Source: Promethearchaeota archaeon (GTDB lineage: Archaea > Asgardarchaeota > Lokiarchaeia > Sigyniarchaeales > SOKP01). Taken from it: a stretch of 64,000 bases of DNA. The notes beneath the pieces are model-generated. The model had not been told where the DNA came from and searched no databases. It was given only the letters and a program-made list of their open reading frames with translations. Made by a program: the position numbers and the translations under genes. The DNA is taken from contig JAHPZA010000009.1 of NCBI GenBank assembly GCA_019058445.1, positions 384,001-448,000 of the forward strand, written 5' to 3'. Shown piece by piece: positions 1-64,000 of this stretch; the first letter of the stretch is position 1; every line of letters begins with the position of its first letter.

Positions 1-233
1 CTAACTGGAAAAGCAGAAACAACATAACAAATAAGAATCGCGCCAATAACACTAGGTATACCTGCTATTATAAAGGCAAGCCATAAAGCCGGACCTGTAA
101 CACCAGCAGTAACTCCCGTTTGAATTAATATCCCCGCACCAACGACGTATCCAAAAACGAAAAATATTACAGACCATAAACCTAATTCTCGTTGTAATTT
201 AACTTCATTTTCAATTGAAGGTGGTTCACTCAT
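1..233 (-). CDS. APC-family amino acid permease, N-terminal part (runs off window start)
   Basis: Hand translation from ATG at 233: MSEPPSIENEVKLQRELGLWSVIFFVFGYVVGAGILIQTGVTAGVTGPALWLAFIIAG...; LxRELG..GxxVGAGI is the APC TM1 signature. Not in ORF track. Confidence 0.85.
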   Translation of the reverse strand, partial: MSEPPSIENEVKLQRELGLWSVIFFVFGYVVGAGILIQTGVTAGVTGPALWLAFIIAGIPSVIGAILICYVVSAFPV

Positions 234-432
234 AGAGTTCTATCGTTGTGTATCAATTAATAACTTTTACAATCTACAGAATTGTCTAATGGTTAGCAAG
301 CCAGTTCTTGACTCAAATCTCCTCATCAAATTAGATATTTTTATAAAATATTAAATCAATATTTTTAATACAGATTCAATTTAAATCCATAAATTATAAC
401 ACATAAAATTAAAAGTAAATTTCGTGGTGAAA

Positions 433-570
433 ATGGCTAAGTGGGAATGTCAAGCATGCGGTTATGTATACGATGAAGATGCTGAAGGAACGAAGTTTGA
501 AGATCTCCCCGACGACTGGACTTGCCCAGTTTGTGGGGTTGGTAAAGATATGTTTGAAAAGATTAGTTAA
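433..570 (+). CDS. Rubredoxin (45 aa)
   Basis: [45 protein letters not shown]; CxxCGY and WxCPxCG motifs; GGTGA SD upstream; T-tract at ~601-609. Below ORF-track cutoff. Confidence 0.97.
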
Positions 571-991
571 TTATCTTAATAATTAGCTTAAAATCTCCTC
601 TTTTTTTTTATTCTTACTTCACTTTTTGATATCTATATATCTTAAATTTAGTCTATATAATACCCGCCAGAATGAAAATAGAATTAGCGTATCTCTTATA
701 AATTATATACCGCACCTTTATATAAGTTATCATAATTTACTTATTGAGAAGGAATCAAAAAATTCATTCCTATATTGGATTTCGCCCTTGTTAGACTTTT
801 TGGAAGTTTAACCCTCTCTTTATTTTTGCATTTTGGACTGGATTTGGATTTCCTTCTTTTCCTGTTTATTTCCTAAGAGATGAATTATAAAAAGGAGACT
901 AGTAGTTTTCATTCAAATTTATTCGAAAAAGTAATAAATCTTTTTACCATTTTTTATTTGACAGAAGATATTTAATAGGATTGATTATATT

Positions 992-1213
992 ATGACAAAA
1001 ATTGGAATTTGTTCGATTTGTGGAGAGAAAGCGAGAATTTTTCAATGTTTGAATGGAGAATGTAAAAAATGGGTTTGCCTTGATTGTTCTAATGAATATA
1101 TTGCTCCTATGATTGAGTATTACTACAAAACTGAATCCTTGCCTATATTAAAATGTCCTAGCTGTGGAAGTAATTTGGATAAAACTTCGACAGAAGATAT
1201 CATTTTTCGATGA
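992..1213 (+). CDS. Small Cys-rich zinc-finger protein
   Basis: CxxC, Cx4C, CxxC, CxxC in 73 aa. Confidence 0.7.
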   Translation: MTKIGICSICGEKARIFQCLNGECKKWVCLDCSNEYIAPMIEYYYKTESLPILKCPSCGSNLDKTSTEDIIFR

Positions 1214-1280
1214 GTTGAAATCTTAGCTCTTTTATTTTATCTTTTATTATTAAAAATAAAACTCCCACCTAAAAAAGAAA

Positions 1281-1700
1281 ATGAGATTTCTTTCATTTCA
1301 CTGTGAATATTTCAAATATAAAGCGACTAAAAGAAGCCGCTCAAAAATTTTTGAGGAATTAACCAGTGAAAACACAGAAAATGAGCTTCAAAATGTGATT
1401 GTACTCTTTATAAGTATAGAAAAACAAGATGAAAGCAGACAGGACGTTATTGAAAAGGGCATACATGAAATAGAGAAAATCATTAATCAACTGAAAGTTT
1501 CTAATATCGTATTACTCTCGTTTGCTCATCTTTTTGGAAAATTAAGTTCTCCTGAATTTGGTTTGAAGGCATTAAAAAAATTAGAAGATTTACTAAGAGA
1601 AAGAGATTTCACGGTTATTAGACCACCTTTTGGTTGGTTTAATGAACTTGAGATGAAAGCCAAGGGTCATCCTCTATCAAGAATTTCCCGAATTATTTAG
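1281..1700 (+). CDS. Stand-alone archaeal threonyl-tRNA synthetase editing domain
   Basis: MRxLxxH start, FAHL, RxPFGW and KGHPLSRISRxI motifs of the archaeal ThrRS editing domain. Confidence 0.88.
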   Translation: MRFLSFHCEYFKYKATKRSRSKIFEELTSENTENELQNVIVLFISIEKQDESRQDVIEKGIHEIEKIINQLKVSNIVLLSFAHLFGKLSSPEFGLKALKKLEDLLRERDFTVIRPPFGWFNELEMKAKGHPLSRISRII

Positions 1701-1727
1701 ACCAGTATTAAGTCCTTTAAGTTCAAA

Positions 1728-1955
1728 TTAGTAAATAAAAACTCTAAATAACCAATATAGTAAATATAGCGCTCCAAGAACGGCAAATAATATTCTTAGT
1801 TTTGATAAATATAGACGCTTACCAGTTTTCTCATAAGTTGTAAACAAATCAGATGAGTGAGTAGCTTCACAGTCGAAACACTTAAAGTTTTGAGAGTCTT
1901 GATCGAAACCTATTTTACCGCCGCAAACTACGCATTTTCCTTGTTTTTTTTTCAT
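1728..1955 (-). CDS. Zinc-ribbon protein with C-terminal membrane anchor
   Basis: CVVC...CFDC then hydrophobic C-terminal helix. Confidence 0.7.
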   Translation of the reverse strand: MKKKQGKCVVCGGKIGFDQDSQNFKCFDCEATHSSDLFTTYEKTGKRLYLSKLRILFAVLGALYLLYWLFRVFIY

Positions 1956-2242
1956 ATTAATCCCTTATTAAAGAATTTTTTTTAACCAAAAAAGCAGATG
2001 TAAAAAAACTATATTATGTTCATAAATGTAAATTGTAATAAAATTGATTCGATTTTCTTGAATGAAATTAGTTGAGTCTTTATACTTTTCTCTTTATAAA
2101 TATCAAAGACGATTAATAACACAAATTATACATAGAAAACGAAATATATATTATCTTTCGTAAAACGCAAAGCTCATAGTGACATATAAGGATAAAATTT
2201 AAAAGAGTATCAAATAAACATTTATTAATCAAATAGAGAATT

Positions 2243-2386
2243 GGATCAGAAAAAAAACATAAACTTGACTCCTGCCACACCCTGGATTTTTGTCTTTTGG
2301 TTAGTGTAAGTTTTTACACTCTGATTTTGCCCTACTGATCCTATAATTTTATAGACCTTGTATTGAGGTCGCCGTTGGCAGGGGTC
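2243..2386 (+). ncRNA. Putative structured non-coding RNA (multi-stem, possible pseudoknot)
   Basis: 11-bp stem GACTCCTGCCA(2267-77)/TGGCAGGGGTC(2376-86); inner hairpins AGTGTAA/TTACACT, CTATAA/TTATAG, GACCTT/GAGGTC; crossing pair GGATCAG(2243-49)/CTGATCC(2335-41); GC-rich relative to flanks; G-U wobbles favour + strand. Confidence 0.5.
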
Positions 2387-2513
2387 TCCTTTATATTTAT
2401 TAGTAAAATTTAGATTCTTAGAAACTTAAATCCGATATTCTTTCATTTTTGTCATTTTTTTTTTAAATATATACCACTCTAATGAAATATAAAGAAGAGA
2501 AAGTTGATTTGTT

Positions 2514-2825
2514 ATGGCTATATCATCAAAAAGGAAAGAAAATTATGGAGATTTGAAACAAAATGTAAAACATATGCAAGTTTGCCCATTATGTAAAGAA
2601 AAATTTGAAATTGGGATTGAATCTAATACTTTAAAAGAATTATCTGAATATGGTAAATTTCCCTATCCTCATATTCACTTACATGGTAATCCCCTTCATG
2701 CGATGCTGTGTTATATAGATAAAAATCTAACCGTAAGAAGTGTAGGAGTAATAAATAGCGTAGAAATCTCGAGAAATATTGATACATTCCAGCAACTCAT
2801 GATGAAGTGGGCAAATCCATACTAA
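2514..2825 (+). CDS. Hypothetical protein, probable metal binding
   Basis: CPLC plus HIHLHGNPLH motif. Confidence 0.7.
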   Translation: MAISSKRKENYGDLKQNVKHMQVCPLCKEKFEIGIESNTLKELSEYGKFPYPHIHLHGNPLHAMLCYIDKNLTVRSVGVINSVEISRNIDTFQQLMMKWANPY

Positions 2826-2988
2826 ATTGAAGGGTAATAGCAACTGCTATTGCCAATAATGACAACGACTTATTATATATTACCCAAAAAGGTTTATTAT
2901 ACTAAGTATACATTACTTTATCAAAACAGTTTATTTATTCGAAATAGAATTGGAATATTATAGCTAATACCCTTTTGGTGTCCCTTTA

Positions 2989-4191
2989 TTGAGTCAGATT
3001 TCACCTACTAACCTCTATGAATTATATAAAGAAAAGAAAATTAATAAAAGAGAATTTCTAAATCGAACCATTACTATCTATGAAATTTCAGATTCAGAAA
3101 AAATTCGATTAGAATGCTTGAAAATCATTAACCTTGCAGATATAAAATCTGAAAAACTCTTTAAGTTTTTGGAAGAAATAATCATTGCTGATCCTGAGAT
3201 TGAGATAAGATTAAACGCAACCAGTTTAGTTCTGAAAAAATTTCCTAATAGCGGTTTTAATTTAGTAAACTATTTATTTAATAGTAGTGAACCCAAGGAA
3301 TTTATCATCAGAGTTGCCAAAATTATTGCTGAAGCAATGGTATCATCAGATAATAATATTACGAGCGAAGTTTCTAATTCCTTGAAATCTTTGATTCTTA
3401 AAATCTTTGAAAATGGAGATGTGAAAAGTTTTGAGATCTTATGGGGTGACTGGTTTCATAAAATTCATGAGGGATTTTGGGAATTTCTACTGGAAATAAC
3501 AGAGCCAATTGGGCTATTAGAGTTAATGGATTATTTCATCTCAAATTATGAAATTTATGATTGGTTCTATAATTCTCTACTGGTTAAATATAATTTCGAG
3601 CAATGGGTCTCCTTTCTTAATAATTCAAGGTTTTCAGGTCGATTCTTTTATATCATATCCTTTTTAGAAGAAAAAAAACCATCAACACGCTTTTACCAAA
3701 TTATTGATTTTTTTAAAGATATGGGAGCAAATTTGTCGCAATCTCAAATGAGTCTCATTAAGGATATTATTAAGAAAAACAATCAATATAGTCTCGTATT
3801 AGCTTTAATTTTCCATTGGTTTCACAATTTTAATATAGTTTCTTTAAAAGAGATTTTAGAAGATTCTGATTTGAAATTTATTCTTAAAATTGCTGAATTG
3901 ATAAAAAATCCTAAATTTGGATTCATTACGTATGATGATTTTTTATTTTCAGTAATTTCATTACTATTAAAAGCAAGTGAAGAAATTAATGAAAACTATT
4001 TTTTACTTTTTTTTCAGAACATTCCACTAGGATTAAAAAGAAGTATGACATCAAAATTATTGGATATTATAAATCCCACACAATCATATGAAAATACTGA
4101 AAAAGATAATTTTTATAAAACAAAATTTGAAGTTGCAGATAAAATTCTTGGACTATTGTCAAAATATTATGACATTAATTCATTTACGTAA
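2989..4191 (+). CDS. Hypothetical alpha-helical protein with N-terminal HEAT-like repeats
   Basis: SDSEKIRLECLKII and ADPEIEIRLNATSLV HEAT-like motifs; 400-aa ORF. Confidence 0.6.
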   Translation: MSQISPTNLYELYKEKKINKREFLNRTITIYEISDSEKIRLECLKIINLADIKSEKLFKFLEEIIIADPEIEIRLNATSLVLKKFPNSGFNLVNYLFNSSEPKEFIIRVAKIIAEAMVSSDNNITSEVSNSLKSLILKIFENGDVKSFEILWGDWFHKIHEGFWEFLLEITEPIGLLELMDYFISNYEIYDWFYNSLLVKYNFEQWVSFLNNSRFSGRFFYIISFLEEKKPSTRFYQIIDFFKDMGANLSQSQMSLIKDIIKKNNQYSLVLALIFHWFHNFNIVSLKEILEDSDLKFILKIAELIKNPKFGFITYDDFLFSVISLLLKASEEINENYFLLFFQNIPLGLKRSMTSKLLDIINPTQSYENTEKDNFYKTKFEVADKILGLLSKYYDINSFT

Positions 4192-4337
4192 TAAACTTCT
4201 TTTTATTTAACCTAAAGTCCTCTTTCAAAATTTAAGTATAAAAACTACGACAAAAAAAATCTGAAATCTTACAGGCTATTTTTCTTTAAAAACTTTCAGT
4301 TAATATTAATATCAAAAAAAAAGTTTAAGATAAAATT

Positions 4338-4574
4338 ATGAGTTCAGGATCAGTAAAAAGTAATAATAAAGGATTTATTGAAAGTAGTCTTGCTCTTGAA
4401 AGCAAAAAAAAAAAATCATATTATGGATTATCAGGCGCAATTATCTCATTCTCAAGCCTTTCTAATAAAGAACAAACTATTGATGGTTATTTAATCGCGA
4501 AAAATATCCCATTTACAGAATTAGATCCAGAATTAAAGCAAATTTTAAGACAAGAATTTACAGATACTCGTTGA
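4338..4574 (+). CDS. Hypothetical protein
   Basis: 78-aa ATG ORF in otherwise empty intergenic space. Confidence 0.5.
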   Translation: MSSGSVKSNNKGFIESSLALESKKKKSYYGLSGAIISFSSLSNKEQTIDGYLIAKNIPFTELDPELKQILRQEFTDTR

Positions 4575-4623
4575 GATCTAAAAAATATATAAAAATGGTT
4601 GAATAGGTAATTTCAGTTTTGAT

Positions 4624-5088
4624 CTAATCAACATCCACCGCAATTCCACACTTATTACATCTTTTTGCTCCTCGAAATAATGGATTGCCACAATCAGGGC
4701 AATGATATCTTTTTTCTTCAGACTCAACCCATTTTTCAGTTCCAATCTCCCGCCATGTTGGAATAGCCCTAAGAACTACTTTTTTACCTACTTGAATTGG
4801 GAAATTTTCGATGAATTTACAAGGAAAATCATCACATTGATGGCAACCTTCAATACCTTTATCTTGAGAGCAAGTCTTAATAGGGCATCTTCTGCATACA
4901 GGAAATACAATACCATCGCTAAGACACCCCGTACAAGCGATATCTTCCTCAGATTTTGCGAAAGCTTTATAGATGGGCAATAAAAGTTTCTTAAATTTTA
5001 AATTATTTTCCCTATGGGCAATATAAATTGAGCATACACCACAATACAACCCACACGGAGCCAAGAGTTCCTTTTTAACATCCACCAT
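4624..5088 (-). CDS. DUF3795-type Cys-rich protein with C-terminal zinc ribbon
   Basis: APCGLYCGVC, CxGC, CxxCxIKxC, GCHQCxxFPC, CPxCG...CxxC. Confidence 0.85.
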   Translation of the reverse strand: MVDVKKELLAPCGLYCGVCSIYIAHRENNLKFKKLLLPIYKAFAKSEEDIACTGCLSDGIVFPVCRRCPIKTCSQDKGIEGCHQCDDFPCKFIENFPIQVGKKVVLRAIPTWREIGTEKWVESEEKRYHCPDCGNPLFRGAKRCNKCGIAVDVD

Positions 5089-5238
5089 AATAAATCTCTT
5101 TATTCTTTAATTACATGGGATAATTCATACTATAAATTAAAACTTTCAAAATGAGAATAATTCATGATTAACTCATAGCTAGAATCGTATTTTTAACTTG
5201 ATTTCAGCCGTTTCAAAAAATAAGATATATCATTGGAT

Positions 5239-5270
5239 AAAAAAAGGTGTTTGAGGGAAACTCAAACACC
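5239..5270 (-). terminator. Hairpin plus U7 terminator-like element downstream of the TFB-like gene
   Basis: Minus strand GGTGTTTGAG-TTTCC-CTCAAACACC (perfect 10 bp) followed by TTTTTTT. Confidence 0.6.
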
Positions 5271-5345
5271 CATGCCACACCCTTTTTTATTTTCCTTCTC
5301 GTATAATTTTAAGCATTAATATTTTTTGATATCCTAAAGATTAAA

Positions 5346-6683
5346 TTATTTATAATGAGAAGGCTCTTTATTTGCTAAAGATTTTAATAATTCTAGGTCA
5401 TATAATTCGCGTTCTTTATTTTCAAGTGTATACGCATCAGAAGAATGAGCGATTTGTTGAATATTAAACCCAATAGAACGATTAAAACAATTCAAAAAGA
5501 GATACTTAGGAAAGCCATTATTATTTTTTAAAGAATTGGAATGATAATCAACATAATTAAAAAAATCAGGCTTTTCTTTTAAGTTACTTAATTTAGGTTT
5601 AACCTTACTTGATTGAATCTCTGTTTTATCGTTAATTTTCTTTTCCCATAGGGTACTATTCGCTTCTAGAAGTCCCTTTTTTTCCATAACTTGTTTCAAT
5701 AAATCGGCTGATTTTATAAGAGTTGTAAATCCCGAAATTTTGAATTCATTAAAAATCCTCCTTTTTACTTGAGATTGAATTGTACTCATTTTAATTCCTA
5801 ATTTATTACAAATTGAACTCACTGAAACATTTTTATCTTCGTAAGAACACAATATTGAAATAGAGGCAATTAATCCTGCTATCACATCATCCTTTGTATT
5901 CTTTATATTATCCCATAATTTGTACAATATTTTCTTACATTGAAAATAAAAGGTCATTCCTAGCTGAAAATGTTCAGAAATCTCTGTAAGCTTCTGCAAA
6001 ATATATTTCTTTCTGTTTCTTACTTGATATTGTGGAAAAATATGGAGGATTTGAAGCTTAAACGCATTAAAGTCTTTTTTTAAAATTTTAGAAATTTCTA
6101 ATAATTCAGCCTCATTTATCGATACATTTTGAAATTTAAAAACTAAGTAGATTGTTAGTGGAACTAGTTTATCAGGAGTTCGATATTTCGTTCCAGGCTT
6201 AAGAGCGGCACGGATTTTTTTAAAGTTTTTAAATACCATTCCCTTTAAAGATACAGGTAAATTTAAGCCCGTAAAAATCCTATTTATTTCGATTTTTGCT
6301 TCTTCTAAAACCGCTTCTTTATTACTTTTAATGGATTGAAGTTTATTCAATTTTTCTAGTTGAACTGATCTTTCATTTTGGAGTCGTTCCCTGATAAAAC
6401 CTATTTGTGTGGTTCCTAATTTTGCATATTGAACACTATCATAATTATAAGGATTATGATATTCCAGTTTTTGAAGCTCTAAAACGATTCCACAGTTCTT
6501 ACAAACATATCCTTCTTTTGTTTCTAATATATCAACAGACTTACACACATCACAAGATAATTCAGTGAAAATTTGAGATGATTTTTTATCTTTTGAATTG
6601 ATATATTGATGTTTATCAGGGTTATGATTAAGATTTTTTTTTAGTTCTTTCGAAGCCAATTTTATATCACTATTTTTTCTCAT
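5346..6683 (-). CDS. Divergent transcription initiation factor IIB (TFB)-like protein
   Basis: N-terminal Zn ribbon CDVC...YVCKNCGIVL followed by two cyclin-like helical repeats and a C-terminal extension. Confidence 0.75.
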   Translation of the reverse strand: MRKNSDIKLASKELKKNLNHNPDKHQYINSKDKKSSQIFTELSCDVCKSVDILETKEGYVCKNCGIVLELQKLEYHNPYNYDSVQYAKLGTTQIGFIRERLQNERSVQLEKLNKLQSIKSNKEAVLEEAKIEINRIFTGLNLPVSLKGMVFKNFKKIRAALKPGTKYRTPDKLVPLTIYLVFKFQNVSINEAELLEISKILKKDFNAFKLQILHIFPQYQVRNRKKYILQKLTEISEHFQLGMTFYFQCKKILYKLWDNIKNTKDDVIAGLIASISILCSYEDKNVSVSSICNKLGIKMSTIQSQVKRRIFNEFKISGFTTLIKSADLLKQVMEKKGLLEANSTLWEKKINDKTEIQSSKVKPKLSNLKEKPDFFNYVDYHSNSLKNNNGFPKYLFLNCFNRSIGFNIQQIAHSSDAYTLENKERELYDLELLKSLANKEPSHYK

Positions 6684-7075
6684 TAGTTGAAATAATAAAG
6701 GTAGGATTGTGGCTTTTAAATCCTTCTTTTTTTGAAAAAAATTAATTTAAAATATAACTTAAATTTGAGATCACATTGTTTATATGAAATTATTCACTTA
6801 ATTTCCTATTTTGAATAATATGATAAGCGAATTAATAAATCTGAGAGAATATGTAGAAGGTTAAAAATTTGATCTCTAGAATCAAATTGCAAATCCAAGG
6901 GTATATTGATCACTCCCAAAAATTAAAAGCTTGGAAAAAAGATTTAAACCCTTCTCCTTAAAATCTTAAAGTATATATTGCTAAGGGAAAGAATTTTGAG
7001 AACTTCTATAAGATCTGGCAATAAATTGAGCCTTATTTTAATTATATGTTTTTTAGATTCGAAAATCAATAGATT

Positions 7076-7834
7076 TCATGATATAATCTTAAATAAATCT
7101 TTTAAGTTTGAGATTTTTTGTACATCTCTAAATAATGAGTTATATGGATCAGCCTTGGTTGACGGTTGGTTAGCCTTGTAATCTGTAAATAAACGATCTT
7201 GATCTAATTGCGCTCTTTGAATTAAAATAGGCATGATACGTGCCGCTTTAGCTCCCTGAATATCCTCTGGTGCATCTCCGATGTAGACGATTTCATCATT
7301 TCGAAGTTGTAATTCTTCAAGTGCTAAGAAAAAAATACCTGGATCTGGTTTCTTTATTCCAACCTCACCAGAAATAACTATGGAATCGAAATAACTATAA
7401 AGATTCATACTTTGCAGGACATAATAAATATGAGGCGGATAATCAAAATTCGAAATGAGTGCGATTTTTTTATTTTTCTTAAATTCTTTTAATACGGGAA
7501 TTGTATCTGGATCGAGAGAAACATATTTATGCCAAGCATTTAAACAAGAATTCGCCGTAAATGCAAGCTCATCATTATTTAAATTTAAGCCTAATTCATG
7601 ACAAAGTCTCTGGATTCTCCTTTCATAAGTGGTCAGACCATCATTTTTCAGAGGAGGGACCTTTTTTTTAAAAAATCCATCACATTTGGTTGAAAATGAT
7701 TCAAATGACATATTTAATCCGTGATTCTGCAGATTATTATAAAAAGCTAAAATCCAATCAGCCCAAGCTTTTGGATTGTCATTATAAATCATAAGTGTTC
7801 CGTATAAATCAAAAAAGATTCCTTTAACCTTCAT
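7076..7834 (-). CDS. HAD-superfamily hydrolase (subfamily IA)
   Basis: FDLYGTL, ISN, KKPDP, IGDxxxDIxGA motifs. Confidence 0.92.
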   Translation of the reverse strand: MKVKGIFFDLYGTLMIYNDNPKAWADWILAFYNNLQNHGLNMSFESFSTKCDGFFKKKVPPLKNDGLTTYERRIQRLCHELGLNLNNDELAFTANSCLNAWHKYVSLDPDTIPVLKEFKKNKKIALISNFDYPPHIYYVLQSMNLYSYFDSIVISGEVGIKKPDPGIFFLALEELQLRNDEIVYIGDAPEDIQGAKAARIMPILIQRAQLDQDRLFTDYKANQPSTKADPYNSLFRDVQKISNLKDLFKIIS

Positions 7835-8106
7835 TTTCCTTTATGTACATTTTATTGTTTAATATGCGATGAGATTAAACAATAATTCTTAGAGTATTTT
7901 ATAAATTTTTCCTTTAAATAGAACGAAATTATAGATATTTCAACAAAATGAGAAATAAACTAAATTTATCTGTTATTAGATTTTACCACAGAATCTTTAC
8001 TTCTTCATTCTAATATATATTTTTTTGAGCATAATTAGGTTTATTTCTCTATTTCTTCTTTTTCCTTTAAATAAATCGGATTGAATTTATTTTTAAAATA
8101 TATACT

Positions 8107-9342
8107 ATGCGTGAATTGAAAATGTCAGATATTAGTCAAATTAAAGGCATTAATGCTCGACAGATAAAATTATTACAAGAAAATGGAGTAAGTACTGCTG
8201 AAGCGTTAGCAATGTCTCCTATTAATGTGGTTTCAGATATTGACGGATTAGGGGAAAAATCAGCGAAAAAACTCATATGGAATGCTAGAAATGCTTTGGG
8301 GATGACTGATTTTACGAAAGCTTCAGAGATCGATGAAAATACTGAATATTTTACTACAGGCTCATCGGAACTCAATAAAATATTAGGTGGTGGATTTCAA
8401 ACGGGGAAATTAACGGAAGTCTATGGCCCATTTAAATCGGGAAAAACGAATTTGGCACATACAATCTCGGTTACTGTTCAATTACCCAAAGAGAGAGGTG
8501 GTATTGAAGGCTCTGCTGCATATATAGATACCGAAAATACATTTTCTAAGGAAAAGATTAAAAGGATTGCGAAGAGATTTGGACTTAACCAAGACGATGT
8601 ACTTTCTAAGATATATCACGCGAGGATTTATAGTTCTGACCATCAATCTCAAATGATTATGAAAGCTGAGACTCTCTGTAAAACAAGAAATGTACGATTA
8701 ATTGTGTTAGATAGTTTGATGGCCCTTTTACGGAATGAATATGTCGGGATAGGATCACTTGCAAAAAGGCAGGGGGTGCTAAATAATATGATTCACGGTT
8801 TATCAAGGGTCGCAGAAACTTATAATTGTGCGGTATTGCTTACAAATCAAGTCGCTACAAAAATGGTGGGAATGTTTGCAGCCGATGACGCCATAGGAGG
8901 AAATATAGTAGCCCATGGCTGTCATTTTAGAGTAATGTTTAAAACCAAAGGATTTTCTTCAAATAATTCTTTAAAAAGAAGGGCAGTTATCGTTGATGCT
9001 CCTGATTTGCCACCAGAGGAATGTGAATTCTATATTACAAATGCAGGAATTGCTGATACAGATAAAGTTGATATTAGCCCCCAAGAAGTTTCAGAATTTG
9101 AATTTGAAATAGAAAAACTTTATGAGGAAAATGATGAGAACACACCTTTTACCGATATTCCATTAACAAATGTCAAAGGAATAGGGAAGGGAACAGCCGA
9201 AAACTTGATTGCAAATGGGATATCTTCAATAGAAGATTTAATATCTGTAGATCCAAATGAACTTTCAGCAAAAATAAGTGGCATCTCTTCAAATATGGTG
9301 CTTGAGTGGCAAAAATCGGCAAAAATCTTAATAAAATCTTAA
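8107..9342 (+). CDS. radA: RadA/Rad51-family recombinase with extra C-terminal helix-hairpin-helix domain
   Basis: N-terminal HhH, TEVYGPFKSGKT Walker A, YIDTENTF, LIVLDS Walker B, TNQV, IGGNIVAH; C-terminal VKGIGKGTAENL HhH. Confidence 0.88.
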   Translation: MRELKMSDISQIKGINARQIKLLQENGVSTAEALAMSPINVVSDIDGLGEKSAKKLIWNARNALGMTDFTKASEIDENTEYFTTGSSELNKILGGGFQTGKLTEVYGPFKSGKTNLAHTISVTVQLPKERGGIEGSAAYIDTENTFSKEKIKRIAKRFGLNQDDVLSKIYHARIYSSDHQSQMIMKAETLCKTRNVRLIVLDSLMALLRNEYVGIGSLAKRQGVLNNMIHGLSRVAETYNCAVLLTNQVATKMVGMFAADDAIGGNIVAHGCHFRVMFKTKGFSSNNSLKRRAVIVDAPDLPPEECEFYITNAGIADTDKVDISPQEVSEFEFEIEKLYEENDENTPFTDIPLTNVKGIGKGTAENLIANGISSIEDLISVDPNELSAKISGISSNMVLEWQKSAKILIKS

Positions 9343-9506
9343 ATAAGAGACAATTTATACTATAGTCATTAATTTTTAAAAATTATTTATTTTAATTAAT
9401 TATAAACTATAAATAATAAAGGGTAGAAGTTTAAATAATCGTATAGTATATGTTATATTATCCAGACGAAAAGAAATCAATTTGAGTATCACAATAACCG
9501 TCAATC

Positions 9507-9704
9507 ATGAATGAAGAACTCCATTGTCCTCGATGTAAAAATAATAAGATAATAGATTATGGCGAAACGTTTGATTGTCTAATATGCAAACTTGAATTTG
9601 AAAAAAAGGACCTGGAACTATATGATGATGAGTCTGCTATTCTCTCTATAGAGGAAAAATTGGACATTGTAAAAGTGCTTAAAACAAATTCAGAAAAAAA
9701 ATAA
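9507..9704 (+). CDS. Small zinc-ribbon protein
   Basis: CPRC...FDCLIC. Confidence 0.7.
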   Translation: MNEELHCPRCKNNKIIDYGETFDCLICKLEFEKKDLELYDDESAILSIEEKLDIVKVLKTNSEKK

Positions 9705-9808
9705 GAACATACTAATTAAATATCTTGGTAAGTGTTTCTGTTTAATTTTTTCTTTAAATACTCTTGATTTATTTTACTCTTAATCAATTCAAATAAAATA
9801 AGAGTAAA

Positions 9809-10360
9809 ATGACAATAAATACCGTACCGAAGGTTTTATATCAAAATCGGATAGCTGAGATTTTAGATGAAGTAAGGGATAACTATGGCAAACTCACCAG
9901 GAATGGGTATATTTATGGCCTTATTGCTATTGATCAAGATGCAAAAATCATCGCCATTGATTCAAGATTCGACCGGAAATTAAATTATTGGGATTTAAGT
10001 TCTATTGGTGCTGCATTATACGGGGTTTCTCGACAAGGACAGGACTTTTTTGAAGCAGATTATCTAGATCGAGCGGCGATTATCTATAATAATTTACAAT
10101 TATTTGTACGATCAATAGGACATGTAAATATTCAAAAAAAAGGTCAAAGGGAAATTCTGATCGTACTTTTGGCAGACAGAGATGTAAATGTGGGAGTCAT
10201 TATATTACAGATGAGTCGATTTGGTCTAAAAATCAAGAACGAAATAGAAAAAAGTGGTACTATTAAGAACACATTGAAAATGAGTGAAAAAGAGCTGAAA
10301 GAACATATCAAAAAGCTTAAAAAGGAAATCTTTAGCGATAAAATTAGCACCACATCGTAG
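9809..10360 (+). CDS. Roadblock/LC7 (MglB-like) protein
   Basis: Roadblock-like pattern (LIAIDQDAKIIA...LSSIGAALYGVS...LIVLLADRDVNVGVI); directly upstream of MglA-like GTPase. Confidence 0.7.
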   Translation: MTINTVPKVLYQNRIAEILDEVRDNYGKLTRNGYIYGLIAIDQDAKIIAIDSRFDRKLNYWDLSSIGAALYGVSRQGQDFFEADYLDRAAIIYNNLQLFVRSIGHVNIQKKGQREILIVLLADRDVNVGVIILQMSRFGLKIKNEIEKSGTIKNTLKMSEKELKEHIKKLKKEIFSDKISTTS

Positions 10361-10377
10361 ACAGCGGGGATTGTTGA

Positions 10378-11028
10378 ATGATTAACTCTAAACAGACCAA
10401 TAAAAGTAGAATTAACGTCAGTAACACTTTGAGCTTTAATGACTGTGATGGAATAATCCAGTTTAAAATTGTGTATTGGGGCCCCGGAGAATCTGGTAAA
10501 ACAACTAACTTTATGAGATTAAAAGAAAAATTTCACTTTATGAAATTATCTAGTAGTTTTTCAATCGAAACCACTGAAGGAAGAACATTATGGCAAGATT
10601 CAGTGTTTTTCTCGTTCAAATTCAATATCAATGAGAAAAAATATATTATTATCACGCAAATAGTAACATGTACCGGACAAGAGAGATTTCTTTCCACACG
10701 GGAATACGTTCTTGAGGGTGCAGATGGGATCATATATGTTGGAGATTCCAACCCCGACATGATTGAGCAGAATAAGCGTAGCTTTCGAGAGCTGATAAAT
10801 TTTACCAAAAATAAAGACATTCTATATGTCGTCCAATTAAATAAAAGAGATTTAGAAAATGCCATTTCTATGTTAGATTTTAAGAAGCAATTGGGTTTAC
10901 CAAGAGAGGATAAATATCCTGATGGTAGCTATGTAGTATATCCTGTAATCGCATTAGAAGGAATAAATGTGGTTAACTGCTTTCAAAATCTGATACTTCA
11001 AGTTGTTATTGAATATTTCAAATTGTAA
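10378..11028 (+). CDS. mglA: MglA-like small GTPase
   Basis: KIVYWGPGESGKTTN, GRTLWQD, TCTGQ, GADGIIYV, QLNKRD. Confidence 0.85.
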   Translation: MINSKQTNKSRINVSNTLSFNDCDGIIQFKIVYWGPGESGKTTNFMRLKEKFHFMKLSSSFSIETTEGRTLWQDSVFFSFKFNINEKKYIIITQIVTCTGQERFLSTREYVLEGADGIIYVGDSNPDMIEQNKRSFRELINFTKNKDILYVVQLNKRDLENAISMLDFKKQLGLPREDKYPDGSYVVYPVIALEGINVVNCFQNLILQVVIEYFKL

Positions 11029-11102
11029 ATGGTTTATAATTCTTAATTAGTGTAGTTTTAGTTCGATTGGATGTTGACTAGTATTATCCCTTTAAAAAAA
11101 AC

Positions 11103-14100
11103 CTAATTTTCATTTGGCAGTAGATCTGGATAAATTGGCTCAAATTTCTCATTAAATAACTTATGATTCATCCAAATTTTATCTCTATCATTCCACTTCA
11201 GGTTTTTCAAAGGATTATATGCATCTAAGTACTTTAAATTACCATAAACGTACTTCATTAAATTTTGTCCATCTATCATATCATTAAGAATTAAATACTT
11301 ATGAATTTTAAAAAATTGGAATAGTAGATCAAAAATTCTTTGAAAATCACTTAGTTCTGTCGAAGGCAAATAAACCTTAATTAATAGTCCATTTTCAAAT
11401 TTCACAATATCAGGATTGCCGTAAATAAAGAATTCCCCCTCAATTTCGTATATAAAGCAATAATTAAAGTAGGAAAAGATTTTTATAAGTGTTTCCATTG
11501 ATTTTTTTTTCAATGAAGGTAATATAATATAAATTTTATCTTGAAAATCTAAATTCTTTAACTTTATATAAGGTACAATTAAATTGGTTTTAATCAAGGT
11601 TGATATTTTATCTATAAGAGAATAGTTTCTTGTACCCATAACCGATTTCAAATCTAATAATTTCCAGGAATAAATTTCAGTTAAATCATTAAATAATTTT
11701 GAACCATAGCTATAATATTTAGAATCATTAAGTGTGTCGAAATCATATCCTTTTGGTTTGGGTATTTGCTTATTAAACTCTGTATCAAATAAAATTTTCT
11801 GTAAATAGACCTTAAATTTACGTGATTCTAATTCCCACCCATATGGGCCTATATTTTGGTTAAAATGAATAATTGGATAGAATTTTTTAATGAAAAAAAT
11901 GCAATATTCACTGATTATTTTTTTAGATTTTGCAAGCCAATTAATATAGGTCATGTTGGGCTTACGATATGGAAATAGATATTTAATAAAAAAGGATGGA
12001 GTGTTGTCTATATAAGCAGGATATTTAATATTCTGAAAACTATTAATAAATAGGAGCTTAAAATCTATTTCATTCATATTAATAGGGCGAATGTGTAGAT
12101 AATATTGTCCGAATCCAAAATTTTGAAATACTGGTTTGAACTTAATTGATTTTATGCATTTTTTAAAAAAATCATTATTTTTAATCTCTTTGAACTTTTC
12201 AACATCTATAAGAACATTCTGAAGATTTTGATGGAACTTTGATAAATTTTGTAATTTGTTAACATTAAAATCTAATTTTTCTCTGGAAACCCTGTCTTCA
12301 ACTTGTTCAACTAATTTTTTAAAATCCTTCTCAGATGACCAAAATATTTCTGGATTTTTTATTTTAGATACTTCAAAAACCTTTAATTTACTACCAAATT
12401 TTTTCTGAATATATCTAAAATACTGATCAAAGAGATCTTTTGTATAAAAAAATTCTTTTCGATCAAGATCATAAAAATCTTTCAGTGTAGCAGATTTAAA
12501 AAAACCATCATAAAAATATCTTTTTAAACTAATGAGATTTTCATTGAATAAATTAAAAAAAATCGATAAGATGAATTCTTTTTCTTTTATATTTGGAAGA
12601 TAAATTTGAACAAGTCTTAATTCTGCTTTGTTATTTATTTCAATACCAGCGTCATTAATAACTCGAGGAAAATATTTTTTTATTTTATTAAGAATATTTC
12701 TTGTTCGAAGATTATCTTCTAAAATTAGCTCTATAAAATATTTAGCAAAACTGGTTGTATTAATAGTATTTATTAATAATGGTTTTAAAACAGGTAATTC
12801 ATATGTTAAAAAAGAATCTAATACGTCTTCTATATCTTTACTTGTAATGTTGCTAAGTTTGTAATTTTGAAATATATTCATTATTTTTTCTTCTTTTGTT
12901 CTATAAATTTTTGTTACAATATCTTTATCTTCTATAATTTTCGATATTGCTTTTAAATCAAAAATTTTTAACTTTGAACATAATTTAAAGAAGTTGAAAT
13001 AAGTTTGGTATTTTTTAATTTCTTTATTAAATTCTATCTTATTTGTAAAATATATAGGAATTAAATCGCGATTTAGTAATTTTTGGATCTTATGGTTTTT
13101 AAGGATAATATTATCGTCAATATTTGGAGAGATGCTTTTATTTTTAATAATTTCTTGAAATTGGAATGTATTTTTAACTTCGGAGTTTTTATTTAAAAAA
13201 GTTTTTATTAATCTCACGCCGGTTAAAAGATTCTTTAATATTTCTAGAATATAGAAGAAGCCAAAACTTTTATTTAAATCTAGAAAGTTTAGAAATTTCT
13301 TTTTAACTTCAAGATTTTCTTGAAATGATTCGATATTATTTCTTAATCTACTTATTAATCTACGTTGACTTAATATTTCATTAAATAAATCAGATTTTAT
13401 CGTTCTAGTTGTCTCAGTTTGTCTTTCGAAGCTAAATCCATCCATTGACCATTGATATGCTCTATTAATAACCACGTAATCTAAAATTGAGAGTTTGAAA
13501 AAATTTTCTTTTCGGTCAAATTTTAATTTAAAATCTATTTCATTATTTTTGTTGTATTGAATATGGTCTGGATTTACCAGTCTTCCTCTTCTATAAAATT
13601 CTCTAAAATAATTGAGATTTAAAAAATTACCTGTATCATTAGTTAAAAAACAAGATTTTTCGATAAGATATCCAAAATTCACTAGTCTATTTAAAAAATC
13701 ACCTAAATCCTTTTGATAACTTAAAGGTATTACGAACCATCCTGAGACCTCGATTGCAAAATTATTTTCACTCGACTTTGAGTATACAAAAAAGGGAAGA
13801 TTTTCTATAATTTGATTAATTTTAGATTTCTCTAAAGTTGGATTAAAAGTTAATTTGCAAAAATTCACGCCAGCATTAATTAGTTTATAATTAATTCTAT
13901 ATGATGGACCAATATAACTGAATCTATTAATCCAACGTGTGTTATTACTAAATTTTCTCAAACTAAGATCTGTTTGTAATTCTCCATTCTCTATAAATCT
14001 TTTAAAGTGATTTTGATAATCTAATAATGCCTTATAACTTTGTACTTTATAGAAAATTCTGATTAAAACTCTAATAGTCTCAATTATTTCGTCACTATAT

Positions 14101-14774
14101 ATTGATTTAGAAGATTTTAAAATAAATTCTTTTAAAAATTTGTCATGAAATTCTTCAGATTCATCATCAATTAAATAAATATTTTTCCTAATGTATGTAA
14201 AAAATAATTTTATAGGACTTTCGGTTGTTTCATCACCTTTCATTTTAAGGAATTTTTCAAGTTTGTCAAATTCAGCTGCTAAAAAATCATAGTCTAAAAT
14301 ATGACTCCGCATTAAGTGTTTCCATTCTTTAATAATTTCAAATTTATCTAAGTTTATTTCTACAATCTGATTGATAATAATCTTTATACCTTCGTTATCT
14401 TTGAGTGTGTCTGGGACAAAACAGTAATAAGCTTCTCTTAATAGAATGATGGGTAAATAATTTTGATATTCCTTGAAGATTTTAATAGTGAGGAGGTTAT
14501 TATAAAGATTTTTTTTCACACCAATATCAAGTATGTTTTGTTTTTCAAAGTCAATATCTTCTTTATCTACTTCGTATGTAATTTTAAAATTTGAATTAAT
14601 AATATCTAAATTGAGATAAACACTAATTTCATTAAGTAAATTAAGAAAAATTTGATTTAGATCTTTTAAATTATTTAGTTCTTCTAATTTTTGCAGATCT
14701 TTAAAATTTAAGTTACTCATAAATCTATTATCAAAAATTATAGGTATTTTAGTTTTTCTATTTAATGTTACCAC
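11103..14774 (-). CDS. Large (1223 aa) hypothetical protein, possibly with tandem Lrp/AsnC-like modules; real start may be the ATG at 14720
   Basis: Long ORF, no TM segments; recurring linker-like motifs (IGPSYRINYKLI, IKFKPVFQNFGF, IVPYIKLKNLDF). Confidence 0.6.
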   Translation of the reverse strand: MVTLNRKTKIPIIFDNRFMSNLNFKDLQKLEELNNLKDLNQIFLNLLNEISVYLNLDIINSNFKITYEVDKEDIDFEKQNILDIGVKKNLYNNLLTIKIFKEYQNYLPIILLREAYYCFVPDTLKDNEGIKIIINQIVEINLDKFEIIKEWKHLMRSHILDYDFLAAEFDKLEKFLKMKGDETTESPIKLFFTYIRKNIYLIDDESEEFHDKFLKEFILKSSKSIYSDEIIETIRVLIRIFYKVQSYKALLDYQNHFKRFIENGELQTDLSLRKFSNNTRWINRFSYIGPSYRINYKLINAGVNFCKLTFNPTLEKSKINQIIENLPFFVYSKSSENNFAIEVSGWFVIPLSYQKDLGDFLNRLVNFGYLIEKSCFLTNDTGNFLNLNYFREFYRRGRLVNPDHIQYNKNNEIDFKLKFDRKENFFKLSILDYVVINRAYQWSMDGFSFERQTETTRTIKSDLFNEILSQRRLISRLRNNIESFQENLEVKKKFLNFLDLNKSFGFFYILEILKNLLTGVRLIKTFLNKNSEVKNTFQFQEIIKNKSISPNIDDNIILKNHKIQKLLNRDLIPIYFTNKIEFNKEIKKYQTYFNFFKLCSKLKIFDLKAISKIIEDKDIVTKIYRTKEEKIMNIFQNYKLSNITSKDIEDVLDSFLTYELPVLKPLLINTINTTSFAKYFIELILEDNLRTRNILNKIKKYFPRVINDAGIEINNKAELRLVQIYLPNIKEKEFILSIFFNLFNENLISLKRYFYDGFFKSATLKDFYDLDRKEFFYTKDLFDQYFRYIQKKFGSKLKVFEVSKIKNPEIFWSSEKDFKKLVEQVEDRVSREKLDFNVNKLQNLSKFHQNLQNVLIDVEKFKEIKNNDFFKKCIKSIKFKPVFQNFGFGQYYLHIRPINMNEIDFKLLFINSFQNIKYPAYIDNTPSFFIKYLFPYRKPNMTYINWLAKSKKIISEYCIFFIKKFYPIIHFNQNIGPYGWELESRKFKVYLQKILFDTEFNKQIPKPKGYDFDTLNDSKYYSYGSKLFNDLTEIYSWKLLDLKSVMGTRNYSLIDKISTLIKTNLIVPYIKLKNLDFQDKIYIILPSLKKKSMETLIKIFSYFNYCFIYEIEGEFFIYGNPDIVKFENGLLIKVYLPSTELSDFQRIFDLLFQFFKIHKYLILNDMIDGQNLMKYVYGNLKYLDAYNPLKNLKWNDRDKIWMNHKLFNEKFEPIYPDLLPNEN

Positions 14775-14904
14775 GTTTTCTCGAATAAATCTTGAAATAG
14801 ATAAACATTAACAAGTATCTCCTCTTTATGATTATTTTGTTTTACCTTATTTAAATTAGTTATTATATAATCTAATAAATAACAAGGAGAGTATTCTTTT
14901 TAAT

Positions 14905-16500
14905 TTAGTTATTTGTATTCCTTAACATTAACTTCTTATACAAATTAAAATTAACAAAGTTTTGCTTTTTTAAGGATAATAATCTAAAAACTGAATAGAA
15001 TGGATTACGTAATGCATTTTGAACTTTTATTATCTCCTTTATAAATTTAAAATTTAAAGTTAGTGAATCCATAAAATTGAAATCCTTACTTGGATCAACA
15101 ATCATAGAATAATATGGTTGTTTTTCGTTAAAAATCTTCCACCAATTTTTGTAATAAATTTTTGCGCCGTATTTATTTTGGGCCTGACTATACACTTCTG
15201 ATCCCGAGAAAGCGAGGTATTTATTAAATCTTATGTTAATCTTATATTTTTCAGCTAAAGATTTTCCATCACCTCTTTTTTGAAAGAAAAAATCCCAATT
15301 TTCTTGGATTGTACTTCTATCCTCACCAGGTAACCCCATTAAAATGTAATAACTTATCGGTAAATCTAATTTATTTGCTTCTCTAATGATTTCCTCAAAT
15401 TTCATTAGATATCTATTAATACCTCTTTTGATTTGCTCTTCATTTTTGCCACATATTTTTCCCATTCTATATAGTAAGGTTTTTGAGCAAGATTCTAACC
15501 CTATCCTGAGAAATATGTTAAATTTTTTATAAATTTCTAAATCTTCTATATTGCATGTATCTACTCTCGTTTCTATACGTAATTGAAATGGCAATCCACC
15601 TTCTTCTTGGTATATTCTCTCTAATTCCTTAAAAAACTGTTCTCTTAACGATTTTTTAGGTAAAAAAATCATATCCGAGATTTCAACTTGTTTAACTGAT
15701 AACCACTTTGTATTTTTAATCACATTTAATTCCTCGATACATTTTTTCACTGGTTTTACTCTTAGCGTTTTATAACCATCTAAGAAGCTTTCTGAATTAG
15801 GACAAAAATTACATCTGAAGATACAACCTCTAGTAAATTCTAAAAAAATTCTATTATTTTTTTTTATAATGTTTTTATATTTTTCATATAAACTCAAATC
15901 AATAATTGGTATATCATCAAGGTTTGATACTAATTCTGGTTCCAAAATAATACAATTTTTAGATAAAGAATTTCTTCTATTGATTTTGTTGTTTAATAAA
16001 TCCTTCACTAATTTAAAAAAAGGAAGCTCTCCTTCATCCTTAATTAGATAATCAAAAGGAGAAGTATTTTGAGGATACTCTTCACTTATAAAGTTTGGGA
16101 AGCTAGCCGGTTGGAAATCTTCCGGATTTATAGTAGCATGTGGACCGCCTACTACTATAATACATTTTGGATTAATGAATTTCTTTATCAAATTAGCAGT
16201 TTCAATTGTATTTATATAACTATATCCCCCATAACAAGAGATTGCGACTAAATTAAATTTAAATTTTTTATAGTTTTCTTTTAATAATTTTCTAAGTTTA
16301 TTCCTATAAATTTGAAGATTTTTTGGAATAAATTCAGGTAAGTTTTCATATCTTAAATCTAGGTATTTCTCATCGACTAATCCATTTAGCTCTTTTTCTT
16401 TAGAGTTTAAGAAATTAGAAATTCGTATAAAACTATTCAATAAAAAAGGCGTACCATATGACTCAAATGGATAAATATACAAGATTTTGATATTGTTCAT
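14905..16500 (-). CDS. Cobalamin-binding radical SAM protein
   Basis: VAISC and IVVGGPHAT (B12 domain); TRGCIFRCNFC (CxxxCxxC); GLES; GLPGE. Confidence 0.92.
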   Translation of the reverse strand: MNNIKILYIYPFESYGTPFLLNSFIRISNFLNSKEKELNGLVDEKYLDLRYENLPEFIPKNLQIYRNKLRKLLKENYKKFKFNLVAISCYGGYSYINTIETANLIKKFINPKCIIVVGGPHATINPEDFQPASFPNFISEEYPQNTSPFDYLIKDEGELPFFKLVKDLLNNKINRRNSLSKNCIILEPELVSNLDDIPIIDLSLYEKYKNIIKKNNRIFLEFTRGCIFRCNFCPNSESFLDGYKTLRVKPVKKCIEELNVIKNTKWLSVKQVEISDMIFLPKKSLREQFFKELERIYQEEGGLPFQLRIETRVDTCNIEDLEIYKKFNIFLRIGLESCSKTLLYRMGKICGKNEEQIKRGINRYLMKFEEIIREANKLDLPISYYILMGLPGEDRSTIQENWDFFFQKRGDGKSLAEKYKINIRFNKYLAFSGSEVYSQAQNKYGAKIYYKNWWKIFNEKQPYYSMIVDPSKDFNFMDSLTLNFKFIKEIIKVQNALRNPFYSVFRLLSLKKQNFVNFNLYKKLMLRNTNN

Positions 16501-16651
16501 TGTTTAGTTCATTTAATTTTGTCTTAATATTTAATTTTAAAAAAATAATTAAAACTCTATTAATTTTTTTCTTTAAAAAATAAGAATATATTTAATTTTA
16601 AGAAATAACAAATTATTTAAACGAAATTTTAAAAATTTTTATTTTAGAAGT

Positions 16652-17827
16652 ATGAATTATAATAAAAGAAATGTTTTAGTTTATTTCTATACTTATTTTG
16701 TTGCACAGTTAATTTTTGTTTATGTAAATGTATATTTGCCAATTTATTTCTTCAATGTCTTGGATGTTGACAGAAGCTTACTTGCTTTTATCCAAATTTT
16801 CGCTTATTCAGCATTATTAATAAAACCCGTAATAGCAATTTTCTTTGATAAAGCAAATTCTCCAATAAAAATCCTAATCTTTTTAAGTTCTATAGGTATT
16901 TCAATAAGCTTCATATGCTTTATCTTTTATTTGAATTATATTATAGTTTTTGGTGTCTTTCTTTCAATTAATTTTGCTTGTGTTTCGATTATGGATGTAG
17001 CAATTGATAAAATAATCGTTGATATCTCTCCAGATGAAAAAGCAAAGGATCGTAATGCATTATTTACTAGATTAGGTGCCTTCATGGGAGCGCTTTTTCC
17101 TAACATTATTTCAATTATAATTTTTACAAATATTTATTCAATTTCAATTTGGAACCAATTTTTTTTAATTGGTGTTTTAGCAACAATCCCTTTAATCTTT
17201 ATGAGCTTATTATTAAATGAAAAGCTAAATAGTATAAAAAATAGTGAAAACTTAAACGAAGAGATAAGTATAAGTCAAGCCAAGAAAAAAAATATTCTTT
17301 TATTAAGCATTTTTTCATTTCTCAAATATTCAGAGAGATTATATGAATATCCGCTTGAGCCTTGGATTTTAAATAAATATGGAGAACAATATTTCTCCCT
17401 ATTCGTGTTGCTTTTTATAGTTTTAATAATAATTAATACAATTGGATTAATTATCGCAGGACTAGTTTCAAATAGGTTTGATAGAATAAAAATTTTAATG
17501 ATTTCATCTATTTTATATGGAACCCTAATGATTATTGCCCCTTTTACTGATCTAATTACTTTTTTTATAATATTAGGATTTATGCAATTATTTGATGGAT
17601 TTATATTAATAAATTTAATCGCACTGATGATTGATATCTCAAAAAAAAAAGTTTTATACTACCAAATAATTGCAACCTTTATGATAATTGCTGCAGTAAT
17701 ACTAGTTCCATTAGGTACTTATTTATCGTCATTTATAGCAACTGAGCTACTTATTGTGATAGCAGGTGTTTTGACTATTATTTCAATCATTCCACTCATT
17801 TTTTTAAAAAATTATAAGAATAAATAA
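16652..17827 (+). CDS. MFS transporter (AmpG/BT1-like)
   Basis: About 12 TM helices; IKPV, DVAID, GLVSNRFDRIK (motif A-like). Confidence 0.85.
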   Translation: MNYNKRNVLVYFYTYFVAQLIFVYVNVYLPIYFFNVLDVDRSLLAFIQIFAYSALLIKPVIAIFFDKANSPIKILIFLSSIGISISFICFIFYLNYIIVFGVFLSINFACVSIMDVAIDKIIVDISPDEKAKDRNALFTRLGAFMGALFPNIISIIIFTNIYSISIWNQFFLIGVLATIPLIFMSLLLNEKLNSIKNSENLNEEISISQAKKKNILLLSIFSFLKYSERLYEYPLEPWILNKYGEQYFSLFVLLFIVLIIINTIGLIIAGLVSNRFDRIKILMISSILYGTLMIIAPFTDLITFFIILGFMQLFDGFILINLIALMIDISKKKVLYYQIIATFMIIAAVILVPLGTYLSSFIATELLIVIAGVLTIISIIPLIFLKNYKNK

Positions 17828-17858
17828 CTTTTTGTTATCTATTATTTTTATATTTAAT

Positions 17859-18704
17859 TTAATTGGATTCATAGCAATATCCTATAAAAATTATTATTAT
17901 TATTACTAAATCAAAGAGTTCAGCAAAAATTAAAAAAATGGCTGAATAACCAATTGTTTGTCTCCTTAGTGGCAAAGTCATAATAGAGATAATATATAAG
18001 ATTAAATCTATAAAAAACGCTAATGATATTAATAATGGTCTACCCTGAAAAGAGTGCTTTTTTCCATAAGAATAATAAAAAGTGAAAGAAATCCATATTA
18101 ATGAGGATATATGAAAGCTTATTAATATCAAGCCTAAAATTATTGAATTCGGTGTTAAAATAATTATAGTTGATTCTGAAATGGATAATACTATTATCAC
18201 TATAGAATTCAATTTGTTTCTATAATGAGTATCAATTAGATTTTTATGATTTTTGTTAATTGATGATAATACAATATCTATACCTATAAAAATTAACGGT
18301 GCTGCGGTTAAAACAATAAGTATATATCGAATTTTTAATAAATTTAAAATAGCAGATTCCCCAGCAGTATAAAAAGTGAGTATATAGAGTAAGTTAATAA
18401 GCTTTCCATACACTAATCCTAAAAAAAAAAGGCCAAATAAAAAATTAGCATCTGTAAAATGCATTTCTTTTTGTTTACACCATTGCCAAAAGGCGTAAAT
18501 CATCATTCCGATTGTAATAGATATCCTGAATAAAATAAAGATAGTAATACTCCACATACCCTCATATCGATTAAGTGAGTTTTTGATTGCTGTAAAATGA
18601 GATATGTATAAATAGAATATGCCTACAAAACCACCTATGATAATTGTGAACAGAAATGATTTAATTTTATTTTTTTTTTGCAAATTATTCTTACTCTTAT
18701 TCAA
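17859..18704 (-). CDS. Polytopic membrane protein (about 7-8 TM)
   Basis: Alternating hydrophobic helices. Confidence 0.7.
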   Translation of the reverse strand: MNKSKNNLQKKNKIKSFLFTIIIGGFVGIFYLYISHFTAIKNSLNRYEGMWSITIFILFRISITIGMMIYAFWQWCKQKEMHFTDANFLFGLFFLGLVYGKLINLLYILTFYTAGESAILNLLKIRYILIVLTAAPLIFIGIDIVLSSINKNHKNLIDTHYRNKLNSIVIIVLSISESTIIILTPNSIILGLILISFHISSLIWISFTFYYSYGKKHSFQGRPLLISLAFFIDLILYIISIMTLPLRRQTIGYSAIFLIFAELFDLVIIIIIFIGYCYESN

Positions 18705-18866
18705 TTGAGAAAATTATATCTATAATAACTATAATGATAATACAAGCGAATCTTCCTTAAATTAAAACATTTTATTTTTTTAAATAATCGATTTAAAGAA
18801 CACTAAAATAAAAGTAAAGTTTCAGTTATTTTAAAATTCACATAAAAAGAAATAAAGTTTATGTTT

Positions 18867-19600
18867 TCAAATTGGAATTTTATTCTTTTCTATAATCCAT
18901 TTGTTTGTTAAGAAAGTTTGATTAATCCCTATATCTGGCGTATATTGAGAATGAATTGTCGATTTTGGAAACCAAACTTCCTGACCAGATGGAAAAACAA
19001 TAAGTAGTGCTTTTTCAGTTTCAGCTTTAATAGATCCATTAATTTCGATCTTTGCATCATCTAACTCATTTGATTTTATAATAGTGGTCTCTAAGATTGT
19101 ATTTTCATCTATATTAATTTTTTTTGATCTAATCTCATTTGAAGATTGGATTTGCTCAAGATCAGCATCTTTCTTTTAAGATATGTTTGAAGTAGTAGCA
19201 AATTCAATCTTTTCTTTAAGTAAATGCTTTAATAATAATTTAAATATCTCTATTTGAGCTATTCCGAGCATTTTTGGTAATTTCCGATATTTATCCATAG
19301 TTTTTCTTCTTGATTATTTTCCCAACTGAAAGAAATTGACGTATTATTGTCTTTATATTTATGATAGCTAGACCAAGAATCGATTTTACGTTTTAAAACT
19401 TGCAAAATCATTACCATTTCGTCCAAAGAACATCGAATAGTTTTTCCTTCACCCTGAGTTGGTTTTTCCCAAGCATTATTTGGTTTTTTCTTAATGCATC
19501 TTAAAAACACATAAGGCTCATGTTTGGAAGAACTCTGGAGTATTAAACCAGTTGATTGTCCAAAAAAACTTTGGCTATGGGTATCTGTCATTTTTATCAT
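18867..19600 (-). pseudogene. Disrupted hypothetical protein gene (1-nt frameshift near 19275 and in-frame TAA near 19177)
   Basis: After ...INIGNY a shifted frame reads KMLGIAQIEIFKLLLKHLLKEKIEFATTSNIS*KKDAD...AETEKALLIVFPSGQEVWFPKSTIHS...WIIEKNKIPI* ending at 18867. Confidence 0.7.
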
Positions 19601-19825
19601 ATAACCTAATATTTTGCAGTTTTTAAGATAAAACAGGTAATTAGTTTTTTATAATTTCAAATTATTTAAAGAAAAAGTATGGAAACAATTGATCTAAATT
19701 ACATAGAGTTAACTTTATATTATCAAACAAACTAAGATTTAAATTCTTCATAAATTAGCTTAGAGTCATTTATTATAAATGATAAAAGCCTTTTAGCGTT
19801 TAATAGACGATGTATGTGATATATT

Positions 19826-20659
19826 ATTAGTGAATTATACCCTCAATTAAACACAAAATCAGAATCCTTATATCATAAGGCAATCAAACAACTCATTTAC
19901 AAATACATTCTAAATTCAAATAAAAGTATTATTGAAAGCTCAACTGAGAAATATTTTAAAACCCGAAGAGCAGATCTTTTTTTTGAACTCCGCGATGGTA
20001 AAAAAGTTGTTATAGAGGTACAGCATTCAAAAATTACAACCAAAGAAATAATTGAAAGGACTCAAGAATATAATCAAAAAGGAATGTTTGTCTTGTGGAT
20101 CTTACATGGGAAAGGAAATTGCATCTCATGTCCCAAATTTCCTGAAAATATAAAATATGTTAAAATAAGTCCCGCTGAGAATACCCTTCATAAGATATAT
20201 GGAGGGAGAGTGTATTATGTGAATGTGAATGAATATTTCCATAAAATAACGATAACTTTTCCTTTCGCTATACATTACTCCCTTTCGGATAAAAAGCCAA
20301 GAAAATTGTTACGAAAGAATTTTAAATATTATTATTATAGAAATGCAAATTTCACAATGATTAATAACTGGAAATTACTCTGTGTTGAATATAATGGATT
20401 TAAAATAGCTAGGTTTTATGATAAAAATATTAAAACCTCCCTGAAAAATCAAATCTTTAATTTTATTCAAGAGTTCACAAAAAATTATCCCCAAAATTAT
20501 GAGAAGAGATCTAAAACTAAGAAATTAGTAAAAAATATCATCAAAAAATTCAATGTAGAATATGGAAAAACCATTATTATTGATTCGCTTTACCTTTTGA
20601 TCGATCAAATTCAAATTAATCAGAAATATATCAATCAAATCAGAAATAAGTATCGATAA
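19826..20659 (+). CDS. CoiA-like PD-(D/E)xK nuclease; probable ATT start (ORF track truncates it to 20084)
   Basis: Frame open from 19820; upstream part encodes ESLYHKAIK...RRADLFF...VVIEVQHS...RTQEYNQKGMFVLWI, the CoiA nuclease motif set. Confidence 0.75.
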   Translation: MSELYPQLNTKSESLYHKAIKQLIYKYILNSNKSIIESSTEKYFKTRRADLFFELRDGKKVVIEVQHSKITTKEIIERTQEYNQKGMFVLWILHGKGNCISCPKFPENIKYVKISPAENTLHKIYGGRVYYVNVNEYFHKITITFPFAIHYSLSDKKPRKLLRKNFKYYYYRNANFTMINNWKLLCVEYNGFKIARFYDKNIKTSLKNQIFNFIQEFTKNYPQNYEKRSKTKKLVKNIIKKFNVEYGKTIIIDSLYLLIDQIQINQKYINQIRNKYR

Positions 20660-20798
20660 AGCTCATTTTTACATCTTCCCACGAGAAATTTGAGCAATAC
20701 TAAATTTTAAAAAATAGGTTAATTTAAAAAAAAGTATATTAAAGATTATTATTATTAGAAACTAAATTATAAAACAAATTTATATAAGGTGAAAAACC

Positions 20799-21542
20799 AT
20801 TAGTATTGATTGGACAAAAGCAGAGGAGGCCCCACAAAAAGCTCAAAAGGTTGAAGGAAAAGTCTTACTAGATTTGAGATCAAAGATTTCAAATTTAGAA
20901 AAAGAAGTAAATGAGAGTAAATCAAAATTAGACAAGACAAAAAGCGAATTAGATACGACTAAAGAAAATTTAACGAATACAGAAAAAAGCCTAAAAGAGA
21001 CAAATGAAAAACTATCTTCAACAGAAAAAGAAAGAAGTGATTTAAATGAAGAACTAAATAAACTCAAATCAGAGAAATCGGATGTGGATGGTAAATTAAG
21101 TGACACAGAGAAAAAGGTTTCAGAATTGGAGAGTAAAGTTGGTGAATTAGAACAAAAAATTGCTGAAAAAGACAAAGAAATTGAAAGTATTAAATCTGAA
21201 CTTTCCACTAAAGATAGTGAAATTGGAAAGATTAAAAGTGATTTAGAAAAAGAAATGGAGACTATCAAGTCTGACCTTTCCAGTAAAGACAGTGAAATTG
21301 GAAAGGTTAAAGGCGATTTAGAGCAAAAAGTCTCAGATAAAGATACGGAGATTGCTAGTCTTAAAAATGATCTTGAGGTAAAAGTAAATCAAATAAATGA
21401 ACTGAACGATAAAATTAGCTCATTTGAAGCACAGACTTCTGATGCTGAGGGTGCTCCAAATATTATTGAGCAAATTAAGGAAATAATGAAAACTAAAGGG
21501 TTTCTCTCTGACAGAGAATTTGAAGGGATGTTATCCCAATGA
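20799..21542 (+). CDS. Long coiled-coil protein; probable ATT start
   Basis: AGGTGA SD then ATT at 20799: (M)SIDWTKAEEAPQKAQKVEGKVLLDLRSKI...; heptad-rich E/K/L sequence. Confidence 0.8.
   Translation: MSIDWTKAEEAPQKAQKVEGKVLLDLRSKISNLEKEVNESKSKLDKTKSELDTTKENLTNTEKSLKETNEKLSSTEKERSDLNEELNKLKSEKSDVDGKLSDTEKKVSELESKVGELEQKIAEKDKEIESIKSELSTKDSEIGKIKSDLEKEMETIKSDLSSKDSEIGKVKGDLEQKVSDKDTEIASLKNDLEVKVNQINELNDKISSFEAQTSDAEGAPNIIEQIKEIMKTKGFLSDREFEGMLSQ
21186..21330 (+). repeat. 75-bp (25-aa) tandem duplication within the coiled-coil gene
   Basis: IKSELSTKDSEIGKIKSDLE / IKSDLSSKDSEIGKVKGDLE. Confidence 0.8.
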
Positions 21543-21702
21543 TTTAATATTTGATCATCGGAATTAAGAAGTTTTCTTGAATAAGAATTCAATTCCTCAC
21601 AGAATTTTTTGTTTTTCTATTATTTTTTTTTAATTAATGGTTGAACCAGGAGTTGAGATAATATGTTAGATAACGATATACTAATCAAATAACAAATTAT
21701 GA

Positions 21703-21724
21703 TCGTGAAACAATGATTTCACGA
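21703..21724. promoter_or_regulatory. Perfect 8-6-8 inverted repeat, candidate operator
   Basis: TCGTGAAA-CAATGA-TTTCACGA about 100 bp upstream of the LLM oxidoreductase start. Confidence 0.4.
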
Positions 21725-21822
21725 AAAAGTAGGGAAAAAGGATATACTTCTTAAAATATTGAGAGTATATATTTACTTAAATTAATTTCTTTCAATAATT
21801 TTATTTTAGTTAAGTTGATTAT

Positions 21823-22768
21823 ATGAAAGTGGGTTTACATATTGGTAAATTCGATTGGGGTAAAGATGCTGCGGAAATTAATAATAAGTTAATTGAAATT
21901 ATTCAGACTGCCGAGAAAAATAATTTTTTTAGTTTATGGGTAATGGATCATTTATTCCAGTTAGGTACTTAATATGGGACTATTCATGGTCCAATTAATG
22001 CTCCAATGTTAGAAGGTTATAGTACTATTGCATACTTAGCTGCTTTAAGCAATAAAATAAAACTTGGTGTACAAGTTACATGTAATTTTTTTAGAAATCC
22101 TGGTTTGTTAATAAAGATGATCTCAACTATAGATGTTCTTTCTGGCGGTAGAACATATTTTGGAATAGGAGCAGGGTGGTTTAGACAAGAAGCGAGAGGT
22201 TTAGGCATTCAATTTCCCTCATTAAATGAGCGTTTTGATCGTTTAGAAGAAACATTAGCAATTGCAAAACACATATGGAAAGGAGAAAGAAAACCTTACA
22301 ATGGAAAATACTATAAACTTAAAAAACCTATTAATAGTCCTCAACCCATAAGTAAACCTCACCCTCCAATTCTTATAGGAGGATCAGGTGAAAAAAACAT
22401 TAAGATTAGTAGCGAAATATGGAGACGCATGTAACATAGTGATCGGAACATCACTTAAAGAAGCAGGAGTTTTATATCAAGAAGATATTAATTGGCAGCA
22501 GAGGATTAAATATACAGAAAAGAAATTAGCAGTTTTAAAGAAACATTGCGAAGATCTTGAAAGACCTTATAATGAAATAGAAAAAACAATAACAACATAT
22601 ATTAAAATATCACCAGATGCTATGGATGCTGAAGAAGTTATAAAGATATGTCAAATCTTGGCTAATATTGGAATTCAGCATATTATTTTTAATATGCCTA
22701 ATATTCATGAAATAGAACCACTAGAAATAATGGGTAAAAAGGTGATTCCTGAAGTTGAGAAATTCTAG
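21823..22768 (+). pseudogene. LLM-class (F420-dependent luciferase-like) oxidoreductase, disrupted
   Basis: ATG 21823 MKVGLHIG...SLWVMDHLFQLGT*(TAA 21970)YG...MLEGYST...GIGAGW...PPILIGGSGEK, then a frameshift in the A-run near 22392 into KTLRLVAKYGDACN; joins ORFs 22006 and 22388. Confidence 0.85.
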
Positions 22769-22955
22769 CATACTTAGAGAAAGTTGAAATTCCTTCCATA
22801 AATGATCATGAATATGGGTTAATTAAGATGAAAATATTTATCATATCAGCTTCATTATTCTTTTATTATTTTATAAGAAATAATTATCCATAGGAAAATC
22901 CTTTCCGATATTTTTACAATGCTCTTAAGTTTTATATTTTATTAGTAGTAATTTC

Positions 22956-22973
22956 ATATGAATCATTTCATAT
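22956..22973. promoter_or_regulatory. Inverted repeat operator candidate (ArsR/SmtB-like half-sites) upstream of heavy-metal ATPase
   Basis: ATATGAA-TCAT-TTCATAT, about 20 nt downstream of TATA-like TTTATAT. Confidence 0.5.
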
Positions 22974-23024
22974 TTATCAATTAGAGGATCATAAGATTTA
23001 TTTAGGTGATAAAAAATAAGTATT

Positions 23025-25175
23025 GTGGAATGTTCAAGTCCTTACTGTGAAATTGATGAGGAAGAAGAAGAGGAATCCTTTTTTGAAGAACATTTCTGGT
23101 ATTTTATAATTCCATCTGCAATAATCTTAGGAATCGCTATTTTTTTAGAATTTTTTTATGAAATGGTTTTATTAGGGCAAATTTTTGCGATTTCATCGAT
23201 TTTTCTTTCTAGTTATGGTGTTGTGACAGAAGCTATTGAAGACATTAAACATAAAAGGATAACAGCAAATATTTTAATGATAATAGCCGCTGTAGCTTCG
23301 TTTTTCATATTTCACGGACAAGAGGGAGCAACTGCGATATTACTTTATGCCATAGCTGAAAGATTGGAAGAAATAACAAATGATAAGTCAAGGAACGCGA
23401 TTAAGGAACTACTTGAATTAGCCCCCGATGATGCCTTATTAAAAATTGATAATGGTTATAAAAATGTTCCAGCAAAGGAGGTTCAAATAGGAAAAATAAT
23501 AGGAATAAAGCCGGGAATGAAAGTACCATTAGATGGGGTAATTATGAAAGGGAGCTCTTATTTTGATGAAAGCGCTATAACTGGTGAGAGTGTTCCGGTC
23601 TTTAAGAACGAGGGCGATGAGATTTTTGCGGCCAGCTTAAATTCTGACAGTTTTGTGGATATAGAAGTCACAAGAGAGAGTTCAAATACCATTGTAGCTC
23701 AAATTGCAGAAAGTGTCAAACAAGCGCAATTAAACAAAAGCAAACATGAAAGATTTATAGAAAAATTCGCACGATACTATACCCCAATCATCATATTGGC
23801 AGCATTGATGGTAATGATTATCCCACCTCTAGTCTGGGGTTTGGACTTTAATGATTGGTTTTATAGGGGATTGATATTGTTGGTAGTTTCATGCCCCTGT
23901 GCTTTAACATTATCTACTCCACTTGCAAATATCGCATCCTTAACAAAACAAGCTAGAGAAGGAATTTTAGTTAAAGGAAATAGATTTATTGAAGAAGTGA
24001 ATGATATAGAGGTATTTGCATTCGATAAAACGGGTACACTAACAGAAGGAAAATTAAAAATTTTTGAAATTTTTGCTTATAATGGGATTGACAGAGAGGA
24101 AGTAATTAGTATCGCTGCCAGTTTAGAAGCACTTTCAGAACATCCAATTGGTAAAGCAATTGTTAATGAAGCTAAAAACAAGGAATTAGCATTTCAATCT
24201 GTAGATAGTTTTGAAGTGATAAAGGGAAAGGGGATAAGAGGACAAATTAACGGGGAATCTTTTTATGTTGGAAGCAAAAGCTATATCGAAGAATTAAATT
24301 ACCAGCTACCTTTAAAAGATTTAGAGGATATAGAGAGTTCTGGAACTATCCCTATTTTGTTAGGTAATAACCAGAAATTATTAGGAATCATCTCAATTAG
24401 AGATGTTTTAAGAGTCACAGCTCCAATTCTAATAAATGGACTCAGAGAAAGAGGTTACGAGACGGTTTTAATATCTGGTGATAATCAGGCAGTATGTGAT
24501 TCGATTGGAGCATGCTTAGACATAGATCACGCTTACGGAGAGCAATTACCTGACCAAAAACTCGAAGAAATAAAAGATTTAAAGAAAAAATATAAGGGAG
24601 TAGCCATGGTTGGAGATGGAATAAACGATGCTCCAGCTCTTGCTTTAGCAGATTTAGGTATTGCGATTGGAGCCTCAGCAACAGATATTACATTAGAAAC
24701 TGCAGATGTTATTATTATTAATGATGATTTGAAAAAAATCTTAACTTATATTGACATTTCCAAAAAAACAAACCAAAAAATAAAACAGAATATTTGGACC
24801 TCAATAATTGTTAAAGTGTCTTTTGCAGTTTTAACAGTTATCGGTTTAATGACATTATGGCTTGCTGTAGGTATTGGAGATATGGGCGTATCTTTGCTCG
24901 TTTTGCTTAATGGGATGACAATTTTTAGATACAAATTTAAATATAAAGAAATTTCGTCTGAAGAACTGGAAACTGAGGCAAAAATACTAGTATGCGAACA
25001 TTGTAAAACTGAAAAAATTATTCCGCAGCATCATGGAAGAGATATGCTTCTTTCTAAAGATAACGACAAGTTAATTTGCTGGAGAAAGATGTTAGATAGC
25101 GAAGGTCTTGAGCCTTGTGAAGAAGAACTGCCACTTTTCTGCCCTAAATGTGAAAATTTATTAGAAGTTAAATAA
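23025..25175 (+). CDS. P1B-2 type Zn/Cd/Pb-translocating P-type ATPase with C-terminal Cys/His domain (start possibly ATA at 23016)
   Basis: TGES, CPC, DKTGTLT, SEHP, GDGINDAP; Lys in TM7 and DMG in TM8. Confidence 0.93.
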   Translation: MECSSPYCEIDEEEEEESFFEEHFWYFIIPSAIILGIAIFLEFFYEMVLLGQIFAISSIFLSSYGVVTEAIEDIKHKRITANILMIIAAVASFFIFHGQEGATAILLYAIAERLEEITNDKSRNAIKELLELAPDDALLKIDNGYKNVPAKEVQIGKIIGIKPGMKVPLDGVIMKGSSYFDESAITGESVPVFKNEGDEIFAASLNSDSFVDIEVTRESSNTIVAQIAESVKQAQLNKSKHERFIEKFARYYTPIIILAALMVMIIPPLVWGLDFNDWFYRGLILLVVSCPCALTLSTPLANIASLTKQAREGILVKGNRFIEEVNDIEVFAFDKTGTLTEGKLKIFEIFAYNGIDREEVISIAASLEALSEHPIGKAIVNEAKNKELAFQSVDSFEVIKGKGIRGQINGESFYVGSKSYIEELNYQLPLKDLEDIESSGTIPILLGNNQKLLGIISIRDVLRVTAPILINGLRERGYETVLISGDNQAVCDSIGACLDIDHAYGEQLPDQKLEEIKDLKKKYKGVAMVGDGINDAPALALADLGIAIGASATDITLETADVIIINDDLKKILTYIDISKKTNQKIKQNIWTSIIVKVSFAVLTVIGLMTLWLAVGIGDMGVSLLVLLNGMTIFRYKFKYKEISSEELETEAKILVCEHCKTEKIIPQHHGRDMLLSKDNDKLICWRKMLDSEGLEPCEEELPLFCPKCENLLEVK
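24996..25175 (+). repeat. 180-bp direct repeat, copy 1 (3' end of ATPase gene)
   Basis: Identical by eye to 25935-26114 (offset 939). Confidence 0.95.
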
Positions 25176-25323
25176 AAAATCTAAATTTTCCAAATAATCC
25201 TTAAATAATATTCGATTTTTAACTCATCTATATTTTCAAATCTCGACTTGAATATTGGTAGAAATGTATTAAAAAAAAAAGAATTTTGAAGGTTTTTATT
25301 AATAATTAACCTTTTTTTAAATA

Positions 25324-25581
25324 CTACTTCCCTTTTTTAATCATTATTGCTCCAATAATTATTAGGATAATTCCTATAATGAGCATTGCAACACCCATTC
25401 CAGAATACATCGCACCGACATTGCCAGAATAACCATATGCTGCGGCTTCTGATTCAGCAGAACTAATCACTGAGCCTGCCCATATGTAATAAATCCCCGC
25501 GGGTAGTAATATTATACCTGCAACAAGTAAAATAATCCCTATAATAAATAATGCTAGATTTTTTGCTGCCATAGTAAACAC
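25324..25581 (-). CDS. Small two-TM membrane protein
   Basis: Two Gly/Ile-rich hydrophobic helices. Confidence 0.75.
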   Translation of the reverse strand: MFTMAAKNLALFIIGIILLVAGIILLPAGIYYIWAGSVISSAESEAAAYGYSGNVGAMYSGMGVAMLIIGIILIIIGAIMIKKGK

Positions 25582-25934
25582 CCTTGTTTTTTAAAAGATT
25601 TTAAAAAATGTGACTCTAGAATAATTTACAATCATTAATATTTAAAGCTTATCTAAAATAGAAGTGGTTATTGATTATCAAATATAATTAATCTCATAAA
25701 ACTACGGTGAATTTTAATTTCTATAAATGGAAATCTAATTCTCTTATAAAATTATATGAATCCATGCTAAATTATCTTGATTGTATCATAAAAATACGTT
25801 CTATCATTATTTCATTTTAAAAAGTTTCTCTTTCTTATGGAATTCGACCAACACGTTGTAGTTATACGAATTCCTTGCAATATGTAGTATTTTCATGGAT
25901 AATACTATAATATCAAGTAAAAATATTAGTATTT

Positions 25935-26114
25935 GAACATTGTAAAACTGAAAAAATTATTCCGCAGCATCATGGAAGAGATATGCTTCTTTCTAAAGAT
26001 AACGACAAGTTAATTTGCTGGAGAAAGATGTTAGATAGCGAAGGTCTTGAGCCTTGTGAAGAAGAACTGCCACTTTTCTGCCCTAAATGTGAAAATTTAT
26101 TAGAAGTTAAATAA
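25935..26114 (+). repeat. 180-bp direct repeat, copy 2 (orphan ATPase C-terminal fragment)
   Basis: GAACATTGTAAAACTG...GAAGTTAAATAA; preceding ~15 bp diverged (TGC to TTT). Confidence 0.95.
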
Positions 26115-26313
26115 TTGAAAAAAAATTGATAATTTGACCTCATTTATTTTTATTTACGTCTTATTTTTTACAACCGAGAAAAATAAAAATTAAATAAAGA
26201 ATAGACAACCTTACGTAATTTTACATTATTAGGAATCTATAGAGAACATTTTAAATCTAGGGTAATTTATCTTGCATACTGAATAATCTTAATTCAGTCG
26301 CATTTTTATTTAC

Positions 26314-26398
26314 GCGGGAATTGCCAAGTTTGGTCAAAGGCGCTGGACTCAGAATCCAGTCACGAAGGTGTTCGGGAGTTCAAATCTCCCTTCCCGCA
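26314..26398 (+). tRNA. tRNA-Leu (CAG)
   Basis: GCGGGAA/TTCCCGC acceptor, CTGGA-CTCAGAA-TCCAG anticodon arm, long variable arm, GGGAG-TTCAAAT-CTCCC T arm, discriminator A, CCA not encoded. Confidence 0.96.
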
Positions 26399-26518
26399 CT
26401 TGTTTTATTTCAATTCTGGAAAGTTTACTTCGATATTTTCTAGTTCAATGGAAATACAAACTATAATAAATGAAGATGAAAATCTAATTATTAGCTCTTC
26501 AAAAAAAAGGTATTTATT

Positions 26519-26884
26519 ATGTCATATGAACAAAAACCATCTGAATTTGAGGAAGAAGCATCTACAAAGTCTAAATCTTTTAACTTTCGAGTATTCAAAC
26601 TAAATGTAGAATCGGAAGAATTTGAAGAACTAATGCTAAATAATGAAGATAAAGTCGTAAATTTACTCGATCATGATGAGATTTTACTATTTGTAGATAA
26701 AATGAATTTTCGTGTATGGATATGGGAAGGTGGGAAAACTTTACCAAGAATGAAATTCATGTCAGCAGAAGCAGCCCATAAAATTAGAGATCAGTATGCT
26801 TTTGATTATAATATTACTACTATAGATGACGGAGATGAACCTATAGAATTTAAAATGATTATAGGATTGGATTTAGAAACATAA
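26519..26884 (+). CDS. Single-domain gelsolin-like protein
   Basis: LDHDEILLFVD...RVWIWEG...MKFMSAEAAHKIRD...IDDGDEPIEFK gelsolin-repeat pattern. Confidence 0.8.
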   Translation: MSYEQKPSEFEEEASTKSKSFNFRVFKLNVESEEFEELMLNNEDKVVNLLDHDEILLFVDKMNFRVWIWEGGKTLPRMKFMSAEAAHKIRDQYAFDYNITTIDDGDEPIEFKMIIGLDLET

Positions 26885-27060
26885 TGAGAAATAGATGTTG
26901 AAGCATAATAGATTTAGTTAAGTTCTAGGGTAAATTTACATTTAATTATTAAATCCATTAGATTATGTTAAAATTACTAATCTATTTTCTATAGAAACAA
27001 TAATAAATAATTAAAATATTAAAATTATTATATTATTGAAAACTAAGAGTTAAGGATAGT

Positions 27061-27792
27061 ATGTCCAACGAGGAAAAACTACCTACTGATTTAAGCAAAC
27101 GGTTGAAAAAAGTTCAACTGCCTGAATTTGAAGAAGAAAAGTTAAGAATCTTTCAGTTTAATGATCAATTAGCAGAATATGAAGAATTAGACGTTGATGA
27201 GGGGGTTCCATTATATGAATTATTAGATCCTGATTTTATATTGTTGTTTGTAGATCCGGAACACTATAGAGTATGGATCTGGCACGGGGCAAACACTACA
27301 ACAAGAATGAAATTTATCGCAGCTAAAATTGCACCAAAAATAAGAGATCGATATGGAATAGCATATAAAATAACTGCCGTTGATGAAGGGCAAGAAACTA
27401 AGGCCTTTAAGATAACTTCAGGTATAGAAAAGGAAATAGATTACGAGAAAGAACAGACAGGGCCTGCTTATGAGGGTACAGCAGCAGATGATGAATTGAT
27501 TAAGGAACTATCACGTGAAAAAATCGTATTATTGTTAGAAAAAGCTGGAATTCCAGAGGGTTACCAGAGAAAAATGGTCATTGTAAAAAATAAAATATAT
27601 GGCTATAAGGAATATGACCAAAATTATATGGGTTCAGTGATTAAAGAAAAAAAATTATTTCCTTTAAAAGAACAAGTTCCTGATGGCCCTTATTTAGCAG
27701 AGAATTATGTACCAAGGATCTTATTCTCATTTAATAATGTAGTCATTACAGAACTTCTACAAAGAACTGAAACTGAAGATAGCAATAATTAA
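27061..27792 (+). CDS. Gelsolin-domain protein with C-terminal extension (1DGelX-like)
   Basis: LDPDFILLFVD...RVWIWHG...MKFIAAKIAPKIRD...VDEGQETKAFK plus ~110-aa C-terminal domain. Confidence 0.82.
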   Translation: MSNEEKLPTDLSKRLKKVQLPEFEEEKLRIFQFNDQLAEYEELDVDEGVPLYELLDPDFILLFVDPEHYRVWIWHGANTTTRMKFIAAKIAPKIRDRYGIAYKITAVDEGQETKAFKITSGIEKEIDYEKEQTGPAYEGTAADDELIKELSREKIVLLLEKAGIPEGYQRKMVIVKNKIYGYKEYDQNYMGSVIKEKKLFPLKEQVPDGPYLAENYVPRILFSFNNVVITELLQRTETEDSNN

Positions 27793-27823
27793 ATAAAGGC
27801 ATACCTTTTATTGGAGAAAAATT

Positions 27824-27970
27824 ATGAGTCATGTAAGGCGAAAACCAGCAAAAAGACCTATAAGAACGATTAAAAAGAAGCGTAAAAGAAACTGGACATC
27901 AATATTAATTTTAGTATTAATGCTATTTAGTGGTATTATAGGTATAGTATTTGTTGTTACTTTTACATGA
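27824..27970 (+). CDS. Small basic tail-anchored membrane protein (48 aa)
   Basis: GGAG SD; MSHVRRKPAKRPIRTIKKKRKRNWTSILILVLMLFSGIIGIVFVVTFT; not in ORF track. Confidence 0.7.
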   Translation: MSHVRRKPAKRPIRTIKKKRKRNWTSILILVLMLFSGIIGIVFVVTFT

Positions 27971-28044
27971 AAAATCCAAGTAAATAACTTAAAAACATCT
28001 CAATCTTTTAAGTATTTAATAAATTTTATCCATATATTTAAACC

Positions 28045-28737
28045 TTGAAGTTAAAAAAAGCAGATATAATTTTAATTGTTTTGTTAATGATTCTTACTTT
28101 TATTTCAATAGATCTATTCTTAAATAGGAGTCATCAAGAGGCAATTGAAAATATATCAAAATATGAACCATTCCAGAATTTAATGACGGGGCTTTTAATA
28201 ACATTTTGGGTGTGTGTAATTGGAAACCTATTGCCAATACCAACTCCTTACACTTGGGTTGTGTGCTACAGCTCATCACCGTTTTTAGCATTACATCCGT
28301 TATTTCCGTTGTTGGTTGGATTTATTGCAAGTGTCGGTTGTCTTGTTGGAGAAATGGGAGGTTATGTTATTGGAAGAAGTGCCGCAGAAGTGGTTTCAGA
28401 AGAACGAACGAGGGATTTTAAAAAGATGCATGAACTTCTAGTAAATCACCCGAAACTCACTCCATTCCTTATTTTTTTATTTGGTCTTACGCCTCTCAAT
28501 GATGATCTCATTATCGTTCCTCTTGGCTTAATGAAATATGATTTTAAGAAAACGCTCCTGTTTTGTTGGTTAGGAAAATTCAGCTTAATGCTTATATTCG
28601 CTTATAACTTACTCAATATTTGTAATTTAATTGGAGGAGAAAATTGGATAATAAGTATAATAAGCTTGTATATTCTTATTTTTTTAATTTATCTCTTTAT
28701 AAGAGTTGATTTCCTAAAAATAATATTCAAGGAGTAA
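28045..28737 (+). CDS. DedA/VTT (SNARE-associated) membrane protein
   Basis: LLPIPTP, GEMGGYVIGR, TPLNDD, GLMKYDFKK...GK. Confidence 0.85.
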   Translation: MKLKKADIILIVLLMILTFISIDLFLNRSHQEAIENISKYEPFQNLMTGLLITFWVCVIGNLLPIPTPYTWVVCYSSSPFLALHPLFPLLVGFIASVGCLVGEMGGYVIGRSAAEVVSEERTRDFKKMHELLVNHPKLTPFLIFLFGLTPLNDDLIIVPLGLMKYDFKKTLLFCWLGKFSLMLIFAYNLLNICNLIGGENWIISIISLYILIFLIYLFIRVDFLKIIFKE

Positions 28738-28793
28738 GAATTAACAGAATAGGTTAAAAATTAGATAATTATGAATAAATTAAAAATGAAGTA

Positions 28794-29021
28794 TTAAATA
28801 CTTTCTTTTGAATATTTTTCAATTATATAATTCTGAAGTGAAAACGCATATTTTTCAAGGTTTAGAATTAAAATTTTTTGTTGAACTTCCCTAAGATACG
28901 ATACATCTAAGGATTCAAATAAATTTTTTAAATTGTCGATTGAATTAAAAACCTCTACTATTATCTTCCAATCTTTTGCCCATTCTACATCATGATGCTC
29001 TTTACGTCCTATTTCCTCTAT
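28794..29021 (-). CDS. Small helical hypothetical protein (75 aa), probable ATA start
   Basis: GAGGT SD 7 nt before ATA; (M)EEIGRKEHHDVEWAKDWKIIVEVFNSIDNLKNLFESLDVSYLREVQQKILILNLEKYAFSLQNYIIEKYSKESI; no ATG/GTG/TTG in frame, so absent from ORF track. Confidence 0.65.
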   Translation of the reverse strand: MEEIGRKEHHDVEWAKDWKIIVEVFNSIDNLKNLFESLDVSYLREVQQKILILNLEKYAFSLQNYIIEKYSKESI

Positions 29022-29183
29022 TTTTAAAACCTCTTTTTTAAAATTGATATTTTAAAATGATATATATTCTCTGATTTATCCCATAGTAACTTACCTTAAA
29101 AAATGTTTAGATAGTGAAGAATAAGTGATAATATAAAGCAACTAAGTTATTAAAACAAAAAAAAGAATAAAAAAAATACTAAT

Positions 29184-29768
29184 TTAATTTTGTATATGTA
29201 TAACAGTGGTATTTGATGCATTCTCCATGATTCGTAGTTTCTTCTTTTGATCCCCAGAATTCACGATTATGCCAATTATAAAATCAATAAGGAGTAAACC
29301 AGGATTGGCTTTAAAGAGATTATTTAGTAAATAATCTCCAGTAGCAGCTACCTCTAAAGAGTCTTGATTTACAGTCCTTATTTTCATAGCCATTTTACCA
29401 ACAGTTTGGCCGTTATTGCTAGTTTCTAAAATCCAGAAATAGAGAAGAGCTATCGCATAACCAATTATAAATGCTACAGCCACGTGTACTGTAGCAAATA
29501 AAATTCCATAAGCTATCCCAACTATAACAGCATCAATTATGAATGCAATAAATCTTTCACCAAAATCAGCATATTTTACACCTGCGGGGGCAGGTTTTGA
29601 TTTCTTTTCTTTTTCTGCTACTTGCTGTTTAGGGAGTGCCAGTTCAGTTTTTGGAGGTTCAGCTTCAGCTTCGGGTACCCTCTCTCTCAAATCCGCACCA
29701 CATGAGCTACAAAATTGAGTGTCAGTATCTAATTCAGAACCACAAGCAGGACAATATTTAACAACCAT
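29184..29768 (-). CDS. RDD-family membrane protein with N-terminal zinc ribbon
   Basis: CPACG...FCSSCG; RFIAFIID; GQTVGKMAMKIR. Confidence 0.9.
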   Translation of the reverse strand: MVVKYCPACGSELDTDTQFCSSCGADLRERVPEAEAEPPKTELALPKQQVAEKEKKSKPAPAGVKYADFGERFIAFIIDAVIVGIAYGILFATVHVAVAFIIGYAIALLYFWILETSNNGQTVGKMAMKIRTVNQDSLEVAATGDYLLNNLFKANPGLLLIDFIIGIIVNSGDQKKKLRIMENASNTTVIHIQN

Positions 29769-30063
29769 TACTTAAACCTTTCAATTATTTTTTTTAAATT
29801 TATATTATGACGATAATTATATAATATCTTTTTTATAGTTAAATTTTTTATAGTCCAATTCCTATTCTATTATAATTATGAAAATTATGAAAATAATTCC
29901 TATTGGTATTATCATTACTAGTATTATTATTGGAATTATTATATAATTTCATAAAAGAAATGGAATTTTAAACTCTTCTTACCTTTTCTTTTATCTTTTC
30001 TAGGGGTTTAAGATTTCATCTTTGATAATATAAAATGATAAAAATCTGAAAGGAGGAAAAGCA

Positions 30064-31674
30064 ATGGCAAAAAATAATAAATTATACATATATGATGCAA
30101 CCCTTAGAGAAGGAGCTCAGAAAACAGGAATAAGTTACTCAATCGAAGATAAGATTCGTATAATAGAGAGATTAATTAATGATTTACATATTCCTATGAT
30201 TGAGGTTGGCTGGCCAGGATCAAATCCCAAGGATATAGCGCTCTACAAAAAGATTCCAACTCTCGATACTAACTCTAATGGTACCAAGATATATGCTTTT
30301 GGAGCTACTAGACGTAAAAATATCCAGGCACAAGACGATCCAAATCTTAGAGCCTTGCTTGCTGTTGGAATAAAAAGGGCTACAATAGTTGGAAAGAGTT
30401 GGGATTTGCATGTTGAAACAGCTTTAGAAACGAATTTGGAAGAAAATCTTAATATGATTGAAGATACTATCATGTACTTAAATAAAAATGGAATTGAGGT
30501 GGTATATGATGCGGAGCACTTTTTTGATGGATATAAAAGCAATAGGCAATATGCCCTCGAAACAATATCATGTGCTTCCAATGCTGGTGCGTCATGGATA
30601 GTATTATGTGATACAAATGGTGGCCTTTTACCGCATGAACTCGGTCCTATTTTTGAAGACGTAAAAGATTATTTAGGTAATGATATTCCTTTAGGAATTC
30701 ATGCTCACAATGACTCTGGAGTAGCGAATGCCATTGCTTTGGAAGCCTATCAACATGGCGCCAGCATGATCCAAGGAACAATGAATGGATTTGGTGAGAG
30801 ATGCGGAAATACAGACTTAACAACAATTCTTCCCGTTTTAAAATTAAAAATGGGGGTAAATTGTATTTCTGATGAAGCTTTAAAAAATCTTACCGAAGTT
30901 TCCCACTATATTTATGAAATGGCCAATTTGCCTGGCAAAGATGATCAACCTTTTGTTGGAAGATATGCTTTTTCTCATAAAGGAGGTATTCATGTTTCAG
31001 CAATGAGAAAGGATGTCAGAACATATGAGCATGTAAATCCAGAGTTAGTTGGAAATTCTCGAAATATAAAAGTTTCAGAGTTGGCCGGAAAAAGTTCGAT
31101 ACTTCATATGGCCAATAAATTTGACATTCCTCTTTCTGAGACAAATCCAAAAGTTTCGGCAATACTTCAAGAAATAAAGAATAAAGAAAATCAAGGTTAT
31201 TCTTTTGAGGGTGCTGAAGGTTCATTAGAAATTATAATGAGAAGTATGGATATGAACATTCAAGATCCCAATTATTACAGAAACAAATTCTTTCAATTAG
31301 AAGGTTTTCGAGTTCTTACAGAAATGTATAAGGAGGATTTAATATCTGAAGCTACTATTAAAGTGAGAGTAGGAAATGAAATGTTTCATACAGCTGCTGA
31401 TGGAAATGGCCCAGTAAATGCCCTTGATAACGCACTGAAAAAAGCCTTGGTCTATTTTTATCCAAGTATTAAGGAAATTGATTTATCCGATTTTAAAGTA
31501 AGAATAATAAACCAGGAAGGAACAGCATCGAAAGTTAGGGTATTAGCTGAGACTCACGATGATGAGGGGAGTTGGGGAACAATTGGAGCTCATGAAAATA
31601 TTATAGTAGCGTCTTGGGATGCTTTAGTGGATTCATATATATTTAAATTGCTTAAAGATAAATCAAATTGGTAA
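30064..31674 (+). CDS. cimA: Citramalate synthase
   Basis: DATLREGAQ, GWPGSNPKD, GKSWDLHV, DAEHFFDGYK, HAHND, GERCGN, HKGGIH, C-terminal regulatory domain. Confidence 0.88.
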   Translation: MAKNNKLYIYDATLREGAQKTGISYSIEDKIRIIERLINDLHIPMIEVGWPGSNPKDIALYKKIPTLDTNSNGTKIYAFGATRRKNIQAQDDPNLRALLAVGIKRATIVGKSWDLHVETALETNLEENLNMIEDTIMYLNKNGIEVVYDAEHFFDGYKSNRQYALETISCASNAGASWIVLCDTNGGLLPHELGPIFEDVKDYLGNDIPLGIHAHNDSGVANAIALEAYQHGASMIQGTMNGFGERCGNTDLTTILPVLKLKMGVNCISDEALKNLTEVSHYIYEMANLPGKDDQPFVGRYAFSHKGGIHVSAMRKDVRTYEHVNPELVGNSRNIKVSELAGKSSILHMANKFDIPLSETNPKVSAILQEIKNKENQGYSFEGAEGSLEIIMRSMDMNIQDPNYYRNKFFQLEGFRVLTEMYKEDLISEATIKVRVGNEMFHTAADGNGPVNALDNALKKALVYFYPSIKEIDLSDFKVRIINQEGTASKVRVLAETHDDEGSWGTIGAHENIIVASWDALVDSYIFKLLKDKSNW

Positions 31675-31973
31675 TTTTATTTTCTAATAGACTTTATAGC
31701 AATTTCTAATAATTTTTTAAATTTTAAAATCTCTAAGATAAGAGATTTATCTTTATATTAAGGTAAATTTATATATCTAAATAATTCATTAATTTATAAG
31801 AATACGCTTTATATTGATTATTTAAGGAATTTAGGTGATAAACAAGGTTTTTATTTTTTCTATAGGTAATATATCTCAATCATTTAAAAACCATTGATAT
31901 TACGCATCTTCAACACGAACGATTAGGTCTAATAAAAACAATAAAATAATTTAAAAAATTTTAAAACAAAAGA

Positions 31974-32486
31974 ATGAAAGATATTTCACGAATCTTTTTG
32001 GAGATTTCCTCAAAAAAGGGGAATGAGAATGCTGATCAAGCGATATTAAAAGACAAAAATGAAAAAATTGAGTTATTTTTAAATAAATACCTTGAATTTT
32101 TATCTGTAAATCTCCAGGCGGAATTTAATCGAATTTCTTATTCATCATTAGGAAAGTTCAAAACCAATGAAATCGGAACAAAGATTAAAGACATCATTGA
32201 AGAACACATCGCCAGAGTAATTTTTTTAGTAGAAAGAGAAAGTGAATCTCTTCCCTTTGTAAAAGATTATTTTTCTCTTAATTTGAGAAAGTTATATGAA
32301 AAAATTACTTCAGAATATAAAGCTGAAAAGGAACTTCAAGAGATGTTTGAACTAAATTTGATACATGATTTTGGACAAATCGTTGATCGCTTATGCCAGT
32401 TTGAACTTCAAACTATTGACCTTTTTTTAAAATATTTAATTTTAATAAATCTTCACAGAAGATTACAACGGAGAAATCTTTTATAG
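31974..32486 (+). CDS. Hypothetical helical protein
   Basis: 170-aa ATG ORF. Confidence 0.6.
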   Translation: MKDISRIFLEISSKKGNENADQAILKDKNEKIELFLNKYLEFLSVNLQAEFNRISYSSLGKFKTNEIGTKIKDIIEEHIARVIFLVERESESLPFVKDYFSLNLRKLYEKITSEYKAEKELQEMFELNLIHDFGQIVDRLCQFELQTIDLFLKYLILINLHRRLQRRNLL

Positions 32487-32506
32487 AGAATAAGTAAAAT
32501 ACTTTG

Positions 32507-33640
32507 TTAAAAATAAACTTTAAAATTTTTCTCAATAATTTCCTTTGTATCTTTAAAATCTGTAATATCTATTATTTTATTTAAATCTTGAATATCATTT
32601 AATTCACTTTCATATTGCTCTTTAAAATCTTCAGTGAAATTATTCAAGAACTTTTGAAGAATGTCATTTTTTTGATTAGTTATAACTAAAACAGCAAATC
32701 CAAAATCGATATTATAATTAACTACAATATCTAAATTTTCAGTTTTCATAACGTCGATTTTATCTTTCTTATCAATAAATTCAGAAAGGATGTGGTTTAA
32801 TCCAATTAAAATATTACCCCATATCACCGAATCAGAAATAGATTTCACATGCTCGAATTTATATGAGTATAATAATATTCCAGATTTATGATAGATATTG
32901 ATGTTATAAATTTTATTAGTTAGTACTAAAAACATTTCAGGTTTTTTTATCAACATGAAAGTCACGCTAAAATAATTTACCCAAAGAAAAAAAATATATA
33001 ATTCCCTAAATATAGGAAAGCTAAAACGGACATATGAAATAAACATAAAGATTGGTAAACAAAATACGAGCGTGTTTATTATAAACAATTTCGTTATTTG
33101 CTTATTTCTCGAATTAAGGTATATTTTTAAAGAAAAATATAAAAAATAGATCACCATAAAAAATAGAAAGAAGATTATAATTAATCCAACTCTCTCATCA
33201 AAAACATAATTAACATTGGAAATGTCAATAATTAGATACATAAATGACCTTGAAGAATTATTAATCAATTGAATCGAATCAAAAAAAAATAGAGATCCTA
33301 TAATAAGTCCTAAAAACGTGGTATAACAAAGAAAAGAAATAACAGGAATTTTTTTGTACTCCAGTAGAAAGGCATAGATGAGCCCTGTATTTCCTAGAGC
33401 TAAAAATCCGATTACAATAGTTACTTTCCACAATAGTTCTGAAGGATAAAGAACAATGGAAAAGAAAAACAATGTTGAATATATAAATCCGGTAAATAGT
33501 ATGGTAAGTAGATTTAAAAAAGTCATTAACTTTGTTCCATATGAAGCAAAATGAATTGATATAGAATATATACTAAACGAGCTCATCATCAAGGTGAAAA
33601 TGTAGCCGATGACTAAAAGAATAAAGAATAAATCATCCAT
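32507..33640 (-). CDS. Multi-TM (about 7) membrane protein fused to C-terminal longin/roadblock-like domain
   Basis: Hydrophobic N-terminal ~235 aa; IYHKSGILLYSYKF...GNILIGLNHILSEF...FAVLVITN C-terminal domain. Confidence 0.7.
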   Translation of the reverse strand: MDDLFFILLVIGYIFTLMMSSFSIYSISIHFASYGTKLMTFLNLLTILFTGFIYSTLFFFSIVLYPSELLWKVTIVIGFLALGNTGLIYAFLLEYKKIPVISFLCYTTFLGLIIGSLFFFDSIQLINNSSRSFMYLIIDISNVNYVFDERVGLIIIFFLFFMVIYFLYFSLKIYLNSRNKQITKLFIINTLVFCLPIFMFISYVRFSFPIFRELYIFFLWVNYFSVTFMLIKKPEMFLVLTNKIYNINIYHKSGILLYSYKFEHVKSISDSVIWGNILIGLNHILSEFIDKKDKIDVMKTENLDIVVNYNIDFGFAVLVITNQKNDILQKFLNNFTEDFKEQYESELNDIQDLNKIIDITDFKDTKEIIEKNFKVYF

Positions 33641-33844
33641 TTTTCATTCGATCTACCATAAGTAACTAATATAATAAAATTTCATTGATTAAAAGATTTC
33701 TATTCTCTTAAAATATTAAATTAAAATACCTATAGAATAAAAGAAAGATATTATTATATAAGATTTTTGCTCACTAAAAGATGAGAAATTTGATTTTTTT
33801 AAATATAACCTTTAAATTTAATTGTTATTGAAAAAATAATATAC

Positions 33845-34948
33845 TCATTTAGTATAAGGTCTAAAATATTCATATATCAGTTTTCCAGCATTCTTAAAAT
33901 GGGAAGTATCAATTAGACCGTTTAGACTGCTCAATTCTTCTTTATTTAATTCCACAAATTTTTTCATAAACCGCTGGATGGACCTATCAATGAATTCATT
34001 TTTTTTATTAGTTATCAATAAAATTGCATAACCGTATTTATCATTGTATTCTAAAACGATATCCCGATTTTCCATTTTAATTATACCTAATTTATCTTTT
34101 TGATTTGTTAAATTAGCAAGGATATGATTTATCCCTATCAAAATACTCCCCTTTAGTAGAGAATCTTCGGTTTCTTTTCCCGTTTCAAAATTGTAAGCCC
34201 ACAACAAAATACCACTTTTATGGAATATAATGAAATCATAAATTCTATTGGTTAGCTCTATAAATAAATCTGGCTTTTTAATAATTTCATAAAGAAAAAC
34301 TATAGAGGTGAATAAAAAAGAGATTAAATGAAGATACTTAAATAAGATAAGCGGAATTACCAGAAATAACCCATATGTGAAAATAACAATCGTAAAGTTT
34401 AAGGTGTTAATAAATAATAATTTTGCTAATGTTTTTCGACGTATATTTGCATAGTTTATCACTAATATTGACCACATCAAAATTATCAATGAACTTCCTA
34501 GCAACAACATAAAATAAAATAATAAATAATCTTGAAAGAAAAAATAATAGTTCAGCCCGAGGGTTTCTACTTTAAAATTGTTAAAAAAAAGCACTAAATA
34601 TATGACAATTCCCCCTAAAAATGAAAATATAAATGCAGTGGATATTTCTGTCTTTCGATATCCTATCATAAAATTATGGAGAGAACTCAAAAATCCTAAG
34701 GCAAAAAGGCTAATAATTATTGAAGCATTCCATAATTTTATGGCTATCGCCTTGTCAAAGAAAACCATTGTTGCCATGGAGATAAAGGTAAAATATAAAA
34801 TTCCAACAAAGAAATAAAGTAAGATAATAAGAATTGAATTTTTTTGAGGGCCGTAATTCTCAGAGTGTTTAAAAACATAAATAATTGCTGAGATTGATAT
34901 TGTTATCGATATAAATATAAGAATACAATCAAGAATCATATGTATCAA
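33845..34948 (-). CDS. Paralogous multi-TM plus longin/roadblock-like protein
   Basis: IFHKSGILLWAYNF...GSILIGINHILANL...YAILLITN; IKKPDLF vs IKKPEMF junction shared with neighbour. Confidence 0.7.
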   Translation of the reverse strand: MIHMILDCILIFISITISISAIIYVFKHSENYGPQKNSILIILLYFFVGILYFTFISMATMVFFDKAIAIKLWNASIIISLFALGFLSSLHNFMIGYRKTEISTAFIFSFLGGIVIYLVLFFNNFKVETLGLNYYFFFQDYLLFYFMLLLGSSLIILMWSILVINYANIRRKTLAKLLFINTLNFTIVIFTYGLFLVIPLILFKYLHLISFLFTSIVFLYEIIKKPDLFIELTNRIYDFIIFHKSGILLWAYNFETGKETEDSLLKGSILIGINHILANLTNQKDKLGIIKMENRDIVLEYNDKYGYAILLITNKKNEFIDRSIQRFMKKFVELNKEELSSLNGLIDTSHFKNAGKLIYEYFRPYTK

Positions 34949-35042
34949 TACTTTAAAATTTAAAACAAAGTGATTTCTCTTTTCTTAACTTATCATATAT
35001 ATTGTCATCATATAAAACTATTTTTTTTTTAAAATTTGAAGA

Positions 35043-35549
35043 TTAACTCTTCATTTTTCTAATTCTTCCCTCTATCCAACCATGCTTAAACGAGATAAGT
35101 GAATCAAATTTACTTATATACGGTTTAATATCTAAAATTGGTGTTTGATCCACCATATCAACATTTTTAACCTTGATTTTGAACTCATTAATTTCTAAAA
35201 TTTCTAAAACAGATATCCCTAAAGGGTTCGGTCTGAAAGGTGTACGCATTGAGAAAACTCCAACTTTTTTATTATATAAAAAAGGTTTAGATTGCAATGG
35301 CACTGGGAGTTTAATTAAATCAAAATAATAAATGCAGTATATATGGGAGAATCCCTCTAAATCTTTTAAACCATCTTGATATTGTGAATAAATTTCAATC
35401 ACACCTATAGAATCAGACATGGAAAATTGGATCGGGACACCTATTATTGATTTAAACTCGGTATGGATAATCCCAATAGGTGTGAAGCATATTTTGTCCA
35501 GAGGTTTCCGATTTTTAATGGATTTTAGATCTTTTTTTATGATTTCCAT
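35043..35549 (-). CDS. trmO: tRNA m6t6A37 methyltransferase TrmO/TsaA
   Basis: PIGIIH, GLKDLEGFSH, GVFSMRTPFRPNPLG, TPILDIKPY. Confidence 0.9.
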   Translation of the reverse strand: MEIIKKDLKSIKNRKPLDKICFTPIGIIHTEFKSIIGVPIQFSMSDSIGVIEIYSQYQDGLKDLEGFSHIYCIYYFDLIKLPVPLQSKPFLYNKKVGVFSMRTPFRPNPLGISVLEILEINEFKIKVKNVDMVDQTPILDIKPYISKFDSLISFKHGWIEGRIRKMKS

Positions 35550-35611
35550 ATTTATTATTAAACTACAAATAATAAAAAAGAATTTAGGTATCAGAAATAC
35601 ATAATTCTTAG

Positions 35612-37492
35612 ATGACTAGCTTTTTAGAATACTTGAAAAAGGAAAATATCATTGAAAAGATAATTAAATTATACAATTTCAGCATACAAGAGGATAGTGA
35701 AAAAGACCTTCTTAACAGGATTAAAATTTACTTACTTAAAACTGCGAAACTCAAAAAAGATGATGATCTTGATGTTTTAAGTAATGTTCATCAAAAAATT
35801 TTAAATTATGACCAGAAAAAAGTATTAGGTGAATTTTATACTCCATTTGAAGTTGTAAATTATATTTTGGATCGTACTGGGTATATTAATTCTAATGATA
35901 TTGAAAATAAGAAGTTTATTGATATTAGTTGTGGCTCAGGAAGTTTTATTATTCAAGCAATAAAAAGATTAATTCATCGCTTTTTGAAGATATTAAAATA
36001 TGACGATCCTTCTGATTTAAATCCCGAAGAATTAGAAAACATTATTTTAAGCGTTAGAAAAAATATTTTCGGCGTTGATATTAATCCAATTGCGTGTTTT
36101 TTATGCCAGCTAAACATTCAATATGTACTATTTGAAATTTTAAAGAATATTAGAAAATTCAATGAAAAGTATAGGCTCCCGATATTCAATATAAGAAATA
36201 TTAATTCTTTAGAATTAGAAGAATACGAAAAATACGATTTTGTTGTCGGAAATCCTCCCTATTTGTTTATTAGAAACATTCCAAAGGAGCATAGGAAACT
36301 AATTGAGTTTAGAGATCTAAACACTAATATAGGTCAATATGATTATTACCAGATTTTCCTTGAATTAGGGCTAAGGTTTCTAAAAAACGGAGGAAATCTT
36401 GGCTATATTATCCCGGATTCTCTTTTAGCTTTGTCTCATCGTTCAATCGCCAGAAAATATATTTATAATGCTGCAAAAATCAAAGAAATATATTATACTG
36501 GCCCGAAATTCGATGAACTTGTTGTGTCCAATATTATAATTATTTTACAAAAGGAGAAAGATGAAAAGAGGAGGGAGGAAAATTTAATAAATATAAAATT
36601 GTCAAATAACTGGACTAAACAATTTCGCCAAAATTTAATAAAGAAATGGGACTACAAGTTCCTAATACATCTAAATGATTTAGATATATCCATTCTTGAG
36701 TATATAAATAAATATTTCCCCAAACTGAAAGATTTAAGTAATGATCAGAATTATAAGATTCTTTTAAGTAGAGGCGTAGAGCTAGGGAAAGGGGGAAATA
36801 TTATATATTGTAAGAAATGTAATAAGTTTTATCCTCTTCCAAAAAAACACTTAATTTGTCCAAATTGTAAATCTCAGTTAAGCCATGAGCATATCAAAAG
36901 TATTATATATTCTAAAATACCCGAGGATGAAGAAGGAGTTTTTAAAAAGTTTTTATACTCTATAAACCGATATGAGATAAAAGATAATAAATACATCGAT
37001 GTGAGCAAAAAAGGAATTAGTTATAAGGATCCCAAAATCTATAAGAATCGAATTATCATTAGACAACTTAGCCAAAATAACTTGATATGCGCTACTTATG
37101 ACCAAGAATTCTCACTCACCTCTCAATCGGTTTATAATCTGAAAATTTTAGAATCTCCGATACAAGAATTTAATCATTTTTATCTCCTTGGCACTATTAA
37201 TTCTCAACTATTATCTTATTATTTTATCAAATCATTTGGATCTTACAAAAAACTTTTTCCGAGAATTTTAATTGAAAAAATTAATCAACTACCAATCAAA
37301 ATTCCTAAAACCGAAAGAGAGAGGAATGATGCTAAGATACTTATAACTAAAATAAAAAAATTACTTATTCATTATGAGGAAAAGATTCAAAATGAAGTCG
37401 ATTCCCTGGTTTTTGATTTATATGGTATTAGCATGGAGCAAAGAAAATATATACGAAATGTACTCAAAAATCCTATTTTTGATAAAGCCTAA
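35612..37492 (+). CDS. Orphan N6-adenine DNA methyltransferase (gamma class, TaqI/Eco57I-like) with Zn-ribbon insertion
   Basis: GEFYTP, DISCGSGSF, GVDIN, VVGNPPY, TaqI-like C-terminus (YLLGTINSQL, LPIKIP); CKKC...CPNC insert. Confidence 0.88.
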   Translation: MTSFLEYLKKENIIEKIIKLYNFSIQEDSEKDLLNRIKIYLLKTAKLKKDDDLDVLSNVHQKILNYDQKKVLGEFYTPFEVVNYILDRTGYINSNDIENKKFIDISCGSGSFIIQAIKRLIHRFLKILKYDDPSDLNPEELENIILSVRKNIFGVDINPIACFLCQLNIQYVLFEILKNIRKFNEKYRLPIFNIRNINSLELEEYEKYDFVVGNPPYLFIRNIPKEHRKLIEFRDLNTNIGQYDYYQIFLELGLRFLKNGGNLGYIIPDSLLALSHRSIARKYIYNAAKIKEIYYTGPKFDELVVSNIIIILQKEKDEKRREENLINIKLSNNWTKQFRQNLIKKWDYKFLIHLNDLDISILEYINKYFPKLKDLSNDQNYKILLSRGVELGKGGNIIYCKKCNKFYPLPKKHLICPNCKSQLSHEHIKSIIYSKIPEDEEGVFKKFLYSINRYEIKDNKYIDVSKKGISYKDPKIYKNRIIIRQLSQNNLICATYDQEFSLTSQSVYNLKILESPIQEFNHFYLLGTINSQLLSYYFIKSFGSYKKLFPRILIEKINQLPIKIPKTERERNDAKILITKIKKLLIHYEEKIQNEVDSLVFDLYGISMEQRKYIRNVLKNPIFDKA

Positions 37493-37591
37493 ATAATATA
37501 CAATTTTAAAGCATGATATCATTTTTATTAAAATGTAAATTAAATTGATCATTTAATCTAGTACAGATTAAAAATAAATTAGTATTGTGAA

Positions 37592-38179
37592 GTGAATATA
37601 AGTTTGGAAAGAATAGCAAAAATGACCCGAAAAACAACGGAAACAGAGATATTAGTTGAATTAAATTTAGATGGTACAGGGAAATTTGAAATTAACACTG
37701 GTCTTAAATTTATGGATCATATGTTAATATTATTGTCAAGACACTCGGGTATTGACCTAAAAGTTAAAGCTTCAGGCGATTTAACGCATCATATAATTGA
37801 GGATATCGGAATCTTAATTGGTGAATGCTTTATTAATGCTTTAGGAGATAAAAAAGGGATTAATAGATATGGATCAGCATTTATCCCAATGGATGACTCG
37901 CTCGCCAGATGTGTAATAGATTTTTCTGGTCGTAAAGCATTAATTTTAGAATTAAAGTTAAATGAGGAGTGTGATATAGAAGATGTCGCGATTGAGGATA
38001 TCAGACATTTTTTTAATTCTTTTGCTGAAAATGCTAAGATAAATCTCCATCTCCATCTTTTATATGGAGAAGATCAACACCACAAGGTTGAAGCGGCTTT
38101 TAAAGCATTAGCAAAGGCTATAAAAAAGGCAGTGAAAATAACTTCAAATGAAATTCCATCAACTAAAGGAGTCCTTTAA
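37592..38179 (+). CDS. hisB: Imidazoleglycerol-phosphate dehydratase
   Basis: RKTTETEI, DHML, HHIIED, PMDD, HHKVEAAFKA. Confidence 0.96.
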   Translation: MNISLERIAKMTRKTTETEILVELNLDGTGKFEINTGLKFMDHMLILLSRHSGIDLKVKASGDLTHHIIEDIGILIGECFINALGDKKGINRYGSAFIPMDDSLARCVIDFSGRKALILELKLNEECDIEDVAIEDIRHFFNSFAENAKINLHLHLLYGEDQHHKVEAAFKALAKAIKKAVKITSNEIPSTKGVL

Positions 38180-38288
38180 TCCTTTAGCAAATTTTAATTA
38201 ATACACCAATTTTACTTTTAATGCAACATTTTTATTTAAAGTCATCTAATATTTTTTTATTCAGATAATATTTTTCTAGTGACATTTT

Positions 38289-39518
38289 ATGGGATTTAAA
38301 GATTTAAAAAGACTTTTACAAAAAGAAAATTACTTCTTCTTGATATTAATTATTTGGCTCTTAGTTGGTTATACCTTTCTTCATTTTAATATTGAATTTC
38401 AAATTCTTGGTTTTATCATTAATGGAATTGTTATATATCTTCCATTGTTAATTATTTGTATAGTTTTATTCTTGATTGCTTTCTTTTTACAGGCAGATAT
38501 TAAAAAATTAAAGCGCAATACAATACTAAAGGGTATTGGAGTTTTGATTATCGTCGCCATTATTTTTTTCTTTTTAGGAGAAGATATTCTATATCTTATT
38601 GGGGTTACGACTTTTATCGTCTCCTTTATCTTTTATATATTTATTACTTCAATCTTCAGTATGTATTACTGTTATAAGTATGGAATTTCTTTAGATGATA
38701 CGTTCTATAAATTGCCAACACCTGTAGCTTTTACGTGGAGATGGCTTATCTTTTTAGTTGGGACTGCAGCAGCAATTGCATTAATATTATTTATCGGGGC
38801 TGTATCTGTGGGTACAACAAAAATTATTGTGATCGTAGTTATTGGAGGTCAAGAATTTTATATTCATCGATTCGTTGAAATCATTCCATATATCATAGTT
38901 GGAATAATAATCGGTTTGGTAGCGATTTCTTTATTAGCTTTGCTTTTGCAAAAAAATCATCCATTTAACGCATGGTTAGGACTTTTCGTCTTATTTTCCT
39001 CTCTATATGGCGCTGTTTTAATGGTTAATGCTTTTTTAGGTGGTGAAGTAGCTAATGTAAGTCCCATTTTAGACAATCCATTTACTTATGTCATACTTTT
39101 TATTTTTGATGTGTTTCTGATTTTATATACAATTAGCTGCCTAATTGGAAGCAAAGCAGAGATAATTTTGGATTTAAAAATATTTAAACCTATCAAACCA
39201 GATGGTATTTTGATATTTTTAATCCTATGTAAAGTTGCTTATGAATTCGGTACATATTTCCTTGCTGACAATGAAGTTATTGGAGTGAATGCGGTTTTGT
39301 TAAAGAATGTAGCCGTGTTCTTTTTATTTTTACCTCTTATGATAATCATGGGACTTGTTGGTATATTCCAATACGATAAGATAAAAAAGGAAAGAAAAGA
39401 CGAAAAATTTGCTAAAAAAGCGCGAAAATCGAGAGATAAAGAAAGAAAGAAAAGAATTAAGGAGAGAGAAAAAGAAAAGAGAGCACTTGAAAAGCAAAGA
39501 AAGAAAGAAAAAAAATAA
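38289..39518 (+). CDS. Polytopic membrane protein with highly charged K/E/R C-terminal tail
   Basis: About 10 TM helices; tail KKERKDEKFAKKARKSRDKERKKRIKEREKEKRALEKQRKKEKK. Confidence 0.75.
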   Translation: MGFKDLKRLLQKENYFFLILIIWLLVGYTFLHFNIEFQILGFIINGIVIYLPLLIICIVLFLIAFFLQADIKKLKRNTILKGIGVLIIVAIIFFFLGEDILYLIGVTTFIVSFIFYIFITSIFSMYYCYKYGISLDDTFYKLPTPVAFTWRWLIFLVGTAAAIALILFIGAVSVGTTKIIVIVVIGGQEFYIHRFVEIIPYIIVGIIIGLVAISLLALLLQKNHPFNAWLGLFVLFSSLYGAVLMVNAFLGGEVANVSPILDNPFTYVILFIFDVFLILYTISCLIGSKAEIILDLKIFKPIKPDGILIFLILCKVAYEFGTYFLADNEVIGVNAVLLKNVAVFFLFLPLMIIMGLVGIFQYDKIKKERKDEKFAKKARKSRDKERKKRIKEREKEKRALEKQRKKEKK

Positions 39519-39668
39519 AAAATAATTTCATGAAAATACAATTCCCGAAATATTAACGATTAATTGATAGAATATCAAATAAATTAAGGCAAAATAACGA
39601 TCATCAACAAATAATAAGAATAGCAATCTAATATCGCGTTATTCTGAAGATTTAACTTTTAAACGAGA

Positions 39669-42600
39669 ATGAATAAGTTGCTAGATTTGTGTTTTATTCC
39701 CTCAGAATATTGGAATGAGCCTTCGAGTGAATTTAGATTAATTAATAATGAAAAACCACTTCCGCAAAACGTAAATTTTTTCTTTTTATGGTCGTCTTCA
39801 AAGAGTTCTGAAAAGGATTTAGTTAAAAATATTAACCATATTTTTCCTGAAATCCCTGTTAATAAATTAAGAAGTTGTAAGATTAATCTTGCATTGCCTT
39901 CAGATGGAAATTTTTTCGAAATCAAATGTATACTTGGGAAAATTTTACCCATTCCTCCTGCAATTAATTTACTATATCAATTAAATATCAGAGAGGGTAT
40001 TGAAAAGATTAAAAATCATTATAACAATTCCATTAAGACTTATGCCTTTTTGACGAAGCTTATATTTGAACTTTTATCAAGAGGAGCTTTTGTACCGGTT
40101 TTGGAACCATATAATGAACAGAAATTTATTGGGAAGTGGCGAGTATTATTAAAAACTCAAGAAGATAATGAGCGATTTAAAACAATATTAGCTAATTGCC
40201 ACTGGAAAGCGCATAATTTACCGATTGATTTCAAAATAGAGAGAACAGGTAAAAATCAGAAGAAAATTTATAAAACTAATGGACTGTGGCATCCATCTTA
40301 TATATTTTTCAAATTTTTAGATATAGTAGGGGATTCTCTTATTAGGATTACATTAAATAAAACTAACTTTCTAACTTTTAAACAATTCTATAGCTCTGAG
40401 TTCAAAAAAGAAAAAGATACCGATTATGATTTGCTTTGGGATTTTAAATTTCTTAGATCTTTAATAGAAAAAGATCCTAGTTTTCAAATAACACGGTTTC
40501 ATGAAACAATTTTACCTAAAATTATAAAAAATTGGGTCCAGATTACCCAAGGATTCGCTTATAAGGAGGGAATTTCATTTACGCTTAAACTAGACTACCC
40601 TAAGGAGTCAAATAAGGAATGGCCATTAAGATTTTTCATAAATATTCGAGATAATGTTCCTATCTCCTTAAAAGAGTTCTGGGAGGGAAATTTCGAAAAC
40701 ACATCTGAAATAGATAAGATATTTAATAGTAAAGAAAAACTCATTGAAATAATCTTAAGAGCCTTAGGAACAGCTTCCAAATTATTTCCACCAATAAAAA
40801 CTGTATTAGAAACACGATTTCCAAACCAAATTATGCTCTCTTCTTCAGAAGTTATAGATTTTTTAAAATATCCAAAAGATCTATTAATTCAGAGCGGATT
40901 TAATATCAAATTACCTGAAGTTTTTACCATAGGTGGAAAACAACGATTATCTGCGAGGTTAATTATTCGTTCAAAAGAACAAAAAAAATCAAAAGTTAGT
41001 ACCACTAAATTACCTTCTTTATTTGATATTAACTCAATGTTGGAATATAAATGGGAAGCCCAAATTAAAGGAAAGACACTTACCAATGAAGAGTTTAAAA
41101 ATTTAATAGAAAATAAAGAACCACTCATAAATTGGCAGGGAGAATGGATAGTTATTGACCAGCATGATATAAATGAATTGAGTAATGTATTTGATAAAAA
41201 TTTGGATAGTGGAATCAAAAATTATATGGAGGCATTAAAATTAGGATTAACAGGTAATATACAACTTGAAGAAAATGGAATAGATTACGAAGTTGTTGTA
41301 GAAGGGGAATTTAAAGAACTCATAGAAAGAATTAGTTCAATTGAGAATTTTACAACAATAGCTAGTCCCCAATCATTTAACGGGACATTAAGACCATATC
41401 AGCAAACCGCGCTTACGTGGATGGGGAATATGAGTATGTTTAATTTTGGTCTTTGTTTAGCTGATGATATGGGGTTGGGAAAAACGATCCAAGTAATTGC
41501 ATTTCTTTTACATCTCAAAGAAACCTATCCGAAGGAACCTGGGAGTGTTTTAATTATATGTCCTACTTCTGTATTATTTAATTGGTCTCGGGAATTAAAA
41601 AGATTCGCGCCAGATTTAGAAGTATTGTTTCATCATGGACCTGAACGGCATAATGATGCATCAGATATCCCTGAATTTTTAGTACCTCATAGGATTTTTT
41701 TGACTACATTTGGCACTCTTAGAAATGACATTGACTTTTTAGAAACAATTAATTTCAGTGGAATTATTGTAGATGAGATTCAAAATATTAAGAATTTTAG
41801 TTCAAAACAGACAAAAGCAGTATATAAATTGCAAGGGAAGTATAAACTAGGCTTAAGCGGGACTCCAATAGAAAATCGATTGATGGAACTATGGACATTA
41901 TTTGAATTTTTGAATCCAGGTTTGTTAGGAAATAGAAATAAATTTCAAGAAAATTTTATCATTCCTATTGAACGATATCAGGATCAAGATACTATTGAAA
42001 AGCTTAAAAAACTAATTTCACCTTTTTTATTACGCCGATTAAAAACAGACAAGTCTATAATAAAGGATTTACCTGAAAAAAATGAAATTAAGATTTATGT
42101 TGAACTTAGTGAAATCCAAGCAAAGTTGTATAAAGAAATTATCGATAAAACCTTAAAAGATTTAGAAAGTATCATTTCTGACAAAATGAACGTCCTAACT
42201 TTATTAGTTAAATTAAAACAGTTATGTAACCATCCATACCAATATCTAAAAAAATCACTTCCATCCTTTGATAATGGTATAAAAATGAAAGATTTTATAG
42301 AAGAGTCTTATAAATTGGAAAGATTAATGGAAATGGTTGAGATAGTAATCTCTAATGGTGAGAAAGCCCTAATTTTTACTCAATTCAAGCAAATGGGAGA
42401 TCTTATTTATGGAATTCTAAAGAGAAAGTATGAATCCAATATTCTATTCTTTCATGGGGGGGTTCCTGAAAAAAAAAGAAGAGAACTTGTAGATGAGTTT
42501 CAATCTAATAAGAGTGAAAGTGCTCCAATTATGATTCTCTCCTTAAAAGCAGGAGGGACAGGATTAAATTTAACACAAGCTACCACAGTTTTTCATTTTG

Positions 42601-42839
42601 ATCGTTGGTGGAATCCAGCAGTTGAAGATCAGGCGACAGATCGAGCTTATCGTATTGGACAGAAATCTCCTGTCAATGTTTATAAATTTATCACAAATGG
42701 GACGATAGAAGAAAAAATCGATGCATTATTGGAAGAAAAAAGAGACCTTGCTGATAAAATTGTCTCATCCTCAGGAGAATCCTGGATATCAGACTTAGAT
42801 CTTGAAAAAATTAAAGATTTATTCACATTAGATTATTAA
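39669..42839 (+). CDS. SNF2/SWI2-family ATPase
   Basis: LADDMGLGKT, DEIQ, SGTPIEN, LKQLCNHP, SLKAGGTGLNL, WWNPAVEDQATDRAYRIGQ. Confidence 0.95.
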   Translation: MNKLLDLCFIPSEYWNEPSSEFRLINNEKPLPQNVNFFFLWSSSKSSEKDLVKNINHIFPEIPVNKLRSCKINLALPSDGNFFEIKCILGKILPIPPAINLLYQLNIREGIEKIKNHYNNSIKTYAFLTKLIFELLSRGAFVPVLEPYNEQKFIGKWRVLLKTQEDNERFKTILANCHWKAHNLPIDFKIERTGKNQKKIYKTNGLWHPSYIFFKFLDIVGDSLIRITLNKTNFLTFKQFYSSEFKKEKDTDYDLLWDFKFLRSLIEKDPSFQITRFHETILPKIIKNWVQITQGFAYKEGISFTLKLDYPKESNKEWPLRFFINIRDNVPISLKEFWEGNFENTSEIDKIFNSKEKLIEIILRALGTASKLFPPIKTVLETRFPNQIMLSSSEVIDFLKYPKDLLIQSGFNIKLPEVFTIGGKQRLSARLIIRSKEQKKSKVSTTKLPSLFDINSMLEYKWEAQIKGKTLTNEEFKNLIENKEPLINWQGEWIVIDQHDINELSNVFDKNLDSGIKNYMEALKLGLTGNIQLEENGIDYEVVVEGEFKELIERISSIENFTTIASPQSFNGTLRPYQQTALTWMGNMSMFNFGLCLADDMGLGKTIQVIAFLLHLKETYPKEPGSVLIICPTSVLFNWSRELKRFAPDLEVLFHHGPERHNDASDIPEFLVPHRIFLTTFGTLRNDIDFLETINFSGIIVDEIQNIKNFSSKQTKAVYKLQGKYKLGLSGTPIENRLMELWTLFEFLNPGLLGNRNKFQENFIIPIERYQDQDTIEKLKKLISPFLLRRLKTDKSIIKDLPEKNEIKIYVELSEIQAKLYKEIIDKTLKDLESIISDKMNVLTLLVKLKQLCNHPYQYLKKSLPSFDNGIKMKDFIEESYKLERLMEMVEIVISNGEKALIFTQFKQMGDLIYGILKRKYESNILFFHGGVPEKKRRELVDEFQSNKSESAPIMILSLKAGGTGLNLTQATTVFHFDRWWNPAVEDQATDRAYRIGQKSPVNVYKFITNGTIEEKIDALLEEKRDLADKIVSSSGESWISDLDLEKIKDLFTLDY

Positions 42840-42853
42840 GGAGCTAATTAATT

Positions 42854-43801
42854 ATGGATAATAAGAATTTTAATCGGAATAGAAAAAAAAAAGGAGCTCA
42901 ACGTGGTCGCAAAAGTGAATATGATAAAAGACGTACTCATCAAGAAGTTCAACAAATTAAACATGAATTAATTAATTTTGCTAAAACATCATGGGGCCAG
43001 CAATGGATTAAATCAATTTTAAAATTTGGACGCCCATTTAGAATGCAGCGTGGAATTGAATATGCCAAAGACGATAGGAGAATAGAAAATCTTAGGATAA
43101 ATAAAGGTCAGATTTTTGCCACAGTACAAGGAACTGCTCCCACTCCATATCGGGTTAAGATAAATTTCGAAATCATTCCGGACAAGATTTGGAAAACTAT
43201 ATTGGATTCTCTGGCAGAAAAAATAATTAATCTAACAATGCTTTTGGATGGTATATTGCCAGAGGAAATTGTAAATATCTTCAAGAAAAATAATTTTCCT
43301 TTATTCCCTGATGCATCTAAAGATATAAAAGCAGAATGTTCTTGTCCCGATAAAGCGGTACCATGCAAACATATAGCTGCTGTAATATTATATATTTCAA
43401 AAGTTCTTGATTATGACCCTTTTATTTTATTAAAAATCAGAGGGAAATCCAAAAAGGATGTTTTAATTGCCTTAAGTTTAGCTCAAAAGTCTGAAAGCGA
43501 TTCAATGACTATTAGATCTAATGAATCTGTTGAAAAAGAGGATAACATTAAATTTTCCTTTAATGTACCAAAAATTTCAGTTCCAGAACTATTATCAGAT
43601 AAAACTACTTCAAAGAAGAAGGGTTTTGAAGAAATAAGTTTTAAATTCAAAAAACCTGGAAAGTTAATAGAAACCTTTGAGAATTTAGGAATACCTCAAA
43701 GTATCGATGATCCAAAAGCTTTTGAAATTGTGCTAAAAAATATTTATCAGACTATTAGTTTAGAATTTTATAAAAAATCTATGAAAAAAGAAAAGAAATG
43801 A
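42854..43801 (+). CDS. SWIM zinc-finger protein, partner of SNF2 ATPase
   Basis: CSCPD...PCKHIAAV; RGxxYA; 14 bp after SNF2 stop. Confidence 0.92.
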   Translation: MDNKNFNRNRKKKGAQRGRKSEYDKRRTHQEVQQIKHELINFAKTSWGQQWIKSILKFGRPFRMQRGIEYAKDDRRIENLRINKGQIFATVQGTAPTPYRVKINFEIIPDKIWKTILDSLAEKIINLTMLLDGILPEEIVNIFKKNNFPLFPDASKDIKAECSCPDKAVPCKHIAAVILYISKVLDYDPFILLKIRGKSKKDVLIALSLAQKSESDSMTIRSNESVEKEDNIKFSFNVPKISVPELLSDKTTSKKKGFEEISFKFKKPGKLIETFENLGIPQSIDDPKAFEIVLKNIYQTISLEFYKKSMKKEKK

Positions 43802-43817
43802 AAAAGTGTGGATAAGG

Positions 43818-43970
43818 CTATTGAAATGCTCTTTTCCTATAATAATTCTTGAGTATTTTTTCCCATTTTTCACCTAATTCTGGTAAATCAGTGTCATAGA
43901 AGAGATTTACCGCTCGTTCTAATATCTTTGCAATATTATTTTCATATTTTTTAATATCATTGTCAACCAT
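43818..43970 (-). CDS. Possible small protein (50 aa)
   Basis: MVDNDIKKYENNIAKILERAVNLFYDTDLPELGEKWEKILKNYYRKRAFQ; fills intergenic gap. Confidence 0.4.
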   Translation of the reverse strand: MVDNDIKKYENNIAKILERAVNLFYDTDLPELGEKWEKILKNYYRKRAFQ

Positions 43971-44184
43971 AATAAATCTAAATGATTTATTGAAAGTATT
44001 AAACCAATGTAATATAGTGATGTCTGGAGCGTGTATTCGAAAAAGATATTTACAAAATATCTAGAAAATATCTGAATATATTTTCTACAGAACATATATC
44101 TTTTTTAAAAAACTAAATTTAAATTAATTAAAGATATAATTTATTTTAATAAAATAAGCAAATAAGAAGGGTTGCTGCCTAGGC

Positions 44185-45141
44185 TTGGAAAATCTCTTTC
44201 GTACTCTATTAAAAAATTACATGAATGATGTGGATGGGGTAATTGCTATTGCCATATGTGATAGAGATGGATTCATTATCGCTTCTGAGGATAGAGCGGA
44301 ATTTAACAATGAACCTGTAATTGGAGTATTATCGGCAGTATTAGATACTTACATAGATAGAATTAAGGACGAATTTGGAACAACCAGTAATTTTATGAAT
44401 ATCACAACTACTGGAGATAAAAAATTTGCTTATTGCTCTATGGGACCAAACTCAATTTTAACTAGTATTGCAACACAAACTACTACCGATATTGAATTAA
44501 GAGTTTATTCAGAACATATTGCAAGTAAAATAGAGTTAATTATATCTGGAAACGATAAAGTATCCCTTGAAATACCAGAAATTATTAGAACGCTTTCGAA
44601 AGTAAAAGGGGGAAAATTGCCAACAGGAGATTATTCTACTAAACTAATTCTCTGTGGAGATTATATGGTTGGAAAAACTTCTCTCATTAAAAGATTTGTT
44701 GAGGATAAGTTTCAAGAGAGTTATCTCGCTACTTTAGGAGTAGAAATCTCTAAAAAATCGTTAGAATTAGCAGAAACCACAGATATTAATTTTATAATCT
44801 GGGATATCGCAGGACAAAGAACTCAGATGGAAGCATATAAAAGACGTTTTTATAGCGGAGCAAACTCCGCATTTATAGTATTAGATAGAACAAGAGAAGG
44901 TAATTTAAAGAGTATTGAATATTGGTATAAAGATATCAAACAAGCAGTGAGAGGCAATATCCCTATTGTAATTGTCGGAAATAAGTCGGATTTAGAAGAT
45001 AAAATTGTTATTTCTGAGAAAGAGATTAAAGAGATAACTGACAAGTTTGGATTTCACTACATACTGACATCTGCAAAAACAGGTGATAATGTAAATGATG
45101 CCTTTCTTTATATTGCTTACCGTTTTTTAGAAATGGTGTGA
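44185..45141 (+). CDS. Roadblock domain fused to Rab/Ras-like small GTPase
   Basis: N-terminal GVIAIAICDRDGFIIAS roadblock; GDYMVGKTS, TLG, WDIAGQ, GNKSD, TSAKTG. Confidence 0.9.
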   Translation: MENLFRTLLKNYMNDVDGVIAIAICDRDGFIIASEDRAEFNNEPVIGVLSAVLDTYIDRIKDEFGTTSNFMNITTTGDKKFAYCSMGPNSILTSIATQTTTDIELRVYSEHIASKIELIISGNDKVSLEIPEIIRTLSKVKGGKLPTGDYSTKLILCGDYMVGKTSLIKRFVEDKFQESYLATLGVEISKKSLELAETTDINFIIWDIAGQRTQMEAYKRRFYSGANSAFIVLDRTREGNLKSIEYWYKDIKQAVRGNIPIVIVGNKSDLEDKIVISEKEIKEITDKFGFHYILTSAKTGDNVNDAFLYIAYRFLEMV

Positions 45142-45260
45142 TTTTTGATTATGGTTTTAAATTAGAACACACTTCTTTATTAAATTTGTTTTATTAATTA
45201 AACTCAAATTGTTCAAAAAATTGGATTTAAAAATTAAAAAATTACAAGAGGTGGGAGTAA

Positions 45261-46190
45261 ATAGTCTTAACGGTTGCTTTCAATGATATACACGCTCAGT
45301 GAGACACTAGAGGCTATTTAATGGGATTTTCGATAAAAGAGATTACGTTCAAACAAAAATATCTTTTATACTTAACAGAACCAGAGCTGGCAGGTCCGTG
45401 GTTTAGTTTTAAATTAAAGGGAAAAAGGATAGGAACAATACCAGTTGTACTTAAAAATATTGAACCTACCCCGATATATCAGTTAGTAAATAGCAGAAAA
45501 GGTACAAAAATAGATCGTATTACATTAGATTTCGATATTAGGGAATATCTCAAAAAATTGATACGTGAAAATAAATTAAACCCCTTAAAATTTAAAGATG
45601 AAGAACATCTAATCCGATTATACATTGATGTTTTCTTGCGTAGAGGTCAAGCACCATACATGAATACATATTTTACCTTAAAAAATAATTCTGATTTTGA
45701 TTTAATTGACTTTTCTATGATTTTCATATTTGACTTTGATATCAACGGTCTAGAAGGTTTTGACAATGATTTATCTGGATATGATGAAGAGAATAACATA
45801 ATATATCAATATGATAAAACCGGTATTCATGCGGGTTTTTCTACAATTTCTAAACCAACTGGCTTTGAAACAAGCTTAACAAAAGATTTCCATTTAGGAA
45901 AGGGGAGATTAAATTTATCAAATACATTAAATGAAAGTGAAGGTGAAATTCTGTCAGCACTCCAAATTGAATTTAAAACTCTCGAACCAGAACATTCCTT
46001 TCAAACAGCCTTAACGATATCTGGGGGGTATAGTAGAGAAGAATTATTCGAAAATATCATTGAGGGACGGAGAGATGCTATGAAATATCTAAATCAAGTT
46101 TATAGATCTATCAGATCAGAACAGAGGAATAAACAAGAAGTAGCATTTATAAAATTGAACCTCCAAGAAGCTGAAGGGTGTAAAGATTGA
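45261..46190 (+). CDS. Candidate selenoprotein of unknown function (309 aa, Sec14); ORF track gives only 45321-46190
   Basis: GAGGTG SD (45248-53), ATA 45261, (M)VLTVAFNDIHAQ-TGA(45300-02)-DTRGYL-MGFSIKE... in frame; SECIS-like element right after stop. The 45321-46190 part is a solid ORF regardless. Confidence 0.65.
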
Positions 46191-46272
46191 TAAATCCATT
46201 TTAATGATTCAAATAAAAAAGCCGTTAATGGAAAGTTATTTGAGGAGAGCCTTGTGTTGGTTAGGATTTATT
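46189..46272 (+). promoter_or_regulatory. Eukaryote-type SECIS-like element
   Basis: Helix I TAAATCC(46191-97)/GGATTTA(46264-70); ATGA 46204-07; helix II TTCAAATAA/TTATTTGAG; unpaired AAAA 46217-20; GA 46245-46; fits ATGA-N11-AA-N24-GA. Confidence 0.7.
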
Positions 46273-46336
46273 ATAAAAACTATTATATGAGTATAGTAAT
46301 AAAAAATAAAATTAAGAAATTAAAAAAATATTTAAA

Positions 46337-49300
46337 TTATTCTTCTGAATTTTGTTTTGCTTTTAAGGTAAGATAGGTATCTTCAAGGATATTCAGATAT
46401 TCAATTAAAACATTATCGCTTTTAGATTTTTGGTCATATCCATTCTTAATAATTTTCAAAAGGTACTTCGGGAATATGAGATCCAAGTTAAAATCTGAAA
46501 GGAGAGCATAATATTCTGTACTGTTTTTATCTTGAAGGACGGAGATCAAATTCGCTTGCCATAGCTGTTTTAATACTAAGTTAATATCTGTAACACCTTT
46601 CTTTTTAAGCTTCTCTAGTTCGTTTCTAGTGACAATCGCGGTTCTTAATAATCGGAGTGTTTCATAAACTTGGGGATTACCTATAGTCTCAATTACTTTA
46701 ATATTATCTTCTTTAGATGGATGATAAGTTTGGAAGAATTTACTGATCTCATTAGAATATGCCTTTGCAAGCTGTGGTGGTAAACCATGAGCTTCAGGCT
46801 TTTTTAGTAATTCTATTGGAGGAACTCTGATCATATAAATATCATTGATTAAAAAGACCAATTCTGAAGGGAGTCCTTTAATCGAACTTTCTTTGACAAT
46901 CTCCATTTTTACGAGCTCTGCCAGAATATTTGCTAAATCAAAAAACCCTTCTTTGTATTTATCTTTAAGCCAGACCATTAGTTCTGATTTGGAAATAACG
47001 CCTTCTTCTCTAAGCCGATTTATAATCATCCGTTTGATTTCATCTTGATAAATATATGCAATTCGTCCTTCGGCGGTTAGGTTTGGGAACATAGCCAATC
47101 TCTGAAAGAGCGAAGAAATAATATGTAAATAAGAATCATCCTCTAAATTCTGTAAGATAATTCGTAAAATATCTGCCATTGCATCCTCATAAAGATCAGG
47201 ATCATCATCTAAATTTAACACTAAGACAAGGTAATAACCTTTTTCAGCTCCAGTATAGTATGATAAGATATTTGAATTGCCAGCCATTAAATTTACTGCC
47301 CCTGATTCTCCTGTATATTCATGAGTCCCATAGATTTGCATTAATGTCTTTTTAGTAATTTCAATTCCTTCTGGGTATTGAACTACAATTTCAGTACCAA
47401 CTCTTTCATTCCATCTCATAAGAATTAATCCCTTTGGTATAAGATCACTGCTTCTTTTTGTAGCAATGAGTTTTTGCTTTACTTTTAGTACTTCTTCAAC
47501 TTTTTGGATTTTTGTCCCCAGCATAGCTTCCAAAGAAACTCCAATTGTCTGCCATTTATCTTTTACTAAATGGGCCATATACATCTCTTTCGAAGGATAT
47601 AATAGCGAGGTATTGATATCGTCATTATTTTTAATTAATTTTTTCATCGATCTAAGTTTTTTAACAAATTCCGGGATCTTCATCAATTGAATATATTTAT
47701 AGGTCCCAAGACTACCTACGATTGCACCAATAGCCGCAATGAGCAATAGAAGATAAAAAATGGGTATGCTTACTACTCCAGGAATTACTTCGATCTCTTC
47801 CATTTCGATTACAATTGTAATATCAGTGTCTTCTGAAGTGTAATTCGCTTTTGAGATTTTAATAGTTCCAGTAATGGTGTTTGAGGTAAAGAACGCTTCA
47901 TAATCATCAGTTTCAAATTCCACTTCATACACTCCATCCTCAACCTCTTCAAACTCAAGCTCATCATCACCAATCTCTAAAATAACCGTTGCGTCCTTTA
48001 ATGGAATATCTCCCTTGGTTGGATCGGTTAATTCTATTGAAAGTGTAATTGTTTCTCCTTTCACTACACTGGTTTGTTTATCTTCAAACATATCTCCAAG
48101 ATCATACTCGATCTCTCTCTCATTAATAGTTAGAAATATGATTGCCTGTTTCGACTCGTAATTCTGTTTATCTAAAGTAACCCATACCGTATATCTTCCA
48201 ACTGCCATTAATTCAGTATTAATATCTAAAACATATTCACTGTCAGAATTAACATATAAATCTCCAGTTCCATATAAAACTGATTGACCTGCTCTTATTT
48301 CTGTCATTGAATAACTTTGTGTTTCCAAATCGATTATATTGGTAAGATATTGTTCATCAATATAGGAAAAAGTAAAATTTAATTCATCTTGGACATATAT
48401 AACTGGATATAAATCAACATTAATTGATGAATCGCTAATTAATGTCAATCGTTCTTGCACCTCTATCTCCAAATCTTTTGAAATATCCGAGATATAATGT
48501 TCTTTAATTACCTCAAACCGAATGGTATAATCACCGGCATTAATTAAGGAAGTATTTATAGTTTGCTGATAAAATCCTAAATTCTCATAATATTGAACGG
48601 TTCCGGATATATCAGGGGCTTCTCTTATAACATAAGTAACTAATCCAGTAGTTTCATAGAAAACAGTTCTTGAATAACTTATCCTAAAAGAAAGTGTAAA
48701 ATTTACGAGTTGGTTCGTTTCTATAGAAGCTGAATATATTAAATTCTTGTAAATCTTTGCTAGCGAAAATGTCCCTTCTCCTTGAAGAGTATCTGAAATG
48801 CTATACGTTTGCCCTCCAATTGTGATATTCATTGCTAACTCTGATGGAAAAAAATAGTGACTTCCATTGTTTATTTTACTAATCAATAATTCTGTACCTT
48901 GATCGTCAAAATTACTGGTGAAAACAATATTGAATTCTCCTCCATTAGGCAAATCTTGCTTGGATATAGTTGTACTAATATTTTCTAAATGTTGATTCCA
49001 GTAAAATCCTTGATAATATTCAACTGTAATATTGACATCAAACATGATATCTGAAATATTAATAATATCAAAAAAGAATTTATCATCAATTGGATATATC
49101 GTTATATTGTCAATAGTTAAGCCTGCATTTCCATTACCAAGGTATTCTAATGTAAAATTATAACCCTCATTAGTAGTAATTTTTGATATTGCTATAGTTG
49201 GATTAGATATAGGACTCCAATCTGAAGTATTAAAGCAATTATAAATTTCAAAAGTTATGTTTTTAATTATCCAGCCATTAACACATGATAAAATGTTTAT

Positions 49301-52300
49301 TTCATCTGTCACATTGAATTGGTAGTATTTTAAATTAATTTTATCTCTAAATAAATAGGTATCAGCAATAATATCTACACTACCGTCAAATGAACCCCCA
49401 ATTGTAAAATTAAAAATGTTATCTCCCGTAGAACTGCTTATGTCTAAGTCAAGAGTTATCCCTTTCCACCAGCCTTGAGGATAATTGTATTCACTGCCTA
49501 AATCAGTAGCATTAGTTTTATGCCACATCCAAAAATTATTATTTGGATCTATAATAGTAATATTTATCTCGTCCTCAGCTACATTCCAAGAGATATTATA
49601 AATATCGAATGTTATTCGCGATAAATTCCAATCCATAGAGATATCGGGCATTGAAAAGGTAAAAGAATGATCAACATCTTGAAAAATATCATCCTCGATA
49701 ACAATCTCTTCAGAAATTTCCCCATAAGGTTTTACTGACAGGTCAATGTTTTCTAGCCAGAAATCCTCTTGAATAGAATCATCGTTTTCCGATTGATTTA
49801 ATATTAATCCATTTTCTTCCAAATCCAATGAGAGCGCTAAGTCTGAAGGTAGAATATATCCAGATTTTAGAGCTTCTATTTTAATTATATATACTACGTT
49901 GCTTTCTAATCCGTCAGTTTCAATTTCACATAGATGTCTTCCTATGTAATCTTCTTCTATGGGTATTGTTCCTGATTTAACGAGTGTTGATCCAATAAGT
50001 ATTTGATATGACATTATATCTGCGTACGTTGGTCCTAATAAATGGTTAAATTTTGCTTCACTTACTTTAGTAACATTGAATAAAGCCCTTAATTTTAATT
50101 TTGAGCCCCATTTAATTTTAATATTATCGGTGGGATTTAAGGAAACAATAGTTGTTTCAAATTGTTCTAGTTCTCCTTGAGAAAGCTTAATCCTGAGAAT
50201 ATAAGCGAATTCAGCCGTTAGAGAAAAATTGGCAGCATATACCATATCCGCTGTGACATCTGTCATATTAAATTCCCAATCTACTCCATAAAATTTGATT
50301 CTTAAAGAATAATTGTAAAAAGTATTGGTGATTAACCATCTAAAAGTTACCTTTCCATCTAAACTCGTAGTTAAATTTACTACGCTATCCCCGGAGGTAT
50401 GATTACTTACTAGTAATTTAACTCCACTCACTGGCTCAGATCCGTCCTCTATATAAACGGTAAAATTTGCTGTTGTTAAATTTACTTTTACATCAATTGT
50501 AATATTTGGATTAGATATATCTCCTGATGCCAAAATAAGTTTTTGTGGTTTATAGGTATTATCTAAATAATATAAGGTATAATTGTATTCATATGGTGTA
50601 ATATTTACCCACCAAAATCTTGCTTTTCCAGTATCATCAATTGTGCAATTCTGAAGATTGTGTGAATAATTACCAACTATTATCCACCCAGAATCAACAG
50701 GACTTCCATCGACATCTGTTATATTAAAGAAATTTGTGCTAACATTGCAAATTAAATTAATAGTTTGATAAGTATCATTTATTAGAATTGCCTCTGAGGT
50801 AATATTTATAATTTCAAAATGTTTTCCAATGTCTGATGTCATAGTAGCGGTAAAATTATATTTACTTAAATATACATTTGTGAATGAAACGCACCCTTCA
50901 GTATCAGTAATATCGCTACTAATTAACTCAGAAAGCTGATACATAGAAATATTAACATTAGCTATTGAATTGCCATATAAATCATTCGCTTTAACTTGAA
51001 GATTTTTGCAAATTGTCTTGTTTACAACAAGCTCCGCTCCTATAGAATAAAAATTGTTTGGATCATACTGATTGTTATATTCTGTTATAAGCCAATTATT
51101 AGAATACATAATGTCTGATATTCTAACCTCGTCTATTAATCCATCGAAATAATAATCTGGTAAAAAGGAGAATTGAAGATCTTTAACACTACTCACACTA
51201 GCCATAGGATAAATGTCTGTTCCTGATCCTATTTCAAATCCATCTTTATAAATCCGAATTCTATCGTTAGATCTATCAAGTACCCCAACGATATATATCC
51301 ACTCATCAAATGTAACGCTAGCACTATAACTTCCGACATTCCTTGCTCCATCAGTTACGTGAAAAGCAAGACTCGTTCCACTGGCATCTATAGAAAAACA
51401 ATAACCTGAATCCGATATGGTTGATGCTCCTTTATAGAAAGGAATTTGGGTATCTTCAGTACTATCATCAACTTTTAGCCAAAAGCTAACTGTAAAACTT
51501 TGTAGACCAAAATCAAGATGTCCATCAGTAGGATCCCCTATATCAACCGTTCCATCTGTGCCAAACTCATAAGCACTATCAATTTGTCCATTTGAGGGTC
51601 GAACTACAGAAGAAGAGACCGTTCCATCTTCTCCATAAAAAGTAGAGTCTTGAGCTTCACCACCTGATTCTGAGAGATGCCATACTCCCTGATAATTAGC
51701 ATTCCATACCCCTGTAGGATTTTCCCTCGAACCCATAGTGATATTTCCATAATACATTCGAATAATAGTATTTATTGAAGTTGACAGGACTGGAATACGA
51801 ACCCATGCTACTAATTGAGCATGAGTACCGTTATAAGTTTGGTTAAATAGCTCTAACTCGTGATCCAACCATGTAGATCCCAAAGCAAAAGCTATGTCAT
51901 TACCATTTGATTGAACATCGTCATGTAAGTCTACATCTTCAAGAGAAATAAGCACTGTAAAATTAGTAAGACTACCCGATCCAGGGATCTTCGAACTGTC
52001 AATTATTATTAGTTTATAGAAATTAAAATTATCCGCATCAGAGGGAGTATCTTCATCAACTTTGATGGCATTACTAATAGAATAAAAACTATCAGGATTA
52101 TATTGGTTATTGTATTCGGTTGCTACCCACCCAGAAGATCGAGCTAGATTTGAAATTCTAAGTTCATCTATTTGCCCATGATATTGTCCGCCATATGAAT
52201 AATCAGGACGTTTACCAAAGTATATGACTTCTCCAATACTTAAAATATCTCCAGAAGCATCATTACTCGATACTAACGCTCCATTTACATAAGCAAAAAA

Positions 52301-54328
52301 TCGAGGATTTGATGCTAAACTTCCATCATAGACGGCACAAATATGGGTCCATACACCTTGAGTAATACTACCTTCATCATATCGATAATGTCCAGTAGAA
52401 GTCGTAACTCTATGATTTAACCTTGCAGGACTAACTTCTCCATCAATTCCTAACATATATCTTTCATTATTTGTGGCATCAGTTTTTACCATTATAGCAG
52501 TATCACATGGGGCTGGAACAACACTTAGATTCACCCAAGCTTCTAGTGTTATTTGGTTATCAGTAATATCTAGACTTGGACTATGGGGTACATATATATA
52601 GTCATCAGAACCATTAAGGTCTATACCACCACCAATCTTGGCTCCAATTAGATCTTCTGAAGTTAAAGTATTATTTGGATTTCCATCATTTCTGTTGGAA
52701 GTACTGTCATAAATAGGATTAGTTCCAGTTGGATCTTCATTTAGGTGCCATACAGCTTGATAATTAGAATCCCAAACATTATGAGGATTCTCCTGAGGGC
52801 CCATTGCTGGATTTCCATAATACATGTAAATAACAGTATCAGTAGAGGGAGATAACGATGGAATTCGAACCCATGCGATGAGTTGAGCGTGAGTAGAATT
52901 ATAGGTTTGGTTAAATAACTCTATTTCGTGATCTAACCATGTAATTCCATCGGTAAATGCGATGTCATTGCCATTTAGCTGAACTTTGTCATATAAATCT
53001 GAATCAAAAATAGAAATGAGCATTGGGAAATTACTATGACTGCTTGATCCTAAGACCTCAGTATGGTCAACTGTAAATATTTTATAATACTCAAAATCAT
53101 TGAAAGAGGGAACACTCACTTTTTTAGAACTGCCTATAGAATAAAAATTGAGAGTATCATTTTGGTTGTCAAATTCTGTTCGAATCCAATCAGCAGAACG
53201 AGCAATATCTGAAAGGCGGACCTCATCGAAAAGTCCTTTAAAGCGGATGTCGCTCGACCAATCTTCACTTAGTTTGAGTGTTCTATCACTATCAATATTC
53301 CCACTAGTGATTGAATAATCTGTTGCTATTTTCTGGCCATCTTTATATATATAAGCCTCTCCTTCACTCCTATCAAGAACACCTACAAGATGTATCCAAG
53401 TATCATCGGTTAATGTAGAAGACTGATATATATTGAATACACTAGCGGAACCATCTCCTCCAGAAAATCTAACCATATTATCTCCTTTGAATCGAAATAA
53501 CCACCCTTCTGCATCATCTACATCACCATTTCCTTTAAAAATACCACCATAATCACCTACATCCATTGTTCCATCTTTATTGATCCAAGTCTCTACTGTA
53601 AAACTGCCCGTCCCGAAATCAAGATGTCCATCAGTAGGGTCTCCCATATTGACTTCATCATCATCTCCATCAAAATAATAAGCACCATCTAATTGACCAG
53701 ATGTTCCTTGAATAACTCCTCCTGACGGGGAGCCATCAGTATCATAATTCGTTGAATCCTGAGCATCACCACTCGATTCTGAAAGATGCCAAATTCCTAC
53801 ATAGTCATCATTCCATACATTCTTTGGATTCTCCTGAGAATTCATAAAGGGGCATCCATAATACATACGTATAATCGTATCTATATCATGAAACAGCCTT
53901 GGAACACGAACCCATGCGATCAATTGAGCATTAACAGTCGAATATGTCTGATTAAATAATTCTATTTCGTAATCTAACCAGGTATTATTTGTGGAGAAGG
54001 CAATATCATCGCCATCTGGTTGAGTATAGTCATGTAAATCCGGATCAATAATAGAGATTAGCACGGGGAAATCAATAAGATCACTAGAACCAGAGACTTT
54101 GGTATGGTCAATTGTTATCTCTTTATAGTAAGCAAAATCATCTGCATATGGAGGATGGTTTAAAGATGAATAAGGAGAATTATTTGAGTCATCATTTTTC
54201 TCTTCATGTATTCTATCGATAGTACTATAAGAATTAAAATTCGAAAGATAATATACGTATACGATAGTTGAAAAGAGTGTTAAAAACAATATTATTATAG
54301 ATATAGTTTTTCTCTTATTGAATTTCAT
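46337..54328 (-). CDS. Giant single-pass surface protein: signal/TM, 3x(DUF2341 + LamG), beta-rich stalk, TM, cytoplasmic longin/uDENN-like plus winged-helix region
   Basis: Three repeats of YKxITID..NFPVLIS..DIAF..WVRIP..MYYGN..GxWHLxE then LamG (WxHxxxxxD..YxDG..GxIDEVRIS); TM IPIFYLLLLIAAIGAIVGSLG at ~47700-47770; ~450-aa cytoplasmic tail. Confidence 0.85.
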   Translation of the reverse strand: MKFNKRKTISIIILFLTLFSTIVYVYYLSNFNSYSTIDRIHEEKNDDSNNSPYSSLNHPPYADDFAYYKEITIDHTKVSGSSDLIDFPVLISIIDPDLHDYTQPDGDDIAFSTNNTWLDYEIELFNQTYSTVNAQLIAWVRVPRLFHDIDTIIRMYYGCPFMNSQENPKNVWNDDYVGIWHLSESSGDAQDSTNYDTDGSPSGGVIQGTSGQLDGAYYFDGDDDEVNMGDPTDGHLDFGTGSFTVETWINKDGTMDVGDYGGIFKGNGDVDDAEGWLFRFKGDNMVRFSGGDGSASVFNIYQSSTLTDDTWIHLVGVLDRSEGEAYIYKDGQKIATDYSITSGNIDSDRTLKLSEDWSSDIRFKGLFDEVRLSDIARSADWIRTEFDNQNDTLNFYSIGSSKKVSVPSFNDFEYYKIFTVDHTEVLGSSSHSNFPMLISIFDSDLYDKVQLNGNDIAFTDGITWLDHEIELFNQTYNSTHAQLIAWVRIPSLSPSTDTVIYMYYGNPAMGPQENPHNVWDSNYQAVWHLNEDPTGTNPIYDSTSNRNDGNPNNTLTSEDLIGAKIGGGIDLNGSDDYIYVPHSPSLDITDNQITLEAWVNLSVVPAPCDTAIMVKTDATNNERYMLGIDGEVSPARLNHRVTTSTGHYRYDEGSITQGVWTHICAVYDGSLASNPRFFAYVNGALVSSNDASGDILSIGEVIYFGKRPDYSYGGQYHGQIDELRISNLARSSGWVATEYNNQYNPDSFYSISNAIKVDEDTPSDADNFNFYKLIIIDSSKIPGSGSLTNFTVLISLEDVDLHDDVQSNGNDIAFALGSTWLDHELELFNQTYNGTHAQLVAWVRIPVLSTSINTIIRMYYGNITMGSRENPTGVWNANYQGVWHLSESGGEAQDSTFYGEDGTVSSSVVRPSNGQIDSAYEFGTDGTVDIGDPTDGHLDFGLQSFTVSFWLKVDDSTEDTQIPFYKGASTISDSGYCFSIDASGTSLAFHVTDGARNVGSYSASVTFDEWIYIVGVLDRSNDRIRIYKDGFEIGSGTDIYPMASVSSVKDLQFSFLPDYYFDGLIDEVRISDIMYSNNWLITEYNNQYDPNNFYSIGAELVVNKTICKNLQVKANDLYGNSIANVNISMYQLSELISSDITDTEGCVSFTNVYLSKYNFTATMTSDIGKHFEIINITSEAILINDTYQTINLICNVSTNFFNITDVDGSPVDSGWIIVGNYSHNLQNCTIDDTGKARFWWVNITPYEYNYTLYYLDNTYKPQKLILASGDISNPNITIDVKVNLTTANFTVYIEDGSEPVSGVKLLVSNHTSGDSVVNLTTSLDGKVTFRWLITNTFYNYSLRIKFYGVDWEFNMTDVTADMVYAANFSLTAEFAYILRIKLSQGELEQFETTIVSLNPTDNIKIKWGSKLKLRALFNVTKVSEAKFNHLLGPTYADIMSYQILIGSTLVKSGTIPIEEDYIGRHLCEIETDGLESNVVYIIKIEALKSGYILPSDLALSLDLEENGLILNQSENDDSIQEDFWLENIDLSVKPYGEISEEIVIEDDIFQDVDHSFTFSMPDISMDWNLSRITFDIYNISWNVAEDEINITIIDPNNNFWMWHKTNATDLGSEYNYPQGWWKGITLDLDISSSTGDNIFNFTIGGSFDGSVDIIADTYLFRDKINLKYYQFNVTDEINILSCVNGWIIKNITFEIYNCFNTSDWSPISNPTIAISKITTNEGYNFTLEYLGNGNAGLTIDNITIYPIDDKFFFDIINISDIMFDVNITVEYYQGFYWNQHLENISTTISKQDLPNGGEFNIVFTSNFDDQGTELLISKINNGSHYFFPSELAMNITIGGQTYSISDTLQGEGTFSLAKIYKNLIYSASIETNQLVNFTLSFRISYSRTVFYETTGLVTYVIREAPDISGTVQYYENLGFYQQTINTSLINAGDYTIRFEVIKEHYISDISKDLEIEVQERLTLISDSSINVDLYPVIYVQDELNFTFSYIDEQYLTNIIDLETQSYSMTEIRAGQSVLYGTGDLYVNSDSEYVLDINTELMAVGRYTVWVTLDKQNYESKQAIIFLTINEREIEYDLGDMFEDKQTSVVKGETITLSIELTDPTKGDIPLKDATVILEIGDDELEFEEVEDGVYEVEFETDDYEAFFTSNTITGTIKISKANYTSEDTDITIVIEMEEIEVIPGVVSIPIFYLLLLIAAIGAIVGSLGTYKYIQLMKIPEFVKKLRSMKKLIKNNDDINTSLLYPSKEMYMAHLVKDKWQTIGVSLEAMLGTKIQKVEEVLKVKQKLIATKRSSDLIPKGLILMRWNERVGTEIVVQYPEGIEITKKTLMQIYGTHEYTGESGAVNLMAGNSNILSYYTGAEKGYYLVLVLNLDDDPDLYEDAMADILRIILQNLEDDSYLHIISSLFQRLAMFPNLTAEGRIAYIYQDEIKRMIINRLREEGVISKSELMVWLKDKYKEGFFDLANILAELVKMEIVKESSIKGLPSELVFLINDIYMIRVPPIELLKKPEAHGLPPQLAKAYSNEISKFFQTYHPSKEDNIKVIETIGNPQVYETLRLLRTAIVTRNELEKLKKKGVTDINLVLKQLWQANLISVLQDKNSTEYYALLSDFNLDLIFPKYLLKIIKNGYDQKSKSDNVLIEYLNILEDTYLTLKAKQNSEE

Positions 54329-54687
54329 AGAAAAAATGCCTTTTTTTACTTAATATCTTTGTTATTAGATAAAAATTGGAAATATTTGTAACATTTTAGA
54401 AAAAATCTACATATTTAAATATTGCATATTTCTCTCTTTAAAAGAAGAACAATTATATTTTATCAGATGAATTTCTATAAAAGATATTCCCTCGAGCAAA
54501 GGAGATTTACTAAGTTAAATAGTAGAAAAGTTCATTTTAAAGCTTTTTATAAATTAAAACTTCAACAATCTAAAGGCTCACACAGATAAATATTAATAAG
54601 AAAAAAGAATTAATTATAAAAAAATTCATTACTTTGTTAGAATTCTTTAAAAAACAAGAGATAATAAAAAAAATTTATCAATTTAAA
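54329..54687. repeat. Duplicated intergenic/promoter region, copy 1
   Basis: Blocks near-identical to 62635-63085 (e.g. 54457-54576 vs 62777-62896). Confidence 0.85.
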
Positions 54688-57600
54688 TTATTCTTCTGAT
54701 TTTTCCTTTGCTTTTAAGGTTAGATAAGTATCTTCAAGGATATTCAGATATTCAATTAAAACATTATCGCCTTTAGATTTTTGGTCATATCCATTCTTGA
54801 TAATTTGCAAAAGGTACTTCGGGAATATGAGATCTAAATTAAAATCTGAAAGAAGAGCATAATATTCGGTACCGGTTTTATCTTGAAGGACGGAGATCAA
54901 ATTCGCTTGCCATAGCTGTTTTAATACTAAATTAATATCTATAACACCTTTCTTTTTAAGCTTCTCTAATTCGTTTCTGGTGACAATCGCGGTTCTTAAT
55001 AATCGCAGTGTTTCATAAACCTGTGGTTTGCTTATAGTCTCAATTACTTTAATATTATCTTCTTCAGTTGGATGATAATTTTGGAAGAATTTATTGATCT
55101 CATTAGAATATACTTTTGCCAGCTGAGGTGGTAACCCATGAGCTTCAGGTTTTTTTAGTAATTCTATTGGAGGAACTCTGATCATATAAATATCATTAAT
55201 GAAAAAGATCAATTCTGAAGGGAGTCCTTTAATTGAACTTTCTTTGATAATCTCCATTTTTACGAGCTCTGCCACAATATTTTCTAAATCAATAAACCCT
55301 TCTTTATATTTATCTTTAAGCCAGACCATTAGTTCTGATTTAGAAATAACGCCTTCTTCTCTAAGTCGATTTATAACCATCCGCTTAATCTCATCTTGAT
55401 ATACATATGCGATTCGTCCTTCGGCGGTAAGATTTGGGAACATCGCCAGTCTCTGAAAGAGCGAAGGAATAATGTGTAAATAGGCATCGTCTTCTAAATT
55501 TTGGAAAATACTGCGTAAAATATCGGCCATTGCATCCTCATAAAGATCAGGATCATCATCCAAATTTAAAATTAGAACAAGATAATAGCCTTTTTCAGCT
55601 CCAGTATAGTAAGATAAGATATTGGAATTCCCCGCCATTAACGTCACTAAGCCCGATTCTCCGGTATATTCATGGGTGCCATAGATTTGCATTAACGTCT
55701 TTTTAGTGATATCAATGCCTTCTGGATATTGAACTACAATTTCAGTACCGACTCTTTCATTCCATCTCATAAGAATCAATCCCTGCGGGACAAGTTCACT
55801 GCTTCTTTTGGTAGAAATGACTTTTTGCTTTACTTTGAGTACTTCTTCAACCTTTTGGATTTGCATCCCCAGCATAGCTTCCACAGAAACACCGATCATC
55901 TGGCATTGATCTTTTACTAAATGGGCCATATACATCTCTTTCGAAGGGTACAACAATGATTTATCGATATCGTCGTTAGCTTTAATTAATTTTTTCATCG
56001 ATCTAAGTTTTTTAACAAACTCTGGGATCTTCATCAATTGAATATATTTATAGGTCCCAAGACTGCCAACAATAGCACCTATAGCCGCAATGAGCAAGAG
56101 AAGATAGAAGATCGGAATCCCAAGTACACCAGGAATCACTTCTACCTCTTCCATTTCGACCACAATCGTAATATCAGTGTCCTCTGAAGTGTAATTCGCT
56201 TTAGAGATTTTTATAGTTCCAGTAATGGTGTTTGAGGAAAAGAACGCTTCATAATCATCAGTTTCAAATTCCACTTCATACACTCCATCCTCAACCTCTT
56301 CAAACTCAAGCTCATCATCACCAATCTCTAAAATAACTTTTGCGCCCGTCAATAGAATATCTCCCTTGGTAGGATCTGTCAATTCTATGGAAAGCGTGAT
56401 TTTCTCGCCTTTCACTACACTAGTCTGTTTATCTTCAAACATATCTCCAAGATCGTAATCAATTTCTCTATTATTGATTGTTAAAATGATAATTGCTTGC
56501 TTCGATTCATAATTTTGTTTTTCCAATGAAATCCATAGTTCATATCTTCCAACTGACCTCAATTCTGTATTGAAATCCAAAACGTATTCGTTATTCGCGT
56601 TAGTGGTTAAAATTCCTGAACTACTCTCCATTAATTGCCCCTCGGTATTATAATAGTTCCAATCATAACTTTGACAATCTAAATCTTGAAGATTAGTACC
56701 ATATTCATAATCGATATAAGAAAATGTATAAATCGTCGAATCTCCTACATAGATACTTGAAGTAATTATATTAAATCCAGTTTGATTGGCACCTGCATAT
56801 CCGACCAATGTTAAGCGTTCCAATACTCGAAGATCTAAATCTAGAGTAATATCAGATTTATAATTTTCTTTACTACAGGCAAATCTTATAGTATAAGGAT
56901 TATAAATATTTGCATCTATTAAAGATGTATTAATTAATTGAATATAACATCCTAAATCATCGCAATACTGAACTAGTTGGTTCGATATATCGGTACCTAA
57001 AATTGAATAAGTAAGAGTACCTTGAATCTCATATATTGCTATTCTTGAATACATTATTCCGAATGAAAGTGTAAAATTAACGTCTTGATTCGTTCCTATT
57101 TGGGCAGTATATATTTGATCTTTATTAAAACTTAATAAAGAAAACTCACCATTGTTCTTAACATCATAAATATCGGTATATGTTATGCCGTTTATTGTAA
57201 CATTCATCTCCACATTAGATGGAAGGACATAATTGGTACCGTTCCATATTTCATTGATTAAAAGCATCGCACCATTATCCATCCAATTATACTCGACAAT
57301 GCTAATTTGAATTTCAGAGTTGTGATCAATATCATGAAATGTCTCTGATGAATTAATTGTTTCCAAAAATTCGTTCCAATAAAATCCTTGCATAAATTCA
57401 ATTGTAATATTGACATCAAACATTATTTCTGAAGTGTTAATAATATCAAATAAGAATTGGCCCTCTAACGGATAAATTGTTATATTGTCAATAATTATTT
57501 TTCCGGTCCCAAGTTCATGAGAGATAAAAGTATAATTAATACCCTCATTTGTCACTATTTTTTCTATCACAGAGGCAGGATCTATTACACTCCAATCTGA

Positions 57601-60600
57601 TGCATTGCGGCAATTATAAAGGTAAAAGGTTATATTATTAATTACCCATCCATTGCGATCTGATAAAAGGCAAATTGTATCTGTAATATTAAATTGTTTA
57701 TATTCGATATTTATTTTGTCTCTAATAACGTGAATGTCAGTGATAATATCCACTGTTCCAGTAAATGAACCTCCAATTGTAAAATTAAAACTGTTATCCC
57801 CGACAGGACTTGCCTTTCCAAGCGTATAAGCTATCCCAATCCACCTATGCCCATCAATATCCCACCCGCTATGATTACTTCTGGTATATTTCGTAAGATC
57901 TCCATATGGATCTGTTATAGTAATGTTTATATTATTCTCATCGCCAGTCCAAGAAATATTATAAATATTGAATATAATCTCTGTTAAGTTCCAAGAGTTT
58001 GAAATATCAGGAATTGAAAACTTAAACTCGTGATCTACGGTTTGAAAAATACTCTGTTCTACGATATATTCTTCGGTGATTTCACTATAAGGTATAACTG
58101 ACATATTGATATTTTCTAACCAATAAACTGTTTGTTCAGAATCTTCGTTTTCTGACTGATTAAGTATCATTTCATTTTCTAAAAGGTATAATGAAAGAGA
58201 TTCTTCATCGGGTACTACATATTCAAGTTTTGTGGCTTCTATAATTATAGAATAAGAAACTTTTGCTTCCAATCCAGAAGTTTCAAAAGTGCAGAGATGT
58301 CTTCCGATATAAACAGAATCTATTGGAATTGTTCCAGTTTTTATTAAATTATTTTGCTCATCATAAATTTTATATGTCATTGAATCTGCGTATTTAGGTC
58401 CTAATAATTCTTGTTGACCTGCTGCTTTAGTTACATTGAATAAAGCCCTTATTGTAATTTTTGTACCCCAAGGCTCTACAATACTATCTGACATTAATAA
58501 TATGATCTCTGTTTCATATTCTTCTATTTGACCTGAAGACATCTCCATTTCGATATCGTAAGAAGTCGCAATCGCTATATCAAGTTCAAGAGTCGAAAGG
58601 TGAAATGGGTCAGTATCATCGGCGAATCTAATTTGTTTATTATCTCCATAAAATGTAACATTTAAAGAATAATTATAATTACTATTGGTTGTTAACCACC
58701 TAAGAGTTACTTTTCCATTCATATTCGTGGTAAAATTTACTATACTTGCCCCTGAGGATGTATTATAGAACATTAATTTTACTCCGCTCACAACTTGACT
58801 CTGATCAGCGGTCCAAATGGTGACACTAGCCGTTGTTAAATTCACTGTTAAAGGTATTGGAATATTTGGCGACAAGATAACATCTGATTTCAACACAATA
58901 GGATTCGGGTCGTAAACAATATCTTGATACCATACCTTGTAGCTATATCCTGTAGTATTTAACCACCAGAAGGTTGCATGTCCCGTCGCATCAAGCGTAG
59001 AATTTTGAAGTTCTTGTGTGCCTTTGCTTACAATTATCCAGGCTGAATCGAGAGGTACTCCGTCAACGTCTTCTACAGTAAAAATATTTCTGCTTGCATT
59101 ACAAATTAACGTAATATTATGGAAAGGATCTTCTATTTTAATCGCCTCAGATGTACGATTAATTGTTACTGTATGAAGTGGTTCAATATTCGAAGTCATA
59201 TTTACGGTAAAATTGTATCCGTCGATGGCACTTTGAGGTATATTTGTAAATAGTGTGTATCCATCGTTATTTGTAATAGAACTATATTTTATTTCGGTAG
59301 AATTAAGGATCGTTACATTTACATTAGGTATTGGGTTACCATATGAATCAATAGTATTAATTTGAACATTAGAGAAACCAGTTTGTTCTGATCCAACAGA
59401 ATAAAAAGTATTAGGATATTTTTGATTATTAAATTCTGTCTGTATCCATTCTGCTGAACGAACTGTATTTGAGATACGAACCTCATCTATATTTCCCTCA
59501 AAACTTTCTACTATCCAACCTCTATTGAATCCAATATAAAGTGGTCTAGTATTCGTGGCTAAGGTGCCTAGCCCAAAATTTTGACTGTCTTCAAAATCAC
59601 CATTTTTATATGCTGTACAGATCGAAGTGGAACTGTCGTATGTAAATACTATATGTTGCCAAGTTCCGGCTGAAAGATATACATCTGAAGTCCATTCATA
59701 ATATGAACCTGAATTAGCTAATCCTATGAACAACCTTCCGTTATTGTCCACAGCAGAATATAGATCTTCATTAGAAGAAAGTTGACTGTTCCAATCTCCA
59801 TCCATCTTGCTTACAAGTGAAATCCATTCATCTACCTCATTTGGATTTATCCATACTTCAACAGTGAGTTGATCTGAAATATGTAAACTAGTGTCATCTG
59901 CAATTTGAATTCTTTGGGTATAGGCATGATCAAATCCTACTGATTTGGCAACTTGACCATCATTATTAAATGATACTCCATTATAATCAGTTCCATAGTT
60001 AGAATTCGAAGTTGAATCCTCTATTGACAGTGTACCACCACCTTGCTCAGCTAAGTGCCATATGCCTTTATGATTAGCATCCCATACTCCCGTAGGATTT
60101 TCTTGCGAACATAGATTGGAATTACCATAATACATATATATTTTGGTATTAGTAGAGGTTGAAAGAGAAGGAACTCGAACCCATGCAATGAGTTGAGCAC
60201 GAGTACTGTCATAATTTTGTTCAAATACTTCTATTTCGTGATCTATCCATTCCGTACCATTGGAAAAGGCAATATCATCACCATCTAGTTGAACATCATC
60301 ATGCAAATCTTCATCTAAAATAGAAATTAATACTGGAAAATTCATATGACTACCCGTTCCGGATACTTTTGTATGATCAATTGTTATTTCTTTATAGTAC
60401 GCAAAGTCTTCAAAAGAAGGAATATATGTTTTTAGAGCCCCGCTAATAGAATAAAAATTATTCGGATCATTTTGGTTTTCATAAGATGTAGCAATCCATT
60501 CAGCAGAACGGGCAATATTGGAGATGCGAATTTCATCAACCGATCCATCGAAATAGGTAGAACCAGCTTTTCTCGCAAATCGTAAGTCATTAGTAGTTGG

Positions 60601-64000: not shown

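What the first reader, a model, noticed from the sequence alone, without database searches (positions are those of the whole stretch)
45248..46272. Candidate new Asgard selenoprotein: in-frame UGA at codon 14 plus a 3'-UTR eukaryote-type SECIS
Seen: the annotated 289-aa ORF extends 20 codons upstream in frame to an ATA at 45261, 7 nt after a strong GAGGTG SD. The only interruption is one TGA (45300-02) in the context H-A-Q-*-D-T-R-G. Immediately after the stop lies a stem-loop with the eukaryotic SECIS hallmarks. Established: Lokiarchaeota encode Sec machinery and use eukaryote-like 3'-UTR SECIS elements; the selenoproteins I know from them are SelD/SPS, HdrA, VhuD/VhuU and Prx-like types. Inference: this protein resembles none of these (no thioredoxin-fold or Fe-S motifs visible), so it may be an undescribed selenoprotein family hidden by both a non-AUG start and UGA recoding.
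Basis: partly seen in the sequence, partly recalled or inferred. Interest (0 to 1): 0.93.

Follow-up and report, generated by a model that had tools for sequence, protein, structure and literature searches.

The report
Hidden new selenoprotein family in Lokiarchaeia
A gene that public databases call a 289-residue hypothetical protein really begins 20 codons earlier at a rare AUA start and reads an in-frame UGA as selenocysteine with the help of a conserved 3'-UTR SECIS, which defines a selenoprotein family of Asgard (Lokiarchaeial) archaea that published surveys have not listed.

Summary
AUA 45261, UGA 45300-45302, AUG 45321 and the stop at 46188-46190 are in one frame.

- **UGA conservation:** the UGA is invariant in 23 of 23 homologous loci of the same taxonomic family. 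Both flanks show third-position wobble typical of coding sequence.
- **Start upstream of the UGA:** one homologue has no internal AUG. Others start at AUG or GUG upstream of the UGA.
- **Sec/Cys pairing:** in a sister family that includes cultured Promethearchaeum syntrophicum, the protein starts at AUG and has Cys of a CxxC motif at this position. Two further families have CxxU.
- **SECIS:** the 3' UTR (46189-46276) has an AUGA...AAAA...GA stem-loop with a mini-stem and a side hairpin. Pairs covary. A model trained only on SelD SECIS elements finds it in 21 of 23 UGA loci and in no Cys locus.
- **Sec machinery:** the genome encodes Sec-SelD, a PSTK-like protein, SepSecS, EFSec and an intron-bearing tRNA-Sec.
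- **Fold:** the predicted structure is a beta-supersandwich like the N-domains of GH15 and GH94 enzymes, not a thioredoxin fold.
- **Conserved features:** Sec14 and C-terminal Cys307 are invariant. A Roadblock-Ras GTPase gene is the conserved upstream neighbour.

Function is unknown, and selenium incorporation has not been shown experimentally.

The parts
44185..45141 (+). Roadblock/LC7-Ras-like small GTPase gene, the conserved upstream neighbour on the same strand
   Evidence: Pfam Ras 131.8 bits, Roc, Gtr1_RagA 27.5 bits, weak Robl_LC7/MAPKK1_Int at the N-terminus. An orthologue lies directly upstream in 19/20 close loci. It is also upstream in G012, G013 and G016 and in four Cys-form genomes including MK-D1.
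45248..45253 (+). Shine-Dalgarno-like GAGGTG, 7 nt before the AUA
   Evidence: Read directly. GGAGGT or GAGGTG stands 7-11 nt before the start position in nearly all homologues.
45261..45263 (+). Proposed non-canonical AUA start codon
   Evidence: An in-frame TAA lies directly upstream, and there is no ATG/GTG/TTG before the TGA. ATA is at this position in 17/23 homologues and one codon away in 2. The position holds ATC in L025, GTG in L033 and ATG in L026. Initiation itself is inferred.
45261..46190 (+). Full coding sequence: 309 codons plus stop
   Evidence: Continuous coding conservation across the TGA. The AlphaFold2 model of the 309-aa form has pLDDT 90.9 and pTM 0.90, with residues 3-22 forming strands.
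45300..45302 (+). UGA codon 14, read as selenocysteine
   Evidence: Invariant TGA in 23/23 same-family loci. It aligns with Cys of CxxC in 7 loci and 38 of 41 database proteins, and with U of CxxU in 4 loci of two other families.
45321..45323 (+). Internal AUG used as the start by gene callers (289-aa annotation)
   Evidence: All 120 listed database homologues begin MGFSI or MGFSV. L033 has TTC (Phe) at this position.
46179..46181 (+). Codon of invariant C-terminal Cys307
   Evidence: C307 is invariant in 31/31 aligned full-length proteins. A Cys lies within the last 5 residues in 40/41 Cys-form database proteins.
46188..46190 (+). Stop codon UGA, followed by UAA
   Evidence: Homologues end at the same position with TAA (16), TAG (2) or TGA (5), so it is a stop and not a second Sec codon.
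46189..46276 (+). 3'-UTR SECIS of lokiSECIS type II. Helix I 46192-97/46264-69; AUGA 46204-07; helix II 46209-16/46236-43; A-run 46217-20; mini-stem 46221-31; GA 46245-46; side hairpin 46248-62.
   Evidence: Family model R1 scores 83 bits here and 59-92 bits in all 23 UGA loci. 84% of cells are paired against 30-50% when slid, 13/21 pairs show double changes, and 0/500 shuffles reach this. The SelD-only model R2 places its top hit of the window here, 16.6 bits, E 0.04.
62872..62999 (+). Decayed duplicate of the gene's last ~35 nt plus the SECIS; not functional
   Evidence: 71% identity over 128 nt to 46153-46279. R1 scores 29.7 bits, E 0.1. The AUGA core reads AUAGA.

Best explanation
This is a real selenoprotein gene that annotation has hidden. 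The mRNA carries a 309-codon reading frame (45261-46190). Translation starts at an AUA placed 7 nt behind a Shine-Dalgarno sequence. UGA codon 14 is decoded as selenocysteine by tRNA-Sec and EFSec, guided by a eukaryote-like SECIS in the 3' UTR (46189-46276). That SECIS is of the mini-stem type also found behind selD in the same genome. The product is a cytoplasmic stand-alone beta-supersandwich protein of about 35 kDa. Its Sec sits in an N-terminal beta-hairpin at the second position of an ancestral CxxC/CxxU motif. The only other invariant thiol is Cys307 on the C-terminal tail. My inferred mechanism is that Sec14 is a redox-active selenol that cycles with Cys307 (or with Cys11 in lineages that keep CxxU) through a selenenylsulfide. 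The protein would then act as an oxidoreductase or redox sensor. It probably works together with the Roadblock-Ras GTPase encoded directly upstream. Shown here: the conserved recoded frame, the Sec/Cys pairing, the SECIS, the Sec machinery, the predicted fold and the synteny. Inferred: AUA initiation, the redox pair and the link to the GTPase.
For: (1) TGA is invariant in 23/23 distinct same-family loci, while neighbouring third positions vary. Entropy by codon position is 0.74/0.54/1.46 before the TGA and 0.80/0.39/1.29 after it.
(2) L033 lacks the internal ATG and has GTG upstream. L026 has ATG upstream. In L011, L013, L017 and L018 an in-frame stop directly precedes ATA.
(3) In the sister family, 7 loci and 38 of 41 database proteins start at ATG and have CxxC with Cys at the Sec column; these include P. 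syntrophicum DSAG12_02345. Loci of two other families have CxxU, two of them with an ATG start.
(4) The SECIS is conserved in 23/23 UGA loci with covariation. It has the published lokiSECIS features: AUGA, a stem of about 9 bp, an A-rich loop start, a final loop AG, and GA (PMC4989117). The selD SECIS of the same genome shares its architecture, including the side hairpin. Model R2, built from selD 3' UTRs only, ranks it first in the 64-kb window and hits 20 of 22 other UGA loci. It hits no Cys-form 3' UTR.
(5) Sec machinery is present. SelD has a G-U-S-C-K site. A PSTK-like protein scores 149 bits and SepSecS 380 bits. EFSec carries the aSelB_III domain. tRNA-Sec has a UCA anticodon, a 9-bp acceptor stem and two introns, and lies 2.2 kb from SepSecS.
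(6) The 309-aa form models with pLDDT 90.9. Structural matches reach Z 18-20 to GH15, GH94 and GH116 N-terminal supersandwich domains.
(7) U/C14 and C307 are the only invariant Cys-type columns.
(8) The GTPase gene lies upstream in 26 of 30 loci checked, across two taxonomic families.
Against: There is no experimental evidence of selenium insertion, and no RNA run holds the locus.

Rfam has no SECIS hit here even at E up to 10. The published Loki elements were also missed by standard tools (PMC4989117).

R2's score on the window's own element is low (16.6 bits, E about 0.04 with rough calibration).

AUA initiation is unproven and rare.

The CxxU loci of the more distant family f4 show only a different conserved hairpin behind the stop. 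They have no match to my descriptor or to R1.

In this genus the first Cys of the motif is replaced (H/F-x-x-U).

Residues 11-20 and 301-309 have pLDDT of only about 63, and I could not measure the Sec14-Cys307 distance.

The functional reading rests on invariance and synteny alone.

Mariotti et al. 2016 looked for novel families in Lokiarchaeum and reported none.
Confidence: 0.88

Rival explanations
1. The UGA is a true stop. The 13 codons from AUA form a conserved upstream leader ORF, and the protein is made separately from the AUG at 45321 by re-initiation, as annotated.
For: The AUG at 45321 has its own AGAGG 7 nt upstream and is conserved in 22/23 same-family loci. All database entries are called this way.
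Against: The six codons between the UGA and the AUG are conserved as protein, in frame, with third-position wobble. L033 has no AUG there. The Cys forms are one continuous ATG-initiated ORF with Cys at the UGA column. A leader ORF does not explain a conserved SECIS. Residues 3-22 form strands of the modelled sandwich.
Confidence: 0.05
2. Both products are made. A Sec-containing 309-aa form starts at the weak AUA start, and an abundant Sec-less 289-aa form starts at the internal AUG. The ratio is set by selenium supply.
For: A weak start codon is followed 60 nt later by a strong AUG with its own SD-like motif, in 22/23 loci. This is compatible with all evidence for Sec decoding.
Against: The short form would lack two strands of the sandwich and the invariant Sec. 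L033 and all Cys forms have no such second start. The Met may simply be a conserved residue.
Confidence: 0.15
3. The UGA is read through, but not as Sec (near-cognate Trp, Cys or Arg). The 3' element is a terminator or an mRNA-stability element rather than a SECIS.
For: No Rfam SECIS hit. The element sits between convergent genes, where a terminator would also lie.
Against: The element has the AUGA/GA core and A-run and is recognised by a model trained on selD SECIS elements. The aligned residue in homologues is Cys within CxxC. The same element type follows VhuU, PrxL and SelD in this genome. It is absent behind the Cys copies.
Confidence: 0.03
4. It is a sequencing or assembly error, or a nonsense mutation in a decaying gene.
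For: None beyond the single TGA itself.
Against: The same TGA is present in 23 independently assembled genomes and in further metagenome runs. The gene is under clear purifying selection.
Confidence: 0.01

Closest known systems
Lokiarchaeial selD/SPS selenoprotein gene with its type II 'lokiSECIS' (Mariotti et al. 2016, PMC4989117; Huang et al. 2024, PMC11227280)
   Same: It has a single in-frame UGA near the N-terminus and a 3'-UTR SECIS starting within about 15 nt of the stop. The SECIS has an AUGA core, a stem of about 8 bp, an A-rich entry, an apical mini-stem and a GA. In this genome it also has a side hairpin with a UGCG-type loop between the GA and helix I. A selD-only covariance model finds the new element.
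   Different: The protein is unrelated. Helix II is almost invariant in sequence within the new family. The family-specific model R1 does not hit the selD SECIS.
Known Asgard selenoprotein families: VhuU/FrhA, HdrA, VhuD/FrhD, Prx-like, AhpF-N-like, DsbA-like
   Same: It uses the same recoding system in the same genomes. As in Prx-like and DsbA-like proteins, Sec replaces a Cys of a CxxC-type motif.
   Different: There is no sequence match to any of them (no Pfam or NCBIfam hit). The fold is a beta-supersandwich, neither thioredoxin-like nor Fe-S. Those families were all found by homology to known selenoproteins (PMC11227280 methods), which could not find this one.
Eukaryotic SelW/Rdx-type selenoproteins (from my own knowledge)
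   Same: A CxxU motif lies about 10-14 residues from the N-terminus, and the SECIS is in the 3' UTR far from the UGA.
   Different: Rdx proteins are small thioredoxin-like folds. Here the motif lies in a beta-hairpin of a 300-residue supersandwich, and the partner thiol appears to be a C-terminal Cys.
N-terminal beta-supersandwich domain of GH15 glucoamylase/glucodextranase, GH94 phosphorylases, GH116 and cyclic beta-1,2-glucan synthase (1lf6, 1ulv, 8bou, 7w2t, 8rf9)
   Same: The predicted fold matches at Z 18-20, rmsd 2.4-3.0 A over 213-237 residues.
   Different: There is no attached (alpha/alpha)6 catalytic barrel. Sequence identity is 10-16%. The Pfam models for these domains do not match. 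None of those domains is known to me to carry Sec or a CxxC hairpin.
Selenoproteins found by truncated-annotation logic (Haft-type searches; bioRxiv 10.1101/2022.07.06.499078)
   Same: Database entries are truncated at a UGA that aligns with Cys in full-length homologues.
   Different: Those cases are bacterial and use in-ORF bacterial SECIS elements. Here the truncation is N-terminal, is compounded by a non-AUG start, and the SECIS is eukaryote-like.

Membership tests
Selenoprotein gene (Sec-decoded UGA) | In-frame UGA conserved among orthologues, with coding conservation on both sides | tested here: met
   TGA in 23/23 loci. Entropy by codon position is 0.74/0.54/1.46 upstream and 0.80/0.39/1.29 downstream.
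Selenoprotein gene (Sec-decoded UGA) | Homologues with Cys aligned to the UGA | tested here: met
   7 loci and 38 of 41 database proteins have CxxC with Cys in the Sec column. The column is invariant U/C in 31 sequences.
Selenoprotein gene (Sec-decoded UGA) | SECIS element on the mRNA, present with UGA and absent with Cys | tested here: met
   R1 hits 23/23 UGA loci of the family and 0/7 Cys loci. The loose descriptor gives 0 hits in 420 nt behind each of the 7 Cys genes. R2 (selD-trained) hits 21/23 UGA loci. Caveat: three CxxU loci of family f4 have no recognisable element of this type.
Selenoprotein gene (Sec-decoded UGA) | Complete Sec machinery in the genome | tested here: met
   SelD(U), PSTK-like, SepSecS, EFSec (aSelB_III) and tRNA-Sec(UCA) are all present. 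PSTK is below the NCBIfam cut-off (149 vs 290 bits). tRNA-Sec is below the Rfam cut-off because of two introns.
Selenoprotein gene (Sec-decoded UGA) | Selenium shown in the protein (75Se label or MS peptide) | not testable with these tools
   No RNA or proteome data; no RNA holder is listed.
lokiSECIS / eukaryote-like SECIS | AUGA before the stem, a stem of about 9 bp, A-rich first loop positions, last loop nucleotide G preceded by A, GA after the stem, placed just behind the stop (PMC4989117) | tested here: met
   All features are read at 46204-46246 and in the 23-sequence alignment. The mini-stem variant matches the SPS type.
lokiSECIS / eukaryote-like SECIS | Conserved secondary structure supported by compensatory changes | tested here: met
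   13 of 21 pairs show double changes, 84% of cells are paired against at most 50% in slid controls, and 0/500 shuffles reach this. The alignment was fitted to the model, which favours the structure.
Rfam SECIS_1 (RF00031) and other Rfam SECIS families | Match to the covariance model | tested here: not met
   No SECIS family is listed at E up to 10 over 44000-47500. I therefore do not file it under the eukaryotic Rfam family.
GH15_N / GH94 beta-supersandwich domain families (Pfam PF09137, PF06165) | Sequence match to the Pfam model | tested here: not met
   No Pfam family at E up to 1. The likeness is at fold level only (Z 18-20; atlas lead 0.81).
Thioredoxin-fold redox selenoproteins | Thioredoxin fold with CxxC/CxxU at a helix N-terminus | tested here: not met
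   The model is nearly all beta, with Sec at the end of strand 11-14. The best structural matches are supersandwich domains.

The most novel reading that the evidence does not exclude
An Asgard-specific selenoprotein with a sugar-enzyme-like supersandwich fold serves as the redox- or selenium-sensing partner of a Roadblock-Ras (Rag-like) GTPase. Its synthesis would be throttled by a conserved AUA start codon. [quoted passage not shown] It would also be one of at least three lineage-specific selenoprotein families that homology-based surveys have missed.
Probability: 0.15. Interest if true: 0.9.

Novelty: new member of a known kind. Interest (0 to 1): 0.78.

Why it matters
Published Asgard selenoproteomes hold seven families, all found by homology to selenoproteins known elsewhere (PMC11227280, PMC13188914). 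This family is lineage-specific and has no known domain. Its fold has not, to my knowledge, been seen in a selenoprotein. Its in-frame UGA together with a non-AUG start hides the N-terminus from gene callers. It therefore shows that the Asgard selenoproteome is under-counted. The same scan turned up two more conserved UGA-containing ORFs with a SECIS in this genome.

The family supplies 23 new SECIS examples of the mini-stem type, with a side hairpin shared with selD. That is useful for models of how the eukaryotic SECIS arose.

The Cys form exists in cultured Promethearchaeum syntrophicum, so function and the link to the neighbouring small GTPase can be tested at the bench. The conserved AUA start would, if confirmed, be a rare documented case of near-cognate initiation in archaea.

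Tried and rejected
- **Rfam scan** of 44000-47500 at E up to 10: no SECIS family, only chance-level snoRNA and CRISPR hits.
- **RNAalifold on the raw MAFFT alignment:** recovered only the invariant helix II. The structure had to be set by hand.
- **Family model R1:** too sequence-specific to find other SECIS elements. It gave no hit on selD.
- **Mixed selD 3' UTRs:** mixing the two selD subtypes gave no consensus. Only the 10 mini-stem ones were used.
- **tRNA-Sec:** not found at the default threshold. ARAGORN on the whole genome gave almost nothing. Its 'tRNA-SeC' call at C1:27020 is more likely tRNA-Ser(UGA) with an intron.
- **Complex prediction, rerun:** with database sequences and the 289-aa form it gave 'no answer', score 0.00. 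That is no evidence either way.
- **The protein-atlas search:** The Cys form gave only hypothetical-protein clusters and a sub-threshold GH94 lead.
- **Fold search 'atlas':** failed twice.
- **Sequencing runs:** no RNA holder is listed.
- **Profile search of 1.84 billion representatives:** found no fused or annotated full-length relative. It gave only weak matches of profile positions 126-275 to an un-annotated region of large secreted proteins.
- **C/D-box guide idea from another note:** the 10-nt complement at 44027-44036 exists. It is not kept in the closest relative, which has the same target sequence. I rejected it as a conserved feature.
- **Cys forms as a sign of a lost Sec trait:** rejected, because SepSecS is present in 40 of 41 relatives, including Cys-form genomes.
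Full report
**The observation**

The window is G000:C9:384001-448000 of a 4.6-Mb, 31% G+C genome (92.6% complete) from a sediment metagenome. The stated features are all present:
- GAGGTG at 45248-45253.
- An in-frame TAA at 45258-45260.
- ATA at 45261.
- TGA at 45300-45302 as codon 14, in H-A-Q-*-D-T-R-G.
- ATG at 45321.
- The stop TGA at 46188-46190.

No ATG, GTG or TTG lies between the TAA and the TGA. Behind the stop lies AUGA (46204-07) and an 8-bp helix (46209-16 with 46236-43). The apical part starts AAAA, holds a mini-stem and ends AAAG. Then come G-GA (46244-46), a side hairpin (46248-62) and an outer helix AAAUCC/GGAUUU (46192-97 with 46264-69). The stretch folds better than shuffles, z = -2.3.

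**Is the extension coding?**

The protein has hundreds of close homologues, all called as 285-292 residues from MGFSI/V and all named hypothetical. I fetched 20 homologous loci from related genomes, then three more of the same taxonomic family, and read them upstream.
- In 23 of 23 distinct sequences a TGA stands seven codons before the position of the Met.
- The peptide on both sides is conserved: (I)VLKVxFNxIxAx-U-NxxGYL-MGFS.
- Column entropy by codon position is 0.74/0.54/1.46 before the TGA and 0.80/0.39/1.29 after it. That is the pattern of coding sequence.
- The TGA itself never varies.
- L033, the most distant member of the family, has Phe where the others have the internal Met, and it has GTG near the start position.
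- L026 has an ATG start upstream.
- In four loci, including this one, a stop codon directly precedes the ATA.
- The position behind the Shine-Dalgarno motif holds ATA in 17 loci (one codon off in two more), ATC in one, GTG in one and ATG in one.

So the frame is translated from upstream of the TGA. In most members the only plausible start is AUA. The initiation event itself is inferred.

**Sec/Cys pairs**

More distant homologues (22-30% identity) from three other families of the same order settle the meaning of the codon.
- **Family f2:** seven loci start at ATG and read, for example, M-D-I-F-I-D-Y-E-T-I-C-I-N-C-Q-E-K-G-Y, with the second Cys in the column of the TGA.
- **Database proteins of this type:** 38 of 41 show the CxxC pattern, and 40 of 41 end with a Cys in the last few residues. 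One is DSAG12_02345 of cultured Promethearchaeum syntrophicum.
- **Families f3 and f4:** four loci read C-x-x-U, two of them with a clear ATG start.

In the 31-sequence alignment the Sec/Cys column and a C-terminal Cys (C307 here) are the only invariant Cys-type positions. They stand beside a set of invariant polar residues: N77, R86, T88, D123, N142, D158, D160, D170, Q183, N265 and R289.

The Cys forms are not a consequence of losing the Sec trait. SepSecS is found in 40 of 41 related genomes, including Cys-form ones.

**The SECIS**

The 3'-UTR element is present in all 23 UGA loci. The AUGA, helix II and GA are nearly invariant. L033 carries a compensated A-U to U-A change inside helix II. 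The mini-stem, the side hairpin and helix I vary with compensation.

On a model-fitted alignment, 84% of cells pair against 30-50% when partners are slid. 13 of 21 pairs have changes on both sides, and no shuffle in 500 reaches the observed values. The fitted alignment favours the structure somewhat.

The features match the published lokiSECIS, and the mini-stem matches its SPS variant (PMC4989117, read; PMC11227280).

I made two tests that are independent of this gene family.
- **Descriptor scan.** A descriptor written from the literature finds 8 places in the whole genome against about 2.3 in simulated genomes. Those 8 include the elements behind VhuU (D-C-U-L-S-C-A-A-H), Prx-like (W-U-V-Y-U) and SelD (G-U-S-C-K), and this one.
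- **selD-trained model.** A covariance model built only from ten selD 3' UTRs of related genomes ranks 46193-46275 first in the 64-kb window with filters off (16.6 bits, E about 0.04). It hits the same element in 20 of 22 other UGA loci at 13-27 bits. There are only four other hits, none in a Cys-form 3' UTR.

The selD SECIS of this genome shares even the side hairpin with a UGCG-type loop. Behind the seven Cys genes a loose descriptor finds nothing in 420 nt.

Rfam's SECIS families do not match. The same was reported for all Loki elements.

**Sec machinery**
- SelD has one in-frame TGA.
- A PSTK-like protein scores 149 bits, below the curated cut-off.
- SepSecS scores 380 bits.
- EFSec scores 242 bits for selB and carries the archaeal SelB domain III.
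- A tRNA-Sec gene lies at C6:1059763-1059917. It has anticodon UCA, a 9-bp acceptor stem, a G discriminator, a long variable arm, and apparent introns in the D and T loops.

After in-silico removal of the introns, ARAGORN calls the gene tRNA-SeC in 150 of 176 splice variants. The T-loop intron and the EFSec gene a few kb away on the other strand match the published Loki arrangement.

**What the protein is**

No Pfam or NCBIfam family matches. AlphaFold2 on the 31-sequence alignment gives pLDDT 90.9 and pTM 0.90. The model is nearly all beta with C-terminal helices, and residues 3-22 form three strands.

An exhaustive structural search gives Z 18-20 (rmsd 2.4-3.0 A over 213-237 residues). The matches are the N-terminal beta-supersandwich domains of bacterial glucoamylase and glucodextranase, GH94 phosphorylases, GH116 and cyclic glucan synthase. 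Galactose mutarotases score Z 12-13. No catalytic barrel is attached.

A profile search of 1.84 billion representatives finds only 18 strong full-length relatives. It also finds weak matches of the central 150 residues to an un-annotated region of large secreted proteins.

The fold therefore says 'sugar-enzyme accessory domain'. The invariant Sec/Cys14 and Cys307 say 'redox or metal site'. I take a selenenylsulfide-forming pair as the most likely chemistry, at perhaps one chance in three. I could not measure the distance in the model, and both segments have pLDDT near 63.

**Neighbourhood**

A gene for a Roadblock-Ras-like small GTPase (Ras 132 bits, Gtr1/RagA 27.5 bits) lies directly upstream on the same strand.
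- It is there in 19 of 20 close loci.
- It is there in three further same-family genomes.
- It is there in four Cys-form genomes, including MK-D1, although the two protein forms share only about 25% identity.
- It was not found upstream in three f4 loci.

This synteny is the only functional lead. A complex prediction gave no answer and is not used as evidence.

**Comparison with what is known, and verdict**

Surveys of Asgard selenoproteins list SelD, VhuU/FrhA, HdrA, VhuD/FrhD, Prx-like, AhpF-N-like and DsbA-like proteins. All were found by homology to known families. Searches of the held literature found no description of this family.

The recoding mechanism is the known one. The protein family, its fold, the conserved AUA start and the GTPase linkage are new. 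I rate it a new member (a new family) of a known kind, with high confidence that it is a selenoprotein gene and low confidence about its function.

Noticed in passing
G000:C6:633575-634042 (+), outside the window; locus L063:276-743: An unannotated 156-codon ORF has two adjacent in-frame TGAs (…D-V-G-C-U-U-E-A-V-Q…). A textbook type I lokiSECIS (8-bp stem, 11-nt loop AAAAA..AG, U-GA) starts 15 nt behind its stop. Both TGAs are kept in about 28 homologous places across four taxonomic families. It has no Pfam match. It is a likely second unlisted selenoprotein family.
   Followed up: partly
G000:C10:79305-79694 (-), outside the window; locus L064:156-545; paralogue at C10:78342-78695: A 130-codon ORF has one in-frame TGA (…Y-Y-S-G-G-S-U-T-M-A-F-C-G…) and a SECIS-like element 10 nt behind its stop. 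The TGA is kept in 13 homologous places of the same taxonomic family. It has no Pfam match above threshold. It is a possible third unlisted family.
   Followed up: partly
window 62872-62999 (+): A decayed copy of the last ~35 nt of the selenoprotein gene plus its SECIS (71% identity over 128 nt), with the AUGA core broken to AUAGA. It lies beside the third giant paralogue. It was probably carried along when the giant-gene flank was duplicated, and it shows how the element decays without a selenoprotein gene.
   Followed up: partly
G000:C6:1056455-1065491: A Sec gene cluster: SepSecS (-), then tRNA-Sec 2.2 kb away (-), then EFSec about 4 kb further on the other strand. The tRNA-Sec appears to carry two introns (D loop about 36 nt, T loop about 31 nt), one more than described for Lokiarchaeum.
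   Followed up: partly
loci L034, L037, L043 (family f4), directly behind the stop codon: The CxxU homologues of a more distant, G+C-richer family carry a conserved hairpin (CCCAAG-UNGCC-CUUGGG) starting about 15 nt after the stop. It has no A-run and no clear AUGA/GA core. It may be a different SECIS form.
   Followed up: no
window 44027-44036 (-) and 45288-45297 (+): An exact 10-nt complement to the sequence just before the Sec codon exists 1.2 kb upstream (expected 0.01 by chance for this word). The closest relative has the same target but not the complement, so it is not a conserved pairing.
   Followed up: yes
selD 3' UTRs, loci L077, L080, L086, L088, L089 versus L003, L075, L083: Within one genus, selD carries two different SECIS subtypes: an 11-nt-loop type I form and a mini-stem type II form. 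Both have the same side hairpin before helix I.
   Followed up: no

What the first reader, a model, noticed from the sequence alone, without database searches (positions are those of the whole stretch)
46189..46272. Anatomy of the SECIS-like element: kink-turn core with an extra side hairpin
Seen: helix I (GA)TAAATCC/GGATTTA(TT); core ATGA...GA; 9-bp helix II TTCAAATAA/TTATTTGAG; A-rich apical entry; small apical mini-stem CCG-TTAA-TGG as in type II SECIS. The 3' internal loop holds an extra AGCC/GGTT hairpin not typical of eukaryotic SECIS. It begins at the stop codon and sits ~900 nt from the UGA, i.e. long-range eukaryote/archaea-style rather than bacterial-style recoding.
Basis: partly seen in the sequence, partly recalled or inferred. 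Interest (0 to 1): 0.75.

Follow-up and report, generated by a model that had tools for sequence, protein, structure and literature searches.

The report
Three-armed Asgard SECIS, new selenoprotein gene
The RNA fold right after this gene's stop codon is a genuine selenocysteine-insertion signal of the eukaryote-like kind used by Asgard archaea; it serves an undescribed selenoprotein, and its odd extra side hairpin turns out to be a conserved third arm of such signals that the papers I could read do not describe.

Summary
Window 46188-46273 (+) folds as described: helix I, AUGA, 9-bp helix II, an AAAAA entry, a mini-stem, GA, and a 3' side hairpin.

On its own the fold is not significant (z = -1.6), and a loose core pattern matches 605 places in this AT-rich genome. 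The comparative evidence decides it.
- **Conservation:** the element abuts the stop codon of the orthologous gene in 115 of 130 genomes searched in the same family. It was found in 0 of 19 searched in sister families, whose homologues carry Cys.
- **Covariation:** all four helices covary (92% paired against 27-49% for slid controls).
- **The gene:** it really runs 45261-46190. An invariant in-frame UGA (45300-45302) aligns with the second Cys of a CxxC motif in the Cys homologues. The 19 codons before the annotated ATG vary in a codon-like way. Databases hold only the truncated 289-aa product.
- **The genome:** it encodes SepSecS, SelB, a PSTK-like protein and a Sec-containing SelD.

The side hairpin also occurs in this genome's SelD, VhuU and two small selenoprotein SECIS. 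It occurs in SelD SECIS of six further Asgard families, mostly with an NGCRA-type loop. The texts I read do not mention it. Its topology matches a k-junction. No function was tested.

The parts
45248..45253 (+). Shine-Dalgarno-like GAGGUG, 7 nt before the inferred AUA start
   Evidence: Sequence. Relatives have GGAGGU about 9 nt before the conserved AUA.
45261..46190 (+). Selenoprotein gene, 309 codons plus stop. Inferred non-AUG (AUA) start directly after an in-frame TAA. Annotated in databases only from the ATG at 45321 (289 aa).
   Evidence: Codon-position entropy in the 19 codons before the ATG is 14.4/8.2/26.9, against 28/27/25 in the 60 nt further upstream.
45300..45302 (+). In-frame UGA, codon 14: the selenocysteine codon
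   Evidence: TGA in 35 of 35 distinct orthologous sequences. It aligns with the second Cys of CxxC in Cys homologues and with U of CxxU in genus g4.
46179..46181 (+). Codon of the invariant C-terminal Cys307, a candidate resolving Cys
   Evidence: Invariant column C307 in the alignment of 32 homologues.
46188..46197 (+). SECIS helix I, 5' strand (UGAUAAAUCC); includes the UGA stop and the following UAA
   Evidence: Fold. 5 of 7 pairs show changes on both sides in relatives.
46198..46207 (+). 5' internal loop AUUUUA plus the core AUGA (46204-46207)
   Evidence: U-N-AUGA is invariant in 39 orthologues.
46208..46216 (+). Helix II, 5' strand (UUCAAAUAA)
   Evidence: 99% of cells paired; AA/UU changes to GG/CC and A-U to U-A.
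46217..46235 (+). Apical part: AAAAG bulge, mini-stem CC/GG (46222-23 with 46230-31), loop GUUAAU, 3' bulge AAAG
   Evidence: The A-run and the closing AG match the published lokiSECIS loop description (PMC4989117).
46236..46246 (+). Helix II, 3' strand (UUAUUUGAG) followed by the core GA (46245-46246)
   Evidence: G is nearly invariant and A is invariant.
46248..46262 (+). Third helix (3' side hairpin): AGCC, loop UUGUGUU, GGUU
   Evidence: All 4 pairs show changes on both sides in orthologues. An equivalent hairpin occurs in SelD, VhuU and two small selenoprotein SECIS of this genome and in SelD SECIS of other Asgard families.
46264..46273 (+). Helix I, 3' strand (GGAUUUAUUA)
62907..62998 (+). 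Decayed duplicate of the gene's 3' end plus SECIS. AUGA is broken to AUAGA, helix II is broken, and no ORF lies upstream.
   Evidence: R1 hit of 31.6 bits; sequence; 79% identity to 46120-46345.

Best explanation
This is a functional SECIS element of the eukaryote-like type used by Asgard (Lokiarchaeia-type) archaea. It lies in the 3' UTR of a previously unrecognised selenoprotein gene (45261-46190).

Inferred mechanism:
- The mRNA folds into a three-armed structure. Helix I closes it.
- The AUGA/GA core forms tandem sheared G.A pairs, a kink-turn, at the base of the 9-bp helix II.
- Helix II carries the A-rich apical motif and a mini-stem.
- A third helix with a conserved GC-containing loop sits on the 3' strand between the core and helix I.
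- This RNA recruits the Sec-specific elongation factor (archaeal SelB/EFSec) carrying Sec-tRNA, either directly or through an unknown adaptor.
- The ribosome then reads the UGA at codon 14, about 890 nt upstream, as selenocysteine.
- The gene's own UGA stop lies inside helix I, too close to be recoded.

Shown here: the structure by covariation; strict linkage to the UGA-containing form of the gene; Sec/Cys homology; Sec machinery genes in the genome; and the generality of the third helix.

Inferred, not shown: kink-turn geometry, factor binding, actual Sec insertion, and the AUA start.
For: **Structure.** Across 39 orthologous elements 92.1% of cells are paired, against 27-49% when partners are slid. 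13 of 21 pairs show compensatory changes, and 0 of 500 shuffles reach the observed values on four of five measures. U-N-AUGA and the 3' GA are (nearly) invariant although unpaired.

**Linkage to the gene.**
- Model R1 finds the element in 115 of 130 genomes searched in family f1, always abutting the 3' end of the orthologous gene.
- It finds it in 0 of 19 genomes searched in families f2-f4.
- The 10 f1 genomes without the gene also lack the element.
- There is no R1 hit in the 9 loci of Cys homologues.

**The UGA is a Sec codon.**
- TGA is invariant in 35 of 35 distinct sequences.
- The extension before the ATG has coding-type periodicity (14.4/8.2/26.9, against 28/27/25 upstream).
- The alignment puts ...ICITU... 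and ...ATU... against ...ICINC... (CxxC).

**Sec system in the genome.** SepSecS 478 bits, SelB 242 bits, SelD with an in-frame TGA, a PSTK-like protein at 149 bits, and a weak candidate tRNA-Sec between SepSecS and SelB.

**Same architecture elsewhere.**
- It follows SelD, VhuU and two small TGA-containing ORFs in this genome.
- In the SelD SECIS of 21 relatives the side hairpin is 96% paired, with 4 of 5 pairs compensatory.

**Published model.** The element fits the published lokiSECIS and type II Asgard model: AUGA, 9-bp stem, AAAAA, closing AG, GA.
Against: - No experiment, RNA-seq or proteomic data are at hand; no RNA run holds the locus.
- The single-sequence fold is not significant, and Rfam has no matching family.
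- There is no canonical start codon between the TAA at 45258 and the UGA. Initiation at AUA is inferred from the SD spacing and conservation only, and some relatives have other codons at that position.
- tRNA-Sec is not securely identified: 28 bits against a gathering score of 47.
- The PSTK match is below the curated cut-off.
- G000's own side-hairpin loop (UUGUGUU) departs from the GCG/GCA consensus.
Confidence: 0.9

Rival explanations
1. The element is a generic 3' end structure, such as a transcript-stabilising or termination hairpin between two convergent genes, with no role in recoding. The upstream UGA is simply a stop codon in the 5' UTR of a protein that starts at the ATG at 45321.
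For: It lies in a 146-nt spacer between convergent genes. Gene callers start the protein at 45321. There is no canonical start codon upstream of the UGA. The fold z-score is only -1.6.
Against: - The unpaired AUGA, GA and A-run are conserved, as in published lokiSECIS.
- The element is not found in the loci of the nine Cys homologues examined; the two Sec-containing orthologues of family f4 also lack an R1 match.
- The extension before the ATG evolves like coding sequence, and its UGA aligns with Cys.
- The same architecture follows SelD and VhuU, which are known selenoprotein genes.
Confidence: 0.04
2. The SECIS is real, but the side hairpin is a passive spacer or local stabiliser of the large internal loop. 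It would have no specific recognition role, and its conserved loop would reflect shared descent of all these SECIS copies.
For: - Stem length (3-7 bp), loop size (3-9 nt) and linker lengths vary.
- G000's own loop (UUGUGUU) and genus g4 (GCC) depart from the consensus.
- Eukaryotic SECIS work without such an arm (established knowledge).
- Published models did not need it to find the elements.
Against: - It is kept with compensatory changes in three sets of SECIS: this gene, SelD type A and SelD type B.
- It is seen in SelD SECIS of families with only 36-44% SelD identity.
- The loop GC dinucleotide is invariant in two SelD alignments.
- Such retention of an unpaired loop sequence is unusual for a mere spacer.
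Confidence: 0.3
3. It is an L7Ae-binding kink-turn RNA of another class, such as a C/D-box or H/ACA guide RNA or an L7Ae autoregulatory site, that happens to lie after this gene.
For: AUGA...GA can form a k-turn, and archaeal L7Ae binds many k-turns (established knowledge).
Against: - There is no C/D (RUGAUGA/CUGA) pair and no ACA box in the required positions.
- There is no Rfam hit in 46100-46400 at E up to 10.
- It is strictly linked to a UGA-containing ORF.
Confidence: 0.02

Closest known systems
lokiSECIS of PrxL, VhuU and HdrA-VhuD genes (Mariotti et al. 2016, PMC4989117)
   Same: AUGA directly before a 9-bp stem. The apical region starts with about five A and ends in AG. GA follows the stem. 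It lies in the 3' UTR abutting the stop codon and acts on distant UGA codons.
   Different: The 11-nt loop is replaced by a 19-20-nt apical part with a 2-3-bp mini-stem (type II). The host gene belongs to none of the described families. The text of that paper describes neither helix I nor the third helix.
SPS/SelD lokiSECIS and the type II eSECIS-like model of Asgard archaea (Mariotti 2016; Huang et al. 2024, PMC11227280)
   Same: GA_[G/A]A core, upper stem of 7-15 bp, an A-rich bulge of 4-12 nt, a mini-stem of 2-8 bp and an apical loop of 2-6 nt. All model criteria are met.
   Different: The SelD elements of this family have a shorter (6-bp) upper stem. The published model covers only core, upper stem and apex. 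Huang et al. report no conserved nucleotides in the internal loop.
Eukaryotic type II SECIS (Rfam RF00031 and relatives)
   Same: AUGA / unpaired A's / GA, a mini-stem, 3' UTR location and long-range action.
   Different: Helix II is shorter. A third helix lies in the 3' internal loop. No Rfam match. No SBP2 homologue is known in Asgard archaea (PMC4989117, PMC11227280).
k-junction of the TPP riboswitch (Wang et al. 2014, PMC4005666)
   Same: Topology. [quoted passage not shown]
   Different: Here single-stranded linkers of 1-6 nt flank the third helix and the 5' loop is longer. The three-dimensional fold is untested. The function is unrelated.
Euryarchaeal SECIS (Methanococcus/Methanopyrus; GAA_A bulge)
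   Same: 3' UTR location. The VhuD versions carry AUGA...GAC/AAC and an extra stem.
   Different: No GAA_A bulge and no GC-only upper stem here.

Membership tests
Asgard eSECIS-like element / lokiSECIS, type II | Core 5'-(A/G)UGA ... (G/A)A-3' flanking the upper stem | tested here: met
   AUGA 46204-07 and GA 46245-46. AUGA is invariant and GA (nearly) invariant in 39 orthologues; one has AA.
Asgard eSECIS-like element / lokiSECIS, type II | Upper stem of 7-15 bp with at most 2 mismatches (9 bp in lokiSECIS) | tested here: met
   9 bp including a closing U.G. 99% paired, with 3 pairs showing compensatory changes.
Asgard eSECIS-like element / lokiSECIS, type II | Unpaired A-run at the start of the apical part; G, mostly preceded by A, at its end | tested here: met
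   AAAAG ... AAAG; conserved columns; criterion from PMC4989117.
Asgard eSECIS-like element / lokiSECIS, type II | Mini-stem of 2-8 bp, bulge of 4-12 nt, apical loop of 2-6 nt | tested here: met
   CC/GG, bulge AAAAG, loop GUUAAU. Covariation is thin: only one pair is informative.
Asgard eSECIS-like element / lokiSECIS, type II | Lies in the 3' UTR of a gene with an in-frame UGA that aligns with Cys in homologues | tested here: met
Asgard eSECIS-like element / lokiSECIS, type II | Genome encodes the Sec machinery | tested here: inconclusive
   SepSecS, SelB and SelD(Sec) are above their cut-offs. PSTK-like is below its cut-off. tRNA-Sec is only a 28-bit candidate.
Asgard eSECIS-like element / lokiSECIS, type II | Directs Sec insertion at UGA | not testable with these tools
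   Needs a reporter, 75Se labelling or mass spectrometry.
Eukaryotic SECIS (Rfam SECIS families) | Match to the curated covariance model | tested here: not met
   No Rfam hit over the element at gathering score or at E up to 10.
Eukaryotic SECIS (Rfam SECIS families) | Bound by SBP2 | not testable with these tools
   The literature reports no SBP2 homologue in Asgard archaea.
Euryarchaeal SECIS | GAA_A asymmetric bulge between a GC-rich lower stem and a 3-bp GC upper stem | tested here: not met
   The sequence and fold show no such bulge or GC stems.
Bacterial SECIS | Hairpin within the ORF immediately 3' of the Sec UGA | tested here: not met
   The element starts 886 nt after the UGA.
k-junction (elaborated k-turn) | Third helix inserted in the non-bulged strand between the NC helix (after tandem G.A) and the C helix | tested here: met
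   Secondary-structure topology supported by covariation; definition from PMC4005666.
k-junction (elaborated k-turn) | k-turn hydrogen bonding, with the third helix coaxial with the C helix | not testable with these tools
   Needs a solved structure or probing.
C/D-box or H/ACA guide RNA | C and D boxes, or an ACA box 14-16 nt from a pseudouridylation pocket | tested here: not met
   No such boxes in 46188-46290; no Rfam hit.

The most novel reading that the evidence does not exclude
Asgard SECIS elements are in general three-way, k-junction-like RNAs. The third helix, with its conserved NGCRA-type loop, would be the specific docking site for the still unknown archaeal SECIS-binding factor (the functional counterpart of SBP2) or for aSelB itself. 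This arm would have been lost on the way to the two-helix eukaryotic SECIS. The element studied here also reveals a twelfth archaeal selenoprotein family: a stand-alone beta-supersandwich protein with Sec at codon 14, a C-terminal Cys and a non-AUG start.
Probability: 0.35. Interest if true: 0.85.

Novelty: new variant of a known kind. Interest (0 to 1): 0.72.

Why it matters
[quoted passage not shown] A conserved, covarying third arm with a near-fixed loop gives a concrete handle for it: a bait for pull-downs, a mutational target, and a better search model.

It also changes the picture of the archaea-to-eukaryote SECIS transition, from 'a shorter eukaryotic SECIS' to 'a three-way junction that was later simplified'.

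In practice, adding helix I and the third arm to a model makes SECIS searches specific in AT-rich genomes. The bare core pattern gives 605 hits in this genome, against one strong hit for the full model.

Such searches can uncover selenoproteins that homology-based surveys miss. This family is present in most genomes of its family-level clade, yet databases hold it only as a truncated hypothetical protein.

Tried and rejected
1. **C-terminal ...CKD-U reading.** I considered that the TGA at 46188, followed by TAA, is itself a Sec codon. Rejected: most orthologues end in TAA at that place.
2. **aragorn 'tRNA-SeC' at C1:27020-27126.** Rejected as evidence. It reads better as tRNA-Ser(UGA) with a canonical 37/38 intron.
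3. **Whole-genome tRNA-Sec search with Rfam.** It gave nothing. A local scan gave a 28-bit candidate between SepSecS and SelB with an odd architecture, which I did not resolve.
4. **Loose core descriptor.** It gave 605 positions, so it is useless alone. Adding a 3' hairpin with a GC/GUG-type loop left 11, of which 5 follow TGA-containing ORFs. One other, at C6:1062367, lies inside a coding ORF and was dropped.
5. **Rfam over the window and the locus.** No SECIS family match.
6. **RNA evidence.** No RNA holder is listed for the locus.
7. **Pfam and NCBIfam on the full-length protein and a Cys homologue.** No family.
8. **Sec-containing relatives of family f4 (L058, L063).** There is no R1 match and no Loki-type element within 150 nt. 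A different conserved hairpin follows the stop codon; I did not pursue it.
In shifted form it exists in the closest relative, whose D-box-like CUGA is lost. No complement of 9 nt or more was found in 20 of the 27 sequences compared; the six other relatives with one have it at varying places. This is not convincing.
10. **Figures and supplements of the SECIS papers.** I could not inspect them, so 'not described' rests on the main texts only.

Full report
**What is there.** On the + strand the 289-aa ORF 45321-46190 ends in TGA followed by TAA. RNAfold pairs the following parts:
- UGAUAAAUCC (46188-46197) with GGAUUUAUUA (46264-46273).
- UUCAAAUAA (46208-46216) with UUAUUUGAG (46236-46244).
- CC with GG in the apex.
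- AGCC (46248-51) with GGUU (46259-62).

AUGA (46204-07) sits directly 5' of helix II and GA (46245-46) directly 3' of it. The apex opens with AAAA(G) and closes with AAAG.

**Chance.** Thermodynamics alone say little: z = -1.64 on the + strand and -1.67 on the - strand. A loose core descriptor matches 605 positions in the genome. Rfam has no match. The case therefore rests on comparison with relatives.

**The organism uses selenocysteine.** The window is G000:C9:384001-448000 of a 4.6-Mb, 31% G+C genome that is 92.6% complete.
- SepSecS: 478 bits.
- SelB: 242 bits.
- SelD with one in-frame TGA: 189 bits.
- A PSTK-like protein: 149 bits, below the cut-off.
- tRNA-Sec is not secure. The whole-genome Rfam scan was empty. 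aragorn's 'SeC' call is more likely tRNA-Ser(UGA) with an intron. A 28-bit candidate with a CUUCAAA anticodon loop lies between SepSecS and SelB.

**The gene is a selenoprotein gene.** A protein search of 151 genomes of the same order found the gene in 121 of 131 genomes of family f1 and, at 24-30% identity, in sister families.
- In 30 close and 9 more distant f1 orthologues an in-frame TGA lies 7 codons before the annotated ATG. The sequence before it reads as (I)VLKVxFN(D/E)I(L/F)A(T)-U-Nxx-GYL-MGF.
- TGA is invariant in 35 distinct sequences. Summed column entropy over the 19 codons of this extension is 14.4/8.2/26.9 for codon positions 1/2/3. The first 20 codons after the ATG give 12.3/7.0/25.2. 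The 60 nt further upstream give 28.1/27.4/25.1.
- In family f2 the homologous residues are ...ICINCQEKGY..., a CxxC motif. Genus g4 has ...ICITU.... The UGA therefore aligns with Cys.
- A Cys 3-5 residues from the C-terminus is invariant (C307).
- In G000 a TAA directly precedes an AUA (45261) that lies 7 nt after GAGGUG. No ATG, GTG or TTG lies between it and the UGA. A non-AUG start is inferred, and this is the weakest link.
- Public protein sets hold only the 289-aa product, without a name. In a profile search of 1.84 billion representatives, the Sec forms all begin at profile position 21, while the Cys forms (316-322 aa) are full length. Only 18 clusters reach E <= 1e-30.
- Neither Pfam nor NCBIfam recognises the protein.
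- An AlphaFold model (pLDDT 90.9) is a beta-supersandwich followed by helices. It is most like the N-terminal domains of GH94 phosphorylases, GH116 and bacterial glucoamylase (TM about 0.5-0.6). Its function is unknown.
- The published Asgard selenoproteome has seven families, and a 2026 review counts eleven for all archaea. None resembles this one.

**The element is conserved and covaries.** The 39 orthologous 3' regions align with an invariant U-N-AUGA, helix II and GA. For the four-helix structure:
- 92.1% of cells pair, against 27-49% when the 3' partners are slid by 1-3 columns.
- 13 of 21 pairs show changes on both sides. No shuffle of 500 reaches the observed value for four of five measures.
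- Helix II changes AA/UU to GG/CC in one lineage and A-U to U-A in another.
- Helix I changes in 5 of 7 pairs.
- The side hairpin changes in all 4 pairs.

Covariance model R1 gives these results:
- One strong hit in G000 (81 bits). The runner-up (31.6 bits, window 62907-62998) is a 79%-identical decayed duplicate with AUGA broken to AUAGA.
- Hits in 115 of 130 f1 genomes searched, each abutting the gene's stop codon. No hit in 19 genomes of f2-f4.
- The ten f1 genomes without the gene also lack the element.
- No hit in the nine Cys-homologue loci.

The motifs and pairings are conserved. The bare core is common by chance, but the whole element is not.

**The side hairpin is a general third arm.**
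- *In G000.* The SECIS after SelD reads AUGA...GA-GAAUU-CCAAC-UGCGC-GUUGG-CAUCA. The SECIS after VhuU, whose TGA stop is the UGA of AUGA, and those after two small U-x4-C ORFs all show helix I, AUGA, helix II, GA, a short linker, a GC-rich hairpin, then helix I.
- *SelD in 21 f1 relatives.* The arm is 96% paired, and 4 of 5 pairs are compensatory. The whole structure is 95.5% paired, against 26-50% when slid.
- *A second SelD SECIS type.* Nine relatives have the classic 9-bp stem and 11-nt loop, and they have the arm too.
- *Loops.* They centre on GC: UGCGC, CGCAA, CGCGA, GCG, GCA. The GC is invariant in both SelD alignments.
- *Other Asgard families.* SelD 3' UTRs from six further families (36-44% SelD identity) show the same layout. 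Pentaloops such as UGCGA or CGCAA are seen in f9, f21 and f10. Related GC-containing loops occur in f15 and f18, and more divergent ones in f2. For these I inspected sequences by eye and ran no covariation test.
- *Literature.* The main texts of Mariotti 2016, Huang 2024, Sun 2021 and the 2026 review describe core, upper stem and apex. Huang et al. state that the internal loop shows no conserved nucleotides. None mentions a hairpin or junction there. I could not see their figures or supplements.
- *Topology.* A third helix inserted in the non-bulged strand of a k-turn is the definition of a k-junction. Here linkers flank the arm, and the three-dimensional fold is untested.

**Mechanism (inferred).** The AUGA/GA core would form the tandem sheared G.A pairs of a kink-turn at the foot of helix II. 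The A-run and the closing AG match the lokiSECIS determinants. The third arm adds a sequence-specific loop. This RNA would bring SelB carrying Sec-tRNA to ribosomes decoding UGA-14, directly or through an unknown adaptor, since no SBP2 homologue is known in Asgard archaea. The gene's own UGA stop lies inside helix I. That fits the published idea that SECIS-proximal stops cannot be recoded. The product would have Sec14, plus Cys11 in some lineages, and a flexible C-terminal Cys307. This suggests a selenenylsulfide redox couple, which is speculative.

**Verdict.** This is a real SECIS of the known Asgard kind. It serves an undescribed selenoprotein family, and its 'odd' hairpin exposes an apparently undescribed, conserved third arm of Asgard SECIS elements. 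I tested that claim here and it holds.

Noticed in passing
window 62907-62998 (+): Decayed duplicate of the selenoprotein gene's last ~70 nt plus its SECIS, 79% identical. AUGA is broken by a 1-nt insertion, helix II is broken, and no ORF lies upstream. It sits in the spacer between two giant paralogous surface-protein genes, so the duplication that made those paralogues carried the neighbouring SECIS along.
   Followed up: partly
G000:C10:78.3-79.7 kb (-); L077 425-790 and 1403-1783: Two small TGA-containing ORFs (121 and 126 aa including the Sec residue; motif U-x4-C) flank a Cys paralogue (L077 911-1255). Each is followed by a classic 9-bp/11-nt lokiSECIS with a 3' side hairpin. Neither has a significant Pfam or NCBIfam match; there is only a faint Fe-S_biosyn hit. 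They may be a further unlisted Asgard selenoprotein family.
   Followed up: partly
G000:C3; L076 3625-3777 (+): In a VhuU-like small selenoprotein the TGA stop codon is itself the UGA of the SECIS AUGA core, so helix I of that SECIS lies in coding sequence.
   Followed up: no
G000:C6:~1059750-1059918 (-); L130 9750-9918: Candidate tRNA-Sec between SepSecS and SelB. The central part scores 28 bits to RF01852 and has a CUUCAAA anticodon loop. Around it, GGCCCUUGA ... UCGAGGGCC-G-CCA looks like a 9-bp acceptor stem with an encoded CCA. The architecture is unusual (introns or rearranged halves?) and unresolved.
   Followed up: partly
L058 and L063 (family f4 relatives), first ~40 nt after the stop codon: Sec-containing (CxxU) orthologues in GC-richer genomes lack the Loki-type element. 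They share a different conserved hairpin instead: GUG-(3 nt)-(A/C)CCAAG, loop U(A/U)GCC, CUUGG(U/G)-(2 nt)-CAC. It may be another SECIS form.
   Followed up: no
window 44012-44079 (+) against 45288-45297: A 10-nt stretch upstream of the GTPase gene is complementary to the mRNA just 5' of the Sec codon. The closest relative has a 12-nt complement at the homologous place, but to a stretch shifted 10 nt 5', and its D-box-like CUGA is lost. No complement of 9 nt or more was found in 20 of the 27 sequences compared; the other six relatives with one have it at varying distances.
   Followed up: partly
window 45261: The selenoprotein gene seems to start at AUA (AUU, AUC or an upstream GUG in some relatives), 7-9 nt after a strong SD. 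This non-canonical start, together with the UGA, explains why gene callers truncate the protein.
   Followed up: partly
G000:C6:1062.5-1063.9 kb; L078 512-814 (+) and 1028-1915 (-): Between SepSecS and SelB lie a 100-aa basic Cys-rich protein and a 295-aa zinc-ribbon plus coiled-coil protein. Huang et al. 2024 mention an Asgard-specific hypothetical protein linked to Sec genes, so these are candidates for a SECIS-binding factor.
   Followed up: no
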